From sequence record PQ287642.1: 64,000 bases of DNA; one strand, written 5' to 3'. The notes beneath the pieces are model-generated. The model made no database searches and was not told the origin of the DNA. It saw only the letters and a list, made by a program, of their open reading frames with translations. Below, one piece after another: positions 1-64,000 of the stretch. The translations under genes and the position numbers were made by a program. Within the stretch, counting starts at the first letter, position 1, and each line of letters begins with the position of its first letter.

Positions 1-2187
1 ATGGAACTTATTTTATTCCGCGATGATTGGGAGAAGTTCCCAACAGCAATAGCGGATACAAAAACGTCAAATAAAACATTCTTAAAATTAGCAGCTCTTT
101 ATAGAGATGAGCTTAAAATAGCAAACTGGAAATTCATTTTAGCATTACTCCAGCCTGATCTTCAGGGAGTAGATCCCTATGATCCAGATCTAGACGATGC
201 TACAAAAATGAAGATTGCCTTGGAGTGTAAATACAATCCTTGGTATTACTTCCGTGAAGTTGCCCGTGTCCCAGCGACATCTGGTAACGTCCCAAACCCT
301 TTCCGCGCTAACCGTGGTAACATTGCACTTTTCTGGTGCTTCTTTAACCACTTAGACTTTGGTCTGTTACAACCACGACAGACTGGTAAATCGGTTTCAA
401 CTGACATCTTGATGACGGGTATGATGTATATCTGGGGTGAGAACACCACGATCAACCTGATCACTAAAGATAATAAACTTCGAACAGCGAACATTGAACG
501 TCTAAAGGTAATGCGAGATCTATTACCTGATTACATTCACTGGGCTAATCCAAATGACGTGGACAATAACGAGCTGATGACGTGTATTCGTTTAGGTAAC
601 CGTTATAAGACCGCAGTTGGTCGTAACGATAAGATTGCTGCCGACAAACTTGGTCGTGGTCTTACAGTACCTATCATGCAGTTCGACGAATTTGCGTACA
701 TTAACTTGATTGAGATCTCTCTCCCTGTAGCCCTGGCATCTGGTTCAGCCGCCCGTGCCGAAGCCAAGCGTCAAGGTCAACCATACGGAAACATCTTTAC
801 AACAACTGCTGGCAACATTACCACTCGCGATGGAGCATTTGCTTACAAGTTCATGACAGGTGGACATACCTGGTCTGAAACAATGTTCGATCTAGTGAAC
901 CAACGTATGGCAGTGTTGGTAATGGAGAAAGGATCCAAGGCTGATCAGAAACCTATCATCTACGGAGCTTTTAACCATAGGCAGTTAGGTCGTACAGATG
1001 AATGGTTGTTCCAGGAACTTAAAGAGTCTAGTTCTTTTGGCGAGATTGCTGACCGAGACTTCTTCAATATCTGGACTGTTGGTGGTGAAGGTTCTCCATT
1101 ATCACCCGAACATAAGAAGCAACTAAAATCATCTGAACGTGAACCAATTTGGACCGAGATCACGCCAGACGGTTACACCATTCGCTGGTATATCCCTAAA
1201 CATGAAGTTGACCAGAGAATGGCTGAAGGTCGCTTTATGATGGGCATGGACCCAAGTGAACTTCTAGGATCGGGTAATGACGCCACTGGTATGGTTATAT
1301 TCGATGTGGAGACACACGAAGTAGTAGCAGCTGGTTGTTATAATGAAACCTCTGTTCCTGTTATTGCTGCATTCGTCGGTAATCTATTAATTCGTTATCC
1401 GACGATTACATGGGTACCTGAACGTAAATCGATGGGCACTGCTCTCATTGACTTCGTTGTAATGCAACTGCATAAAGCTGGGATAGATCCGTTCCGCCGA
1501 ATCTTTAATAGAATCGTAGATGAACACACGGTACTAGAATCTGAGTTCCGTGATATTCAGACTCCGTTGTCTCAACGACCTGCTTCGTTCTATGATCGAT
1601 TCAAACGTTACTTTGGTTTCAACACCTCAGGTTCCGGTCGGTATTCTCGTAACAGCCTGTTCCTTGAAGCATTACCGAGTTCAATGGATTACGGTAGCCG
1701 GAGAATGGCGGATAAGACGCTGATTACAGAACTACTTGCTTTGACAATTAAGAATGGGCGAATTGACCACACTCGTGATAATCACGACGACATGGTAATT
1801 TCCATGCTGTTGGCGCACTGGGTATGTATTCGTGGACAGAACCTTTCTTATTACGGTATTAATCCAGCAACAATTTTCTCCCGTGCTGTTACTCGTGACG
1901 TAGAGTTAACTGCTCTGGAAAAATATCGTGAAGATAAAGAGAAGCAAAACAAAGGTGAGTTCGAGGACTTGATTGCTCAGCTAAAAGGTGAGACAAATCC
2001 ATTCGTAATTACCAAGCTTGAGATGCGTCTTCGTAATCTTTCGAAGAGTATTAACATGGAAGAAACAACCGGTGTTGGTATCGATGCCATGTTGAAACAA
2101 GTACGTGATGATCGTGTTAGACGTGTCCGTACTTCTCGTTTCCAACAAGAACGTAGTTTCAATTCACTTGGATTCTATGGACGGTAA
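1..2187 (+). CDS. terL: Terminase large subunit (phiKZ gp25-like)
   Basis: Walker A PRQTGKS, Walker B MQFDEF, RNase H-like nuclease motifs (MGMDP...HDDMVIS); N-terminus typical of phiKZ-like TerL. Confidence 0.93.
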   Translation: MELILFRDDWEKFPTAIADTKTSNKTFLKLAALYRDELKIANWKFILALLQPDLQGVDPYDPDLDDATKMKIALECKYNPWYYFREVARVPATSGNVPNPFRANRGNIALFWCFFNHLDFGLLQPRQTGKSVSTDILMTGMMYIWGENTTINLITKDNKLRTANIERLKVMRDLLPDYIHWANPNDVDNNELMTCIRLGNRYKTAVGRNDKIAADKLGRGLTVPIMQFDEFAYINLIEISLPVALASGSAARAEAKRQGQPYGNIFTTTAGNITTRDGAFAYKFMTGGHTWSETMFDLVNQRMAVLVMEKGSKADQKPIIYGAFNHRQLGRTDEWLFQELKESSSFGEIADRDFFNIWTVGGEGSPLSPEHKKQLKSSEREPIWTEITPDGYTIRWYIPKHEVDQRMAEGRFMMGMDPSELLGSGNDATGMVIFDVETHEVVAAGCYNETSVPVIAAFVGNLLIRYPTITWVPERKSMGTALIDFVVMQLHKAGIDPFRRIFNRIVDEHTVLESEFRDIQTPLSQRPASFYDRFKRYFGFNTSGSGRYSRNSLFLEALPSSMDYGSRRMADKTLITELLALTIKNGRIDHTRDNHDDMVISMLLAHWVCIRGQNLSYYGINPATIFSRAVTRDVELTALEKYREDKEKQNKGEFEDLIAQLKGETNPFVITKLEMRLRNLSKSINMEETTGVGIDAMLKQVRDDRVRRVRTSRFQQERSFNSLGFYGR

Positions 2188-2230
2188 GTGACAACATAAA
2201 AGCCTTCCCGTTGGGGAAGGCTTTATGCCG

Positions 2231-2725
2231 TTAAGCTCTTTGACCTAAAGAACATTGTTGTTCAAGTCGACGTTTCTCTTTCTTAACATTCGGTTTAGAG
2301 GGACGTGTAACAATTCGGTAACTATCCACACCTGCACGAATCAAACCACGGATAATTGGATTAACCTTAGATACTTTTAGCGCCTCATAGAAGATATGGT
2401 CTATCTCTTTTCGAGTTACCTTAACTTCTGTCTCTTTCCCATCTACCATCTGGAAGATAGTGTATGTCTCACAAAGCTTATCATGCAACGCTGCTGCCTG
2501 ACCATGCTTACCTAATCGAGGGATCAACCAACGTACTGGCCGTGGAATAGATGCACCATCTGTTAGGAAACATTTATTAACAACTGCGTATTTACCAGAG
2601 CCTTCACTTCCAATGTCATATTGAAAGGTCTCCATAATCCGCCAGTAGTCATCACCCAGAATAACAGATGCATCATCGTCATACTGGATAGACATCTTGG
2701 CATTAAACTTAGTATAGCTACTCAT
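2231..2725 (-). CDS. DUF1353 family protein
   Basis: FLTDGASIPR...AAALHDKL...EIDHIFYEAL signature. Confidence 0.85.
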   Translation of the reverse strand: MSSYTKFNAKMSIQYDDDASVILGDDYWRIMETFQYDIGSEGSGKYAVVNKCFLTDGASIPRPVRWLIPRLGKHGQAAALHDKLCETYTIFQMVDGKETEVKVTRKEIDHIFYEALKVSKVNPIIRGLIRAGVDSYRIVTRPSKPNVKKEKRRLEQQCSLGQRA

Positions 2726-2756
2726 TTACAATCTCCGTTAACCACAGAGGATTGGG

Positions 2757-3281
2757 TTAACGTCTTGCCCAGTATTGCAAACTATATCCAAGACCTGGAT
2801 TACGGGGAGCGTTAGTTACACCTTTCTGACAGGAAATGAATCGCCATTTAATTGGATCAATATATTCCTCGAACTTAGCAACGTCAGTTACGTCATCGGA
2901 AGAACAATCAATGTCCATATCAACAATCGTGCGATAGAACTCACTACAACGAGTGATACCATCTTTAAATAGTCTTTCACCACCAATGATAAAAACCTTC
3001 TTTTCATTTTGGGATAATTCTAGTACTTCGTCTAAAGACTTAACATGGATATATCCCTCTCCCTTCAAGTTATCACTATCTGAAGAAAGGACATAGTTAG
3101 TCCGACCTGGAAGAGGTTTATTTCCTAACGATTCCCAAGTCTTCCGCCCCATTACAACAGCGTGTCCTAAAGTCTTTTCTTTAAACCATTTAAAGTCTTC
3201 AGGAATATGCCATGGAATACTCCCATTGATTCCAATAATGCCATTCGTGGATACAGCAAAGATCATTGCTAGGGTGGGCAT
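2757..3281 (-). CDS. folA: Dihydrofolate reductase
   Basis: IGINGSIPWHIPEDFKWFK, VVMGRKTWES, LPGRTNYVLS, IIGG motifs. Confidence 0.97.
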   Translation of the reverse strand: MPTLAMIFAVSTNGIIGINGSIPWHIPEDFKWFKEKTLGHAVVMGRKTWESLGNKPLPGRTNYVLSSDSDNLKGEGYIHVKSLDEVLELSQNEKKVFIIGGERLFKDGITRCSEFYRTIVDMDIDCSSDDVTDVAKFEEYIDPIKWRFISCQKGVTNAPRNPGLGYSLQYWARR

Positions 3282-3292
3282 GATTAACTCAC

Positions 3293-3874
3293 TTACTCGG
3301 AGAATTTAACGTTAAAGGCAAAGGGCGTCCAATGGAAAGTATATTCCACATCGAAAGTGCCACGGAACCCAGCACACTCCTCGTGTAGATTAGCGATGCA
3401 ATGACTCAAAGCAATCTGTTGTAGAATACTGAATTGATTAAGAGAGAACTCAAACTCTTTTTTACTAATCGTGGAAGACGGATCAAAGTCAGGATGTCCA
3501 TCAACTGTCGATTTATGTGCCAGCGTACCACGGAAAATAGCTTTATTACCAGTGGGAAGGACATCGATAAAATATTCGGTAATTACAAATCCTTTCTCTC
3601 CAACTTCCTTAAGATCCTCTAGCAGATATTGCGTGATAAGGAATAGTTGTGGCGGGAGTTCGAGTGAAGGGTGCTTACCAGTGATGGTATCAATGAGGCT
3701 AGTGATTTGACTGAAATGAAGTGAATGAACAACACCGTCATTATCAAGAATAGAGAGTTCATGCGAAATCATCGTTTCGCTCTCACCCTCAGCTTGATGT
3801 TCAAAAATAAGACCTTTTGTGATCTTATCAAATTTATCCATGGTATCTACAAACGGGTAATTAACAGCGGTCAT
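3293..3874 (-). CDS. chmB: Phage-nucleus-associated protein ChmB (gp2-like)
   Basis: 193-aa sequence recalled as PA1C gp2; position between RNR and DHFR fits phiKZ-type synteny; recall only, not searched. Confidence 0.72.
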   Translation of the reverse strand: MTAVNYPFVDTMDKFDKITKGLIFEHQAEGESETMISHELSILDNDGVVHSLHFSQITSLIDTITGKHPSLELPPQLFLITQYLLEDLKEVGEKGFVITEYFIDVLPTGNKAIFRGTLAHKSTVDGHPDFDPSSTISKKEFEFSLNQFSILQQIALSHCIANLHEECAGFRGTFDVEYTFHWTPFAFNVKFSE

Positions 3875-4266
3875 TTCTTAACTCCATTGGTAACAATTTT
3901 TTCAAAGATCGCTTCAAATTCTTTTTTATGATGAAGCCTGTAACTCAGAATACGTTTCTTGTCATCCCGAATAAACTCAATATAGTCACCTGGACAAACA
4001 ACAGCGGGACTATCGTCAGTTCGAACTTTAAGGATCCCATGAAGGGCCATCTTACAGTTACAGTCAGGACAGATCATTCCACCTTGTACACTACCATGGC
4101 TAATATGCCGTCCAACGATAGCCCCTTCGTTAATTCCATTAACGGTGCGGTCCATGGGATGGTCGCCATTTTTAAACCATTGGTGAGCTTCTACGAGTGG
4201 TAGAATAGCTTGATAATAAGGCATTTGTATTCTCCAGATTGAAATAAATAGCATATCCTTTTCCAT
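3871..4266 (-). CDS. Conserved phage protein with putative Zn site
   Basis: WFKNGDHP...CPDC...HG...VCPGDYI pattern of a widespread phage family. Confidence 0.7.
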   Translation of the reverse strand: MEKDMLFISIWRIQMPYYQAILPLVEAHQWFKNGDHPMDRTVNGINEGAIVGRHISHGSVQGGMICPDCNCKMALHGILKVRTDDSPAVVCPGDYIEFIRDDKKRILSYRLHHKKEFEAIFEKIVTNGVKK

Positions 4267-4420
4267 CTGAGTAGTTCTTCTTTTTAGGTGTTGTATGGTA
4301 TGCTGTTAGAAGATTTTAACTTATTTAAAACTAAATGATCGTAAAAATACTTGCGTGGTTTTAGTTATGTTAGAATTCATCAACTTACGTTTTACGCAAT
4401 AAACAACTGGAAAAATAGAG

Positions 4421-6706
4421 ATGATTGAAACTATTATCAAACTGGATGGTACTGAACAACCCTTCGATAACGAGAAAGCAAATGGCTGGGGCGAGTGGGC
4501 AGCGGCACGTCTGGGCAACAAAGTTGACTGGGGTAGTATCGTACTAGGTGCTGTAAGCGGTAAGCCCAAAAAGGTTACATCTCAGGAGTTCCAGGGTTGG
4601 CTGATCGAAGAATGTCTTAATCGTAAGACCTGGTCGTATTACCTAATGGCTGGTCGTCTGTACGCAGTATTTCTGCGTAAGAAAATCTATGGACTGGACG
4701 GTATTCCGACAGTAAAACAACTTCATGCCAAAATGCATGAAGATGGAGTAATGATCAAACTGGATTATAGCGATGATGAATATCAGGCTATCCAGGAGAT
4801 GATTGATCATGATCTTGATTTCAATTCCCCTCATTTCGCTCTCCACCATATCCGTGGTAAGTATTCCCTTCGTAATCGCGTGTCTGGGAAAGAGTATGAA
4901 ACTCAGCAGTTTACATACATGCGGATGGCAATGGCTCTTTCTGAGAAAGAACCTAAAGCTGAGCGGCTGGAACATGTGAAGAACTATTATGAATTGTTCT
5001 CTCAAAAACAATTGTCGGCGCCGACTCCTAACTACGTTAACCTTGGTACTGTACTGCGGGGCTTTGCTTCTTGCTGCCTCTTCGCTTCTGGCGACAACGG
5101 TACTTCGTTGGCTATCGGAGACTACATCGCGAACATCATGACCCAGTCCTCTGCTGGTATTGGCGTTAACATCATGTCTCGTTCTGTTGGAGATCCTGTA
5201 CGTAACGGTCTCATTGTTCACCAAGGTAAGAAACCTTACATCGACGTAATGGGTAAGGCTGTTCGAGCTAACCTGCAAAATGGTCGTGGTGGCGCCGTAA
5301 CTAGCTTCTACAGTCTCTTTGATCCAGAAGCTGATATGATTTCCCAACTCCGTAACCCTCGCTCTACCGAAGACCGTAAGAATCGTGATCTTCACTATGC
5401 AGCAATGGGTAACGTTCTTTTCGCAGCTAAAGCAGCTAAGAATGAAAAAGTCTTCGTATTTAACCCGTATACTGCACCTGACCTGTTCGAAGCATTCTAC
5501 GGTAAAGATCAAGCTAAGTTCAAAGAACTCTACGAGAAGTATGAAGCAGATCCGAATTTCACTAAGACCTACATCGATGCACGGGATCTTCTAAAAACGG
5601 TTCTTAACGAAGCCTATGAAACTGGTGTTGCATATACTGCTCAAATCGATGAAATGAATCGCCATACTCCGTTCAAAGAGCCGATTCATAGTTCGAACCT
5701 CTGCATGGAAATTGCTGAACCAACCAAACCTTACTACGACATGCGTGACCTCTATTCCGAGGAAGACCATGGTCGAGGTGAGATTGCTACCTGTTCTCTC
5801 GCAGCAATCGTTGTTGACAATATCCCTGATGCAGCAACTTATCGTAAAGCTGCTTACTATGCACTGAAGATGATTGATTATTGTATCCTCAATGCAGAAT
5901 ATGCTTTCCCTCATCTCGGTTTCACTGCCAAACAGCGTATGAGTGCTGGGGTTGGTATCATGGGTCTTGCTACACACATGGCCCGCGCCGGTCTGGCGTA
6001 TTCTTCTGAGGCCGGTAAGCGCGAGATGCACTTTGTTGCAGAACGCCACATGTATCACCTGATCGAGGCATCGCTGCGGATCTCTAAAGAACGTGGTCTT
6101 GCACCGTGGATACATAAGACTCTGTGGCCTGAAGGTTGGCTGCCTCTTGATACCTACAAACGAAATGTAGATGAAATCGTACCTGGTGGGTTTGAGAACA
6201 TTTACAACTGGGAGAAACTTCGTAAGGAAATCATTGCTAACGGTGGTATCGGCCACTCGGTACTTGTTGCATACATGCCAGGTGAAGCCTCCTCGAAAGC
6301 GGTAGGTGGTGCTAACTCTATTTATCCGGTTCGTCGTCTGGTTATCAATAAGTCGGACAACAATAACCTGATTAACTGGGCTGCCCCGTTTGGAGACGAC
6401 AAAGCGTATAAGTACGAACTGGCTTATGATATTCCAACTAAGGACATGATCGAAGCTTACGCTATCTTCCAGAAATGGACCGACCAAGGTATTTCTGCTG
6501 ACCTGTATCGTCGGATTATCGGCGATGAGAAGATTAGCTCCAACGAAATGCTTCGCGACTACTTCCTGCAAGTTAAGCTTGGTATGAAGACTCGATACTA
6601 CATGAATACCGAGACTTCTGCTAACCTGTCCCTGGCTGCTCTTGAATCTGCGTTTGAAAATAACGATGGTTCGAAAGGATGTGCTGGCGGTGCCTGTACT
6701 CTGTAA
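4421..6706 (+). CDS. nrdA: Ribonucleotide reductase class Ia alpha subunit
   Basis: SAPTPNY, ASCCL, SNLCMEI, YMPGEASS, KTRYY and C-terminal GCAGGACTL. Confidence 0.97.
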   Translation: MIETIIKLDGTEQPFDNEKANGWGEWAAARLGNKVDWGSIVLGAVSGKPKKVTSQEFQGWLIEECLNRKTWSYYLMAGRLYAVFLRKKIYGLDGIPTVKQLHAKMHEDGVMIKLDYSDDEYQAIQEMIDHDLDFNSPHFALHHIRGKYSLRNRVSGKEYETQQFTYMRMAMALSEKEPKAERLEHVKNYYELFSQKQLSAPTPNYVNLGTVLRGFASCCLFASGDNGTSLAIGDYIANIMTQSSAGIGVNIMSRSVGDPVRNGLIVHQGKKPYIDVMGKAVRANLQNGRGGAVTSFYSLFDPEADMISQLRNPRSTEDRKNRDLHYAAMGNVLFAAKAAKNEKVFVFNPYTAPDLFEAFYGKDQAKFKELYEKYEADPNFTKTYIDARDLLKTVLNEAYETGVAYTAQIDEMNRHTPFKEPIHSSNLCMEIAEPTKPYYDMRDLYSEEDHGRGEIATCSLAAIVVDNIPDAATYRKAAYYALKMIDYCILNAEYAFPHLGFTAKQRMSAGVGIMGLATHMARAGLAYSSEAGKREMHFVAERHMYHLIEASLRISKERGLAPWIHKTLWPEGWLPLDTYKRNVDEIVPGGFENIYNWEKLRKEIIANGGIGHSVLVAYMPGEASSKAVGGANSIYPVRRLVINKSDNNNLINWAAPFGDDKAYKYELAYDIPTKDMIEAYAIFQKWTDQGISADLYRRIIGDEKISSNEMLRDYFLQVKLGMKTRYYMNTETSANLSLAALESAFENNDGSKGCAGGACTL

Positions 6707-6745
6707 CGACATATCGCCCTCCCTTTAGGGGAGGGCTTTATGATG

Positions 6746-7693
6746 TCACACTGGAACGTCATCTATTGCTACCAAGGTTGGTACAATCTTAGAAAGGTAT
6801 CCATGACGAGCTGTATCAAAACCACCGATTAGATATAGTTCGTTATTAACTTGTACACCGGTCGATAAACCATGTACATTTCCAGATGGAGTTTCATTTA
6901 CAGGTCTCCATTCATTTGAACCAGGGTTATATGCCCATATACCACTATTTACTAGATAAGCAATAACTTCATTGTTATGCCACATCAATTGAACAGCGTT
7001 CAGTTTTACTGGTAATGGTGCAAGTGCTTTAAAAGTGTTAGTAACAGGGTTATAATAGAAGAATGTATCTACTGGCGAACCAGTGGAATCTAAACCCCCA
7101 CCAATATAAACATCATTTCCATTTCGACATGAACCAGCATAACGTGTTCTATAAGCTGCCGGTATACTTGGTAATGGTGTTGTACTAACCCCACCGGTTG
7201 GGTTAACATCAATACGACTAGCATTTGATAACATCGTCGTGCCAGACCAACCCGAATAATCGATAACTTCTCCATCGGCTAACTGAATACCGGTTCCCTC
7301 AAATCGAGCTACATCACTCGTGTTTGAAGTTCCCCAAGTGTTGTTAGTGGTATTGTAGGTGTAAATCGTAGCAAATGGTCCGACTGGATTACCACCCTGG
7401 TTATAACCACCGACATAAATAACTCGATTACCCTCAGCTGCCATTACGCCTGATCGCCTCTGGCCAGGCATTACTGCTCCAACTGTCCATGCATCATTTT
7501 CGATATCGTAAATATCAAAATTGTTTATAGACCGTGTGGAGGTATTAAGACCACCAGCGACGTATATTTTTCCAGCGTATTCACACGCGGTAGAGTGACT
7601 AGCGGCAGTTGGTCTTGGTGTCAGTGATACTAAGTCGTAGTTAAATGTCAGTTTCGGTGATCTCTTCGGTAATGCTAATAGTAATTCAAACAT
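6746..7693 (-). CDS. Kelch-repeat beta-propeller, MFELLL N-terminus (putative virion protein)
   Basis: Repeated IYVxGG...YxP..NxW units. Confidence 0.85.
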   Translation of the reverse strand: MFELLLALPKRSPKLTFNYDLVSLTPRPTAASHSTACEYAGKIYVAGGLNTSTRSINNFDIYDIENDAWTVGAVMPGQRRSGVMAAEGNRVIYVGGYNQGGNPVGPFATIYTYNTTNNTWGTSNTSDVARFEGTGIQLADGEVIDYSGWSGTTMLSNASRIDVNPTGGVSTTPLPSIPAAYRTRYAGSCRNGNDVYIGGGLDSTGSPVDTFFYYNPVTNTFKALAPLPVKLNAVQLMWHNNEVIAYLVNSGIWAYNPGSNEWRPVNETPSGNVHGLSTGVQVNNELYLIGGFDTARHGYLSKIVPTLVAIDDVPV

Positions 7694-7799
7694 GATCGTG
7701 CTCTTAGCTGCCCTTTAATATTCTAACAAGATGTTATTATAATTTTACTTGATAACCATATCAATTGTAAGCAACTTTGACATCAACAAGGAAACTGAA

Positions 7800-8957
7800 A
7801 TGACTGACAAGCTCCCCAAGAAAATCTTTAACGTAGAAAAGACTGACTATGACGTACCCGAAATCATTCTTGGTCAAGAACCTGGCCTTCTAGATTCTAT
7901 CCATACCCATTTCCCTGTACCCTGGTCTCTCTATAAACGTCTGCGTAAGCTTGACTGGGATGAACTGGAATTCGATTTCCAGCAATGCCTTATTGAATTC
8001 GAAACCTGTAATAAGTCGACTTACGACATGATGATCAAAACCCTTGCATGGCAATGGGAAGCTGACTCTGTAGCTAGTCGAGCAATTGTGAATATTCTTG
8101 GTCCTGTAATGACTGACTCTAGGATTTGGACTGGTTATGTTCGAATCAATGATAACGAAGATGTTCACGCCCTTACTTATTCCGAGATTGTCCGGGGTTC
8201 GTTTAAGAATCCGCGTGTTATTCTCGATGAAATCCTGCGCGTTGAAGAAGCACAGGAACGCATGGTTGCTGTTGCACGTGTAATGGGTGAAGCACACGAT
8301 ACATCTCACGCCTATGCATTGAAGCAAGTACCCAACAACCAGGAAACTTACAATAAGATCTTCATGTTCTTCATTGCACTTTATATGCTGGAACGTATTC
8401 AGTTCATGGCATCGTTTGCAGTGACTTTTGCTATTTGTAAAACTGGCTTGTTCCAACAAATCGGTGAAGCGGTTAAGAAGATCGCTCAAGATGAATTCGA
8501 GATCCATGCCCAATACGGACAAGAAGTCATCAAGGCTCTTCTGAAAACTGAACGTGGTATGACTGCTTATGAGCAATGCAAACCACAAATCGTTGAACTG
8601 TTCTGGGAAATCATTCGGACTGAAGTTACTTGGGTTAAATACCTGTTCTCCGAAGGTCGTAGCTTGGCTGGCGTTAACGCACAAAAACTGTTCCAATGGG
8701 TTCTGTTTAATGGTAACGCTGCTGGTACTTTCCTGAATATTATTCCGGAGACTCTGGAAAAGCATTCGGCAGAATACCTGGAACTTACTGGTGTTCCTCT
8801 GGAATTCCCTGAAGATAACCCACTGCCGTTCATGGTAGAATATCTCGACATTTCGGCAACTCAAGCCTCTCCACAAGAAGCAGAGAAAGGTGACTACATG
8901 GTTAACCTTCTTGACACCCGTGGTGAAAAAGACGAATTTGATGTGGATTTCCTGTAA
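7800..8957 (+). CDS. nrdB: Ribonucleotide reductase class Ia beta subunit
   Basis: Di-iron ligands (ENEDVH-like NEDVH, DEFEIH), LERIQFMASF; start moved to ATG 7800 after AAGGA. Confidence 0.95.
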   Translation: MTDKLPKKIFNVEKTDYDVPEIILGQEPGLLDSIHTHFPVPWSLYKRLRKLDWDELEFDFQQCLIEFETCNKSTYDMMIKTLAWQWEADSVASRAIVNILGPVMTDSRIWTGYVRINDNEDVHALTYSEIVRGSFKNPRVILDEILRVEEAQERMVAVARVMGEAHDTSHAYALKQVPNNQETYNKIFMFFIALYMLERIQFMASFAVTFAICKTGLFQQIGEAVKKIAQDEFEIHAQYGQEVIKALLKTERGMTAYEQCKPQIVELFWEIIRTEVTWVKYLFSEGRSLAGVNAQKLFQWVLFNGNAAGTFLNIIPETLEKHSAEYLELTGVPLEFPEDNPLPFMVEYLDISATQASPQEAEKGDYMVNLLDTRGEKDEFDVDFL

Positions 8958-9370
8958 TGAAAAAGATCACTCTTGCTGTAACTCTAATGTTCCCTCTAAT
9001 TGCATTTGCAGCAGGGGAGATCAAATCTTCTACCACTGGTATCGTAAAGCAGTCTGAGTGTCAACTGGTTGCTAAAGATAACAGTATCGTTGGTGCAACT
9101 GTTGGCGGTACAGCAGGTGCAGTTGGCGGTGTAATGTTGGGTAGAGCTATCTTCGGTAAATCAGGCGGCTGGATTGGTGGTCTCGTTGGAGGCGCCGCTG
9201 GCGGTGCTGTCGGAAACGAGATAGGGGCTACTGAAACATTCCAGTGTAAGATGATTATCGAAGCTGATGGAAAGCAACATCTGGTGCAAACTGTTGCTAA
9301 CAAGAAACCAGAGGTAGGTAAAACGATTACAGTTCTTGAAATGGCAGATGGTACCCGAGAAGTAATGTAA
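8957..9370 (+). CDS. Glycine-zipper 2TM exported/membrane protein
   Basis: Signal peptide then GATVGGTAGAVGG...GGLVGGAAGGAVG; TAATG overlap with nrdB. Confidence 0.8.
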   Translation: MKKITLAVTLMFPLIAFAAGEIKSSTTGIVKQSECQLVAKDNSIVGATVGGTAGAVGGVMLGRAIFGKSGGWIGGLVGGAAGGAVGNEIGATETFQCKMIIEADGKQHLVQTVANKKPEVGKTITVLEMADGTREVM

Positions 9371-9427
9371 ACATATAGCTCTCCTTCGGGAGGGCTTTAT
9401 GTTATGTCAATTCTAAAGGTAACAATC

Positions 9428-10156
9428 ATGCCTAACATTAACCTTTTGCTGCGATACGCGATATCACTCGAAGCGGAAATGGATGACCTCATCAATCAGT
9501 TGTTTGATGAAGTTAACAATCCACGCGCGGATCGTCCTTACGATGTATGGGTAGAACCAGATACAGATAACGTTATCCAACCACCAACCATAACTGAACT
9601 TATTAATAATACGGACGATATGTGGACTTACTACAATCGCTCCGGAAGATCTAATGTAAAGAGTTACAAATATGGTCCTGATTGGATGCTTGTAGAATTC
9701 GGTGGAGAGGTGTTTTATCTTTATACACTAAAAAGTATCACTGAAATACAACTACAGGACATGAAATACTTCGCTGATGGCGGTGCTGGTTTGAACAGTT
9801 ATATCAGCAAGGTTATCCGTGGTGGTTATGTAGCTAAAAATATTAATAATGAGATTATCCTAACTCCAGGTTTTGAAATGTATAAATCTGAAGGACCTAT
9901 AATTTTCATTCATGTAAGAAACAAAAAAGAGGAAAAGAACATGTCTTCTCTTACTACCCTCACTGGATATAAAGCTGCTATTGAAGCAGCAGGTATTGAT
10001 GGACTTAGCCCAGACGCTCGCAAAGTGATGCAGATTGGACTAGCGCAAATTGATAAAGAACATAATTTCACAAGTGTTTCTACTGAGAACTTCGATGAAG
10101 TAATAACTCTGGAAAATATCGAAGAGCGTATTGCTTTCGTTAGCGAAGAAGAATAA
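9428..10156 (+). CDS. KTSC-like domain protein, possible head protein
   Basis: SNVKSYKYG...VEF...YLY...GLNSYISK core; S-x-E motifs (ISLE, VSTE); start 9428 preferred from SD. Confidence 0.55.
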   Translation: MPNINLLLRYAISLEAEMDDLINQLFDEVNNPRADRPYDVWVEPDTDNVIQPPTITELINNTDDMWTYYNRSGRSNVKSYKYGPDWMLVEFGGEVFYLYTLKSITEIQLQDMKYFADGGAGLNSYISKVIRGGYVAKNINNEIILTPGFEMYKSEGPIIFIHVRNKKEEKNMSSLTTLTGYKAAIEAAGIDGLSPDARKVMQIGLAQIDKEHNFTSVSTENFDEVITLENIEERIAFVSEEE

Positions 10157-10158
10157 CT

Positions 10159-10179
10159 TACCAGCTATGTAATGATATG
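10159..10179 (+). promoter_or_regulatory. TAC-N14-TATG promoter-like motif of ncRNA candidate 1
   Basis: TAC 10159-61 and TATG 10176-79; same spacing as the motifs before the tRNAs. Confidence 0.6.
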
Positions 10180-10355
10180 TAGAGATGTCACTCCTCATCT
10201 TTACTAGGATCACAGCGCGCCGGAGCCAGCAACCCTTCCAGCTGGCTTCTAGGAAGTAAGACTCCCTGTTGTGATCCCCTCCTTTCAGTTGGTAAGTTGT
10301 ATCTTTCTCCTTGTTGTGTTGATGAGCATATCGCCTCCCACTGGGAGGCTTTATG
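10179..10355 (+). ncRNA. Candidate structured sRNA 1 with anti-SD motifs
   Basis: Helices 10207-16/10268-77, 10222-30/10241-49, 10194-99/10321-26; G-U pairs favour + strand; bounded by promoter motif and terminator. Confidence 0.65.
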
Positions 10356-10395
10356 TTGAATAATACTGAGGAGCCTCTATTTATAGAGAAGAAAT

Positions 10396-10481
10396 GCCCG
10401 GTTGGTGAAATTGGTAGTACACAAGAGACTTAAAATCTCTCGGCGAAAGCCGTGTCGGTTCGAGTCCGACACCGGGTACCA
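10396..10481 (+). tRNA. trnL: tRNA-Leu(UAA)
   Basis: Cloverleaf, AGAGA-CTTAAAA-TCTCT, long variable arm, encoded CCA. Confidence 0.95.
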
Positions 10482-10487
10482 AATTTA

Positions 10488-10563
10488 CGGAGTGTAGCGC
10501 AGTTGGTAGCGCGCCTGCTTTGGGAGCAGGATGTCGGGAGTTCGAGTCTCTCCACTCCGACCA
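10488..10563 (+). tRNA. trnP: tRNA-Pro(UGG)
   Basis: CCTGC-TTTGGGA-GCAGG, TTCGA loop, CCA. Confidence 0.96.
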
Positions 10564-10621
10564 TTTAAATATAGAGCCCCTCTGTCATAGAGGGGTTTTA
10601 TATTGTATCGAGATAATAGAC

Positions 10622-10843
10622 ATGAATATCGCGACAATGTTTGTTTTAGCGATTCACGTGGGGTTGTTTGGAATTACATCCACAGAAGAATCGACTATCC
10701 AGTTTGAAAATAAAGCACAGTGTATTTCGCGTCTAGATATTTTAGAAAACAAGTACCGTGGATACGAGATACTACGAACGGAGAATACGTTGAAAGTTAC
10801 TAATCCTGACGAGTATTCTATTTTTATTTTCAAATGTCTTTAA
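10622..10843 (+). CDS. Small exported hypothetical protein
   Basis: Hydrophobic N-terminus; start moved to 10622 to avoid overlap with tRNA-Pro. Confidence 0.6.
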   Translation: MNIATMFVLAIHVGLFGITSTEESTIQFENKAQCISRLDILENKYRGYEILRTENTLKVTNPDEYSIFIFKCL

Positions 10844-11139
10844 GAGAAATTATGGAACATCAAGAACAAAAAGCGCTACTAAAAGAACCATTGCAGAAAC
10901 TCTACAATCTTACGTTTAGTCCCCGCTTACGTAATGGAGCGAAAGCTCCCGATTGGATCCGCCTAACTGATGAAGTAACCCTATTCCCAAACGGATTAGA
11001 TATTACAATCAACGCTATTACACGTTGTATCAAATGGGAACTTATCGAAGAGAGTATAAGTAACATTACTTATGTTGAAGCCATGTTCTTCAATAAAGGT
11101 CTTAAAGCAGTTGAAACCTATCTCAAACATACGGAGTAA
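10834..11139 (+). CDS. Hypothetical protein
   Basis: Coupled ORF in a compact operon. Confidence 0.65.
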   Translation: MSLREIMEHQEQKALLKEPLQKLYNLTFSPRLRNGAKAPDWIRLTDEVTLFPNGLDITINAITRCIKWELIEESISNITYVEAMFFNKGLKAVETYLKHTE

Positions 11140-11141
11140 AT

Positions 11142-11489
11142 ATGAATCATCTAACCCCAACGCAGAACGCTGTATATTTCACATTTGTTAGTCCTGAGTT
11201 TATGAAACTAACTCTTGTTGAATCTTTTGTAGCTATCCACAAGAAACATCCAGAAGTAAAGCACTGTGTTAAGAAAAAGATTAGTGATAATGAAACTCAG
11301 TTTATCTTTATCTTCAAAGATGGGACTGATAATTTAATCGTCACGCGTAAGACTGAACCTTGTCCTGAACTGGATAGTCAAGTAGGCGATAGAATTAAGT
11401 TGTCTGGTGAAGAACTTAAAAATATTCTCACTAAACATGGTCGCCCTAGTGACAGTAACTATTTTAAGCATTGGACAGACCGTTCATGA
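11142..11489 (+). CDS. Hypothetical protein
   Basis: GGAG SD, operon-like packing. Confidence 0.7.
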   Translation: MNHLTPTQNAVYFTFVSPEFMKLTLVESFVAIHKKHPEVKHCVKKKISDNETQFIFIFKDGTDNLIVTRKTEPCPELDSQVGDRIKLSGEELKNILTKHGRPSDSNYFKHWTDRS

Positions 11490-11532
11490 TATTATAAATC
11501 CCTATGTATACTAATATGTAGGTAATGAATTA

Positions 11533-11609
11533 GGGTCTATAGCTCAGTTGGTTAGAGCAGGCGACTCATAATCGCTTGGTCGTAGGTTCGAGTCCTACTG
11601 GACCCACCA
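11533..11609 (+). tRNA. tRNA with CAU anticodon, probably Ile2 (lysidine type)
   Basis: GGCGA-CTCATAA-TCGCT-type arm; GGGTCTA acceptor resembles bacterial Ile2 rather than initiator Met. Confidence 0.88.
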
Positions 11610-11732
11610 AATTAATAAAGCATAATGCCTCCCTTAAATAGGGGAGGCATTATTCTGTCTATGATAATAAAATAAATATCTGAACCGCAAAGGTTATCCT
11701 ATGATCTAAATGGTTTACTTGAGAGCATACTA

Positions 11733-13580
11733 ATGTTTGAATTATTGTTATCAGCTGCTGGGCAAGCTAAGCCAGTGGAAATGATACCGTATAACCAACC
11801 AACATTGTTTGGACAACTGGATGTTGGATTGGTTGGATCGGTACCCTATTTCAGAAATGGTTTATTAAATATTAATAGTGGTGCTCCATCAAGAAGTACA
11901 ACTGATAATAAAATCAGAATTTTTGATAGCACTGGTACTCAAATCAGTAAAACAGCTGTCCAAAATAGTTATTCACTTTGTCATACTGCGGGTGTATTTG
12001 TTCCAACATCTGATAGACTTTACATGTTCGGTGGGCGTCGTGGGGCTTCTTGGACACAAAACGTCATCACGATGATCAATCCAACTGTACCTAATGATAA
12101 TCTTATTAGTAATCAGTTGATGAATACATCCACTTATAACAGTATCGGCGATTGGGATGGCGGTGAATTTATTTGGGTACTGGAACATGCAACAGATCTT
12201 TTGATTCGCTATAGACTATCGAATAACGTTCGAGAAGTAATGAGTGCCCGGTGCCCTGTTATTCTATCTGGAGCGTATGCATTCTGCCATAAAGGGAATT
12301 TCTATGTGATGGGTGGATGGAAGAACATCTCTGGCAGTTGGGTTGTTAACCAAGATGTTTATAAATACACCGTTGCTATTAATACATGGACATTGTACCA
12401 TTCATACTCCACAGACTACCACGGTGGTCATCAAGGTGGTAAGTACTGGAACGGGACTTTTAACTACACTATCGTTAAAGATGGTAAGATTCATTGTGTT
12501 CGTTATTATATCGCCGAAAAACAATTTGTTGTTACTGAGACGAATATTGGTGAGGTCCATGGGACATCAGTCGCATTAAATCCATCGAATGGCGATCTGT
12601 ATCTGATCGGTGGTTCGGACATTGTTATCGATGACGCCCTTTTTAACACCCCTGAAAGAACGAAAGCAGCTATCTATAAATTCACTATTCCTATCCCTCC
12701 AAGTAAAACTGAATGGGAAGTAATGGCAAACGCACCTTATGATAGTCGAGGTTCCACTGCGGTTGTAATAGATGATGAACTGTATATGTTCGGCGGGTAT
12801 ACAAGTACAGGTGCATATAGAGGCGCGTTTAATAAATATAATCCTGAGACTAATACATGGAACGGTCTATTCACTGGATCTGGTTTAAGTCCGAGTGCAC
12901 GTGCTAATATGTGTGCAGCTGCAAATGATACACATATGTACCTATTCAGTGGATCTAACCAATCAGCAGATTTCTGGCGTTATAACGTAGCGACCAATGA
13001 TTGGACGGCTATTACACCCGCTTCTCCGGGTTCATCTAATCCAGTATTTAGAACACAAGCTACGATGGTTCATTATAATGGTAAGCTCTATTTGCTTGGC
13101 GGGAATAATGAATCTGACGCGTTGTTCGTCTACGATATTGCATCTAACATGTGGTCAAAACGAGTTGCGCAAGGTGGTATCCAACGATCTTCGCATAGAG
13201 CGGTTGTTGTCGGCGAGTACATGTATGTCTATGGTGGATTTGTAAATGGTTCGCAATCCGGTCGATTTGATCGAATGAATATGAATACATTTGCATGGGA
13301 GTCTCTACCGACTACCGATGGGCCAGGTGTTAACAGTTACGGTGTAATGCTGACTAACGATGAAGAAATTATATACATTGGCGGTGTTGACGAAGACAAA
13401 CGTAGAAAAGCCAATGCGTATAATATCCAATCGAGAACATGGCGTAAACTACCAGAACTACCAAACGGTGTGAATGATGGCTATGGTGGATTTATTAATG
13501 GCACAGCATATGTTGGCGGTGGTCTAACTGGAGCCAGTAATAATACAATTACAGACAAGTTCTATCGTCTTGGAATTTAA
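11733..13580 (+). CDS. Double Kelch beta-propeller protein, MFELLL N-terminus
   Basis: About 11-12 LYxFGG...Y..W repeats in 615 aa. Confidence 0.88.
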   Translation: MFELLLSAAGQAKPVEMIPYNQPTLFGQLDVGLVGSVPYFRNGLLNINSGAPSRSTTDNKIRIFDSTGTQISKTAVQNSYSLCHTAGVFVPTSDRLYMFGGRRGASWTQNVITMINPTVPNDNLISNQLMNTSTYNSIGDWDGGEFIWVLEHATDLLIRYRLSNNVREVMSARCPVILSGAYAFCHKGNFYVMGGWKNISGSWVVNQDVYKYTVAINTWTLYHSYSTDYHGGHQGGKYWNGTFNYTIVKDGKIHCVRYYIAEKQFVVTETNIGEVHGTSVALNPSNGDLYLIGGSDIVIDDALFNTPERTKAAIYKFTIPIPPSKTEWEVMANAPYDSRGSTAVVIDDELYMFGGYTSTGAYRGAFNKYNPETNTWNGLFTGSGLSPSARANMCAAANDTHMYLFSGSNQSADFWRYNVATNDWTAITPASPGSSNPVFRTQATMVHYNGKLYLLGGNNESDALFVYDIASNMWSKRVAQGGIQRSSHRAVVVGEYMYVYGGFVNGSQSGRFDRMNMNTFAWESLPTTDGPGVNSYGVMLTNDEEIIYIGGVDEDKRRKANAYNIQSRTWRKLPELPNGVNDGYGGFINGTAYVGGGLTGASNNTITDKFYRLGI

Positions 13581-13584
13581 TAAA

Positions 13585-13605
13585 TACTGGTATGGTAATA
13601 CTATG
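13585..13605 (+). promoter_or_regulatory. TAC-N14-TATG motif before tRNA-Tyr
   Basis: AAATACTGG-11 nt-TATGTAAG. Confidence 0.65.
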
Positions 13606-13624
13606 TAAGACTATACCAGATTTC

Positions 13625-13713
13625 GGAGAGATAGGAAAATTGGTAACCCCAGCTGACTGTAAATCAGCCGTCCGTATCGGGCATTACTGGTTCGAGTCCA
13701 GTCCTCTCCACCA
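13625..13713 (+). tRNA. trnY: tRNA-Tyr(GUA)
   Basis: GCTGA-CTGTAAA-TCAGC, long variable arm, CCA. Confidence 0.93.
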
Positions 13714-13775
13714 ATGCGTCATAGTGCTCTCCCTTCGGGGAGAGCTTTATGTCAACTATTACAAAAGGAAATAAC

Positions 13776-14312
13776 ATGTCAGCATTAAGTTTGATTAAAC
13801 GTTGGTCACCCGCAGTACCTAAAATTCTATTGAGTCCACAGGACACTGTCAATGAGACTAAGATGGTCTTAGATAACGAGGGTGGAGAATATATGAAGTT
13901 TAATGACTTCTTGATCCTCCTTCAAAACGGCGTGTACCTAGAAGCCACCAAAGAGATGCATGAGACTTTGTTAGATGGTAAAGCACAGCAAAGTCTCATT
14001 GCTCGACTTAGTCGCATGGGTTATGAAGACTTTGATCAAGTAATGAAAGTCTTAGAAGAACAGCGTGATTCTGTACTTAAGAAGAAAGAATATGAAATTT
14101 GGCAAGAAGGACATCGCGCTACTGGCGAATCTAGTATAGCCAGCTTTGTAGGTAAAGCTGAAGGTTATTCTTTCTTAGATGCTGTAGACAACTACATGAA
14201 GACAGCTAGTGAGGAAGTTAAGAAATGTTTCCGTGCTGAACTAGACGCAGCTTATATTTGGGGTTGTCGTTTGTTTGACAATGAAGCCGACGCACGTAAA
14301 TCTTTCGGGTGA
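13776..14312 (+). CDS. Hypothetical protein
   Basis: AAGGA SD before ATG 13776. Confidence 0.75.
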   Translation: MSALSLIKRWSPAVPKILLSPQDTVNETKMVLDNEGGEYMKFNDFLILLQNGVYLEATKEMHETLLDGKAQQSLIARLSRMGYEDFDQVMKVLEEQRDSVLKKKEYEIWQEGHRATGESSIASFVGKAEGYSFLDAVDNYMKTASEEVKKCFRAELDAAYIWGCRLFDNEADARKSFG

Positions 14313-14315
14313 CTT

Positions 14316-14486
14316 ATGGTTCCTAATCTTTCTATAAAAGCAATTCATGCTCGTCAAACTCCAGAACAACTTGCTGACAACCGAGAGAAAACTCTTGAGG
14401 CCCTGGCTAAGTTCAACCAGGCTCAACGTAAACTTGAAGAGCATTGCAAACGCAATGGACTTGAAGTACCAATTATGGTTTGTTAA
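14316..14486 (+). CDS. 56-aa microprotein (not in ORF track)
   Basis: MVPNLSIKAIHARQTPEQLADNREK...; packed between neighbouring genes. Confidence 0.65.
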   Translation: MVPNLSIKAIHARQTPEQLADNREKTLEALAKFNQAQRKLEEHCKRNGLEVPIMVC

Positions 14487-14488
14487 TA

Positions 14489-14635
14489 ATGACTGATGAC
14501 AAAAAAGAAAAACAGCATAAAGGGCGACAAGCCCTCAATGTAGTTGGTGAAATCATTGGCGCTGTGTTCGAAGCTATTTGGTGGGTCTTGACCTGCCCGT
14601 TCCGTTTAATCGGTGTACTCTGTACGCTTGATTAA
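14489..14635 (+). CDS. 48-aa membrane microprotein (not in ORF track)
   Basis: Basic N-terminus then hydrophobic IIGAVFEAIWWVLTCPFRLIGVLC. Confidence 0.65.
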   Translation: MTDDKKEKQHKGRQALNVVGEIIGAVFEAIWWVLTCPFRLIGVLCTLD

Positions 14636-14640
14636 AATAA

Positions 14641-14661
14641 TACCTAGTTGATTACAATATG
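14641..14661 (+). promoter_or_regulatory. TAC-N14-TATG promoter-like motif of ncRNA candidate 2
   Basis: TAC 14641-43 and TATG 14658-61. Confidence 0.6.
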
Positions 14662-14932
14662 TAACGAACAAAGTTACTTCATCGAAAGCTACCTGTAGAA
14701 ACATCTCACATTAGGTCCAGCAGACTGTAGTATTTCGATGTGACCATTTATAGCACCCGGAAACCAAAGGCTAATAGTGGCAAGCCGATGATTGAGGGAA
14801 GTCGAATGGGCCGCCCATACCGAAAGGTGTCTCTTCAGTTCCACTAACTGTCACCTCACGATGGACATTACGATCAAAAAGAGACTGGTTTTAATGTCCG
14901 ATATACGACTCTCCGATAAGGAGAGTTTTATG
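14661..14932 (+). ncRNA. Candidate structured ncRNA 2 (about 270 nt)
   Basis: Multiple hairpins including a GAAA tetraloop; promoter motif upstream; terminator about 14907-14932. Confidence 0.6.
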
Positions 14933-14985
14933 TCGTTTTATACTGGGCTATATAACAGTATGTCAAAGGATGTAAAGAGGTAATC

Positions 14986-15276
14986 ATGACAGCTTTCATG
15001 CCATGTCATACTGAGGCTGATATAGACCTAGCTTCAAGAAATAAAATGTTGTCAGAGCTACTTATAGAAGAATTCCCAAATACAGAAGGGATGTCAACTA
15101 AAGCAGCAGAAGACTATCTACGGTCTAAGGTCATAGATAAATTCAATATTAACCATCCCGAATATCAAGCACATGTAAGTTACGATTGTACTACACGTGG
15201 AGATTTCATTACGGCTTGGGTAACTCGAAGACTTGCCCTTGTAAAACTTGCTATAACTACAGAGGATCAATCATGA
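14986..15276 (+). CDS. Hypothetical protein
   Basis: GAGG SD; operon packing. Confidence 0.7.
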   Translation: MTAFMPCHTEADIDLASRNKMLSELLIEEFPNTEGMSTKAAEDYLRSKVIDKFNINHPEYQAHVSYDCTTRGDFITAWVTRRLALVKLAITTEDQS

Positions 15277-15488
15277 ACGAAAACGCACTGTACCAAGACG
15301 ATGGACTTGGCGCACTCATTACGGAAATTTTTAGTCGGGATCTGAATAAGAAATTTCAAGAATGGTATCGTCCGATTATGGATGACCCCAGCATTGAAAA
15401 GGTACCCGTTTGTAGAAACGGTCAGGTTGTAAAAGAACCCGTTAATTTTGTAGCCCTTTTGAAAGAATGGTTAGCTAATCAAGATTAA
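15273..15488 (+). CDS. Hypothetical protein (MNENALY...)
   Basis: ATGA overlap with the upstream stop and GAGG SD; shorter than the ORF-track call. Confidence 0.6.
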   Translation: MNENALYQDDGLGALITEIFSRDLNKKFQEWYRPIMDDPSIEKVPVCRNGQVVKEPVNFVALLKEWLANQD

Positions 15489-15548
15489 AAACATAAAGCC
15501 TCCCTTCGGGGAGGTTATATGTTATGATTTTGACGAAAGGTAATCGTT

Positions 15549-16487
15549 ATGTTTGAAGTTTTGTTAGGAATTGGGGAATATAAAAGTAAGCAAGGTTGGG
15601 TTCAGCTACAGGGACCCGATGTCGGAAGAAATCAGTCAACATCTGTTGTTGTAGGAGACAAACTTTATATCTTCGGTGGACGCCGTGCCACCACTAATGC
15701 GTTTAACACGGTATCCGTCTATGACTTCATAGCAGACGAATGGAAAGAACTACCAGCTGGAGCGAACGTTAACCTACGTGCTGCTGGTGGTTTAGTTGGT
15801 AATAAATTTTACGTATTCGGTGGATATACAGGTTCCGCTGATACGAATACAATGGTAGAGTTTACTATTGATGGCGAAACTATCACCCCTGTAACTCGAT
15901 CCAATGGTGGATTGGCTGTTCGTAATAGCCACTGCATGTCGGCTATTGATAATAAAGTGTATCTGTTTGGTGGGAACGGTGCACAGGGTATTATGTATGA
16001 ATTTAAAAGCTACAATACCGATAACTTTACAGTAGCTAATCTAACACCACCATACCAAATCCGTTATGCGTCTCTAACTAGTCATGATCGCCGTCTTTAC
16101 ACGCTCGGTGGATATGAAACCGCTAACACATCAGTTGCCTCATTTAGAAGTTATAATGTTGACAACAACACATGGACTGCCCACAAGAATGGTCTTGTAA
16201 ATAGAAATAGACATTCTGCCGTAGCTCTTAATAATAAGATCTATGTATTCGGTGGTCAATCTGGTACGAGCTCTACTCCAAACACTATTAACAACGATCA
16301 TATTTTCAGTGTCTATGATATTGAAACCGATACATGGTCAAACATAATACTTCCTCCGGGTAAGATGCCCCCTACTAGATTCTATGCTAATATGGAAGTC
16401 TACGACGGTAAGATTTATTTATCTGGTGGTTACACGAATGGTGTGTACCACAATGATCTATGGGTATACGATCCAGAGAATCCATGA
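15549..16487 (+). CDS. Kelch beta-propeller protein, MFEVLL N-terminus
   Basis: Six LY[IV]FGG...YD..W repeats. Confidence 0.9.
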   Translation: MFEVLLGIGEYKSKQGWVQLQGPDVGRNQSTSVVVGDKLYIFGGRRATTNAFNTVSVYDFIADEWKELPAGANVNLRAAGGLVGNKFYVFGGYTGSADTNTMVEFTIDGETITPVTRSNGGLAVRNSHCMSAIDNKVYLFGGNGAQGIMYEFKSYNTDNFTVANLTPPYQIRYASLTSHDRRLYTLGGYETANTSVASFRSYNVDNNTWTAHKNGLVNRNRHSAVALNNKIYVFGGQSGTSSTPNTINNDHIFSVYDIETDTWSNIILPPGKMPPTRFYANMEVYDGKIYLSGGYTNGVYHNDLWVYDPENP

Positions 16488-16494
16488 AAACAAA

Positions 16495-16515
16495 TACTGG
16501 CGTAGTGATTATATG
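16495..16515 (+). promoter_or_regulatory. TAC-N14-TATG motif before tRNA-Leu(UAG)
   Basis: AAATACTGG-11 nt-TATGTAAG, same ends as 13585. Confidence 0.65.
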
Positions 16516-16544
16516 TAAGGATTAGCGTTAAGCATATTCTACAT

Positions 16545-16630
16545 GGGAACATAGGCGAATTGGTATAGCCAGCTGGTTTAGGTCCAGCCGTCGTAAGACA
16601 CTGTGGGTTCGAGTCCCTCTGTTCCTACCA
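16545..16630 (+). tRNA. trnL: tRNA-Leu(UAG)
   Basis: GCTGG-TTTAGGT-CCAGC, variable arm, CCA. Confidence 0.92.
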
Positions 16631-16795
16631 TTTCAATAGAGCCTGCCGAAAGGCGGGCTTTATGTTGCAAATTGTATGATTTAGTCTTTTGGTAAGTACC
16701 TTTAATGGGGGAGGCCTTAGACGGTAAGGGAGTAGGAACGTGAAGTTCTATACAGTCACCCCTCTGTAAACAGTCACTTTTCAATGGATAAAATT

Positions 16796-18364
16796 ATGTT
16801 TGAATCGTTGTTGTCAGTACTCATTAAGGTAACAGAAAATAAATTACCCGGTCCCTCTACCTTTGAATACGGTGATTCGACACTTGGTCTGTATGGTGAG
16901 TTAGCAAGTGATAAGTTTATAACTTACCCTCAGTTAAGAACACTTGTTGAACTCGATTCCATTGGTAGCATAAATACCGATGCCGGCTGGATTAAGGTAT
17001 CTAGGAATAATGTTGTCATGTATTATTCAAAGACAGCTATTCTCCGATCCATTAGTCCAAACCAACTTGATACCGCTGGTTTAATAGATGGTAGTAAAGT
17101 TATTGTAATTGACGGAAATATGTTTAAAGTCCGTCTTATGAATGCAGGTGAAAATCCTTATTCTGATATTACTACCCAAGGTAATGAAGGTTCCGAGTTA
17201 TGGGATATTTTTGGTAACGTTACAACCAAAGGAAGCTGGGCGAAATATACAGATTCTCAACTTATAGGTGCTGAAGGCGGTAGTTATAGCTGGGCGGCTA
17301 ATAGAAATACAAATGGTAATTATCTACAGTTCTCGCCTTCGTCTACTCATCCCCAGGCAAAGAATGGAGTTTATGTTTACGACGGACACCCACCGACGGA
17401 AGCTACTAATTATAGAGGATGGCGTCCAGTACTAGAATATATTCCACCGAAGGAACTTAAAGGTTTATCGTCTGTACTATCGACAGTAAATCCACCACCA
17501 CAACGTGGGATGCCAGTGCTTGCATATGACTCGGATAACAATGATATCTATATGGCTTGTGGATATACAACTGGACCAACTGCTTTCATGTCCGACCTAC
17601 ATCGATTAGACATGGATACAAAAACATGGACTAAGTTACCATCGGTTGTGCCATTCCAAGGTGAAACCACTACCACGAATATGGTTTACAGTAACGGTAA
17701 ATTAATTCTTCATGGTAACCCATTGTCAACTGGGCCAACTATTTATATTTACACCATAGCTACTGATACCTGGGAAACTAAAAAGCTCGCGGCTATTCCA
17801 GGTTTGGTTGAAGCTTACTACATCGAACGTACAGCCAGTATAGTTAAAGATGACATACTCTATATTGTCGGTGGTTTCTCTGGTCGAAACGATAAGATCC
17901 ATAAGAGTATTATAACGGTTGATCTAACCTCCTACTCAATCGATCTTATTGAAAATATTCTACCATTTGAGGCTTGGCATCACGATCTTGGATTTAATGA
18001 TAATAACGAATTAGTTATTGTTGCATCTCAAGGTAGATTATCTATTGGTGGAACAAATATCACACCAACGGACTATATAAAAATTAGTCCCGATTTTAGT
18101 GCCGCTGAGACCATCCCTTTAAATGCACCGGCTAATAAGTATTCGACGTATAGGTCTATTGTTTTCGGCAACAATATCTATATTACGAATAATACTACAA
18201 CACAGTTAGCATTGGTACAACTTAATAAAGAACCAGAGCTAATCGGAGATCCTTTCCCTACAATTAGGTCGTATGAAGAAATGGTGATTACATCAGCTGG
18301 TGTATATAGATTCAGCGGTGATGTTTCTAAAACAGCACCTGTAGTCGAATACGAAATTAAATAA
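16796..18364 (+). CDS. Virion structural protein: phiKZ-type N-domain (...GWRPVLE) plus Kelch-like propeller, MFESLL start
   Basis: GDSTLGLYGE and GWRPVLE motifs of phiKZ-like structural paralogs; C-terminal propeller repeats. Confidence 0.75.
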   Translation: MFESLLSVLIKVTENKLPGPSTFEYGDSTLGLYGELASDKFITYPQLRTLVELDSIGSINTDAGWIKVSRNNVVMYYSKTAILRSISPNQLDTAGLIDGSKVIVIDGNMFKVRLMNAGENPYSDITTQGNEGSELWDIFGNVTTKGSWAKYTDSQLIGAEGGSYSWAANRNTNGNYLQFSPSSTHPQAKNGVYVYDGHPPTEATNYRGWRPVLEYIPPKELKGLSSVLSTVNPPPQRGMPVLAYDSDNNDIYMACGYTTGPTAFMSDLHRLDMDTKTWTKLPSVVPFQGETTTTNMVYSNGKLILHGNPLSTGPTIYIYTIATDTWETKKLAAIPGLVEAYYIERTASIVKDDILYIVGGFSGRNDKIHKSIITVDLTSYSIDLIENILPFEAWHHDLGFNDNNELVIVASQGRLSIGGTNITPTDYIKISPDFSAAETIPLNAPANKYSTYRSIVFGNNIYITNNTTTQLALVQLNKEPELIGDPFPTIRSYEEMVITSAGVYRFSGDVSKTAPVVEYEIK

Positions 18365-18385
18365 TACTTCGTGTCTAATAGTATA
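18365..18385 (+). promoter_or_regulatory. TAC-N14-TATA motif before tRNA-Thr/Asp
   Basis: TAATACTTC-11 nt-TATACGAG. Confidence 0.6.
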
Positions 18386-18403
18386 CGAGAGTATTCAATT
18401 TTC

Positions 18404-18481
<78 letters not shown>

Positions 18482-18501
18482 GTTTAAGTAGTTTAAAATT
18501 A

Positions 18502-18578
18502 GGCTCCATAGTTCAGTTGGTTAGAATGCTTGCCTGTCACGCAAGAGGTCGCCGGTTCAAGTCCGGCTGGAGTCGCCA
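18502..18578 (+). tRNA. trnD: tRNA-Asp(GUC)
   Basis: CTTGC-CTGTCAC-GCAAG, CCA. Confidence 0.95.
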
Positions 18579-18672
18579 AACATAACAAGGAATCTTCGGA
18601 TTCCTTTTATGCCGTAACATGAATATACTGAAAGACCAGATCCTATGGTTAAACATTATCTAGGGTAAAGAC

Positions 18673-18858
18673 GTGTCACTAAAAGCTTTGCAGGGTATAG
18701 CTAGTAGTGTTCCTACAAATGAACAAAAGGAACGATTGGCTAAAGTTCGAGAAACAATGGAAGAGCTAAACGAATCTATTAAAAGACAAATTCGGAATAG
18801 AAAGCCAAGCGCTACTCTTCTCAACAAAACAGTAAACTGGGGAAACAAATATGACTAA
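18673..18858 (+). CDS. Small coiled-coil hypothetical protein
   Basis: GTG start, overlaps the next gene. Confidence 0.6.
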   Translation: MSLKALQGIASSVPTNEQKERLAKVRETMEELNESIKRQIRNRKPSATLLNKTVNWGNKYD

Positions 18859-19150
18859 GACTCTGGTTCGTGCTAAACTGATTACGGAAGCAGGTGCTTG
18901 GATGTCTTCTGATTGGGGGAGTGGATTTATCGCTAGTCGGTTTGTTAAGACGAGTGGAGATACCATTACTCCTAACGAATTCGAGTCTCTGATCACAGAC
19001 TTCGCTATTGGAGATATGCTCGTTGTATGGCCGAATGGACTGAGGACTTCCTATAAGACCGAAAGCTTTGATAAGAACTTTACACACGTGAAAGATGAGT
19101 ACTATCAAACTGATCTTATTCCTTTGTTCTATCCCGGAAGTAAACAGTAA
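18851..19150 (+). CDS. Hypothetical protein
   Basis: Coupled ORF. Confidence 0.7.
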   Translation: MTKTLVRAKLITEAGAWMSSDWGSGFIASRFVKTSGDTITPNEFESLITDFAIGDMLVVWPNGLRTSYKTESFDKNFTHVKDEYYQTDLIPLFYPGSKQ

Positions 19151-19410
19151 TGGCTTTCGCTTGTTGTAATGCCGTCTATATGAACTACATCAATCATGAT
19201 AGTAGTTTTAACATCGATGTATTAAGAAAGATATTTGGTGTTGTAGACGATATCATTCAGAAAGAACGTACAGACGAGTTAGCTGTATGGCATGCTAAGA
19301 AACATGATGCACCTGTAGCTAAGGCTACGTTTGTAATCATAGGTGGAGTTGAACAAGAACTCTGTACCTGTGATTGCCATAAGCATGACGGTTTGAACGT
19401 TTTACATTGA
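19150..19410 (+). CDS. Putative Zn-binding small protein
   Basis: N-terminal CC and C-terminal CTCDCH...H. Confidence 0.65.
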   Translation: MAFACCNAVYMNYINHDSSFNIDVLRKIFGVVDDIIQKERTDELAVWHAKKHDAPVAKATFVIIGGVEQELCTCDCHKHDGLNVLH

Positions 19411-19417
19411 GGTGGTT

Positions 19418-19594
19418 ATGAGTACATTGGTACATAAATACGTTGCGTTCACACGAACTTTTAAACTCACTGAAATCAAAATGGATAAGGGTGATCGTAT
19501 GGTTCGTGTTGGTGGTGGTTTCAATAAAGGTAAAGGGTTTTTTAGAGTAGACTTAGGTGCACTTGGCTACCGTATAACTCGCCGAAATAGATAA
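19418..19594 (+). CDS. Small basic hypothetical protein
   Basis: GAGGTGG SD; Gly/Arg-rich; end approximate. Confidence 0.55.
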   Translation: MSTLVHKYVAFTRTFKLTEIKMDKGDRMVRVGGGFNKGKGFFRVDLGALGYRITRRNR

Positions 19595-19613
19595 CATAAA
19601 AGCCTTCCCCACT

Positions 19614-19775
19614 GATGAAGGCTTTGTTTCGTCATTAGAGATCGTTAGAACTCCCACTGCACTGAACAACCCCGATTACGCTCGTCTTGCTCGTGGTGTT
19701 ATGACAAAGACAGTTGCTACCGATACAACAAATAGAGTGTTGTGGCCACTGTTTAAATATAGAGGGCGAGTTTAA
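19614..19775 (+). pseudogene. Possible 5'-truncated ORF remnant coupled to the next gene
   Basis: Stop-free protein-like frame ending TAA(19773-75), overlapping ATG 19775; no upstream start. Confidence 0.35.
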
Positions 19776-20659
19776 TGAAGATTACGTTTTATGGGACTGG
19801 AGTTGCTTGTAAGGAATATCGTGTTTATGCATCAGCCGAAATCACTGATCTTAATACACTAACGCCAATTGCAACCATTCCAGCTACTCCGCCTTACCGT
19901 AACTATCATGAAGTTGATTTCAATGCCATAAAGAACGTTCAGTACTATGTTGTTATTAGGCAGGTATTAGAAGAAGGTTTATTCTTAGATACCGGTCATA
20001 CTACCTGTATAGAACGTAATACTGGTGCCTTGTCTAATAATGCCGACATGGGTGTAGACAGGCTACAAAGGGGTGATTCTACATTGGGCTATTTCGGTAC
20101 AGTCCCTATGGAAGACTTACCTGGACTAACAGAACTCGTAGCAGCATATAGCTCTCTCAGGAGTGCTGACCTCAAGGGTACTACTGAACCTCCTTATGGA
20201 AAGTTTATGGTTAACAATGAGGTATATTTCATTCCATCCAGCGTACATAACTGGTTGTATCCAAATGAAGTATATGCAGCTGGGTTTGCAGCTGTCGAGG
20301 GAACACTTGACGGTACTTATATAACTCCGCAGATAAAAAGTGACAGTCGATTTAAAGGTCTAGTTGAACAAGGACGCGATATTATCTATCAAGGACATAC
20401 CTACCGACCATTCATTATGGATCAGTGGATGTTTGATAATCTGTTCACTCCGATGAACAATAATAAACAGTTACGGACAGCATCTAACTTACAAGTTAAA
20501 TATGATACAATAAGTAAGAAGGATGCTTATACAGCAGTTGCGCTTTCTAATAACAAGGCATCTAAATACGTTAGGCAAAATACAGTCGGGGCAACTATTC
20601 TTTGGTACGACCACTGGCTATTGTCTAATATTGATATCTGCTGGAAGCTGATGGAATAA
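19775..20659 (+). CDS. phiKZ-type virion structural paralog
   Basis: GDSTLGYFG motif shared with the 16796 protein. Confidence 0.65.
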   Translation: MKITFYGTGVACKEYRVYASAEITDLNTLTPIATIPATPPYRNYHEVDFNAIKNVQYYVVIRQVLEEGLFLDTGHTTCIERNTGALSNNADMGVDRLQRGDSTLGYFGTVPMEDLPGLTELVAAYSSLRSADLKGTTEPPYGKFMVNNEVYFIPSSVHNWLYPNEVYAAGFAAVEGTLDGTYITPQIKSDSRFKGLVEQGRDIIYQGHTYRPFIMDQWMFDNLFTPMNNNKQLRTASNLQVKYDTISKKDAYTAVALSNNKASKYVRQNTVGATILWYDHWLLSNIDICWKLME

Positions 20660-20672
20660 AAAAAAAAAATAA

Positions 20673-20710
20673 GACATATAGCCCTCTCCCGAAGGAGAGG
20701 GCTATATGTC
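20673..20710. terminator. Bidirectional terminator at the strand switch
   Basis: Perfect GACATATAGCCCTCTCC-CGAA-GGAGAGGGCTATATGTC between convergent genes; A12 run beside it. Confidence 0.9.
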
Positions 20711-20713
20711 GTC

Positions 20714-21247
20714 TTATACCAACTCGACTACATCGTAATCGTGATGTTTACCTTTACTGGTCCACCAGGCAAATTTACCGTCCTTGTTGATCCGATAACC
20801 ATCTCTTTCGGTCAGAGGATTCACAGCCAGATAGGTAGCGAATTGGGGATGGTCGTTATAGACTGGAAAACGATCGATAAGGAGTTTGGAAAATGGGAGA
20901 ATGTCGCGCATCGACTTATACAGAGGTGCGGTGATAGCGCGGTTATATTCTGTCAGGATGCGATTGACCTCAATGAATACAGGATCTTTTTCATCGATCA
21001 ACCATGGTGTTTCTCCTTCATTCAGAAGGAGCTGCTCACCATAGATCGGTATAGCAACTTCATAATCCTTTACGAATGCGAGACCACCTTTATTACCGGT
21101 TACTTCGGTGTGAATGATATTACCGTTATCATCACGCATTTGTACACGCCAGGTCATACCGAGCAGTTTTGCAGCGTGGACCATCCTTTCAACAAAGGTT
21201 TTGAAAGTGATGAGTTCTTTTGCAATAGCGATTTCATGTTGAGACAT
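20714..21247 (-). CDS. Hypothetical protein
   Basis: AAGGA SD; last gene before the bidirectional terminator. Confidence 0.75.
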   Translation of the reverse strand: MSQHEIAIAKELITFKTFVERMVHAAKLLGMTWRVQMRDDNGNIIHTEVTGNKGGLAFVKDYEVAIPIYGEQLLLNEGETPWLIDEKDPVFIEVNRILTEYNRAITAPLYKSMRDILPFSKLLIDRFPVYNDHPQFATYLAVNPLTERDGYRINKDGKFAWWTSKGKHHDYDVVELV

Positions 21248-21393
21248 TTTAATTTCCTTTTAAAAAAGTTGGATAACAGAAATGATGACAACGACACTGA
21301 TGAACGACCACATCAATCCACGTTGTAGCTTATCTTTACGCATATCACGTTGACGACGTTTAAGCCGTTCTTCAGGGAGGTTGCGCATTTTAT

Positions 21394-22071
21394 TTACCTA
21401 TTTACGATATTGACAGGACGGGGCTTAGAGTTAACCGATATCTTTTTCACTGCCCGACTTGCTACCCAATGACGTGCCCGATCACTAAGATCATTGTCAC
21501 GTGTGAGTATATTCGATTCAGCATTCCAGTGATCGAACCGACGACCAAGTACAGGGTAGTGTGCTTGAGCTAGAACCATGCATTCCAGTGGGCTTAGTTT
21601 GTTCTCAGCCGAGGTGAATACATTATTCAATAGTTCAACTGCTACAGCGCAACCAAAAATGATTGGTTTACGTGCAGGCGTGGAATAATAATTGCTCCTA
21701 AACATGTCATGGGTTGATTCGAACACATGAAGAACATTATCTTCATCGATGAGGATGTATTCGGCATTAGGCGTAAGCAGGTGTTGGAAATTCTTTGCGG
21801 TCTCTGCTAGACTATGTACATCATCTCCTGTCTCCAAGAAATTCAGCCAGCAATGACGATGTTCCGTATCTCCAACCATTGTAAATGCTTTTATAGCTCG
21901 ACCCCAGACTTTAGCTTCCCATTTGTTCTCAGAAGCAAGATAGATCTTGGACTTGTCCAGTTCCACGTAGTATGGTTGTGGTGTACCATCCTCTCCAGTG
22001 ATATCGCTCTGGGTGATCGTAGTAACTCGATCAACCAAAAGATCCTTACCATCCCATATGACAATAGTCAT
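21394..22071 (-). CDS. HslV/proteasome-beta-like Ntn hydrolase
   Basis: Thr after the initiator Met (MTIVIWDGKDLLVDR), SKIY, TMVGD, IIFGC motifs. Confidence 0.7.
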   Translation of the reverse strand: MTIVIWDGKDLLVDRVTTITQSDITGEDGTPQPYYVELDKSKIYLASENKWEAKVWGRAIKAFTMVGDTEHRHCWLNFLETGDDVHSLAETAKNFQHLLTPNAEYILIDEDNVLHVFESTHDMFRSNYYSTPARKPIIFGCAVAVELLNNVFTSAENKLSPLECMVLAQAHYPVLGRRFDHWNAESNILTRDNDLSDRARHWVASRAVKKISVNSKPRPVNIVNR

Positions 22072-22104
22072 TCTTTATATTCTCCTGTTTACAAGCTGAG
22101 ACGG

Positions 22105-22474
22105 AATAAAACCCGCTCCTCAACGGAGCGGGCTATTCGTTAGATTACCTTACCAGAAAGCTGGCCAGCTAAGGCACCGATTACGGGTCGGCACCCATCT
22201 GGTTAGGTAACGCCACTCGGGGATACCCCTCTCAACTGGAGGTAGTAACCGTCGTAACTTCAGATATAAAGACGGCCAAGTCAATATACCTGCTTCGGCT
22301 TGATCCTTTGGCATGGATCGCTGTTAGTCTCTCCGATCTTATGCGGAGAGAGCCCACTTACACCGAAAGCTAGTGGGAATAAGGTGAGGTCACTGCGGCA
22401 CCCTAATATGGCGACGGGGAGCCTTAGGGGAGATGATCCGGGTGACCTCTGTTCTGTTGGGACATTAGTCCTCG
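22105..22474 (-). ncRNA. Candidate structured ncRNA 3 (about 370 nt)
   Basis: At least 8 helices, GC-rich, no credible long ORF; TAC-N14-TATACGAG motif upstream on minus; U-tailed terminator about 22105-22135. Confidence 0.68.
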
Positions 22475-22495
22475 TATATCATTACAACTCAAGTA
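22475..22495 (-). promoter_or_regulatory. TAC-N14-TATA promoter-like motif of ncRNA candidate 3
   Basis: Minus strand GAATACTTG-AGTTGTAATGA-TATACGAG; last 8 nt identical to the tRNA-Thr motif. Confidence 0.62.
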
Positions 22496-22500
22496 TTCTT

Positions 22501-23031
22501 TTACGAGAGTTTAACTTCTACGTCAACTGACTCAAGACCAGTCCCGTTTCTTTTATTAGATCCACGTGCTAGCAGGTAACGAGACCAGGTCTCCGCTTGT
22601 ACTCGGTCAAACTTAAAGTAGATATGCTGCATGATCATCTTACTCAGGTCAGCGATTTCTTTCGACACCATATCAAAGAACAGGTCTTTGTCCATTACGT
22701 CAGCATCATAACGAGCCAGCTCAACGTTGCAATACTGTGCTTTCACTTTATCATAGAACTCAACAGCAGGTTCTTGATGAAAGTAATGGACTTTGTTATC
22801 TTTGATTTCGATACCATGGAGAGTGATCTCGATGTGGTTGCTATGATAGAAATGTTCACGCATAGCTTTATTAAACTCTTCCACCATCTTATCCAGATGG
22901 ATACCTCTAATAACCTCTTTGGCAGTGAATAGATAATTACCATTTGGATCAACGTATTGTTCGCGCGCCCAAAGACAGCACAGACCAATAGGAATGATCT
23001 CAGTGGGGATACGTAGATCACTGAGCTGCAT
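22501..23031 (-). CDS. Hypothetical protein
   Basis: AGGAG SD before MQLSD. Confidence 0.7.
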   Translation of the reverse strand: MQLSDLRIPTEIIPIGLCCLWAREQYVDPNGNYLFTAKEVIRGIHLDKMVEEFNKAMREHFYHSNHIEITLHGIEIKDNKVHYFHQEPAVEFYDKVKAQYCNVELARYDADVMDKDLFFDMVSKEIADLSKMIMQHIYFKFDRVQAETWSRYLLARGSNKRNGTGLESVDVEVKLS

Positions 23032-23485
23032 CGAGTTGCTCCTTCTTTGCATGGATGGATTTGGTTATGATAGTACGTCGTTCGCTTGCTGCATTGGACA
23101 TTATTGTAATTTGTTCTTGCATTTGAGTAAACAGTAAAAGTTCCAACATGGTGAGCAGCATATGCTCAATCCAGAGACGTACACACACCTTGTTCATAGG
23201 GGCAGTGTAATTGAGAGGCTGGACGACCTTAGCAAGTGCGCCAGTCAGCGGGCAGGTAAAGCAGATATGTAGATTCTCACTATCGCTATCTTCTGCCCAG
23301 TGAACATCTTCTCCCTCGCCATGTACCATATTCGTTACATGGACAACCGGCTGATGCTCAAATGCCTCGGGATGAGGAGTCGTGCCTTTCTCCGCGCATT
23401 GATCAAGATAGATATCGCGAATGACAGCCGTAAGCTCAGCTGGCTCAAGAGACGGCATAAAAGGGAATTTAAGAGTTACTGCCAT
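23018..23485 (-). CDS. Hypothetical protein
   Basis: Overlap-coupled; start at MAVT. Confidence 0.7.
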   Translation of the reverse strand: MAVTLKFPFMPSLEPAELTAVIRDIYLDQCAEKGTTPHPEAFEHQPVVHVTNMVHGEGEDVHWAEDSDSENLHICFTCPLTGALAKVVQPLNYTAPMNKVCVRLWIEHMLLTMLELLLFTQMQEQITIMSNAASERRTIITKSIHAKKEQLDAAQ

Positions 23486-23544
23486 TTGAAGGTTCCTATT
23501 GACGAGAGACAAAATAAACCCCTCCCCCGATCAAGGGGAGGGAG

Positions 23545-23710
23545 CTCAAGGTTGGTTGTGACACTAGTCACAGGGATCAGCCGATGGAAGACCCCTAAAG
23601 GTGATGGGACTCTAACCCATCGTGTCGATCGCTGGATTTCAGCCCAGCTTAACCAAATTGTAAAAGAGCTATCGTAAAGGATCAGGAAACGCATATGATA
23701 GTGCGTAACC
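23545..23710. ncRNA. Candidate structured RNA element 4
   Basis: Five helices in a 165-nt intergenic gap; strand unresolved. Confidence 0.45.
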
Positions 23711-23715
23711 TTTAA

Positions 23716-24138
23716 CTAAACGATTACCTCCCTAGGTGGAGGTTCGACCTTTGTCCAATCTAAAGTTAGAGGAGTAGCTATCTCTTCCTTCATTTTGAAC
23801 TCAACGATAGTACGTTGTCCAAAGTGCTTAACACCTAACATGTACCCATCGATGGCAACTTCGTATTGCCTACATAATTTACGGATGTATAACTCAGTGT
23901 CAGTTTCAACACGAGGATCTTCCGCTGTAGGACGATGTTGATGATCCCAGAAAATACAGAACTCTAGTTTCTGCCAGTTACTGAATTCTGGGTTATAGGA
24001 GAATTGATGTAGATGGGCCGCCTCATGTTCCTCTCCAACATAGAACATTAGACTATCGGTGGGCTCTCTAGTCAACTCACTGAAGTCGACTTTTTGCCCA
24101 CCTTTAGTGAGATCGACAACAATGAGTTGAGAAGCCAT
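23716..24138 (-). CDS. Hypothetical protein
   Basis: Coupled to 24138-24839. Confidence 0.75.
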   Translation of the reverse strand: MASQLIVVDLTKGGQKVDFSELTREPTDSLMFYVGEEHEAAHLHQFSYNPEFSNWQKLEFCIFWDHQHRPTAEDPRVETDTELYIRKLCRQYEVAIDGYMLGVKHFGQRTIVEFKMKEEIATPLTLDWTKVEPPPREVIV

Positions 24139-24839
24139 TATGCGCTCCGTCGGCTATCGGTCAGAGAACGGATGGTTCTACTGTCCGCCTCATTACGATT
24201 TTTATTCCGCGTGCGTTCAACTACACGGAATACATTTACATGTTGTTCATCAACTTCATAATTCTCAAACAGTTCACCAAAGTTGTTGGTCAACGAATCT
24301 ACGATCAGTCGTTTGGCATCTACCTCATTGATGTAGTGATAGAGAATAACGCCACGATGATACAGGAACAGAGGATAGTCCTGACCATTGATTCGAACTT
24401 CAGCTGCGAAGCCTCCGTAAGACATGGTGTCTGAATTGATGTCTTCGCGATATACATCCAACTGCACGTTATTGATCGTGTGCATTTGGATCATGTCGTT
24501 TCCATGACCACCAAAGAAGGTGGGACGCTTACGACCAGTTACAACATCTTGGATAGATTCCATCAGTCGTGATACGTCTGTAACGATCTCGATTACATCG
24601 CACAGTTTGTTGATTGCTTCGAGGAAACGAGCTTTCATTTCATCGACCTCGAAACTAGACCATGCCCGAGTTTCGTGGTTGAGAATGTTAACGCCAAACC
24701 AGGCATAACCGTTGTTATGTTTTACCTTTACGCACAGATGCGGTACATCATCCAAACCAGACTGATGATTCAACGTATAATCACTGATGCGTTTCAGGAC
24801 CAGTTGTACGAAGGGAAGATTGATGATCTTTGTCGACAT
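24138..24839 (-). CDS. Hypothetical protein
   Basis: AGGA SD; basic C-tail. Confidence 0.75.
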   Translation of the reverse strand: MSTKIINLPFVQLVLKRISDYTLNHQSGLDDVPHLCVKVKHNNGYAWFGVNILNHETRAWSSFEVDEMKARFLEAINKLCDVIEIVTDVSRLMESIQDVVTGRKRPTFFGGHGNDMIQMHTINNVQLDVYREDINSDTMSYGGFAAEVRINGQDYPLFLYHRGVILYHYINEVDAKRLIVDSLTNNFGELFENYEVDEQHVNVFRVVERTRNKNRNEADSRTIRSLTDSRRSA

Positions 24840-24916
24840 GGAGCTATTCCTATTAATTCTTAAAAGAGATTAGAGGCTACATAAGCACTCACTAGATTAT
24901 GTAGCCTCAGTACATT

Positions 24917-25606
24917 TTAATGACGAGTGAAGCTTTGATTCAAGCATCGACCCATAGGGGAATCGATGGTGAAGTTTTCCATGATCTCGATTGCTTCATC
25001 AATCGACTTGAACTCAGCTACCTCGGTGATAGTGAAACCCCGACATTTCAGGATATCTTCAGCTTGTTCAGTAACGAAGCTCTGAAGAAGCTTGTTCGAA
25101 CGGAAATGGTGAGAGTGTTCGATCTTACCAATGTAGTACATGAACTTGGTCAGTACTTCATATTCCGTGGTATTATTATTACGGGTTTTCGTCAGGAAAT
25201 AATCCGCCGACTTATCATGGCGGATGACGAACACCCTACCATTGGAAGATTTACGTGGCGCAGTTCGTTGCAGAAGTTGATCCCTTTGATCCAACTCTTC
25301 TCGCAGTTGTTCCACATTGATCTCCGGTTTAGTACAGAACCAAAGATCCAGTTTTTGGCCAGCCTTTACTGCTTCATCAATAGCAACCGGCATGTTTGCC
25401 ATACTTCCAGAACGGAAACGTTGCATTACAGCAGAAAATGACGGAGACTCCGCAAGCCATACGTCCCCAGTATCGCGGGTGACCAAAGCATACCAACCCT
25501 TTTTAACTTTAGGTGGGGTTGAGGTATTGGTGAAGTCAGCCATGTATTTCATGATCAGGCGGCGAGTATTCTCGTACGCTGCGGTCTTGGAATCATTAGT
25601 GTACAT
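24917..25606 (-). CDS. Tandem GIY-YIG-like domain protein
   Basis: Two repeats, KGWYALVTRDTGDVWLAES and GRVFVIRHDKSADYFLTKT. Confidence 0.5.
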   Translation of the reverse strand: MYTNDSKTAAYENTRRLIMKYMADFTNTSTPPKVKKGWYALVTRDTGDVWLAESPSFSAVMQRFRSGSMANMPVAIDEAVKAGQKLDLWFCTKPEINVEQLREELDQRDQLLQRTAPRKSSNGRVFVIRHDKSADYFLTKTRNNNTTEYEVLTKFMYYIGKIEHSHHFRSNKLLQSFVTEQAEDILKCRGFTITEVAEFKSIDEAIEIMENFTIDSPMGRCLNQSFTRH

Positions 25607-25681
25607 CAGGTACTCCTCTTAGAATTTGTATTTTCTATTTAATTGAGAAAAGCGGTGGGTTTTCCCCACCGCAATATATCG

Positions 25682-27196
25682 TCAAACGATATCTTTCGGG
25701 ATAGACTCGATGAAGGCTTTAACGTCATTGCGGTTTTCTGCAAACAGAGCTTGCAGATCACAACCGGCAATTGAACGAAACACAATGCCTTTATCTACTT
25801 GAGTAGACGGGAACATCAGCTCGATATAATCACGAACTTCTGCATCCTCCAGCAGACCGATCTCCCATTGATGATCAACACGGCCCTTACGAACCAATGC
25901 TGGATCAAGGTGCTCTGGATGGTTGGTAGTTAGAAGAATCAGCGATCCATCCAACGGAACAACACCATCAAGGGCATTCAACAGGCCAGAGAGTGTTAGG
26001 CCACCCATGCGAGTATCTTCTTCACCTCCATTCGCACGACGGTTATGAAGTTCCCATATGCGAAGCATAATTGGATCATCGGCAATGTATTTAGAAAGGG
26101 GTTCTTCCGGCACCGGTGCATCAAAGCTGTTTCCAATGACATCTCGGTATTGACGCGATTCAGTTGGGTTGTGTTGCTGATACCCAACACTGAAATCTTC
26201 ACCGGGTATATCCCATATACACATGGGTCCGCCGCCATTATCTATCACTCGATAGTTAGTCAACCCCATCTGAGTGATAAGGCTATCCAACTCATCTTCC
26301 TCACCAGCTGTCAGTTTCTTAAGCGAACGATTCTGGACTGCCTTATTGGTATCGAAGTCCTCGATCATCAGAACACTACCAGAAGGCATAGACGTAACAG
26401 CTTTACGAAGCAGTTCATCGGAGATACTGGCTAAAGACAACCAATAAATATTCTTATTAAACGCCGAAGCGATTGCCTTACCGATAGATGTCTTACCAGT
26501 GCCAGGGGGACCTGAAAGCATAGCGCACATTTTGTACGGCATGCCACGGGACTCATACCACTCTCGTCCAGAGAAGAACTCTTCAATCTTACCAATGATC
26601 TCCGCTTTTTGTTTGCGGTTCATGATAACTGTGTTCAGCGCGCGTTTAGTAATCGGGATAGAATCACCCCAACGCAAGCCTTCCCATGGAATGACGCAGA
26701 CTTCTTTATCATCTCCCTTAACACGGAATTCCTCTACAAGATCTAACAGTAGTTGAGTGTTCCTAGTCAAGCCGTGGATCTCAATCTGGAATTTTTCCAT
26801 ATGAGTACCAGAGCTATCCAGCTTAGAGCGATTGAACCAGAAGAAGCGCCCTTTGTAGAAGAAGAAATGGGTACCAAAACCAGCGCCGATATCGGTGCTA
26901 GGAGAGGGACTACCATTCCACATAGAGTTCAACGATAGCTTCCGACTGAACCTGGCAATAGGTTGTTGTTTGAACCACTTCATGAAGGCGATACATTGTT
27001 CTTCATTAGGGCCATGTCCACCATTGTTCATTATCAGGGATGTGACAACCTGATTCCGAATTGCGCTGAACATTTTCTTAGGTAAACTTCGCGCCATCAT
27101 AAGCACCCAGCCACCCAAACCAACACCGACTAAAGATGCGAATGTCGGATTGATCGACATGATCTCTTTGTACCAGGACATAAACTCCTGAATCAT
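25682..27196 (-). CDS. BCS1-like membrane AAA+ ATPase
   Basis: N-terminal TM, GFGTHFFFYKG BCS1_N-like motif, WYESRGMPYK, GPPGTGKT, IEDFD, LTLSGLLNALDG, TTNHPEHLDPALVRKGRVD. Confidence 0.88.
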   Translation of the reverse strand: MIQEFMSWYKEIMSINPTFASLVGVGLGGWVLMMARSLPKKMFSAIRNQVVTSLIMNNGGHGPNEEQCIAFMKWFKQQPIARFSRKLSLNSMWNGSPSPSTDIGAGFGTHFFFYKGRFFWFNRSKLDSSGTHMEKFQIEIHGLTRNTQLLLDLVEEFRVKGDDKEVCVIPWEGLRWGDSIPITKRALNTVIMNRKQKAEIIGKIEEFFSGREWYESRGMPYKMCAMLSGPPGTGKTSIGKAIASAFNKNIYWLSLASISDELLRKAVTSMPSGSVLMIEDFDTNKAVQNRSLKKLTAGEEDELDSLITQMGLTNYRVIDNGGGPMCIWDIPGEDFSVGYQQHNPTESRQYRDVIGNSFDAPVPEEPLSKYIADDPIMLRIWELHNRRANGGEEDTRMGGLTLSGLLNALDGVVPLDGSLILLTTNHPEHLDPALVRKGRVDHQWEIGLLEDAEVRDYIELMFPSTQVDKGIVFRSIAGCDLQALFAENRNDVKAFIESIPKDIV

Positions 27197-28020
27197 TTCT
27201 TTTCCCTCACGTAGCTGAAGTTTCCACGAGTGTATGTATTTTGGATCGGATGCTTCTCGATAATCTCATGGTTGGCCATCGAAAGCATGTTTTCAGTGAG
27301 TGCGGGAATATATTCCCCACCGATCATGTAACCGAGGTTCTTCCTTTCTTCATCGCCAATGTGACGTTGATACAAAGGTTGCTCATAGGTCACAATGAAT
27401 AGACCAGTATAACACTTGAAGATGATAAAGCATTGTCCGCGGAGGAACTTATAACGCCATTGCTGCTTTTTAATTTTCTCAATAGGGAACCGGTATTCTT
27501 TACCACCTTCACGGGAAATACGACGAATCTCACCTGCACATTTCTGTGCCCAGGATCCTTCACCGACGACATAGATTTCTTCGATCAAATCGTCGTAACC
27601 GGGACGGAACTCAGCCTTTCTCCCTCGGGCATTCTTGTAAATTTTGTACGACTGAACTTCAGGACCGAACCAGAATCCTTCAGTGAAGTTTACGACGTGT
27701 GGTGGACGATACACATTACGTGCGATTTTTACATCCACCTTAACGTCGCCATTAAGGGTGAAATCTTCGATATATGCCAGACGCCGCATCAGTTGATGAT
27801 ACGGGTAAAGCTTTTGCGTTTGTTCTCCCGGCAAATGAAAACGAAGAAGATGTGGTTCCACGTTATCGGAAATACGCATCCGATGGTTCTTGGTGAGTTC
27901 ACTCAGATTGAATGACTTAATTTCCTCACGCGCAGCTCGCGCTACATATTTCGCATATTTATTTTCACGATCATCAACGTAAATGTTCATGACAGCTGTG
28001 ACACTTTCATTGAAGTTCAT
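27193..28020 (-). CDS. Hypothetical early protein
   Basis: First ORF after the early promoter at 28057; AAGGA SD. Confidence 0.8.
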   Translation of the reverse strand: MNFNESVTAVMNIYVDDRENKYAKYVARAAREEIKSFNLSELTKNHRMRISDNVEPHLLRFHLPGEQTQKLYPYHQLMRRLAYIEDFTLNGDVKVDVKIARNVYRPPHVVNFTEGFWFGPEVQSYKIYKNARGRKAEFRPGYDDLIEEIYVVGEGSWAQKCAGEIRRISREGGKEYRFPIEKIKKQQWRYKFLRGQCFIIFKCYTGLFIVTYEQPLYQRHIGDEERKNLGYMIGGEYIPALTENMLSMANHEIIEKHPIQNTYTRGNFSYVREKK

Positions 28021-28056
28021 TGCATTTTCCTTTTGGTTAAGCTTAACGGCATAAAA

Positions 28057-28064
28057 GTAATATA
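28057..28064 (-). promoter_or_regulatory. phiKZ-type early promoter TATATTAC
   Basis: Exact match on minus, just upstream of an ORF. Confidence 0.75.
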
Positions 28065-28099
28065 GACCTCTAAACGGTTAGAATAGAGGTCTACTTTTT

Positions 28100-28312
28100 C
28101 TAGAACTTCAGTTCATGTTCCCTGGCTTTGAATACCAGAGGACGTGCACGATCCTGAACACTGACCACAAATTGATCAGTCCCAGGAATCTGACCGAGTA
28201 GAGTTAGGGGTTCATCCTTTTCTGCACAGAGATAAGAAGTCCGCCCTTTCAAGGCTGAAGCTTCAATTCGTTCACTAGCACGAACAGTAACACGATAAGT
28301 CATTTCATTCAC
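28100..28312 (-). CDS. Small SH3-like beta protein
   Basis: Pattern shared with 39277 and 39506. Confidence 0.55.
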   Translation of the reverse strand: MNEMTYRVTVRASERIEASALKGRTSYLCAEKDEPLTLLGQIPGTDQFVVSVQDRARPLVFKAREHELKF

Positions 28313-28875
28313 TCAAAGTCAATTACACGCCAACGATCATACCCGCACGCAGCGAGCAAACCGACACGCTCCATTGCAGGCACATAGCCCGACAGTTTGA
28401 CGGTCTTCAATTCTCCGGTTTCCATCCCATGATACAACGATTTCGCAATAGCCGTGTCCGGATACCACTGCGTCAACGGAATCGAAGTATTATAGGTATA
28501 ACCGCAGAACACATCATAAACGTGATGATGTTCATTAATGAACAGACAGTTACCTTGAGCGCCGTTATCGTGATGGGTTTCTTGGATCAACGCGCGGATC
28601 TCACTCAGATGGCCGGAAGTAAAGCTATCGTAAAACCGGCCAACATCATCATCCCAAAGCAGATCACGAATACGACGAACCAGAGTATCTTCACCACCAA
28701 TGATGATACACTTGATTTTCTGTTTGCGTTCTTCCTGCGGGGGATGGTAAGTGTTGTCGTTATTTTCATGGAAGCGAACGACATGGGTATTGAAACCGCA
28801 ATCCTTACGACCGAAGAAAACAACCTGATCGGCAAAAACTGCCTGGGCGAAATGCATTTGTCCTTTCATATTCAC
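28309..28875 (-). CDS. Hypothetical protein, possible degenerate Ntn-fold paralog
   Basis: IKCIIIGG and GNCLFINEHHHVYDVF resemble motifs in 21394-22071. Confidence 0.55.
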   Translation of the reverse strand: MNMKGQMHFAQAVFADQVVFFGRKDCGFNTHVVRFHENNDNTYHPPQEERKQKIKCIIIGGEDTLVRRIRDLLWDDDVGRFYDSFTSGHLSEIRALIQETHHDNGAQGNCLFINEHHHVYDVFCGYTYNTSIPLTQWYPDTAIAKSLYHGMETGELKTVKLSGYVPAMERVGLLAACGYDRWRVIDFE

Positions 28876-29213
28876 TCCTCCAAAATATGGATGGCTTCAC
28901 CGCGTTCCAAGAACGGCAGATAAGTCTCGTAGTTGTTGATGACCCACTGGCAGGATTCGTGCTTCGGGGTATCCTGAATGAATACACGCATAAAGGTCAG
29001 AAGGTAGATCAGAGAAGCACGGTTGAAACTCAGACCAGCCTGTTCCCATTCTTCCTTGTATTGGCGGGCCTTATCGATGTGATAATCCAAACCTTCCAAT
29101 GCAGCGATGTTAACACCATCGACAGCGTTAGCCAAATCCTCGATCATGTACGGGAAAACCAGATCGACGTACTCATCATGTTCAACAGCGTTTACTTGTT
29201 CGATAGCGTTCAT
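28872..29213 (-). CDS. Hypothetical protein
   Basis: Coupled ORF. Confidence 0.7.
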   Translation of the reverse strand: MNAIEQVNAVEHDEYVDLVFPYMIEDLANAVDGVNIAALEGLDYHIDKARQYKEEWEQAGLSFNRASLIYLLTFMRVFIQDTPKHESCQWVINNYETYLPFLERGEAIHILEE

Positions 29214-29419
29214 ACTTCATTTCCTTGTTTGTAATAAACTGATTTACGAGAATGTGGAAGACACGACATATCACGGACGGGGAAGATCCCGTCCGCGTAT
29301 GCTGTTATCACCTGTGGTCTTGCCCGAGTGGGCATCTCAGCTTCAGCTTTCATGGTTACAGGCAGTACGCCTTTACTGAGAATATCATCAACGAGTTGAT
29401 TCCAGGCGATAGAGTACAT
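29210..29419 (-). CDS. Hypothetical protein
   Basis: Coupled ORF. Confidence 0.6.
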   Translation of the reverse strand: MYSIAWNQLVDDILSKGVLPVTMKAEAEMPTRARPQVITAYADGIFPVRDMSCLPHSRKSVYYKQGNEV

Positions 29420-30216
29420 TATTCGGTACCTTGTTCCGGGAGGAATTGGTTAACAGCATCACGATAGTCTCGATCAGCCAGAGCCAACAGAGACCATTTA
29501 GTTGCTACCGGAAGTTCACGGCATTTACTGGTAACCTGATAGATCGTGTAGCCAGCCACACGCTCAGCAATCGGATCCAGACGCCATTGAGTATCGCGGA
29601 TTTGTTTGATCGCTTTCGGAGAAACCAGATCGTAGACAACACCATGGCTGGTAATACCGATGATGGTAACCTTACCAGCAGCTCGACGAGAAATCTCCTC
29701 CATATCCGATTCTTTCAGGAGCCGGCTCCGGCGAACGATGTGTTGCAAATAGCGGCGAGCATTTCGCAGTGCGTTATGTTCACCCATGAAGTAGAACTCA
29801 CGAATGAACAGGTGTTCGTTGTTGTCGGTACGGATTTGAACAGGACGAGCGAACCCATCACCAATACCCAGTGAACAGGTTTCTTCACGGGACATTCCGA
29901 AGAAGTCTACATGGCTCTTACAAAGCAGATACAGATCACCATGCGGTCCAAGGTATACCTTAGTGGCGCTGGAATCTTCTACGTCGACTTCATTGTGTTC
30001 GCAATAGATACCGAGGCCATTCAGAATCAGTTTAGCCTGATGAAGCTGCTCTTCCATATAACGACTGATGTTACCACCAGTGTAAGCGACTACACCAGTC
30101 AGCAAGTTCTCTCCATTACAGGGAATGATTTCCAGATCGTCGAGTTCAGTTAGCTTGAAAACCTGTTTGACCTTCTCCATATCGAAACGGTCGTAGATAC
30201 CAATGAATTTAGCCAT
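29419..30216 (-). CDS. Hypothetical two-repeat protein, possible Ntn-like paralog
   Basis: GAGG SD before MAKF; IREFYFMGE and GKVTIIGITSHGVVYDL motifs. Confidence 0.6.
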   Translation of the reverse strand: MAKFIGIYDRFDMEKVKQVFKLTELDDLEIIPCNGENLLTGVVAYTGGNISRYMEEQLHQAKLILNGLGIYCEHNEVDVEDSSATKVYLGPHGDLYLLCKSHVDFFGMSREETCSLGIGDGFARPVQIRTDNNEHLFIREFYFMGEHNALRNARRYLQHIVRRSRLLKESDMEEISRRAAGKVTIIGITSHGVVYDLVSPKAIKQIRDTQWRLDPIAERVAGYTIYQVTSKCRELPVATKWSLLALADRDYRDAVNQFLPEQGTE

Positions 30217-30458
30217 GTCGCATTTTCCTCTTTTGGTTAAAGTAATTACATACAACGGGGGTGGGGAGTGTATTCTTACTCGGTACAGCTACTCTTGAGG
30301 TAGCTGCTATCCGAGGAACTATTATGCTGGATTGTATTGGGAGTTTAATACTCATTTCGGATGTACCTAAAGGTAGTGTATATTAAAAGAAGAATAAAGA
30401 GGGGTAATCTCCCCCTCATTAGATCAAGGTGATCCAGTATAAAATTCCTTATCTTTTT

Positions 30459-30695
30459 TTAGATAAGGTTATTGCTCCAGGTGAAACCATCAGGAGCATT
30501 CTTACTAAAGAACTCATTACCCCAACCAAAAGAAATCTTAAAGTCTTTAACTACACCTGAATCGGAGTTAATAACTTTATATTCACTGACCTCATCGCTA
30601 TTCTGCAATACAATCAACAGAGCGATAAGATCTTCAGGATTGCCAATACAGAGCTCATGACGCTTGTCATGTCTCTTAAAGATAACTGTCAGCAT
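30459..30695 (-). CDS. Hypothetical protein
   Basis: GAGG SD. Confidence 0.65.
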   Translation of the reverse strand: MLTVIFKRHDKRHELCIGNPEDLIALLIVLQNSDEVSEYKVINSDSGVVKDFKISFGWGNEFFSKNAPDGFTWSNNLI

Positions 30696-30736
30696 ATCAA
30701 ACCTCGTGACGGAATAAAGAGAGCTCCGAAGAGCTC

Positions 30737-31252
30737 TCAGAATTTATACATCAATACGTCTTTCGGATATCGACGCAGAAGAACCTTGAAATCGGTATCC
30801 ATGGGTGCAGTGGTCGAAGTAACAACTTTACCCTTCATAACTTCACGAAGGTCTACCTCTTCAACTGTGACATTGTGGATAGTCTTCCGAGTGGTCCATT
30901 CCGTATCAATGTTGTTATACGGATTATTATTCTTCTGCCATCCATCTGAATCGCGGAAGGGAATAGTGTAAACATAAATCGTCAACTTGAGGAATTCTTC
31001 AAGTGTGATTAATCGATCGGAGAAGATCCATATATCACCATTGATCTCAACGAAGCGATCAGAGTTAAACTCTTTTTCTACAGCACTACCTATTCCAAGT
31101 AGTTCAGCTTCTCGTTTGACAGAGGTAGCATAAAGATTTAGGTTAGACTCAACCCCATCCCACACTGTTAACTTACCAGACCTTTTAAAGCCAGGCATGA
31201 GTTCCTTCTGTTTGTAGAGAGAGCCATGATACAACAGCTCTGGTTTGTCCAT
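30737..31252 (-). CDS. Possible ADP-ribosyltransferase-fold protein
   Basis: LYHGS and LYATS strands as in H-Y type ART folds. Confidence 0.4.
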   Translation of the reverse strand: MDKPELLYHGSLYKQKELMPGFKRSGKLTVWDGVESNLNLYATSVKREAELLGIGSAVEKEFNSDRFVEINGDIWIFSDRLITLEEFLKLTIYVYTIPFRDSDGWQKNNNPYNNIDTEWTTRKTIHNVTVEEVDLREVMKGKVVTSTTAPMDTDFKVLLRRYPKDVLMYKF

Positions 31253-31316
31253 GATGCGTTTCTCTTGATAAACTCATACGATGGATGCCTTTTACAACAT
31301 CCATCGTCTATGAGCC

Positions 31317-31685
31317 TTACACGGCCTTGTAGCTATCATCCATATCGATAGGACTTCCAGAATAAATCTGGAACCTATTGAACAGACTGTCCATGTCTAT
31401 ACGTAGAGCACGGATATTCATGCGGTTATCACTCGGCCGCCCTTCGGACTCCCAAATGGCATGTGCGATCGAAGGAGCTACGTTATTCAGGTAGTCTTCA
31501 ACCTCATGCTCTTCGAGTAACAGAGTATCCTGGAAACCGATACGGGAGATAATAGCATAGTCACGCTGATCGTGTTTTTTAGAACCTTCACGTACCAGGT
31601 AACTCGTGCCAGATCCATTCCTACAACCATTACCATGAATCTCTACAACGAACTTACCGTGCCATTTGTAGTCCATGTGAAGCAC
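31317..31685 (-). CDS. Hypothetical protein
   Basis: GGAG SD. Confidence 0.7.
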   Translation of the reverse strand: MLHMDYKWHGKFVVEIHGNGCRNGSGTSYLVREGSKKHDQRDYAIISRIGFQDTLLLEEHEVEDYLNNVAPSIAHAIWESEGRPSDNRMNIRALRIDMDSLFNRFQIYSGSPIDMDDSYKAV

Positions 31686-31689
31686 TCCT

Positions 31690-32211
31690 TTATTTGATCC
31701 GCTTCATTACAAGAGGGACAGACAAAGTAATCCCATTCGACAGTTTCTCCAGGATGCGGTTTACAGCAGCAGCCTCTTGGGCGTTCTCACAAGGGAGCAT
31801 AATAGCATCCCCGTAGTAATGACTGTGATCCAGACGATCACCCCAGACACTGTTTACGAAACCATATTCCATGCCGTCGTTTGTAGTTACAATCGCAACG
31901 ACATGGTCAGGACCAATCATACCAGTTTCGAGATCACCGACAAGATCCAGCTTCTGTACAACGCCCCGCTGGCAGATCCATACTTCATGATAACGATAAG
32001 GAGTAAGGTCACCACCAGTGCTCGGATCGACTTCGCTAACGAAATACAGAGTACCCCAGTTCATGCTTTGAAACTGAACGGTCTGCTTGTAAGCTTCCCA
32101 TTTGTCTTCTAGACAGTTTACATGTTTGTCGATCCACAAACCCTCGTTATTGAGGCTATCGACGATACCGTCCCGGACACGTACGACATGAAGAGTCTTA
32201 GTCATTTTCAA
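31690..32211 (-). CDS. Hypothetical protein
   Basis: AGGAG SD. Confidence 0.75.
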   Translation of the reverse strand: MKMTKTLHVVRVRDGIVDSLNNEGLWIDKHVNCLEDKWEAYKQTVQFQSMNWGTLYFVSEVDPSTGGDLTPYRYHEVWICQRGVVQKLDLVGDLETGMIGPDHVVAIVTTNDGMEYGFVNSVWGDRLDHSHYYGDAIMLPCENAQEAAAVNRILEKLSNGITLSVPLVMKRIK

Positions 32212-32218
32212 TCTCCTT

Positions 32219-32665
32219 TTAATAGTTTCTGAATCGATCGTAAGTGACTTTTTCTTTAAGCCGATCGATAATGTAATTACGACCTTGAGTGAACTGAAGT
32301 TTTTGATGACTGTCCAACTCGCTCCATTCGGTCAAGCGAGGAAGATCTGAAACCTGATCATATTTCGCCTTATTGAGCTTCTTGATCATGTCCCAGATAT
32401 AGTCACCTTCAATGAACCAGCGGAGACCAGTGAACGTATCCACGTCAGTTAGCTTGACCCCATAGAGGCTAAGATCAACTCCTGCTTCTTCTGCCATCTT
32501 ACAGGTCTTTTTATAGGCATCGAATACCGCACGAAGGCGATGGTCGAAACCATCACCCTCGCACATTTCGATAGCTACGATCAACATCGGAAACGTATCA
32601 CTGTAGAACTTGATCAGCTTCCGGGTCGCTGCTTCCAGCGCTTTCTGCTTTTGCGTTTTTGCCAT
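32219..32665 (-). CDS. Helical protein, paralog of 32598-33110
   Basis: Shared A.E.G....GV...W....WD.I..LN pattern. Confidence 0.7.
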   Translation of the reverse strand: MAKTQKQKALEAATRKLIKFYSDTFPMLIVAIEMCEGDGFDHRLRAVFDAYKKTCKMAEEAGVDLSLYGVKLTDVDTFTGLRWFIEGDYIWDMIKKLNKAKYDQVSDLPRLTEWSELDSHQKLQFTQGRNYIIDRLKEKVTYDRFRNY

Positions 32666-33110
32666 TTTTAATATCCCTAAATTCACGAAGGAATTCTTTG
32701 TGTTCATCGTAATGTTTAAAAGCCAGTGCAAGCACATTAAGTGCCTTCCCGAAAGCGCGTCGTTCACTGACGGGATATTCTGACCAGATTTTAAACTTGT
32801 TCTTTGGTAGTTGAAAGTTCAGATGTACGATCGTGTCCCAATAGGAATACGAAAGCAACCAGCTCGCATGTTCATAGACAGTGTGGTTAGCAGGGTCTAC
32901 ACCCATCACATCCATGTAGATGCCGTTTTCTTTCGCCACGCACAGAAGATTCCTGTGACAATGGAGAAGGTCAGTCATCACATCTACGTCTGGTATACCT
33001 TTACCAGAATAAGAATGGAACTTACGAACCATTACCATCCAGGCCTCGAATGCTCTTTTAAATGCAGCAGTCTGCCGACGCGTCTTCGTTGATTTCTTAG
33101 TCTCCATCAT
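32598..33110 (-). CDS. Helical protein, paralog of 32219-32665
   Basis: Shared pattern as above. Confidence 0.7.
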   Translation of the reverse strand: MMETKKSTKTRRQTAAFKRAFEAWMVMVRKFHSYSGKGIPDVDVMTDLLHCHRNLLCVAKENGIYMDVMGVDPANHTVYEHASWLLSYSYWDTIVHLNFQLPKNKFKIWSEYPVSERRAFGKALNVLALAFKHYDEHKEFLREFRDIKNGKNAKAESAGSSDPEADQVLQ

Positions 33111-33690
33111 GATGCTCCACTCGACCAGAAAGGTTATATTCGACCTTGAACTGCATTCTTACCGGAGCGTAAGTTTGCGGATATTCTGGAATACTTTTGT
33201 ATTCACCTTCAAAACAGGTGAACAACATTTCACCCGTATTGACTTTGTAGATACTTGGCATGTAGTGTACGTACCACAGCTTGTCATCTTTTAGAACATA
33301 ATGACCAAAACTGTTTTCACGACGAGCATCTTTTATGACCTGGATATTCTTACCAAGTACGTCTCCGATGAAACCGAGGTGATCATCCAGATCCATACCC
33401 TCGGAATCACCATTCATGACTAAAGCTTCAGGAGACAAATACATCTTTCGAATGGTGGCATTAACCGGTTCGAGATAACCTTTCTCTACACCCGACATCC
33501 ATTTGTTGAAAGAACCAATCCGCTTGGGATCGTCTGTACCTACCAGGATAGTGGTATCGTCATAAACGATATTAATCAAATCGTAGCCAGCTGCACGATT
33601 ACGTTGAATGATCCAACCATGATAGTTGACCCGCAGAAAAGCCATTGCATGTAGTTTGCCTCGGAGGGCTTCCAGAGTAAGCTTTTTCAT
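33097..33690 (-). CDS. Hypothetical protein
   Basis: AAGGA SD; weak resemblance to the Ntn-like set. Confidence 0.7.
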   Translation of the reverse strand: MKKLTLEALRGKLHAMAFLRVNYHGWIIQRNRAAGYDLINIVYDDTTILVGTDDPKRIGSFNKWMSGVEKGYLEPVNATIRKMYLSPEALVMNGDSEGMDLDDHLGFIGDVLGKNIQVIKDARRENSFGHYVLKDDKLWYVHYMPSIYKVNTGEMLFTCFEGEYKSIPEYPQTYAPVRMQFKVEYNLSGRVEHHDGD

Positions 33691-33699
33691 TTTAGTTCC

Positions 33700-34161
33700 T
33701 TAGTAAACGCCATTGATGATGGCCTCGCGGAAACGAGCCCACTCAGTTTGACCAACTACCAGCTCTCTTTCTTTTGGACGCCAGAGGTGGTCGCCGCAAT
33801 CAAGACCTAGGTAAAGCATATTAGCTTTCCATTGGTTCCGATGGTTACGCAGTGTAGCCGACAGACTGAACTCACGCATAACTTCATTAACATCCAAATG
33901 AACCAGAGTTTCACTGGTCATTCCGCTCATGCTGATACCAAGAACCTCACGAACACGAATCAGATCATCCGTCATCGAACGCCAGGCTTGGATATGTGCG
34001 TAATACTCATCTGGAGTCATGCTGTTTTTATAGTTCGATGCTCCGGGCGTCATGGACATCCAACTCGGAAATTGGATAGACATGTAGTAAAGCCAGTCGC
34101 TATCGTATCGCAGTTCGTTCAGTTTTTCCTGGATAATGGGGTTGGTGGTTGCTTTAGCCAT
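33700..34161 (-). CDS. Helical protein, paralog of 34161-34616
   Basis: KL.EL..D...Y....FP..M...P.G..NYK and W.....L.L......W.....E. Confidence 0.75.
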   Translation of the reverse strand: MAKATTNPIIQEKLNELRYDSDWLYYMSIQFPSWMSMTPGASNYKNSMTPDEYYAHIQAWRSMTDDLIRVREVLGISMSGMTSETLVHLDVNEVMREFSLSATLRNHRNQWKANMLYLGLDCGDHLWRPKERELVVGQTEWARFREAIINGVY

Positions 34162-34616
34162 TAGACTACTACCTCGCGTAGATAAGCAATGAGTTCCTCC
34201 TGGAACTCAGCCCAGACAGATTTCATATCAACCCCTTCAGGTTGACGTGCACGCCATACATCGGAGTCTGCCGGTAGTTCCAGCGCTTTACAGATATCAC
34301 GCCATTGGTGAACATACTTACGGACACCAGCCGGAGTGGAAAGAACCACCAGAGAATCGATGGTAGCCAATTTAACGAAAGGTTCGTCTTCAATCGGCAT
34401 ACCACCCCAACTGACATCAATCTCACGAACGATGTCATTCAGTTCAGCCAGGCGATGATGGAACTCGACAACACCTTCACGACCAGGTTTGTAGTTCAGA
34501 CCAGACGGCATGGTACGCATCATGGCCGGGAACAGTTCGGTCAGCACAGCGTAGTAACGCTCGTCCTTGGCCAGATCACGGAGTTTGTTTTCGAGCATGG
34601 AATTAACTTTAGGCAT
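34161..34616 (-). CDS. Helical protein, paralog of 33700-34161
   Basis: Shared pattern as above. Confidence 0.75.
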   Translation of the reverse strand: MPKVNSMLENKLRDLAKDERYYAVLTELFPAMMRTMPSGLNYKPGREGVVEFHHRLAELNDIVREIDVSWGGMPIEDEPFVKLATIDSLVVLSTPAGVRKYVHQWRDICKALELPADSDVWRARQPEGVDMKSVWAEFQEELIAYLREVVV

Positions 34617-34642
34617 TTCTATTTCCTCAGGGCTTGATGGAA

Positions 34643-35161
34643 TTAAGCAGTTGTAACTTTAGGTTGGACGGGTTTGATAATTTCGTTATAGGACATCCAG
34701 TTGTAGGTGGTGAAGAACTTCGGATGACTTACTTTCAACCATTTAACGAACTTATTCAGTTCTTCTTCCCGAACGAAACCATTACCGTAAAGATCACGGC
34801 GGCACGGATCACCCTCGGGCATTTCAGCGCAGTGGGCATCATGCATTTGTCGGATCAACTCCAACAAATTTTCTTTACGTCCAATCAGGAACGTAAATAC
34901 ATGCAGCGGATCCCAACTTGTCATGGTGGTCCACATGGATTTGTTGGCAGTCAGATTTTCGAGCTTGAGCTCTTTCACCTTATCCATCACCAATTTGCAT
35001 TGGACCAACATCCCTTCAAGTTGTTCGTTCGGATCACCGTCAATAATCCAGTGAGAACCGCCAGGCATATAACCGCAGAAGGTGTAAAGATTGTCACGCA
35101 GATACGCATGACGACCGCGTTCCAAAGCTTCAGCCTTCTTTTGTTCCTTAGATTTAGCCAT
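34643..35161 (-). CDS. Hypothetical protein
   Basis: GAGG SD before MAKSK. Confidence 0.7.
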   Translation of the reverse strand: MAKSKEQKKAEALERGRHAYLRDNLYTFCGYMPGGSHWIIDGDPNEQLEGMLVQCKLVMDKVKELKLENLTANKSMWTTMTSWDPLHVFTFLIGRKENLLELIRQMHDAHCAEMPEGDPCRRDLYGNGFVREEELNKFVKWLKVSHPKFFTTYNWMSYNEIIKPVQPKVTTA

Positions 35162-35162
35162 C

Positions 35163-35612
35163 TTAGTAACCCTCGTCAGATTTGAATGTGCGTTCAGGAC
35201 TGAACACGTATTTGATATCGTCAATCACAGCTGTGATATAGACCTGATATTCTTTTGAAATAGATTCCATCAACTCTACCGATACGTACTCCGCAGTTTG
35301 AATACGGTTGTAAGCATCGTCAAGCATGTCATCATCATGACCGAACAACAAACCGAGATCAGTAGAATTGATTACCGGGTAATGTACCCAGTTACGGATA
35401 TACGGTTTACCAAGATGAATTACTTGAATAACTTCATCATGTTCCTGTTTCTTTTTCTTGTTTACGTATTTGACGTGACGTTCGATGAAAGCATAGATAC
35501 CGGAACCGTTGGTGTTACCGTATGCAGCCAGTTCGAAGCCGTATTTATGGTCGATGTTATTGGTGTCACGACGCCATTGAGGAATGAAAGCACTCATTTG
35601 AATTCGTACCAT
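35163..35612 (-). CDS. Hypothetical protein
   Basis: Operon packing. Confidence 0.7.
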   Translation of the reverse strand: MVRIQMSAFIPQWRRDTNNIDHKYGFELAAYGNTNGSGIYAFIERHVKYVNKKKKQEHDEVIQVIHLGKPYIRNWVHYPVINSTDLGLLFGHDDDMLDDAYNRIQTAEYVSVELMESISKEYQVYITAVIDDIKYVFSPERTFKSDEGY

Positions 35613-36109
35613 CCGTTAATGATCAGATCAAGATCCTTCCAGAACAACTGGGAGAATTCATCGAGGGTATCGGCGTCCTCCAGTCCATCGAGATCAACGT
35701 CAGGAGACTTAACGAAACTCATACCAGTTTCGGGATAGATATCTGTGATGACCCTAGTACTGTTGTCAGAGTAATCTCGGGTGAATGTGGTTACCGAATG
35801 GTCAGTAAAAAGAGCGACACAGATATCGCCTTTATGATTCCCCAGTTCATCGGTAAGAGCATCGATGATATCGACATCGATGATATTTCCACCAAAGTCA
35901 AGAATTTTTAGACGATTACGGACAAGTTCATTTGCTGCCCAATCGCCAGACTGGATAACCAAAAGCTTCGCGGTTTCACCGCGATAGGTTACAAGATCTT
36001 CCTCGCCTTCTCGCCGCATACCCCAATCGAAACGGATGTCCGTATCTTCATTGGCTTTATCACGTGCGATGATTACACCCTGCTTACCATAAACTACGAT
36101 ATGTTTCAT
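35594..36109 (-). CDS. Possible degenerate Ntn-fold paralog
   Basis: HIVVYGKQGVIIARD, LLVIQSGDWAANELV, ICVALFTDHSVTTF; no N-terminal Thr. Confidence 0.55.
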   Translation of the reverse strand: MKHIVVYGKQGVIIARDKANEDTDIRFDWGMRREGEEDLVTYRGETAKLLVIQSGDWAANELVRNRLKILDFGGNIIDVDIIDALTDELGNHKGDICVALFTDHSVTTFTRDYSDNSTRVITDIYPETGMSFVKSPDVDLDGLEDADTLDEFSQLFWKDLDLIINGWYEFK

Positions 36110-36126
36110 TTGTATATTCCTTTTGG

Positions 36127-36507
36127 TTAATTGAAACGGCTATATTCAACCCACCATTCTTCGTCGCGAATGTGGAGAGTAGTGCACAGGTCGATAATTG
36201 CATCGAAAAGCAGAACAGTCGTTGGATTGCGTCCAATGAACTGACGTTGGAAAGAAGTGAAGATAGCGATGATGTTATCGCCATCTTCTGTGTCAAACAA
36301 GATCTGATCATGAACAAGAGACATGTCATAGAAATCAATCTTAGACAATGCCTCTAGAAGAACTTCCATGCGAGTGAGGGCGGTATTCAGTTCGAATACA
36401 ATCAGCGGACTGCAACCACGATCCTTATGGTGATGCATGCGATGTTTGGAGATACGTTCGACGATAAGCCGGGGAAGACCTTGTACATCTACGAGTTTAC
36501 GTTTCAT
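36127..36507 (-). CDS. Hypothetical protein
   Basis: GAGG SD. Confidence 0.7.
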   Translation of the reverse strand: MKRKLVDVQGLPRLIVERISKHRMHHHKDRGCSPLIVFELNTALTRMEVLLEALSKIDFYDMSLVHDQILFDTEDGDNIIAIFTSFQRQFIGRNPTTVLLFDAIIDLCTTLHIRDEEWWVEYSRFN

Positions 36508-36563
36508 TTTTGATTTTCCTCTTTACGAAATAGAAGCCCTCCCGAAGGAGGGCAATTATGTTG

Positions 36564-37043
36564 TTACAGGTTGATAACGGTTACGAACTCGAATACACGA
36601 CAGAGTTCTTCGTCACGGTAAGCTTGACGGAAAGGTTTACCTTCTTTACCACAATACGGGAAGAACAGTTTGCGATTCTCCGTATCGCCAAACCAGAAGG
36701 TAGTGGTATTGGAATCGATGATCCCGTGTGTAGCCACATCCCGGATGTTCTGGAATACATGGACCACTTTGTCGGCGATAACGCGAAGTTCCACACCATG
36801 CTCGGTCATCATGGCCAGAATGTCTTCACGACTGTAGTCGGTCCGTTCGTTGTTGGTCATGATCTCGTGAACCAGAGAACGCTTCTCTTTGTCACCGAAG
36901 CAGATGCATACCAGATGAACAGAAGCACCTTCGATCTTCATGCCATTGATAGGTTTAAACAGAACAATGTTCTCGTATTTGAAATCGTTGGTGACGATCA
37001 ATACCGAACTATCACGTACAGCGATACCCAGGCTATAGGCCAT
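36564..37043 (-). CDS. Possible degenerate Ntn-fold paralog
   Basis: YSLGIAVRDSSVLIV, LVCICFGD, ELRVIADKVVHVFQ. Confidence 0.55.
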   Translation of the reverse strand: MAYSLGIAVRDSSVLIVTNDFKYENIVLFKPINGMKIEGASVHLVCICFGDKEKRSLVHEIMTNNERTDYSREDILAMMTEHGVELRVIADKVVHVFQNIRDVATHGIIDSNTTTFWFGDTENRKLFFPYCGKEGKPFRQAYRDEELCRVFEFVTVINL

Positions 37044-37046
37044 GAT

Positions 37047-37406
37047 TTATTCCTCTTTAGCGATTGAAATAGTTGTACTTGCCGCAATCTCATGATCGCG
37101 GAGATACACAAGTTTAACTTTGTAATTACCCGGAGTTTCACCCATTGCCAGGATCAACTTAGGTAGGTCAGGTTGAGTGGTTACATGTGCCAGCATAAGC
37201 TGAGCTGTTTTGAAGTCTTTCCACCGGACCAACTCCTCATTAACATAAGAAGTGACCCATTCAGCGATCTTCTCACCGCGCTTTCGAACGAACCACAAAA
37301 GATCCCGACCATCTTCGGTCGAGACCTTCATGTAGTACGGCGATTGAACGGGGAGCATCAGGTTACGAATATTATTCGCTCCCGATGTATCCCAGTTAAA
37401 TACCAT
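37047..37406 (-). CDS. Hypothetical protein
   Basis: GAGG SD. Confidence 0.7.
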   Translation of the reverse strand: MVFNWDTSGANNIRNLMLPVQSPYYMKVSTEDGRDLLWFVRKRGEKIAEWVTSYVNEELVRWKDFKTAQLMLAHVTTQPDLPKLILAMGETPGNYKVKLVYLRDHEIAASTTISIAKEE

Positions 37407-37413
37407 GCTTACC

Positions 37414-37644
37414 TCACAGACTTGGTGGAGGGAACGCCGGATTTACACGGATATCAGTTTCAGTGACATACACGTAATTGATGGTGGTTTCATCTCGACG
37501 AATACCATACATCAATGGAGCTTTTGCCGGATCGACTACCATGATTCGACCCGGTTGATCTGCTTCCATATAGATCTCACCTTTGGCATTCTTTACCTGA
37601 TTATTGGTGAGAATGAACGTACCACATTTGAATTTCTTTTCCAT
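37414..37644 (-). CDS. Small beta-rich hypothetical protein
   Basis: GAGG SD. Confidence 0.65.
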   Translation of the reverse strand: MEKKFKCGTFILTNNQVKNAKGEIYMEADQPGRIMVVDPAKAPLMYGIRRDETTINYVYVTETDIRVNPAFPPPSL

Positions 37645-37651
37645 GTTTACC

Positions 37652-38296
37652 TCAATTCAACCAACGGTTATCGGTATCAGCGAAACGTGCAGATGCACGA
37701 TGCGGGTAACCGTAAGGGATTTGCGGGAGGATAGGTTGATCGATGAGATTAGAAGGATAACCTTCTTCATCAGGGAAATACCCATCCAGGGAGTAAATCA
37801 ATTGCACTACACGTACACGGTCGGAGTTCGGTCCATAAAAACGGCCGCAGTTCAAACCAACTCCATGCATGAACTGTTCGGAGTCAATAGGAATGAACCG
37901 ATAGTAGTAGCGAAGATTTTTGGTCGACAACAGCTTTTCGTTCAGATAGTCTGCCCAGTCTCCAGCGTTGTACAGATCCCGTTCCTCAATATCGACAGTA
38001 TCTGCGGCTACAGCAGCTGCACGGAAAATGTCACGCACGTAATCTTTTTCAGTAAGACCCATGGTAACAAATTCAGGTAACCCGGTTCGACCAAGACCAA
38101 TGGTGAAACGTGCTTGCGGCAGTTCGTCAGCACGACGCGTATAAATAACGTAGTCATTACCTTCGAATTGATTAACAATCGCCTTCTGGATATCTGCTAC
38201 CTTTTGTTCGAGTACATGCGACATCTCGAATACAGGGTTGTTCGGTTGAATGGCCATACCAGATACAGTTCCTGCAACATCAACTACATTAGACAT
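37652..38296 (-). CDS. DUF4262 family protein
   Basis: FTIGLGRTGLPEFVTMGL...QLIYSLDGYFPDEEGY...QPIL. Confidence 0.75.
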   Translation of the reverse strand: MSNVVDVAGTVSGMAIQPNNPVFEMSHVLEQKVADIQKAIVNQFEGNDYVIYTRRADELPQARFTIGLGRTGLPEFVTMGLTEKDYVRDIFRAAAVAADTVDIEERDLYNAGDWADYLNEKLLSTKNLRYYYRFIPIDSEQFMHGVGLNCGRFYGPNSDRVRVVQLIYSLDGYFPDEEGYPSNLIDQPILPQIPYGYPHRASARFADTDNRWLN

Positions 38297-38333
38297 GTTC
38301 GCTCCTAAGGGAATAAAGAGGACCCGAAGGTCC

Positions 38334-38693
38334 TCAATTGAGTAACAGATAGCTATACTGCGTTTCTTTTAGGGCGATCCGAATGCGACCTTCGATTTGT
38401 TTGGCTTCTGCTTGACTTGCAGGAAACTCCAACAATTCCAAATCGCTGTTTTCTGGATCACCTTCCATCAATCGATTCATCTTAGGCCAAGGGCTAGCTT
38501 GTCCTTTAATGCGTGCGATCAATTGGTCTACATCTTTAGAGACTGTTTTACTTCGCCCCATGACGAACTTACCGGTCCCAAGATGGACAATGCAGTACAA
38601 CCCATTCGTTACAACATCTTTACGTTTCCCCCTACCCCAGATAGTCGAAGACCATTTGTTGTATTGGGTTTCACCATGGAATGCCTGTTGCAT
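38334..38693 (-). CDS. GIY-YIG-like small protein
   Basis: GLYCIVHLGTGKFVMGRS...AKQIEGRI. Confidence 0.5.
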   Translation of the reverse strand: MQQAFHGETQYNKWSSTIWGRGKRKDVVTNGLYCIVHLGTGKFVMGRSKTVSKDVDQLIARIKGQASPWPKMNRLMEGDPENSDLELLEFPASQAEAKQIEGRIRIALKETQYSYLLLN

Positions 38694-38737
38694 TTCAAAA
38701 TCCTTGCTAAATGACTATTACATTTAGCAGCCCAGTA

Positions 38738-39262
38738 TTACTTGTGGTATTCTGGGAAGAGAAGACGGGATTCTTCTCGGTATGTAACAACAAGCGATTC
38801 CAGCTTACTGAGAATCTCAGCCATGTTGAGATACGCATCGCGGCTAGCTTTATGTTGTTCATACATAGGATCGAATACACCAATCGATTCCATTTCGGAG
38901 TCTAGTTGAATGGCTTTGTCCAATGCCTCGTCAGAAATCATAAAGATCTGACGACCTTCCATCGCCACCTTCAATTGCATTTCGAGGATACGGTTGTAAC
39001 CTTTGCGGAAGAACTCGGGGCTACCATCATATCCTCGTGCAACAGCACGGCGGAAAAGTTCAGGATCGACTGGGATATCAGTAGCTACCCCATTATGAGG
39101 TCCGACCACGAATCGACGTCCGCAGCTATCTACACCGATAAACAGTGTAGTGCCTTCCATTTCTTTTTCGAGGGTAAGTACCCAGCCAGGATGATAGGTT
39201 ACATTCGGATTATCCTGCGTGCGCAGTGTGGTGGTTGTATAGAACTGATCACCTACTTTCAT
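38738..39262 (-). CDS. Hypothetical protein (SH3-like N-terminus plus helical C-terminus)
   Basis: GAGG SD. Confidence 0.7.
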   Translation of the reverse strand: MKVGDQFYTTTTLRTQDNPNVTYHPGWVLTLEKEMEGTTLFIGVDSCGRRFVVGPHNGVATDIPVDPELFRRAVARGYDGSPEFFRKGYNRILEMQLKVAMEGRQIFMISDEALDKAIQLDSEMESIGVFDPMYEQHKASRDAYLNMAEILSKLESLVVTYREESRLLFPEYHK

Positions 39263-39276
39263 TTTCGAATCCTCTA

Positions 39277-39474
39277 TTAATGAATGACAATCTGACTACG
39301 GGAGGCATAGAACGATACAGCTTCAGGATCACTCGATAGAACAACCTCGTAAGTGTCCCCGCTTACCTTACGAATGATCTTGAGTTCATCACCTTTATTT
39401 GCCATTATTAAACCAGGCCCACTATCACTAACGTTGGCAGTGATGTTTTCCAGAGCAGTAGCTTTAACACTCAT
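39277..39474 (-). CDS. Small SH3-like protein
   Basis: ANKGDELKII shared with ANEGDDLEII of 39506. Confidence 0.65.
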   Translation of the reverse strand: MSVKATALENITANVSDSGPGLIMANKGDELKIIRKVSGDTYEVVLSSDPEAVSFYASRSQIVIH

Positions 39475-39505
39475 GGTTTATTCCTCTTGATCGAGATAAC
39501 TATGT

Positions 39506-39805
39506 TTATTTGCCATAGTCGTTGAATGTATCTTCCATCTCACTAAATGGGATGGTTTCAATCTGATTGAAATTATCATGGTTGATTACCCGGAAACCAC
39601 CAGCTGGATTATCTACATCCTCGCAAATGATTTCAAGGTCATCACCTTCATTGGCATACTTTGTTTCGGTATAACCTTTTTCTCTATCAGTACGGGTAAT
39701 AAAGATATCCCTGGCCGCCTGCAATACCATGCCTTTAACGACATCGTTCTTTGCCAGGTTAGCACTAAGTTTCATTGTATCACTAATGAGAGTACTGAAG
39801 TTCAT
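39506..39805 (-). CDS. Small SH3-like protein
   Basis: Shared motif as above. Confidence 0.65.
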   Translation of the reverse strand: MNFSTLISDTMKLSANLAKNDVVKGMVLQAARDIFITRTDREKGYTETKYANEGDDLEIICEDVDNPAGGFRVINHDNFNQIETIPFSEMEDTFNDYGK

Positions 39806-39915
39806 TTCTTTTTACCTTTCGCTTTATCTGTCACTACATCTTTACGCTCTCTCCATTTTTGGTCGAGTATCGTGTTGATGATATATTTTTGTTTACTTGT
39901 TGTAACTTGTTGCAT
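39802..39915 (-). CDS. 37-aa basic microprotein (not in ORF track)
   Basis: MQQVTTSKQKYIINTILDQKWRERKDVVTDKAKGKKK; ATGA overlap with the next gene. Confidence 0.6.
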   Translation of the reverse strand: MQQVTTSKQKYIINTILDQKWRERKDVVTDKAKGKKK

Positions 39916-39916
39916 T

Positions 39917-40273
39917 TTACACCGTTGAAGCAATTACAGCGACAGAGATTAGTTCACGTTGGAAACGATTTGCATCGGGCCATTTCAGAGTGTGATTTGC
40001 ATGTGCATTGATCTCACCCGTGGAACGATCAACCCAAACAGTGAGGTAACGGCGATCCCGTCCCTCGAAGATACAGTTTACAACAAACAGACGTTCATCG
40101 TTTGCGTTATCCCTCAGTTCAGCTTTGAAGTCGAAACGATTGTTGAAAGCATCAACGATAGCATTCGTTGCAGCTTCAGTCGTTACACCAGCCTTATGTT
40201 GTTGATCGTAATAAATACGCATGACGCTAGTTACAGCCGCATTACGTGATTCACGGATCAGTATATCTTTCAT
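39917..40273 (-). CDS. Hypothetical early protein
   Basis: First ORF after the early promoter at 40300. Confidence 0.75.
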   Translation of the reverse strand: MKDILIRESRNAAVTSVMRIYYDQQHKAGVTTEAATNAIVDAFNNRFDFKAELRDNANDERLFVVNCIFEGRDRRYLTVWVDRSTGEINAHANHTLKWPDANRFQRELISVAVIASTV

Positions 40274-40299
40274 TACATGTTCCCCGGTTGACCAAGCTT

Positions 40300-40307
40300 G
40301 TAATATA
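40300..40307 (-). promoter_or_regulatory. Early promoter TATATTAC
   Basis: Exact match just after terminator 40333. Confidence 0.8.
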
Positions 40308-40366
40308 GGCTTTTAAAACAATTGAATGTAACGACATAATGCTCTCCCCGAAGGGAGAGCTATATG

Positions 40367-40807
40367 TTAAGCTACCAAAGAGAACTTAACTCCGATAATC
40401 GGAGATTCCCGATCGATCTTGATCACAGCACGACCAGTAACACCATCGACTTCGAAGGTAGTTCCCCACCGCAGTCCGTCCATCTTGGATACCATACCAA
40501 AACGGAAAAGACCATCGCGACGAATTTCGATAGGATCGTGTTCGGTGACTTTGTGGAATAGAATATTATCACCCGAATCAACGTAGGCGACTTCTTCAAT
40601 CTTCAGTTTACGAATGTCTTCATCACCACCGCAGAGTGCAAAGATATTGAACGTGGAATCCACCTTCACATAACTAGACAGAACCGAACCAACACCTTCT
40701 ATATCAACCCGATAAACAGGCATACGTAGATGTTGTGCGAAGTGCTTATCGCTCTTACCCATTTGGTAAAGCGGTACACGGATAGAACTAGAGACTTTCT
40801 CAGTCAT
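40367..40807 (-). CDS. Hypothetical beta-rich protein
   Basis: GGAG SD, coupled. Confidence 0.7.
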   Translation of the reverse strand: MTEKVSSSIRVPLYQMGKSDKHFAQHLRMPVYRVDIEGVGSVLSSYVKVDSTFNIFALCGGDEDIRKLKIEEVAYVDSGDNILFHKVTEHDPIEIRRDGLFRFGMVSKMDGLRWGTTFEVDGVTGRAVIKIDRESPIIGVKFSLVA

Positions 40808-41214
40808 CAGTATTCTCCAAATTTGAAATTGAAGCTAATGGGTTTATCAGATCGCGTTCTAATGACTCGAACAAATTCATTCAATGAAGTTTCAATGACA
40901 TAATAGAACGAGGACTGATATATCAAATCTTCCCTATAGCGTTGATCTAGTATAACCATGTCATTAGAAAGATAGACATAAAATGTCGAATCTAAGCTAT
41001 CGACCACAACAGGATTCGAACAGACCGGAGTCGTTTTTATACCGTCATGTGAGTATCCTACTACTTCTATATTCACGCGCTTATTATTCACTACAAGAGG
41101 ACGATGAATAATAATCATTACCCAAGTTAGTAGTAATGCAGTCATGAATAATAGAAAAGATAACTCAATGAGAGTTTTATCCATACGGAATCTCCGTGTT
41201 AGATTGTCCTCCAA
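40807..41214 (-). CDS. Single-pass membrane protein
   Basis: N-terminal TM helix. Confidence 0.65.
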   Translation of the reverse strand: MEDNLTRRFRMDKTLIELSFLLFMTALLLTWVMIIIHRPLVVNNKRVNIEVVGYSHDGIKTTPVCSNPVVVDSLDSTFYVYLSNDMVILDQRYREDLIYQSSFYYVIETSLNEFVRVIRTRSDKPISFNFKFGEY

Positions 41215-41603
41215 TCAATAACGTTATTGTTACCCTTCAAATCGAATTCCTCGAATTTATAAGCACCACCGCCTCTTAACCAGACTTGGTGATATTTGAA
41301 GTACAGGGTATCAGCATCGTTGGAGATTAAATCTATCTCCAGATTGGTAAGGTTTTTGTGGTAGGTCACTTCACCATTTCTAACTACAACATAGAACTGG
41401 TTTCTACCATCACGCAGCCCATAGCAATTACCTTTATTTTTAATTGGTATTTTGCGACTCACTGCACCTCGGACATGTAGTACATTTACGACGAAATGTT
41501 TCCTGATCCTAAATACAAAACGAACGACTGTATAAGCAAGTGCAATTACCGCAACTATGATGCATAAGTTAACCAGTGTTTCAATAAACATTGATAACCT
41601 CAT
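41199..41603 (-). CDS. Single-pass membrane protein
   Basis: N-terminal TM helix. Confidence 0.65.
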   Translation of the reverse strand: MRLSMFIETLVNLCIIVAVIALAYTVVRFVFRIRKHFVVNVLHVRGAVSRKIPIKNKGNCYGLRDGRNQFYVVVRNGEVTYHKNLTNLEIDLISNDADTLYFKYHQVWLRGGGAYKFEEFDLKGNNNVIDWRTI

Positions 41604-41860
41604 TGAATATTAAGTTGGCGTGCAAGACCATGGTTAGATGGGATTTCAACCACATCAAGATCAATGTTGTCTTTCACCCGATAAACCCGTTCTAGAACAC
41701 CACTCATATTGCATTCGAAACGAAGACCCGAGTCAGGATGAATTCCTAGTGACACCCAACTGGTATCATCATCCAGCGAAAACGTAAACTTGTTCTGAGT
41801 TTCCATTTTCTGTACCAGCCATTCGCCTTCGTTTTTTACCAGTTTGATGTTAGAATTCAT
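41600..41860 (-). CDS. Hypothetical protein
   Basis: GGAG SD. Confidence 0.7.
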   Translation of the reverse strand: MNSNIKLVKNEGEWLVQKMETQNKFTFSLDDDTSWVSLGIHPDSGLRFECNMSGVLERVYRVKDNIDLDVVEIPSNHGLARQLNIQ

Positions 41861-41862
41861 GT

Positions 41863-42285
41863 CTATTCTCCGGGTAATTTTACGACCTTATAAACAGACT
41901 GACCATTGTCATGTGTCTCATTAGTCGTATGTTCATCTAAATAGAGATAAGCTATCTGCACAGCTTTGCTAATGGTATCGGCCCAGATGCACAAGGTTTT
42001 AGTTCGATATGTTTGTTTTTCCCACGAGTACTTTTTAGGTTCTTTGTAGGTAAGCTCGATGCTAAGCGATACGAATTGCTTCGTAGCCTTAGCGGATTCA
42101 AACATAGTCTTCTGGTCTTCATCAGACACCAAGAGTTTATTGGCATCGATGAAGGATCCATAATAGCAACTACGGCCACATAGCATTTGTGTCAGAGTGG
42201 CCTTTCCATTATAATGGCGAGGCTCTATCTCTACACGCCAACTCCAGTCCAATAGCTTCTTTATCTTTTCGTCGAGTTCAGTCAT
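41863..42285 (-). CDS. Hypothetical protein
   Basis: Coupled ORF. Confidence 0.7.
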   Translation of the reverse strand: MTELDEKIKKLLDWSWRVEIEPRHYNGKATLTQMLCGRSCYYGSFIDANKLLVSDEDQKTMFESAKATKQFVSLSIELTYKEPKKYSWEKQTYRTKTLCIWADTISKAVQIAYLYLDEHTTNETHDNGQSVYKVVKLPGE

Positions 42286-42641
42286 TATGGCATCTCAAAT
42301 TGAATGGTGACCATAGATTTTTCAGGGTTGTATTCGATGTAGGGGTTGACATAACCCAAACGGAAAAGCCATTGCCGGAGTTCTTGATAGTCTGCCATGT
42401 TCCACGGCATACTACCCATACTGACGCGATAGACCAGACCTTTAGTGTGGTCATCGAGTTTCCAGTTCTCCGGTTCCAATACACCAGACCGAATAATAAT
42501 GCGCGTTTGATCAACGACATTGAACATTTCTGGATTAGCTTCGCGTACCTTACGGAATGCTTCAGAAGCCTTACTCGTGTTGTCGAAGTGAGACAACGAC
42601 TCGGGGAGTGAACCCCAACCTTGTTTAACTTGCATTTTCAA
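42285..42641 (-). CDS. Hypothetical protein
   Basis: Coupled ORF. Confidence 0.7.
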   Translation of the reverse strand: MKMQVKQGWGSLPESLSHFDNTSKASEAFRKVREANPEMFNVVDQTRIIIRSGVLEPENWKLDDHTKGLVYRVSMGSMPWNMADYQELRQWLFRLGYVNPYIEYNPEKSMVTIQFEMP

Positions 42642-42689
42642 GACCCTAAAGAAAAATGTATAGAAAGGGGACCCGAAGGTCCCCTGTCA

Positions 42690-43163
42690 TTAGTTCAGAG
42701 AAGTGCGATGAGCGTACTCGAAGGTATCGACACCATCAACCATGTTGAATACAGCGATGATCGCGCTCATGGGTTTCTTGCCCATGTTGAAGTGAACGAT
42801 GAAGCTGTCTTTGTAACACTCGATGGAACGGATGCCATAAACGACATTGATGCGATCGATTTGGTTACGAATAACCAGCGCTTCCTCATCGGTCATATTT
42901 TCGATGTAGTTCTCGATCAGCTGGAACACCCGCTCATCGCCCAGGATCAGATTTTTACGTTCGACTTCCACCGGAGCGAAGGTCAGTAGGTGAGGCATGA
43001 ATTCCGGAAGAGCCTCCACGTTGAACAACAGCTTGTCGTCCATCAGAGGAGTTGCACGATACAGATCCGACAGGACGATATTACCACCCACGATCTCGAT
43101 TTTGTTTTCTTGAGCCAGAGTGGAAGCGAGGCGGCGATCAGCAGTATTATTAGAACCGAACAT
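42690..43163 (-). CDS. Hypothetical protein
   Basis: AAGGA SD; codon usage looks highly expressed. Confidence 0.75.
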   Translation of the reverse strand: MFGSNNTADRRLASTLAQENKIEIVGGNIVLSDLYRATPLMDDKLLFNVEALPEFMPHLLTFAPVEVERKNLILGDERVFQLIENYIENMTDEEALVIRNQIDRINVVYGIRSIECYKDSFIVHFNMGKKPMSAIIAVFNMVDGVDTFEYAHRTSLN

Positions 43164-43205
43164 TACATTTTCCTTTTTAGTTAATCAGTAGATTGGGATT
43201 CCGGG

Positions 43206-43802
43206 TTAGACTTCCCAGGTGTCTTTCCAGCGAGTTACAGGAAGTTGGAACATCTCACAGAGTTTAGTTACTGCACGATGTTCCAGGTTATTTTCTGGAT
43301 GGAATGTGATGGGGCTCATCGAACAACCCCAGTCAACACGACAGCCAGTTTCTTTATGGATTTCACTGAGAGCGGTATAAGAACCACTGCCATCATCGTA
43401 ACCCATTTTGTACGGGTTAACGCAGATCTGGGTATTACGCTTCATCAGAACCTTATCAACTTCAATCGACAAGAGTCGGACGAATTCGTTGGTTTTCTCG
43501 ATGTCATCAACCCAGAATTCCAGAAGGATCCATTTTCCACGTGGGTCATTATGACCGCCTTGGAAGAATACACTGAAACCTTGTTTTGCTTGATAGAACG
43601 GAGAGGACATCAGGTTACATGTAACAACCCGATGAACAGCTTCCCATACACGCTCGGTGACATAGTCACCATAGAGTTCAATGCATGGACCACGACCAGG
43701 GAAACTTTCCTTTTCAGCGAATTTGAGTTCGAACATGTTATTCTCCCGAGCGATAGCGGTTGTAACGAACCCAGTTTCCATCACCCGGCCGCTGGAATTC
43801 AA
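43206..43802 (-). CDS. Hypothetical protein
   Basis: Overlaps the phosphatase; true start uncertain. Confidence 0.65.
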   Translation of the reverse strand: MNSSGRVMETGFVTTAIARENNMFELKFAEKESFPGRGPCIELYGDYVTERVWEAVHRVVTCNLMSSPFYQAKQGFSVFFQGGHNDPRGKWILLEFWVDDIEKTNEFVRLLSIEVDKVLMKRNTQICVNPYKMGYDDGSGSYTALSEIHKETGCRVDWGCSMSPITFHPENNLEHRAVTKLCEMFQLPVTRWKDTWEV

Positions 43803-44130
43803 TGGTATCCATCATGTGGTAACCGAAGTGTTCAATGATCCACAGAGCTACTTGCTTGGAACGCTTCATGCCCATTTCACAATGGACAACGATATTTTCG
43901 CCATTACAGGCTTTCACCCATTCGACGAGCTCTGCATTACGGCTATTGATGGGATTATCGAATCCATCAATCTCGAAGACATTGACACCGTCATCGATAC
44001 CGTAATTATCAGCACGGTTGTATTCGATACTGATCAGATTGGTACCGGGATTAACGGCACACCCAACACCACGTGGAACATAGATAACGCCTTTACGCTT
44101 ACGAGTAACCTTTACAGATACGATACTCAT
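43738..44130 (-). CDS. Tyrosine/dual-specificity phosphatase-like protein
   Basis: VHCEMGMKRS = HCxxGxxRS catalytic loop. Confidence 0.75.
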   Translation of the reverse strand: MSIVSVKVTRKRKGVIYVPRGVGCAVNPGTNLISIEYNRADNYGIDDGVNVFEIDGFDNPINSRNAELVEWVKACNGENIVVHCEMGMKRSKQVALWIIEHFGYHMMDTIEFQRPGDGNWVRYNRYRSGE

Positions 44131-44363
44131 TTGGAATCAACCTCGCGCAGTGCTTGAATCAGTTTTTCTTTGGCTTCTACGCTGGAACCCCAGCATTCGA
44201 TCACGTCGTAGCCGTGCCCATCTTTCTTCATGAAAGCACGTGCATCATGTCCGAGTTTACCAGCCACATGCATGTTGTAAGCCTGGAAGCGCTCGGGTGT
44301 CATGGTAACCGGATCCAGATGGATGATGGTAACCATATCGTTCAGGATGTTGTAAGTCAGCAT
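44127..44363 (-). CDS. Hypothetical protein
   Basis: AAGGA SD. Confidence 0.7.
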   Translation of the reverse strand: MLTYNILNDMVTIIHLDPVTMTPERFQAYNMHVAGKLGHDARAFMKKDGHGYDVIECWGSSVEAKEKLIQALREVDSK

Positions 44364-44377
44364 TTTGAATTTTCCTT

Positions 44378-44983
44378 TTAAATATTAGTGGTGTAGTGGC
44401 GAACGACACTATGTGTACGCTCTGCGGTTTTTCGGAGAACACTGAAGTTAACGACATCATGATCGTTGAAAACTCCAGTTTTGATGATTTCGGTTACGGA
44501 TGCCATCTCGCATGCGAGTCCAAGGCGAGCGATAATCATGTCAGCATGTCCAAGATTATTGAAGTTACATGCCTTACTGATATCCGATGTGAAGTGAAGA
44601 GAATTGGGATCATCTCCAACAGTGAGAAACACAAATTTGTTCCCAGCCGAGATCTCGATGATAAGTTCATCATCACCGTTTTTGTCTTCCAGTAGCTCAT
44701 AAAGCTCATGGTATTTGATGCACCCTTGTACCCGCCCGAGTTCGATCTCGGTGTTACCATACCAGGTAGCTTTAGCGAGTTGCATGAAATTCATCGCGGA
44801 ATAGAAATCCACGAACACAGCACCGTAACGACGAACATCGTCTACATCGAAATCATTAGCTAGTTGATTATGGACGATGAACACAGGTACGTTAAAAATG
44901 AAATCAACGTACAGGTGAAGCTCACATGCAGACGGAATACCATCGATGGTATTGCTCAGAATTTCTTTTCGCAATTGTTTCAT
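44378..44983 (-). CDS. Hypothetical early protein with internal repeat
   Basis: Directly after the tandem early promoters. Confidence 0.75.
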   Translation of the reverse strand: MKQLRKEILSNTIDGIPSACELHLYVDFIFNVPVFIVHNQLANDFDVDDVRRYGAVFVDFYSAMNFMQLAKATWYGNTEIELGRVQGCIKYHELYELLEDKNGDDELIIEISAGNKFVFLTVGDDPNSLHFTSDISKACNFNNLGHADMIIARLGLACEMASVTEIIKTGVFNDHDVVNFSVLRKTAERTHSVVRHYTTNI

Positions 44984-45010
44984 TGTACTATCCTTTTTAC
45001 ATGGTGGAAT

Positions 45011-45100
45011 ATCACATTTGTAATATAGGGATTTAAAAGGTTTAAATATAACCTTCTATTATCACAGTTGTAATATAGGCTTTTAATGCGTTTAAATATA
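45011..45100 (-). promoter_or_regulatory. Tandem duplicated early promoter (TATATTAC at 45020-27 and 45070-77)
   Basis: 50-bp period imperfect direct repeat ATCACAnTTGTAATATAGG...TTTAAATATA. Confidence 0.85.
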
Positions 45101-45147
45101 AAAGAAAAAAGGACATAACGCCTCTCCCGAAGGAGAGGCAATTATGT

Positions 45148-45555
45148 TTACTCACCAACGTCGGGTTCGGTTTCGCCGCCAGTCTCCGGAGGAGTACCGC
45201 CAGTGCCACCATTCTCACCTTCGTTATCGCCACCTTCACCCGGTTCAGGTTCTACCGGAGCTTCCGGTTGTTCTTCAACATAGAAGCTAACGAACATCTC
45301 ATTTCCATTCTTGATTTCAACGGAAACGGATTTCCAACCGGCATCTTCAATCGCTTTCTTTAGAGCAGCAACGGAAGTTTCAGCAATGGTGACATTACGG
45401 AAATGACGGTGAACGAAATGGACAGCTTGTTCCGGATCGTTAAGGAAATCAACAGTCCCAGGAAGAGACAGATATTCGTTGATAGCATCTTCATACTGAG
45501 CAATCTCAGCATCGGACATAGCCTTGCCGGCTTCGTCCAGGGAATAAATCGCCAT
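45148..45555 (-). CDS. Hypothetical protein with acidic Gly/Pro-rich tail
   Basis: GGAG SD before MAIYS. Confidence 0.7.
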   Translation of the reverse strand: MAIYSLDEAGKAMSDAEIAQYEDAINEYLSLPGTVDFLNDPEQAVHFVHRHFRNVTIAETSVAALKKAIEDAGWKSVSVEIKNGNEMFVSFYVEEQPEAPVEPEPGEGGDNEGENGGTGGTPPETGGETEPDVGE

Positions 45556-45606
45556 TGGGTGATTCTCCATAGTCATGAACAGCGGTATTGCTGTACATAA
45601 CATCGG

Positions 45607-46038
45607 TCACTTCATAGCGATAATACCAAAGCCAAGTTCAGTCCGTACACCGGTTTGCCCCTCTGTAACCTGCTCTACTTTAACACTCCATTCAGGATCG
45701 CCAACCAAAGTAACTTCTAGAATAGAATGCGTATCTTCCCCTGCCATTCGGTATGCCGATTCAAGAGATTGGTATACTTCAATTGTTCTATCCTGACAGC
45801 AAAGAAACACAGTGCCTTGGGTATCTGGAAAGTCTAGATACATTCGACGGAAGTCTGAATAAGCAATAAGATTACTACCAACGTAGTGTGTCATACTACC
45901 AATAATGACACGTCGCTTTTCTTTCTTTTTTGGTTTCTCTTTCTTACTTGTTTCAGATGGCAATGTTAACCAAATTAAACCAGCTAGAATTAAAAGAATA
46001 ATAGCTGATGTCGGTATAGTAAATGGCATACCTTTCAC
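45607..46038 (-). CDS. Single-pass membrane protein
   Basis: TM helix followed by a Lys-rich linker. Confidence 0.7.
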   Translation of the reverse strand: MKGMPFTIPTSAIILLILAGLIWLTLPSETSKKEKPKKKEKRRVIIGSMTHYVGSNLIAYSDFRRMYLDFPDTQGTVFLCCQDRTIEVYQSLESAYRMAGEDTHSILEVTLVGDPEWSVKVEQVTEGQTGVRTELGFGIIAMK

Positions 46039-46091
46039 CTAAAAATTAAACGTAAAAAAAGCTGTCCCCGTAGGGACAGCCTTATGTCAGA

Positions 46092-46442
46092 TCAGTTGTT
46101 GACAGTGGCCCAGTAGGATGCTGCCAGATCAATCTCCAGAGTATTAGGAGCGACTTCAACAGTCTGAGATTCACCACTCTCATTAACGATGAACTTTGGT
46201 ACCAGATGGAAATCATTCTGGATACCAGCCATGGTACCAGCGATAGCTCGATCGATAAACGTCGAATGCACCTTGACTGCTTCAGCTTCAACATCGAGAC
46301 CTTTAAGAAGATCTGCTTTAAGATCCTCGCAATACTTCAGTACAGAAGCACCAGCATTGGTCAGAGATGCATGTTGTTCAATTACGTTTTCTACAGGTTC
46401 CATTTTCATATCCTTAATTAGAGAGAAGGTATAGCTGCGCAC
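46092..46442 (-). CDS. Hypothetical protein
   Basis: AAGGA SD before MKMEPV. Confidence 0.65.
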   Translation of the reverse strand: MRSYTFSLIKDMKMEPVENVIEQHASLTNAGASVLKYCEDLKADLLKGLDVEAEAVKVHSTFIDRAIAGTMAGIQNDFHLVPKFIVNESGESQTVEVAPNTLEIDLAASYWATVNN

Positions 46443-46462
46443 CCTAAGATGCGCAGATTAAA

Positions 46463-47329
46463 TTACTTGCTGAATACACGATTGCTCATGCCAGTGCTGT
46501 TCAGTGCTTCATACGGAACGAAGATGGACGAGCCGGAGTTACCCAGACTGTTAGCCATTTTCTCTTGGACTTCCAGAGCACGATATTGCAGAAGCTTCTC
46601 GCTGATACCCGCAGCAACGATTTGGTTCTGATCACGCAGGGTACGTGCTTTAGTCAGCTCAACCTCACGATCAGCTTCGGCCAGTTTCAAGGCGTTAGTG
46701 CGTTTGGTCATTTCAATCGCTTGCTGGTTATTCTCGGTCTGAATAGCAAGTTCACGCTCAGCTTGTTTCTCAATAGCTTCAGTAATAACACTCGGATACT
46801 TCAGACTACCGAGAGTAACGTTAGATACTTCAAGCGGAGAATTTTTCATTGCTTCTTGGAGTTTGGCCAGAAGATCAGCAGTGATCTTATCGAAGTTTGC
46901 AGGAACTTCTTCGACTTTATATTTGCCGAGCACAGAACGAGAAACCGAGCTAACTACATCACGCCCGTAGATACTGTAAACTTGATCCAGGGTAACGATG
47001 TTGTCAACAACGGTGATCGAGTTGAACATGGCGTTGATAACTTGTTCGTTACCAGCAACGCGAGTACGGAAACTAACAGTAAAAGTCAGATCGAGTTTAT
47101 CTGCCATCTTTACAGTCAGTTGTTCGTTTTTGGTCTGAACCGAACCATCCAGCAGAATGAGTTGATCACGTCCATAGACAGTGAGTTTACCGGGTTCGAG
47201 AACTTCCGGGGAATAGCCGTTAACAGTGAGTAGCTTACCTTTGTGCGCTGGAGGAATAACCTCAAACGAACAACCGGTAACTGCGAGAGCGATCAGAATT
47301 GCAAAAACAAATTGGATGTACTTTTTCAT
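46463..47329 (-). CDS. SPFH/Band-7 domain lipoprotein
   Basis: Lipobox LAVTGC, IPPAHKG, SPFH core and coiled-coil tail. Confidence 0.85.
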   Translation of the reverse strand: MKKYIQFVFAILIALAVTGCSFEVIPPAHKGKLLTVNGYSPEVLEPGKLTVYGRDQLILLDGSVQTKNEQLTVKMADKLDLTFTVSFRTRVAGNEQVINAMFNSITVVDNIVTLDQVYSIYGRDVVSSVSRSVLGKYKVEEVPANFDKITADLLAKLQEAMKNSPLEVSNVTLGSLKYPSVITEAIEKQAERELAIQTENNQQAIEMTKRTNALKLAEADREVELTKARTLRDQNQIVAAGISEKLLQYRALEVQEKMANSLGNSGSSIFVPYEALNSTGMSNRVFSK

Positions 47330-47676
47330 TGCGCGTTTTCCTGTTTAGATTTCTTGAGTTGTTCGTCAAAAGAAGATTGAGCTTTCGACACATTATCTTG
47401 GGGTTTGGTAACTTTTTCCGGGATAGTTGATTGATCAACCAGCGGTGCATCGAATCGAGTTACCGCTGATTGTTTCACCGGAGTGGTAATTTGAAGCAGC
47501 GACAACTGGAAGAAGATTACGATGACCAAAGCGATGAGGAAGCGTTTTGCAAAACCAAGTTGTTTTACCCAGTTCTTTTTAGAGAACAGAATCCATCCCG
47601 CCAGACCAATCGAAATCAGTGTGAGGATTCCATAGAGGAATGGACTACCAATAATAACGATGTTTAGATTATGCAT
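47326..47676 (-). CDS. Two-TM membrane protein coupled to the SPFH gene
   Basis: Two hydrophobic helices; ATGA overlap. Confidence 0.7.
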   Translation of the reverse strand: MHNLNIVIIGSPFLYGILTLISIGLAGWILFSKKNWVKQLGFAKRFLIALVIVIFFQLSLLQITTPVKQSAVTRFDAPLVDQSTIPEKVTKPQDNVSKAQSSFDEQLKKSKQENAQ

Positions 47677-47683
47677 ACTTACC

Positions 47684-48028
47684 TCATTGATTAACGTGTT
47701 TGAAATATTGATCTGCTAAGGTATTGTTATTATCAGAAATAAGCCTAACACCAACAGTGCGATCAGTTACAGATTTACTCCGCTTGAGCTTAGAGTCATA
47801 ATCCCTGGAGCAACGATAGTTACCTGAACTCAGGAACCGAAGGGCCAGAAGGATACCTTCTTTAATTCCTTCATCGAACGCGTCTTGTTGTGCAGCGTCC
47901 GTGTAACGGAGCACATTTTCTCGGCTGAACGTTTCATGAGTTTCTGAAAACTCTTGGAGGAATAAGTCATTTGCTCTTAACCACTCTTTTGTAGGTTTAA
48001 AGGGACAATCATCTTTCGTATCAGTCAC
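47684..48028 (-). CDS. VN[TSQ]-tail family member 1
   Basis: Ends YFKHVNQ. Confidence 0.65.
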   Translation of the reverse strand: MTDTKDDCPFKPTKEWLRANDLFLQEFSETHETFSRENVLRYTDAAQQDAFDEGIKEGILLALRFLSSGNYRCSRDYDSKLKRSKSVTDRTVGVRLISDNNNTLADQYFKHVNQ

Positions 48029-48360
48029 GTGTTAACTCCCTCAAAAAGAGATTGCGTGAGATCAGGATACCACGGCGTACTAGTGAGGCGGATTTTACCC
48101 TCTTCATCGTACACATCACTACCGACGATCATGATTTGACCATGAGTCTGAATAGCATCGATAGTAGCCAAAGCAGCTTTTCTTGCAGTATCAGTGAAGA
48201 GTTTAGACATCATTCGTCCTTCGCCGTTATATGAAATATCAGCGAAACCTTCATTGATGATGCCATCTACCCGTTCGCGAATTTCATCTTGTAGGAATTT
48301 TGTTTTCCCGCTCTGAAATTCGTTATCATGGTAGGGGTATTCTACTTTCGCTTCTTCCAT
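48025..48360 (-). CDS. VN[TSQ]-tail family member 2
   Basis: Ends LFEGVNT. Confidence 0.65.
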   Translation of the reverse strand: MEEAKVEYPYHDNEFQSGKTKFLQDEIRERVDGIINEGFADISYNGEGRMMSKLFTDTARKAALATIDAIQTHGQIMIVGSDVYDEEGKIRLTSTPWYPDLTQSLFEGVNT

Positions 48361-48557
48361 ACATTCACCTCGGTTATGGAACTACGCTTCATTCGCCGCC
48401 TTAGCGATGATGCTGCTTTCTCTGTTGTCTCGGTCCAACCACCACCGAAGATGATGTGATCGCCGTTGATCTGTGTATGTAGTTCATGTGTAGCCATTAC
48501 GCCACTAAGACCACGAGATGCGTAATACTCGATAAGAGCGTTAGCCGGATCACTCAT
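48342..48557 (-). CDS. Hypothetical protein
   Basis: Coupled ORF. Confidence 0.6.
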   Translation of the reverse strand: MSDPANALIEYYASRGLSGVMATHELHTQINGDHIIFGGGWTETTEKAASSLRRRMKRSSITEVNVWKKRK

Positions 48558-48895
48558 GTGTTAACCCTGTCGTAGTGATAGGAGTAGATGGAACCCACAA
48601 CGTGACTAGCAGCTGAAGTATCCAGAGAATGGTTCTCCACCATTTTCACAGCGGAGAGGTTAATGTCACCGAGCTTGTAAGCAAAGTCAGTGAGCCATTC
48701 ACGGACAGGTCCTTCAGCTATACCCGTCTTGTCAACCACGTCAACCGTTGCTTTATCCAGAAGATCATTTAACATTGCAACACCGACATTGATAATGGAT
48801 TTCTCAAGGTCGATAACAACGGCAGAAAACTCCCCACTCACTCGGAGCAAGGAGTCAAGGTCTGGATCGTTCCAATCTAACGAAGGAACCTTCAT
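48554..48895 (-). CDS. VN[TSQ]-tail family member 3
   Basis: Ends HYDRVNT; start MKVPSL. Confidence 0.6.
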   Translation of the reverse strand: MKVPSLDWNDPDLDSLLRVSGEFSAVVIDLEKSIINVGVAMLNDLLDKATVDVVDKTGIAEGPVREWLTDFAYKLGDINLSAVKMVENHSLDTSAASHVVGSIYSYHYDRVNT

Positions 48896-49185
48896 CAGGT
48901 ATTCACGGACTCGAAGTAGGTTTCCGAGAGCCCGGAGACACAAGTGAGATTCACACCAGGGTCTTCATCGTGGTCGGTAGACCCAGTGATGATATCCTCG
49001 TAATGGTTTTCAACAGCGTCGAGAACACCACCCACCGCATAGTCAATAGCGGCAGCAGCTGCCCCGCAAAGAACATCATTGCCGTCGTTGGTGTCATCTT
49101 TACTGAGTTCACGAACTTTGTTCTTGAACAGTTCAATTGCCTCAGTACGTACTTCTACAGCAGCGCCAATCAGTTGAGTAGCCAT
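48895..49185 (-). CDS. VN[TSQ]-tail family member 4
   Basis: Ends YFESVNT. Confidence 0.65.
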   Translation of the reverse strand: MATQLIGAAVEVRTEAIELFKNKVRELSKDDTNDGNDVLCGAAAAAIDYAVGGVLDAVENHYEDIITGSTDHDEDPGVNLTCVSGLSETYFESVNT

Positions 49186-49685
49186 TAAGCTTCTCCTACA
49201 AGTTGTTTGGTTTTAAGACGTAGTTTGTGTTGCCGGTATTTCAGAATGGACGATGCTTTAACTTCACCCCTCAGAATGCGTTTAGTTTCTTCAGTCGTAA
49301 AGTCAGCATCGACTTGGTAGATGTAATGCTTCTCGTAGAAATGTTGGTATCCATGGAAACCATAATAACCACGTAGAAGTTTTGGACCAGTCAATCGTCG
49401 TAGCTCTTTCACCATACCTGAACCGACGCCTTTTCGCCGGAATTCGGGTTTAACGTAGAACATACAGAGATTACGACGGCCAGTATTGTGCAAGATATAA
49501 CCAACCAGTGCACCATCAGTATCATCGATCGCCATTACCACACGGTAACGTCTCACGGTACCATTTTTCAGAATGGTTTTGATATAACGACAGAGTGAAC
49601 CGGATTGTTCGTAAAGTTTGTTCTCTATGATCGAACGTAGGGACATCTTCACAAGAATGGGAGCTTCGATGATACTGTAGTTCAT
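49185..49685 (-). CDS. GNAT acetyltransferase
   Basis: MFYVKPEFRRKGVGSGMV acetyl-CoA motif A. Confidence 0.88.
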   Translation of the reverse strand: MNYSIIEAPILVKMSLRSIIENKLYEQSGSLCRYIKTILKNGTVRRYRVVMAIDDTDGALVGYILHNTGRRNLCMFYVKPEFRRKGVGSGMVKELRRLTGPKLLRGYYGFHGYQHFYEKHYIYQVDADFTTEETKRILRGEVKASSILKYRQHKLRLKTKQLVGEA

Positions 49686-50053
49686 TAGCTGTTTACCAAT
49701 TTGAAATAATCAACTACCCCATCGGAAATATCGATTGCTTCCACATCTTCAGATGCGAAAGGAATCCAGTTTCCACCTGCTTCAATAGCTTCGGCTTTTT
49801 CTTCTTCACCCACCTTAGGAATGAGTGAAAAACCGGGACAGTCGGGATGGTTACCTTCAATCACACCGAGTACACCGGAGACAATATCATCCGCCATGGC
49901 AGCATTCGGATTGACATATGCCTCATACTTACCTTGTTCAGCTTCAGCGAGAATTTCATCTCGTTTACTATTCACCGCGTCTATAAACAGATCACGTACT
50001 TCACTGAACGTGGCTGCGCGCGGTTCACCAGTGCCTTCGAAATATACGGTCAT
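49685..50053 (-). CDS. VN[TSQ]-tail family member 5
   Basis: PRAATFSEVRDLF...PGFSLIP...GGNWIP; ends YFKLVNS. Confidence 0.7.
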   Translation of the reverse strand: MTVYFEGTGEPRAATFSEVRDLFIDAVNSKRDEILAEAEQGKYEAYVNPNAAMADDIVSGVLGVIEGNHPDCPGFSLIPKVGEEEKAEAIEAGGNWIPFASEDVEAIDISDGVVDYFKLVNS

Positions 50054-50502
50054 GGTTTTTCGATCGCTTTGTTGAGTTCTTGTTCTAGTTGCACGAGTTC
50101 TTCATCGGTGAGATCCCTTGAAGCACACATGCAACGCCCTGGTCGTTTGTACCACGTGATACAGACATCACGCCAAATCAAAGCACCCTCATCTTCACCT
50201 GGAATCCTGAATGTTTCAAGTTCATCGGTGTTAAGAGTGGGACCACCCGGATAAGGGTTAACTCGATCGTGGTCTATTTTACTAAACTTCATCAGGAGGT
50301 CGTAAAGAGGACCGGTAGATACGAGTTTCCAATGCGAAGCAAGTTTGATGTCTTCACTCGGTATAGTCGCCCAGTATTCTTTTTCATTTTCATCAAGGTC
50401 TTCTGGCTCAGGCAGACCACCGATTAAACAATAGGCATGTTTAGCCACTTCTACTAAACGGATGTTTTTCATAGCTTGATCCTGATCTTTGTAATACCGC
50501 AA
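50050..50502 (-). CDS. Conserved hypothetical phage protein
   Basis: ITWYKRPGRCMCAS motif. Confidence 0.7.
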   Translation of the reverse strand: MRYYKDQDQAMKNIRLVEVAKHAYCLIGGLPEPEDLDENEKEYWATIPSEDIKLASHWKLVSTGPLYDLLMKFSKIDHDRVNPYPGGPTLNTDELETFRIPGEDEGALIWRDVCITWYKRPGRCMCASRDLTDEELVQLEQELNKAIEKP

Positions 50503-50813
50503 CTATGTTCGCAGAACTCTACCTTCGTCCATCCTGCTTCTTTCAACCGCGCTTTAACAACTTTCTTTACAGACAAAGCAATGTCGTCTTTATGTTCGAC
50601 AACAATCTCATAGTTTCTGACATAATGGAAGTTATTGAAACCAGGTAGATCTTCAAGAATCTTTTTACGGATGCTTGCACAGACTTCATTAGCCTGGCGT
50701 TCTACCAGCATCGCAATAACTTCACTTTTTGTCGGAATAGAACAATTGTCGGTTTCCATCCGGAGAGTTTTGATTGCATCTTCCAGAAGCGATTTTGAAA
50801 TACCAAGGGTCAT
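50469..50813 (-). CDS. Small alpha/beta protein, paralog of 50810-51265
   Basis: L...GW.....  ..I.I.L C-terminus. Confidence 0.6.
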   Translation of the reverse strand: MTLGISKSLLEDAIKTLRMETDNCSIPTKSEVIAMLVERQANEVCASIRKKILEDLPGFNNFHYVRNYEIVVEHKDDIALSVKKVVKARLKEAGWTKVEFCEHSCGITKIRIKL

Positions 50814-51265
50814 CGGACAAGCTCTCCATGAGTGAGATAGATTTTAATACGGGTCACAATTGACTCACCTGTTTCATTAGTAGGGCTAGCCTCATCAATG
50901 ATTTCAATTGACCAACCATGCTTACCCATTGCTTCTCTTAGAGAGAGTTTTAACTCTTTTGTGAGTATGTGGGATACATGTATTTCGAACCAGGCTGCTC
51001 CAGATGAATCATATTTTACGTTCGCGTAATTTCCACCATAATCATCCAATTCCATTTCAGAACGGATATCCCGAAGAATTTGAGTTGTCATGTAGCGAAC
51101 ATATTTGTCATAGAACTCTTCTTTAGAATCTATGACAATGGTTCTATCTCGAAGCATAAAAGATAACTCTTTTTTATTTAGTGACGTGACATTTGAGTCA
51201 TTCACCGAAGCGGACTTGCTTGAGAAGTTCCAAGGTAGCCAATTCCAACAGCTCATCTTCTTCAA
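50810..51265 (-). CDS. Small alpha/beta protein
   Basis: Shared C-terminal pattern as above. Confidence 0.65.
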   Translation of the reverse strand: MKKMSCWNWLPWNFSSKSASVNDSNVTSLNKKELSFMLRDRTIVIDSKEEFYDKYVRYMTTQILRDIRSEMELDDYGGNYANVKYDSSGAAWFEIHVSHILTKELKLSLREAMGKHGWSIEIIDEASPTNETGESIVTRIKIYLTHGELVR

Positions 51266-51692
51266 CCTCGATGTCTCTCAGTAAGTACATCCCTTCCCAT
51301 TCAAAACACCGGTCTTTAAGAGCGGCATTAATATTACTTGGGATCATCAGGTAAACATCATACTCTTCACCTTCATCGTCCAACTGGCCGAGATTATGCA
51401 TGGTGATACTACCTGTTTTAGGAACAGGTGTCATTCGATGAATACCTGGTTTATTTGTTACCTTGATAAAGGTTTCAATGTCATGCGTAAATGACATTGA
51501 GTTATTAATAGCCTTATCGAGAACAGTATCATCAGTCAGATTAATCAGACTGAATTGACCACCAGGGATATAACGAGTACAATTTGAATTGCAATACGTC
51601 TGAACAAGCGGAACGACAGCGAGTTCCCAGCCGGTCTCATTATCTGGATCAGGCATCCATGTACCGTGGATTATTGCGATCTTGTTAGCCAA
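51198..51692 (-). CDS. Hypothetical protein
   Basis: GAGGAG SD. Confidence 0.7.
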   Translation of the reverse strand: MANKIAIIHGTWMPDPDNETGWELAVVPLVQTYCNSNCTRYIPGGQFSLINLTDDTVLDKAINNSMSFTHDIETFIKVTNKPGIHRMTPVPKTGSITMHNLGQLDDEGEEYDVYLMIPSNINAALKDRCFEWEGMYLLRDIEVEEDELLELATLELLKQVRFGE

Positions 51693-51879
51693 TTACACCA
51701 CTCCTCAAAGGTTCTGGATCTCGGAATGTAATTTTTACAGTGGGAAGTAATTCACCAGAACGTTCTTCCCAACCTATCTCAAGACTGGTGATACGTTTTG
51801 CGATATCTGGGTTTGTAGCGATAACCGATTTACCACCATTTACAAGTACTTGAAGACGATCAGCGGAACGACTGGACAT
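51685..51879 (-). CDS. Hypothetical protein
   Basis: GAGG SD. Confidence 0.6.
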   Translation of the reverse strand: MSSRSADRLQVLVNGGKSVIATNPDIAKRITSLEIGWEERSGELLPTVKITFRDPEPLRSGVIG

Positions 51880-52030
51880 GTGTAACTACCTCTTGACAAG
51901 AAAGGGGATATTTTTTACATTGCTCAACTTGACGTTCAGCGTGTTTCTTCGTGTAGATACAGGCAATAATGACAAAGACGACTAGTCCAATTATCATTAA
52001 CCAGATAGACTGTTTCCTCTTATACGTCAT
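51860..52030 (-). CDS. 56-aa early membrane microprotein (not in ORF track)
   Basis: MTYKRKQSIWLMIIGLVVFVIIACIYTKK...; first ORF after promoter 52061. Confidence 0.65.
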   Translation of the reverse strand: MTYKRKQSIWLMIIGLVVFVIIACIYTKKHAERQVEQCKKYPLSCQEVVTHVQSFR

Positions 52031-52060
52031 TTGTAAAGTCCTTATGGATTCAGCAAATAC

Positions 52061-52068
52061 GTAATATA
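52061..52068 (-). promoter_or_regulatory. Early promoter TATATTAC
   Basis: Exact match after terminator 52089. Confidence 0.75.
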
Positions 52069-52125
52069 GATCTGAAAAAAATTTTAGTACATACAGCCCT
52101 CTCCCGAAGGAGAGGGCATATGCAT

Positions 52126-52575
52126 TTATTTCTTATCTGCTGGATTAGGTACAGTAAACGGTTTAGGATCAAAACTCTTACTCATCCTGCATGCAGAGAA
52201 AAGCCTTTCCGCAGCACGATCAGTAGCGGTCATTCCATTAAAGCCGTTAGGACCAAACTGTTTCCTATACCGAGTGATATCGACATGGAAGTTAACGATC
52301 TTATCTTTGATATACCACAGCGCAGTAAGATTCGCGGTGATTTCGTACTCCATGGTTTTAGGCATATCTTTTGCTTTGTTCCAGAGAGTCCAGTACGCAT
52401 TCTGAACGGCAATAGAAGCCTGATCGGAATTGGCGTTTTTCTCTTCGATCTGATTACCTACAACAATACTGGTTTGATATACCAGTGCGCAAACGTCATC
52501 GTTCAACGCAAGGTAATTATTCGCATTAACAGCGAAAGAGAAAAACATAAGAACGAAAGCAGCTACGTATTTCAT
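52126..52575 (-). CDS. Exported protein, 2-Cys family member
   Basis: Signal peptide (AVNA); Cys near each end of the mature domain. Confidence 0.75.
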   Translation of the reverse strand: MKYVAAFVLMFFSFAVNANNYLALNDDVCALVYQTSIVVGNQIEEKNANSDQASIAVQNAYWTLWNKAKDMPKTMEYEITANLTALWYIKDKIVNFHVDITRYRKQFGPNGFNGMTATDRAAERLFSACRMSKSFDPKPFTVPNPADKK

Positions 52576-52589
52576 GGGATCTCCTTAAT

Positions 52590-53045
52590 TTAGAGGGCGC
52601 GTCCATTGATGGGACGAAGGTATTCGAACTTAGTACCGATGGCTTCCTTACAATCGAGATAAGTGGCACCACCGATAAAGTCAGGATACTGACTGAGATT
52701 ACCTTTTAGGTTAAGCCAATTAAGGCGGTAGGTTTTACTATAAAGGTTATTATGCAGGGTCGGTGAATAAACTGCAATGTAGTGGAATACTGCCCAACTG
52801 GTCGGATCTTTTGTTTCGTTGTTCAAAAGAGCGGTAACGACCTGTTGTGAGAGATCACGAACACTTACATTACTTTTCATGTTGTCAATAGCGAGAGCAG
52901 TTGCGATGATCTCAACTTTTTCACAAAGCTCTACATCGACCACACGGGTATCCCGCATGAAACCTTTAGGTGGCGGTGCAGCATTGGCTACACTCAACAC
53001 CATCAGCATTACAAAACCTACAATAAGACGAACGAACATATTCAT
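52590..53045 (-). CDS. Exported protein, 2-Cys family member
   Basis: Signal peptide (VANA); LCEK...DCKEAIGTKF. Confidence 0.75.
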   Translation of the reverse strand: MNMFVRLIVGFVMLMVLSVANAAPPPKGFMRDTRVVDVELCEKVEIIATALAIDNMKSNVSVRDLSQQVVTALLNNETKDPTSWAVFHYIAVYSPTLHNNLYSKTYRLNWLNLKGNLSQYPDFIGGATYLDCKEAIGTKFEYLRPINGRAL

Positions 53046-53398
53046 TTACTCCCTGCGAATTTGTAACCCACGTTAGCTTCACAACTTTCGATTATTGCCT
53101 GGATAATATCTTTATCAGGATAACGTTTAGTTATGTTGCGTTTGATATCTATTACAAGAACTTGTGCATAGATGGCCCCAGTACGAATATCATCGTTATC
53201 TGTGTCACCCATACGCTTATTCAAATAAGACATTGCTTGGAACTGGTCGCCGCCATTCCGAAAGATCTTGATAACATCACGGGACATAGTTACAGCGATC
53301 TTACAGGATTTTTCGGTTATTTGTTGATCTCGCTCAGCGAACGAAGGTTGACAACCAGTGAACATCATAATCAGAAAAGCGATTATATACCTTTTCAT
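53042..53398 (-). CDS. Exported protein, 2-Cys family member
   Basis: GAGG SD before MKRYII; SCKI...SCEANVGYKF. Confidence 0.7.
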   Translation of the reverse strand: MKRYIIAFLIMMFTGCQPSFAERDQQITEKSCKIAVTMSRDVIKIFRNGGDQFQAMSYLNKRMGDTDNDDIRTGAIYAQVLVIDIKRNITKRYPDKDIIQAIIESCEANVGYKFAGSK

Positions 53399-53505
53399 CT
53401 CCTTAACCTCTTTTGAGTATATGTCAAGTTTGTTATGTAGTGTTTCAAATGTTTTAAATGTAGTATCCGTCCAACATAAAGTCCTCCCCGAAGGGAGTAC
53501 AATAT

Positions 53506-53778
53506 TTAGATAGCATACGCCTCTACAATTGGACCAACCAGATAACCGATCCAGATAGCAAATAAGCAAGGCATCATAAAGTCGTGACTGGCTGTCCAGC
53601 GCTTATACCACTTAGGCGACCGTTTGAAAATACCTTTCCAAATATCACGTGCTTCCAGTTGAATATAGAGGTAGAACCAAATGGAAGAACTTATGAATAT
53701 AGCAATCGCTACACCCTCATAGTAAGCAGAGATATACGCGGTTACTATACCTACAATAAAAGCAAGGTAATGTGACAT
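53506..53778 (-). CDS. Multi-TM membrane protein
   Basis: Three hydrophobic segments. Confidence 0.7.
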   Translation of the reverse strand: MSHYLAFIVGIVTAYISAYYEGVAIAIFISSSIWFYLYIQLEARDIWKGIFKRSPKWYKRWTASHDFMMPCLFAIWIGYLVGPIVEAYAI

Positions 53779-54386
53779 TAAGCCTCCAGTTTAGCGAATG
53801 CCTCGTCCAAGAAAATCTTGAATACATCCCTTACCACCGGATGCGCTTTAGTCATCCGATTATAAAGGTCCAATTTCTCTTTGAGAAAGACGGGTGCAAA
53901 TTTAGGAGCGTCATCAACGATAACATACACGTTGGTGAGCGATTCAATAAGTTTGCATGTCTGTGTAACGTCACAGCATTCTTCAAGTTGGCGATGGTAC
54001 GCATCGATACGTACTTTTCGAGGAGCATCGAAATTCGGTTGAGTTAAGCCCTGTACTAGTTTGGTGATATACGGAGTGAAATGAGTTAGGACGTCATCGA
54101 GAGTCCAGCTACTATCCTCAACGATATCGTGTAACCACAAGGCAGCCTGCTCGCCCGGTCCAAGTCCAAACATTTTTCCGATGGATGCTGCATTGTGTAA
54201 ATGCGTCCATACCGGTAGGCCAGAACCTTTACGACGTTCACCAGAGCCGATCGTATACCCTACACCAATAGCTGCCGCCAGCTCTACGGTGTGATGCCCT
54301 TTCCATAGCGGAAGCACGTTCGCCGGGATGCGAGTATCCAAGATAGCTTTAACTTGCTGATATGCTTCTGCTACAATATCCATCAT
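53778..54386 (-). CDS. HD-domain hydrolase, SpoT/Mesh1 (small alarmone hydrolase)-like
   Basis: RRKGSGLP..TH, LHDIVED, KLVQGLT, KLIES..N. Confidence 0.78.
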   Translation of the reverse strand: MMDIVAEAYQQVKAILDTRIPANVLPLWKGHHTVELAAAIGVGYTIGSGERRKGSGLPVWTHLHNAASIGKMFGLGPGEQAALWLHDIVEDSSWTLDDVLTHFTPYITKLVQGLTQPNFDAPRKVRIDAYHRQLEECCDVTQTCKLIESLTNVYVIVDDAPKFAPVFLKEKLDLYNRMTKAHPVVRDVFKIFLDEAFAKLEA

Positions 54387-54409
54387 TTACTCCACGTTAA
54401 GCGTTAGTA

Positions 54410-54895
54410 CTATTGAGGAAAAAGGATCTTCTCATTAGGATCAACAAAGAATCCACAATTAACGAGAATTACGTCCATCCAAGTTTTAGTTTGGAGAATA
54501 CCCGTTTCATACGCATCTTCAAGATCGATTAGATCAAGCGGATCGAACGAACCGTAATAGATCGGACCATCATCAATCTGCAATTGATAGAAGCGAAGTT
54601 TGGACATATCCTCTTCATCTAGAGTATCATCGAGGTCTTCATCATCATCATCCTCATCGTCCACACCGCTCATTAAATCAAGCACGTGTTCACGATAAAG
54701 GAATTGTTGACCACTTTCAACTGTGAACCAATGTTTCTTATCTTTGATTGGAATCCGGCGCTTAAACTGAGGCTCGGCAACGAATGCCCTATATTCCTCT
54801 TCAAGCTCGTCCGCTCTACCGCAGGCCATGGTAGAAGAACGGATGGCTGTAAGTACAACCGATTCCAAAATAGGATGTAGTTCTATCATGGACAC
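54410..54895 (-). CDS. Hypothetical protein with poly-Asp/Glu tract
   Basis: DDEDDDDEDLDDTLDEED. Confidence 0.7.
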   Translation of the reverse strand: MSMIELHPILESVVLTAIRSSTMACGRADELEEEYRAFVAEPQFKRRIPIKDKKHWFTVESGQQFLYREHVLDLMSGVDDEDDDDEDLDDTLDEEDMSKLRFYQLQIDDGPIYYGSFDPLDLIDLEDAYETGILQTKTWMDVILVNCGFFVDPNEKILFPQ

Positions 54896-55004
54896 CTCCT
54901 AGTAATGGGTTAATGATCATCTACATCATGTAGATCTGAGATAATCTTTAACGGTAAAGAAAAAGACAAAGTGCCCTCTCCCGAAGGAGAGGGCTTTATG
55001 CACC

Positions 55005-55397
55005 TTAAGCTTTTAGTGCATCGCAGTTCTGGGCTACGTAGCGAAGCACTTCATGAAGAAGACTTCTCATCCAACCCTCAGAGCGACTTCCTTGACGATA
55101 TTTCTTAAAGATCGTCAAATGGTTCATGCAGTCTATGTCGAATTCATATTCGATCCAAGAGGTCTCTTTATCACGAACTGCTGTAATGTGAACAGTGAAA
55201 CGTTCAGGGGCCTCAGATTTCCAATCAATTCTAACGTCGACAGTGTGGTTATCTGGACCAGAAACGTTATTGAGGATATACGGAAGCTTCTCTGGCGTAA
55301 CCTTATCGAGAATGAATCTGAACAGTGCAATGGAGATTGCGTCATGTTCAAGAAGATAAAGTTCATTCCGACGGATACGGTGAAATTCTTGATCCAT
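55005..55397 (-). CDS. Hypothetical protein
   Basis: AAGGA SD. Confidence 0.7.
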   Translation of the reverse strand: MDQEFHRIRRNELYLLEHDAISIALFRFILDKVTPEKLPYILNNVSGPDNHTVDVRIDWKSEAPERFTVHITAVRDKETSWIEYEFDIDCMNHLTIFKKYRQGSRSEGWMRSLLHEVLRYVAQNCDALKA

Positions 55398-55407
55398 TAT
55401 CTTTTCC

Positions 55408-55746
55408 TTATCGAGTTACGTACTCTGCCCATCTCACAAGAACCTGTGCGCTGTCACGATATAGCTCAGCGGATTCGATGCAGCCGCTACTAGCGTAATC
55501 GTTAATGATAACCCCACCATCATGCACAGTCACATCAAAGTGAAGGATACCTGCACCAGTACCTACTGCAATCGTCCAAGTTTTTACTTCGGGACTGAAG
55601 CTGGTGTCACCGATTATTACTTGTGTCCCATCGCAGAAGTGTATGTGTTCTTTATCCAAGCAACTTGGGTGCGACATGACCGTATCGGTCACAACCATGA
55701 CTATTGTTTTCTTCCACAGTTCTTGATAACGCTTATCGGTATCCAT
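55408..55746 (-). CDS. Hypothetical protein
   Basis: AAGGA SD. Confidence 0.7.
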   Translation of the reverse strand: MDTDKRYQELWKKTIVMVVTDTVMSHPSCLDKEHIHFCDGTQVIIGDTSFSPEVKTWTIAVGTGAGILHFDVTVHDGGVIINDYASSGCIESAELYRDSAQVLVRWAEYVTR

Positions 55747-55782
55747 AAACCAAATCCTTGTAATGAGGGTTATAAGAAACAG

Positions 55783-56187
55783 TTAGACTTTAGTTTTAAC
55801 CGTGATGGGTTTACCGTATTGGTCGAAGTTAGAGGAACAGTATGCAACTGCCTCCGTAAACAAACTGTTCACTTCTTCCATATCCGAAATGATGTCATCG
55901 GAAACTGTACCTCCAACCAATTCAAAATCTACGCCACCTGGAACACCGTAGCTATATTCCTGTACGATATTCCACAGTCGATCAGATACCTTTACCTCAG
56001 CAGTAACGTAGCTAAGGCGGCGATCAACGGAGCGATGATGGAAGGTAACAGTAGCGTCACCCACCTCAACAGTGGGGAGGGTATTAGCAGCTTCACGACG
56101 GAAAGCATTATTGTAGTAAACAAAGACAGCTTCTGCAATGCGTTGCAGAATGGTGATATGTACGCTGGTTTGGATCTCGGTATTCAT
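55783..56187 (-). CDS. Hypothetical early protein
   Basis: First ORF after promoter 56260. Confidence 0.7.
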   Translation of the reverse strand: MNTEIQTSVHITILQRIAEAVFVYYNNAFRREAANTLPTVEVGDATVTFHHRSVDRRLSYVTAEVKVSDRLWNIVQEYSYGVPGGVDFELVGGTVSDDIISDMEEVNSLFTEAVAYCSSNFDQYGKPITVKTKV

Positions 56188-56259
56188 GGAACATTCCTCT
56201 ATGGACTATCGATGATCTTCTTTACGTATTTGAATGATATCTTTACGAATATCAAATTG

Positions 56260-56267
56260 GTAATATA
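56260..56267 (-). promoter_or_regulatory. Early promoter TATATTAC
   Basis: Exact match with extended flanks like 45070. Confidence 0.8.
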
Positions 56268-56331
56268 GGTTTTTAATGTATTTAAATACAAAAAAGAAAA
56301 GAACAAAGGGGAGCCGAAGCTCCCCCATTAT

Positions 56332-56892
56332 TCAGATGGAACGACGCAGGATCGAATCGAGATTCTGGGTAGATTCCAGGAACACCGAACGCAGATCGAT
56401 ACCCCAGTCACTAATGGCTTCAGCTGCCTCAGGCCAATACTCTGTACCAAGAGGACTCACTGTGGCGAAACGAGGACCGTCGAGATCACGTAGAGTGAAC
56501 TTGTTAGCATCTATCAGTTTCAGGTGTTGTATCAGAATGTGGTAAATCACTTGACACAGAATCGACTTACCACGATGGTTGCCACCCAGCACGGCGATTC
56601 GGAGTTCTTTACTCCAGAGCGGGTTGAACGCATTATCCACAGGTGGAGACACCTTAGTGCCACACGGATGAATAGCGTGCTCACTGACAGTCAGATGATA
56701 GTCATCAGCTTTGAACTCACTCAAGATTACAGCGGAATCGAGATCAGCATAGTCTTCACGACCAGTGTGCATTACTTTGTGGTTAAGACCAAGAGAGGTC
56801 AACTCATTAGAAAGCACATTCCGGATAGCCAGGCTGGTTGCAGGGTCATCAGTGAGAACGAGGATTTGATTATTTACGTGGTTATACAGCAT
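56332..56892 (-). CDS. Protein with a P-loop-like motif in a duplicated domain
   Basis: IAVLGGNHRGKS; start MLYNHV after AAGGA. Confidence 0.55.
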   Translation of the reverse strand: MLYNHVNNQILVLTDDPATSLAIRNVLSNELTSLGLNHKVMHTGREDYADLDSAVILSEFKADDYHLTVSEHAIHPCGTKVSPPVDNAFNPLWSKELRIAVLGGNHRGKSILCQVIYHILIQHLKLIDANKFTLRDLDGPRFATVSPLGTEYWPEAAEAISDWGIDLRSVFLESTQNLDSILRRSI

Positions 56893-57361
56893 TTTGTCTT
56901 TCCTTGTGGTCATTAAAAGCTTTTTCGTAAATGGGAGTAACGAGATGGTTATCAGGGTAGACTGGGTCACCACTGCCATCCCGAACCCAACGGATGTAGG
57001 TTGTGAAGTTGAATCGATTACTGCGATGTTGTGCTGGGTCTTGTCCGAATCCGTTATACTCGGGCATATTTAGCCAGAGGTTACAGATCTGGAACAACCA
57101 GTCCAACTCCACTGGAATATCATCGGTGATAGTTCTTTTGTCTTCTTCGTTCAGAATCTGGAACAGTTGTAAAAGGAAGTGGATATTGTTCCACACCTTA
57201 GCCCCGTTCTTGATGTTCTGATGGAAGTAAATTGCACGCCGAGTAAAGAGATTACGGAAGATCTCAAACTCGTCCCTCGGTAAAGTGATTGGCTCATTCA
57301 GATAGACAAAGCGAACGTACGCTTCAACCATCTCAAGAGACATGTGATTTTTACTGGTCAT
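56882..57361 (-). CDS. Hypothetical protein
   Basis: AGGA SD. Confidence 0.7.
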   Translation of the reverse strand: MTSKNHMSLEMVEAYVRFVYLNEPITLPRDEFEIFRNLFTRRAIYFHQNIKNGAKVWNNIHFLLQLFQILNEEDKRTITDDIPVELDWLFQICNLWLNMPEYNGFGQDPAQHRSNRFNFTTYIRWVRDGSGDPVYPDNHLVTPIYEKAFNDHKERQNAV

Positions 57362-57411
57362 TGAAATTCCTGGTGGATATAAGGCCCAGCCGAAGCTGGG
57401 CCTTTATGTTG

Positions 57412-57513
57412 TCAGATCCAGTCTTCCTCTTTGGTGATGATACCATCGTATTCATCAGAAGAAACGCCTTCACCAAAACCGACGTAGTCTTCCCAAGAAT
57501 CAGAAACCTTCAT
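57412..57513 (-). CDS. 33-aa acidic/aromatic microprotein (not in ORF track)
   Basis: MKVSDSWEDYVGFGEGVSSDEYDGIITKEEDWI. Confidence 0.5.
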   Translation of the reverse strand: MKVSDSWEDYVGFGEGVSSDEYDGIITKEEDWI

Positions 57514-57522
57514 AATCGTCTC

Positions 57523-57834
57523 TCATAGGGCTTTCCTAATGCGAATAGAAAGAGTAGTACCGTCGTCAGCCTTGAACTTGAACAGTGCGGTTCCAGGTTG
57601 GAGAATAGAAGGTACAACGGTGACAGTCCATGTACGTGCTTTTTTACGACTGCGTACATAATCATTGATAGCTTCACTCAACTGTTCGGTCCAGTGATAC
57701 TTTTCGAAATGTGCAATTACCTGGAGAATATACTCCTTATCTCCAACAAAAGTAGCTCGATCTTTTAGATAGTTGGGGAAACCAACAGTGGCGATAGCAT
57801 GCAGTCGTTGACAAGCAGAAAGGAGCAGACTCAT
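57523..57834 (-). CDS. Hypothetical protein
   Basis: Coupled ORF. Confidence 0.65.
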   Translation of the reverse strand: MSLLLSACQRLHAIATVGFPNYLKDRATFVGDKEYILQVIAHFEKYHWTEQLSEAINDYVRSRKKARTWTVTVVPSILQPGTALFKFKADDGTTLSIRIRKAL

Positions 57835-58202
57835 AATGACCTCGTTAAGTAAGCGCTAATGATTTCGATACCAATCCAACATCCAGAGAGAAAGGCGATG
57901 CAGAACCATGTCCACGGCGATATACCGTCAAACAGATTGAATCGTTCTCTGGGTACAAACTTGACACCAGATTTCTTCTCATTCCAATCTATGTTTATCG
58001 TCGAATAGACTGGATCGACACTCACTGGAATTGGTTCTTTCAATGGAGGTGGGACAGGAACTAACGATTCGATGTCGCGATAAATATCACGGACGTCCGT
58101 AGCATTCATTCGCGGCTTCGATGGTTTCCTTGTAGTAGTCGGGGTTTCCCATGATCGCCTTATATGGTTCCTTGACGTACGCAGCGTAGTATTCTTCCTC
58201 AT
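57831..58202 (-). CDS. C-terminally anchored membrane protein (true start likely MNATD)
   Basis: C-terminal TM helix. Confidence 0.55.
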   Translation of the reverse strand: MRKNTTLRTSRNHIRRSWETPTTTRKPSKPRMNATDVRDIYRDIESLVPVPPPLKEPIPVSVDPVYSTINIDWNEKKSGVKFVPRERFNLFDGISPWTWFCIAFLSGCWIGIEIISAYLTRSL

Positions 58203-58656
58203 AAGCTATCCTCGTATTAATATCGCCATTAAGAAGACGATAAGGTTGCGCACCGATCTTCTCTGCAAAGGCTCTAACCCGAGCGACAGTTATTGGGTAA
58301 GCATCTAGACGCTTTTTATCAAGAGTATACAGGACACTGATATCGTAATTGAAGAAGCTGTTATTTAGACTAACCCCTTGTTCAATTGCTTTATCATAAG
58401 CTGTCTCAAGATAGTCCAGCTTATTGTTTACAACACGCATCCATTGATCAATACGGAAATCAGCTTCTGCAATGAGCCGAGGGGTTCTTTCGATGTTCCC
58501 CTTCGACTCAAATGTGATAGAATGACTTTCCAACCATTTCTTGGCATCGGGAAGACGATCTGAAATAACTTGTGGACCGAGAGCAGAGGTCGTACAAAAT
58601 TCAGAAATGAATTCGTCAAGCAGACCTTTTTGTGTCAGTTGTTCAAGAATTTTCAT
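58087..58656 (-). CDS. Hypothetical protein
   Basis: Coupled ORF. Confidence 0.7.
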   Translation of the reverse strand: MKILEQLTQKGLLDEFISEFCTTSALGPQVISDRLPDAKKWLESHSITFESKGNIERTPRLIAEADFRIDQWMRVVNNKLDYLETAYDKAIEQGVSLNNSFFNYDISVLYTLDKKRLDAYPITVARVRAFAEKIGAQPYRLLNGDINTRIAYEEEYYAAYVKEPYKAIMGNPDYYKETIEAANECYGRP

Positions 58657-59210
58657 TTAAACCGTTCCAGGAAAGTCCAACGTTCATACGCGCTATATAC
58701 ACGAAGACCAGGATTAGTAACAAGTTCCAGTTGTCCACCTTCTACATAGGGGCGCATCGCAATTTCGAAATTCTCTTCGCCACCACAGTTAAGATCTACG
58801 TCAGATTCGAACTTAAAGTCTTCTTTAACAATGGCAATGACCATGTTATTTTTAAGATCGCTACCACTATAAACAGGGCGAGGGAAAAGAACAATCATTT
58901 CACCGGCTTTATAGTCAATCTTACCAGCAGTCATGGTTTCAAACAGAACTTCAGTTCGATCCTTCAGATCTTCCAGCGTAGTCGGCAGATTTTTACCACG
59001 AAGGAATTTCAATCCGAGATCATGACGGTAGACAGTAACTACGTCAGGATTAAAATCGAGTTCTTCTGGAGTGGCATCTTCATAGCAGAGACGTTTAAAG
59101 TCTTCAGTAAGACCACACTTACGGACGATGTCAAAAACGTCAGTTGGTTGTAGGGGAGTCTCTTTACGAGGTTCCAGCGGAGATACAGTCAAATCGATTT
59201 CTTGAGACAT
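58653..59210 (-). CDS. Hypothetical protein
   Basis: AGGA SD. Confidence 0.75.
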   Translation of the reverse strand: MSQEIDLTVSPLEPRKETPLQPTDVFDIVRKCGLTEDFKRLCYEDATPEELDFNPDVVTVYRHDLGLKFLRGKNLPTTLEDLKDRTEVLFETMTAGKIDYKAGEMIVLFPRPVYSGSDLKNNMVIAIVKEDFKFESDVDLNCGGEENFEIAMRPYVEGGQLELVTNPGLRVYSAYERWTFLERFK

Positions 59211-59262
59211 TTTCGTTTCCTGTTTATAGTTAATAACACATTATCAGTTAACTCGGTATTTT

Positions 59263-59712
59263 CTAATTCCGAGAAAAAAGTTCACGCCAGCTTCGTTTCC
59301 ATTTGTAGTTAGGTGAGTATATACTACAGAAACCTTCATCTGCCATGAAGATTGGATTAACTCGTTCAACGATTTTTACAATTGCGTGAGGGCTATCAGA
59401 ATTAGCTAGAATACATTCTCTAGCCTCTTTCGTGTAAGTGCCCCAATCATCAATGTAACCTTCCTTCAGCTGATCAACTCGACCAATCCAACACCGAGGT
59501 ATAAACAGACAACGGAACCAACCCACGAATAGAATATGGATCAACCACATTGACAGAAGGAGAGAACAGAAATATAACGCTGTAAAGAACGTGTGTCCAT
59601 CAGATGCATTAGCTGTGGTGAGTTCTTGCCAACCACGTTTAATCCAACTAATGGGATTCCACCAGACAATTTCTGTTTTAGGTTGACTAGCGTAACGGTA
59701 AAATATTGACAT
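59263..59712 (-). CDS. Membrane protein
   Basis: Central TM helix. Confidence 0.7.
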   Translation of the reverse strand: MSIFYRYASQPKTEIVWWNPISWIKRGWQELTTANASDGHTFFTALYFCSLLLSMWLIHILFVGWFRCLFIPRCWIGRVDQLKEGYIDDWGTYTKEARECILANSDSPHAIVKIVERVNPIFMADEGFCSIYSPNYKWKRSWRELFSRN

Positions 59713-59714
59713 GT

Positions 59715-59996
59715 TTATCCCTCTACGTCAAGAATAGTTTCCCAGGTTTTATCCGTCTGAAGCTGGATCTTTATTTGATTGACATACATCTGATCCGAGT
59801 ATTGGCGGAATATCGTCATCCGGATTTTCTGCCATAATGGCATATAACGACGATAGCTGATGGTGAAGCGCTGATTTGGGTCATACGCTTCAATAGCTTT
59901 CCTGATTGTCTCAGCAAAGAAAGCAAACGAATATACATTGTTGTTATACAGCAATGCAGTTATGGTTTTCTTAGAGCCGACGAGGTTTACCTTCAT
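59715..59996 (-). CDS. Hypothetical protein
   Basis: Operon packing. Confidence 0.65.
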   Translation of the reverse strand: MKVNLVGSKKTITALLYNNNVYSFAFFAETIRKAIEAYDPNQRFTISYRRYMPLWQKIRMTIFRQYSDQMYVNQIKIQLQTDKTWETILDVEG

Positions 59997-60357
59997 GGAA
60001 GATGTCCATTACGTCAAGTGAAGTACTATACTCTACACGAGCATATCCAGGTTCTTCGAAAATAACAATATTGAACTTATCATCGCGCCAAGTAAACTTG
60101 AAGTAATTTCGAATAACGCTGATAAGGTCTTCTTGAAAATCCGGGAGATTATATTCAGCCCGGATAATTCGACAAAGTTTCCAAATAGCATTGTCAAACT
60201 TGTAGTAAACGCGACGACCCTCTTCACCCATTTCTTCGGATAGAATACCGACTTTTTGAAGAATAGGTGAGAGAACCTTATCGGTCTTCCAGTTCAATAT
60301 CAGGTATAGTTCTTCACTATCCAAATTACGAGTCAGGAATTTTAGAGCTTGTGACAT
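59971..60357 (-). CDS. Hypothetical protein
   Basis: AGGTG SD. Confidence 0.65.
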   Translation of the reverse strand: MSQALKFLTRNLDSEELYLILNWKTDKVLSPILQKVGILSEEMGEEGRRVYYKFDNAIWKLCRIIRAEYNLPDFQEDLISVIRNYFKFTWRDDKFNIVIFEEPGYARVEYSTSLDVMDIFHEGKPRRL

Positions 60358-60410
60358 ATATTCACCTTCTTGACAAAAATAAAAAGGGAGCTAGAGCTCC
60401 CTTTATGTCG

Positions 60411-61766
60411 TTATACAGCGTCTTCTTTAGCGGCTGCTTTCTCTTCTTCTTTCTCTTTCTTCAAGAGATAATTAGTCGAAATGGCTTTCCACGACAGTAC
60501 ACGTTGGTTGGACTTAAATACCAGACCTTCCCGGTATCCACGCTTGTTCTTAAATGCAGATGGACCTTCAGCCATAGCGAGAACATCTTTAACAGACATT
60601 TCCTTAGAAGGTTTCCAGCACGGGTCAAGCACGGGAACATAATTCAGACCAAGGTCTTTTACAACAGCTCGTGCTTCGGCCGGCAGGAGTTCACGATTAC
60701 CATCCTCATACACGTTGAAGATGTAATAATCGTAATCAGCCACTTCTTCAAAGTTATCTTGAATAGATGGTCCAATCAGTTCCCCTTGTACAGAAATGAA
60801 GCGACCGGTGTTCTTGTGGAACTTGAGAAGACGTTCGATGATCTGTTGTTGGTTAGTTACACGTACGAAGTTATTGTCTTCGATAGCGGTACCTTTCGTC
60901 CAAAGGGGCAGAATAATACCATTACGAAGTTTACCTTCTGGAGTAACCCAGGTCTTCTTACGGAACAGATTACGGTTACGGATAAGGAAGTTACCAACCC
61001 AATACCGAAGCTGCTGGATGAATCCCCATTTCTCACCACCCATTCCGAGTTCGTAGTTCCGCGAGCAAACGCCAGTACGAATACCTTTGTCATCGACACA
61101 GAATACGGTCATGGAGCTACCATCCAGCTTATAGGTAACTTCCATGTCATCACCGTCTTCTTTCAGGTTATAAAACGCAACGGTCTTATTCTGAATGCGG
61201 TCTTGATCGGACTTAGTTAGCATCTCAGGCCACGGTTTCAGAGCGCCACCCAGATTACCAATCAGCTTGGCACCAAGCTTAACGATCCACGGAGCGTTAC
61301 GTGCTGCATGAGCCTTCGATACCATCGGAGGAGCAGACTCGTACTTAAGGATACCCAGCTTCAGGGTCAGGTTAGTATCAACGGGTTCATCTTTGAACTC
61401 ATCGGGAATCGGAACCAGTAGTCCTTGAGAGAGCTCTTTACGAAGCTTGATAGTTTTCAAACGATGATAGTTTTTACCGTCTACACGTCGATTGTCGGAC
61501 CGACGGCTCTCAAGAAAACCGAAGAGCTTAACGTTATCCAGAGGAAGAAGAGAATCAATCTCGCAGTAAATAGCGCGATCACCTTTCTTATATTCGCCCA
61601 TCTTTACACAAAGTTGCCAACCACCAACAATAGCCAATTCCAGTGCATCGGCATTAGGGTGTTTCACAACATCATCGATCTCAACAATGCGTGCAAGCTT
61701 ACGAGTTTCTTCTACTACACCAAAACCTTCGCGGATCGGTTTCAATTCATCCATTTCAATCGTCAT
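60411..61766 (-). CDS. RNA ligase, DRB0094 family
   Basis: HPNADALE...GW N-domain, KLRKELSQGLL, KTDQER-like KSDQDRIQN, motif I KLDGSS, QGELIG, EGLVFK, KAIS. Confidence 0.9.
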   Translation of the reverse strand: MTIEMDELKPIREGFGVVEETRKLARIVEIDDVVKHPNADALELAIVGGWQLCVKMGEYKKGDRAIYCEIDSLLPLDNVKLFGFLESRRSDNRRVDGKNYHRLKTIKLRKELSQGLLVPIPDEFKDEPVDTNLTLKLGILKYESAPPMVSKAHAARNAPWIVKLGAKLIGNLGGALKPWPEMLTKSDQDRIQNKTVAFYNLKEDGDDMEVTYKLDGSSMTVFCVDDKGIRTGVCSRNYELGMGGEKWGFIQQLRYWVGNFLIRNRNLFRKKTWVTPEGKLRNGIILPLWTKGTAIEDNNFVRVTNQQQIIERLLKFHKNTGRFISVQGELIGPSIQDNFEEVADYDYYIFNVYEDGNRELLPAEARAVVKDLGLNYVPVLDPCWKPSKEMSVKDVLAMAEGPSAFKNKRGYREGLVFKSNQRVLSWKAISTNYLLKKEKEEEKAAAKEDAV

Positions 61767-61767
61767 T

Positions 61768-61974
61768 TTATTTACCTTTATCAGTGATGGTTGTGCGAAC
61801 GTCATTACGGAACCGCCGCACTATTTCGAGTATTTCTTTTTGATCTACATAACGAATGTCTGTCAGTTCAATTTCACGACAAGCCAATGAAATTTCAGCT
61901 TCAATCTGATCTGACAACGTTCGACGTAAACCATCTATCGTTACTTTACCCGGTGGCGGCGGCGCTGCAATCAT
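61768..61974 (-). CDS. Hypothetical protein
   Basis: Coupled ORF. Confidence 0.6.
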   Translation of the reverse strand: MIAAPPPPGKVTIDGLRRTLSDQIEAEISLACREIELTDIRYVDQKEILEIVRRFRNDVRTTITDKGK

Positions 61975-62369
61975 GTATTCACACCCCAGTTATAATCATA
62001 GAAGGTTTCAACGAAAGACTTACCAGGTAGTTCTTGTACGACCTGCTCTGTGCTATTTACCAAGGTTACAGCTTTCTCAAATGGGACAGGATGCCCACTT
62101 ACCGGCGAGATGATCTTGTAACCATTCTCGCGTAGGTGATCAACGAAGTTCACCATACCAGTTTCAAGACCGACATTATAAATATCGTTCTCCTGGTTGG
62201 TAGTGATTTCATAAGTCTTTCCAGCAGGGATATCGACAATGGGAGTACGGTCGTCACTGGTACGTGCTACGTCTCCCATGGTACGACTTACAGTCCAGCA
62301 GAACTCATTGAGAACTGGGTTCGATTCTTGCCATTCTTTCTTTTCATCTAAACGGTCTTTATTCGACAT
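61971..62369 (-). CDS. Hypothetical early protein
   Basis: GAGG SD before MSNK; 30 nt after promoter 62399. Confidence 0.7.
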   Translation of the reverse strand: MSNKDRLDEKKEWQESNPVLNEFCWTVSRTMGDVARTSDDRTPIVDIPAGKTYEITTNQENDIYNVGLETGMVNFVDHLRENGYKIISPVSGHPVPFEKAVTLVNSTEQVVQELPGKSFVETFYDYNWGVNT

Positions 62370-62398
62370 TGCAGTTACCTCGTTGTGGATACAAGAGA

Positions 62399-62406
62399 GT
62401 AATATA
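62399..62406 (-). promoter_or_regulatory. Early promoter TATATTAC
   Basis: Exact match after terminator 62426. Confidence 0.75.
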
Positions 62407-62458
62407 GATTTGAAATCTTTTTTATGACATAAAGGGGAGCCGAAGCTCCCCATGTCTA

Positions 62459-64000
62459 TTACAGAGAGGTCGCAATCCGTTCCCGGATTTTTGCCATCGT
62501 GTCGTTCTTGTAGAATTCACCATTCTTAAAGAACAGCTTCAATTCGCCGGATTCTGTCTCCAGAGTCGCCCAAGACATGTCGGCTTCTTGTTCAAGAACG
62601 AAGTTACCTTCTTCATCTTTAATTACACGAAGGAAACCTTTTGCAGACTTCTTACTAGATGCAGCTTTTGGATCTTTATACAGCTCTACGAATTCCTCTT
62701 CGATCTGAACAGCAGTGGCTTTAACGGCCATACCGAACGTATCGCGAGTGTTGTACTGATAGGTGTAGCTACCAATACCGAGAACGACGTTACTAGAGGC
62801 GTAGCCTTTACGTTCCAAGCGAGACATGATCTGCTCGGTACGTTCTACAGTAATCGAATCGCCATAGATCAGGCCAACATATTCGTTCAGGCATTTGAAG
62901 CCTTTACCGTTAACAGTACCGCCAAAGGAATCCCACAGGACTTCAATCGCACCACGTACTTCAACTTCCGGGATAGTCTTTTCAGACAGGAAATCGGAGA
63001 GCGACGAAGCAATGTGATTGATCTCGTAGTATTCGCCTGCGATACGTACAACTTCGTAGCCACTGAACTCAATGGACCCCAGTTCACCGATGTGCTTCTC
63101 GAAATCAGCGCGATCTGCAAACTCAGTCGGGTAAGCCATGTAGCCAGTAATAACTTTAACCGGATCACCGGAGTCAGGACGAACAACAACCCTGGCAAGG
63201 CCAAGTTCATTCTTCAGACGACTTTCGATTTCTGCACGGATGCTCGGGAGAACATCAGAGATAACACCCCAGAAGTCGAAGGAATCACAGACCAGCGAGA
63301 TGATGCCTTCCGGAACTTTCTGAAGAATGATCTCCAGAATGTAGTCACGTTCAGCTTCCAGTCGCAGTTTGTCATGCAGTTCCGGAGTGATCACAGTACC
63401 TTCCTCTTTGAGGAAGTTGATCTTCATTTGCAAACGGTACAGGATGTTGGTAGTGGCTACAGCGTGTTCGGTTGCAGTAACCGAAGCACCCAACAGTTCA
63501 GTATCGCTATTAGCACCGTAATACATCTCAGCGTAATCAAGTGCCGGGATGGTATCAGTACCAGCGAAGCTAGTCAGGTGAGCCGAGCCAGAACGCATTG
63601 CATCTTCAGGGCCACTCATACCACGGAAGCTGAAATCATGTGCTTGGAACTTAACGTGCTCACGGTTATCGCAAGTACGGTCAGCATAATGGTTCAATAC
63701 ACGTTGGTATTCAGCAGCGATGGTTGCGTTGCAAATCATTTTCCAGTTGTACGAACTAACGATGGTTTCCAGATAGTTCACCAGCCAGTAATGATCATCG
63801 TCATCCAGACTGTTGTAAACTACGAAAGTTGGAACACCAATGTTAACACGTTCACCTTCATCAATAGCCAGTACAGTCAGAGGCAGGTAACCCAGTTCAT
63901 GTAGTTTGTACAGACACTCGTGTTTGATAACGCCTTTACCGCACATGTTGTCGAAACGACGTGCAGCGCGTTTAACAGCGATTTCACGAGGCAGATTGAA
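62459..64000 (-). CDS. nadV: Nicotinamide phosphoribosyltransferase (5' end outside the window)
   Basis: HDFSFRG, GTDTIPA, SVTATEHAV, SLVCDSFD, VVRPDSGDP, IYGDSIT, RDTFGMAVKAT, KKSAKG; frame stays open to position 64000. Confidence 0.93.
   Translation of the reverse strand, partial: FNLPREIAVKRAARRFDNMCGKGVIKHECLYKLHELGYLPLTVLAIDEGERVNIGVPTFVVYNSLDDDDHYWLVNYLETIVSSYNWKMICNATIAAEYQRVLNHYADRTCDNREHVKFQAHDFSFRGMSGPEDAMRSGSAHLTSFAGTDTIPALDYAEMYYGANSDTELLGASVTATEHAVATTNILYRLQMKINFLKEEGTVITPELHDKLRLEAERDYILEIILQKVPEGIISLVCDSFDFWGVISDVLPSIRAEIESRLKNELGLARVVVRPDSGDPVKVITGYMAYPTEFADRADFEKHIGELGSIEFSGYEVVRIAGEYYEINHIASSLSDFLSEKTIPEVEVRGAIEVLWDSFGGTVNGKGFKCLNEYVGLIYGDSITVERTEQIMSRLERKGYASSNVVLGIGSYTYQYNTRDTFGMAVKATAVQIEEEFVELYKDPKAASSKKSAKGFLRVIKDEEGNFVLEQEADMSWATLETESGELKLFFKNGEFYKNDTMAKIRERIATSL

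Follow-up and report, generated by a model that had tools for sequence, protein, structure and literature searches.

We found that the stretch between two minus-strand genes of Pseudomonas phage HHBS36_1, a nucleus-forming giant phage of the PA1C/PS119XW-like chimalliviruses, is a non-coding RNA gene of roughly 370 nt. It belongs to an RNA family that matches no Rfam 15 family and that is carried once per locus, downstream of the phiKZ gp287 homologue, in 23 distinct phage or metagenome loci, including phiKZ, PhiPA3, Psa21, 201phi2-1 and Phabio. All members share a core of ~88 nt, to which this phage and some of its relatives add a 3′ extension of ~280 nt. The analysis was carried out on a window of 64,000 nt from record PQ287642.1, and coordinates refer to this window unless they are preceded by an L number, which labels one of the loci compared here. 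The features are collected in the table below, in which the ends of the RNA are predicted from sequence.

Features of the RNA gene and of its surroundings
Feature	Position	Strand	Description
Region between flanking genes	22072-22500		429 nt
Upstream gene CDS0036	22501-23031	minus
Middle promoter, phiKZ-type	22474-22497	minus	A-rich run, TACT, about 10 nt, TAAT, 2 nt, TATAC (AAAAGAATACT-N10-TAAT-GA-TATAC); predicted start of transcription near 22473
Whole long-form RNA	22105-22473	minus	About 369 nt, from the predicted start of transcription to the terminator U-tract
H0	22460-22471	minus	5′ hairpin, GGAC-UAAU-GUCC
13-codon ORF	22424-22465	minus	MSQQNRGHPDHLP; GAGG four bases upstream
Universal core domain	22373-22458	minus	H1, then H1b, H2a and H2b
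H1	22442-49 / 22386-93	minus	8 bp
H1b		minus	3 bp
H2a		minus	6 bp, CCCTAA / TTAGGG
H2b		minus	3 bp
Core 5′ internal loop	22429-38	minus	GAUCAUCUCC, invariant
Core hairpin loop	22413-20	minus	UCCCCGUC, 8 nt
Core tail	22378-85	minus	ACCUUAUU
H3	22353-22377	minus	Hairpin, stem 22353-58 / 22372-77; loop with CUUUCGG at 22363-69
H4	22328-22351	minus	Hairpin, stem 22328-35 / 22344-51 (UCUCUCCG ... CGGAGAGA)
H5	22302-22319	minus	Hairpin, GATCC / GGATC; loop GCCAA at 22308-12, complementary to the H6 loop
Candidate partner of the H3 loop	22292-22298	minus	CCGAAGC, between H5 and H6
H6	22261-22292	minus	Hairpin; apical loop UUGGCC at 22274-79
H7 domain	22212-22258	minus	Invariant GAAGUUAC (22254-61) leading into outer stem GUUAC/GUGGC
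Non-conserved helix	22249-53 / 22271-75
H8 three-way junction	22144-22211	minus	Outer stem 22145-56 / 22199-210 (one mismatch), second tier, hairpin a and palindrome hairpin
Palindrome	22159-22170	minus	AGCUGGCCAGCU, 12 nt; 8-nt centre CUGGCCAG
Intrinsic terminator	22105-22134	minus	GC-rich stem of about 10 bp followed by UUUUAUU
Annotated HHBS361_CDS0035	22232-22357		Small CDS annotated over the RNA
Downstream gene CDS0034	21394-22071	minus	phiKZ gp289 / PhiPA3 gp355 family; ribosome-binding site within about 25 nt of the terminator, no room for a promoter of its own; not part of the RNA
Other promoter-like sites	13584, 16494, 18364	plus	Before tRNA-Tyr, tRNA-Leu(tag) and tRNA-Thr/Asp; the fourth site is at 22496 (minus)
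tRNA cluster	10396-18578		3.5 kb from the RNA

We first examined whether the region is structured. GC content rises to 0.50-0.53, against about 0.40-0.45 around it. The minus strand folds to -147.5 kcal/mol (z = -4.59), with 0 of 100 shuffles as good, while the plus strand gives z = -3.88, again with no shuffle doing as well. The original prediction had described, from the sequence alone, a GC-rich multi-helix RNA of about 370 nt with a set of named helices, and this observation is confirmed. All of the named helices are present (H0, H1, H2a, H3, H4, H5, the H8 outer stem and the helix 22249-53 / 22271-75). All but two are kept in distant homologues through compensatory changes. H0 is found only in the PhiPA3/Pawinskivirus group, where GGAC/GUCC becomes GGAA/UUCC in PhiPA3, and short-form homologues lack it. 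The helix 22249-53 / 22271-75 can form in this phage but is not kept in PhiPA3 or the 201phi2-1 group, and competes with the conserved H6 and H7.

We next sought to determine the strand and the boundaries of the transcription unit. The pattern ATACT-N6-12-TRAT-N1-3-TATRY, which was derived after seeing the sites that it describes, matches four places in the 64 kb, against 0.18 expected. Three of them lie directly before tRNA genes and the fourth immediately upstream of the RNA. The motif lies at the right distance from the first helix and fits the published phiKZ middle-promoter motif, that is, TACT centred 22 nt upstream of the start of transcription and preceded by an A-rich repeat (PMC8244752). 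In 201phi2-1, a tRNA is also driven by a middle promoter (PMC11512511). The promoter is kept in all homologues, and a terminator accompanies every copy, with a stem that changes by compensation in PhiPA3 and in every other homologue. The terminator loop (22117-22121) is inverted between this phage and the otherwise near-identical PS119XW (L009; UCAAC against GUUGA), which looks like an inversion of the hairpin loop. In PhiPA3, H1 keeps pairing through U-G pairs that would be A-C mismatches on the plus strand, and the PhiPA3 sequence folds with z = -3.19 on minus and -1.76 on plus. Therefore, the minus-strand assignment, the promoter and the terminator of the original prediction are right, while its remark that some wobble pairs favour the plus strand is not borne out.

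To evaluate whether the RNA belongs to a known class, the window and seven homologous loci were searched against the 4227 models of Rfam 15. Only tRNAs passed the gathering scores, seven of them in the window. At E <= 10 the only hits were Thr/Phe-leader and small-RNA look-alikes driven by the terminator, at 11-22 bits against cut-offs of 37-99, the leader look-alikes reaching 18-22 bits against a gathering score of 55. ARAGORN found seven tRNAs and no tmRNA in the window, and no Rfam tmRNA model hit. No RNase P model reached E <= 10 on either strand, although short minus-strand strings (AGGGUGCC, ACAGAAC) recall RNase P motifs, and the size of about 370 nt and the nearby tRNA genes would also suit a known large RNA class. 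There was no hit to the intron, ROOL or GOLLD models. A group I intron is also opposed by the promoter and terminator that the element has of its own and by its flanks, which are separate genes, the upstream one (CDS0036) having no homologue beside the PhiPA3 copy. At that position PhiPA3 carries gp354 (L002:3158-3562), a 134-residue protein whose annotation as 'putative phage integrase' has no Pfam or PHROGs support, and Pawinskiviruses carry an unrelated gene. It is thus very unlikely that the region is a diverged member of a known large RNA class (RNase P RNA, tmRNA, group I intron, ROOL/GOLLD, riboswitch or T-box) or that it is protein-coding. One record annotates a 41-codon ORF inside the region, and other records annotate different small ORFs or none. 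The small CDSs annotated over the RNA (HHBS361_CDS0035, three in HPP-Temi, two in Viktualia; window 22232-22357, L003:1565-2408, L005:1586-2036) are not conserved and are probably spurious. In addition, the annotated start of 201phi2-1 gp425 (L016:7505) lies inside the terminator region of the RNA, and an in-frame ATG 23 codons downstream (L016:7574), preceded by AAGGAGA, is the likelier start.

We then searched for homologues. By BLAST against phages, the 429-nt region was identical to HHBS36_1 (PQ287642.1) at the same coordinates and 91-100% identical to BRkr, phiHQ, PS119XW, PA1C, phiLBG22 and HPP-Temi, and one third of it matched PhiPA3 at 78%. These are nucleus-forming jumbo phages (Pawinskivirus, Miltoncavirus). 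Only Pawinskivirus and part of PhiPA3 were recovered in this way. Exact-pattern scans of IMG/VR found only PhiPA3 plus three chance hits in GC-rich coding DNA. Profile methods were needed to go further. An nhmmer profile of the close relatives found matches in loci fetched through the conserved gp287 homologue, namely phiKZ, Psa21, 201phi2-1 and Viktualia. A locus search with the single gp287 homologue protein found nothing, whereas searching with an alignment worked, and after iteration RVTF4, D6, Phabio and many IMG/VR contigs followed, and then metagenome contigs. A covariance model of the core (R1) found exactly one hit per locus, at 55-86 bits, and a single hit in the window (84.4 bits, E = 9e-21). 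The 23 loci comprise 21 from the first model search plus two new metagenome loci. No further copy of the core or of the extension exists in the window or in the flanks of short-form phages, and L045, a more distant phage whose gp287 homologue is 32% identical, has no core even with filters off. A second conserved non-coding stretch with its own terminator lies one gene after the gp287 homologue in D6 (L006:1710-1934) and Psa21 (L014:7086-7322), and the PhiPA3 gap at the equivalent place (L002:4061-4302) holds a tRNA-like T-arm remnant that Rfam does not call as a tRNA.

The core behaves as a conserved RNA structure. On the MAFFT alignment 86% of cells pair. On the model-based alignment 93% of cells pair, 17 of 20 pairs show changes on both sides, and the covariation score is 0.767, against 0.243 for shuffles (0 of 500 reach the observed value) and at most 0.18 for slid partners. 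The unpaired residues are invariant: AUCUC in the 5′ internal loop, CCCGUC in the hairpin loop, G-N-GC opposite, and C-R-CCUA after H1. The same data bear on the 13-codon ORF, through which the original prediction had proposed, as its second option, a leader-peptide-controlled RNA. The ORF and its GAGG exist in HHBS36_1 and in the nearly identical Pawinskivirus genomes, but PhiPA3 has AUU in place of AUG and an in-frame UAG, and no short-form or 201phi2-1-type homologue has an equivalent. Moreover, the GAGG would sit at the very 5′ end of the transcript, and the ORF runs through H1/H2, where changes are compensatory at the RNA level. This option is therefore not supported, being refuted by the comparison, and we consider it a remote one. 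Overall, the interpretation given in the original prediction is partly supported, since a new large ncRNA class holds while control by a leader peptide does not. It had also missed that the unit is modular and that the model phage phiKZ carries the core alone.

Two forms of the RNA were found. The short form consists of the core, about 13 nt and the terminator, roughly 115-150 nt in all, and occurs in phiKZ, Psa21, RVTF4, D6, Phabio and several uncultivated phages. The long form, in which the core is followed by about 280 nt, occurs in the Pawinskivirus group, PhiPA3, 201phi2-1, Viktualia, L032, L033, L036 and L044, and the 201phi2-1 group also has about 100 nt inserted before the core. A profile of the extension hit only long-form loci, directly after the core. 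L022, an IMG/VR phage, carries after the core an extension of about 270 nt that this profile does not recognise (L022:2404-2790), which may be a third form. Because Phabio is short but groups with the 201phi2-1 lineage, and because the extension is homologous in two separate lineages, the extension was probably ancestral and lost several times, although this point is an inference.

To examine the extension, we folded the segments between invariant anchors, since MAFFT alignments across subgroups mis-registered several helices, and counted pairs only within the well-aligned 201phi2-1-like subgroup. The statistics rest on 6-10 sequences from two lineages. Every long form gave the same hairpins with unrelated stem sequences (H4, H5, H6, H7 and the H8 junction), a hairpin at the H4 position being present in each of the nine long forms examined. 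In the six 201phi2-1-like sequences 97% of cells pair, against 29-40% for slid partners, and 11 of 34 pairs change on both sides. In the H5 stem, 6 of 7 pairs change on both sides within this subgroup. Compensatory changes also occur in the outer stem and the second tier of H8. The H3 stem changes from CCCAC/GUGGG to CCCUC/GAGGG in PhiPA3, and the H7 outer stem reads GUUAC/GUGGC, GUUAC/GUAGC or GUUAU/AUAGC in different phages. The H5 loop (R-CCA) and the H6 loop (UGG-Y) are complementary over 4-5 or more bp in all nine long forms examined, with GCCA/UGGC switching to ACCA/UGGU, and none of 2000 loop shuffles reaches the observed mean, consistent with a loop-loop kissing contact. CUUUCGG in the H3 loop, invariant in all long forms, is complementary in all sequences to the invariant CCGAAG between H5 and H6. 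With H3 formed, this pairing would be a pseudoknot. The palindrome centre CUGGCCAG is invariant in all 10 long forms, while its flanks change keeping the symmetry (AG..CU, CA..UG, G..C). Because these last two elements never vary, covariation can support neither the pairing nor dimerisation, which remain plausible proposals, and a 4-nt loop closed by U-A is small for a kissing complex. A further pseudoknot, between the H2 loop CGUC(G) and (C)GACG after GAAGUUAC, was rejected because GACG is replaced in 201phi2-1, although Viktualia has UGACG.

Neighbouring genes gave no indication of function, as Pfam and PHROGs returned none for the neighbouring proteins. The family of CDS0034, which includes phiKZ gp289 (L013:7755-8486) and PhiPA3 gp355, starts M-T (M-S in PhiPA3) followed by I/V-V-x-D-G. 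Its AlphaFold model (pLDDT 77, pTM 0.76) matches 20S proteasome beta subunits in the PDB (Foldseek E = 6e-5, TM about 0.5), whereas Pfam and a PDB sequence search find nothing. This predicted fold has no evident link to RNA, and the family may represent a proteasome/HslV-like Ntn-hydrolase of phiKZ-like phages.

What the sequence comparison establishes is a minus-strand non-coding RNA gene with a phiKZ-type middle promoter, which in phiKZ is read by the phage's own non-virion RNA polymerase, about 369 nt of structured RNA and an intrinsic terminator, as the long form of a family present once per genome in phiKZ-like Pseudomonas chimalliviruses, whose universal core is a bent hairpin that displays the invariant single-stranded motifs AUCUC(C), CCCGUC, G-N-GC and CCUA, and whose 3′ extension (H3-H8) is optional and varies by lineage. 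Its function, its binding to any partner and its self-association are inferred. With moderate confidence, we propose that the RNA acts as a free, stable, trans-acting molecule made in the middle phase together with the phage tRNAs. The core would be the working part, and its invariant C/U-rich loops would bind one conserved, still hypothetical partner, either a protein or a G-rich RNA segment such as a Shine-Dalgarno-like GGAG/GACGGG site. The extension would be a compact scaffold held together by the CUUUCGG:CCGAAG pairing and the H5-H6 kissing loops, and the palindrome could let two molecules pair, as the palindromic loop of OLE RNA does. In favour of this view, the core is far more constant than any neighbouring protein, the promoter type is shared with the tRNA genes, the invariant residues are single-stranded and C/U-rich, which, as with C-rich loops of small RNAs, suits binding of a G-rich RNA site or a protein, and the gene immediately downstream differs between lineages: it is a gp289-like protein here and in phiKZ, a small membrane protein in the Psa21 group and other small proteins in the 201phi2-1 group. 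Also, the roughly 280 nt that separate the core from the terminator in long forms would, in this view, prevent the two from forming a riboswitch-style expression platform. On the other hand, no expression data for this locus were found, the supplementary tables of the phiKZ and 201phi2-1 transcriptome studies lying outside that search.

The main rival, which we regard as the less likely one, is that the RNA is a cis-acting leader. In this case the core, made first, would act on the transcribing phage polymerase, as the put RNA of HK022 does, or would bind a factor that decides whether the terminator is obeyed, setting the expression of the promoter-less genes downstream (the gp289 family and its neighbours), and the free RNA would be a by-product of premature termination. 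Indeed, all 23 loci share the layout of promoter, structured RNA, terminator, ribosome-binding site within 10-40 nt and genes on the same strand with no promoter of their own, which is that of a leader or attenuator. In addition, ONT-cappable-seq found 17 ncRNA candidates in phiKZ that arise by premature termination in a 5′-UTR (PMC10914365) and more in 201phi2-1 (PMC11512511), and in short forms the core begins within about 10 nt of the predicted start of transcription. In these forms the terminator follows the core by 12-15 nt, and inspection by eye, without a formal search for alternative folds, showed no conserved antiterminator pairing between the two. Against this rival, the terminator stems differ in every phage, long forms place about 280 nt of independently folded RNA in between, the gene immediately downstream is not conserved, and transcripts from the upstream genes would also run through the element, because the promoter overlaps the end of CDS0036.

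We also considered that the RNA might be a decoy or mimic of the 3′ minor domain of 16S rRNA, soaking up a factor that acts on that part of the ribosome, or Shine-Dalgarno sequences themselves. The hairpin loop CCCGUC(A/G)C copies 16S 1402-1409 in the decoding centre, GGAUCAUCUCC resembles the anti-Shine-Dalgarno end GGAUCACCUCC, and (G)UGAAGUUAC resembles 1489-1501. CCCGUCAC matches E. coli 16S at 1402 in 201phi2-1, Viktualia, L036 and Phabio, GUGAAGU matches at 1489 and GGAUCAC at 1529 in 201phi2-1, and the motifs concerned are the invariant unpaired ones. However, each RNA shares 10-40 words of 7-11 nt with 16S by chance, scattered over the whole rRNA, so that the matches, although striking to the eye, carry no statistical weight. 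Besides, the anti-SD-like motif is inexact (AUCUCC against ACCUCC) and the helices around the motifs do not resemble h44 or h45, making this reading very doubtful. A sponge for RsmA (GGA) or Hfq (ARN) was likewise rejected, because inspection by eye showed that the motifs are not conserved across the family. A bolder possibility, which we consider unlikely but not excluded, is that the long form is a new class of self-pairing 'ornate' phage RNA, in which two molecules would join through the CUGGCCAG palindrome, and that the core would be an essential RNA module of all phiKZ-like nucleus-forming phages, acting for example on the ribosome or the translation start region, or on the phage's own polymerase, during the middle phase.

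phiKZ-like phages are the model for the phage 'nucleus' and transcribe their genomes with their own polymerases, yet their RNA biology is almost uncharted, a 2026 review citing only two ncRNA candidates found by gradient sequencing. The RNA is conserved more strongly than the proteins around it and is present in every relative examined, the more distant L045 apart, including phiKZ, PhiPA3 and 201phi2-1, all of which can be studied at the bench. It has a clear two-part build, with a core that is always present and an ornate extension that comes and goes. It gives a defined target for knock-down or deletion, a natural short-versus-long comparison, a candidate for the kind of RNA-only assembly recently seen in OLE, ROOL and GOLLD, and a correction to probably spurious small-ORF annotations in several deposited genomes.

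Finally, we compared the RNA with the closest known systems, of none of which it is a member. The terminator-bounded, 5′-UTR-derived ncRNA candidates of phiKZ and 201phi2-1 found by ONT-cappable-seq (Putzeys et al. 2024, PMC10914365; PMC11512511), for example sRNA005 / sRNA-gp182, share the phage group and the layout of a phage promoter, a short structured RNA, an intrinsic terminator and then a gene. The phiKZ short form (record ~263180-263290, upstream of gp289) may be one of the 17 phiKZ candidates, which are not listed in the text. The published conserved example, however, lies upstream of the tail gene gp182, a different locus, and no mention of the gp288/gp289 locus was found in the searchable literature. 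The 201phi2-1 screen kept only transcripts under 250 nt, which would have excluded the ~470-nt long form, and the covariation, the core-plus-extension modularity and the proposed tertiary contacts appear in none of the texts that could be read. ROOL and GOLLD are large, ornate, pseudoknotted RNAs of unknown function, encoded by phages and prophages and often near tRNA islands (PMC12286853). The present RNA is also phage-encoded, lies near a tRNA cluster and shares the tRNA promoter type, but it does not match their Rfam models, is much smaller (370-470 nt, or about 120 nt in short forms, against about 580 to over 800 nt) and has Pseudomonas chimalliviruses as hosts. In OLE RNA, a palindromic GGCC tetranucleotide in loop L9.3 forms a symmetric kissing contact between two chains (PMC12286853). 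The long form carries CUGGCCAG with GGCC at the hairpin tip, in a loop of only 4-6 nt, but the two RNAs are not homologous and the invariant palindrome offers no covariation evidence for intermolecular pairing. As for the put RNA of HK022, a polymerase-binding antiterminator, it is likewise a structured RNA of about 70-90 nt made just after a phage promoter and upstream of terminators, acting in cis; the comparison is one of layout, in which no further similarity was seen, and put is two simple stem-loops that act on the host polymerase, while the polymerase here is the non-virion enzyme of the phage.
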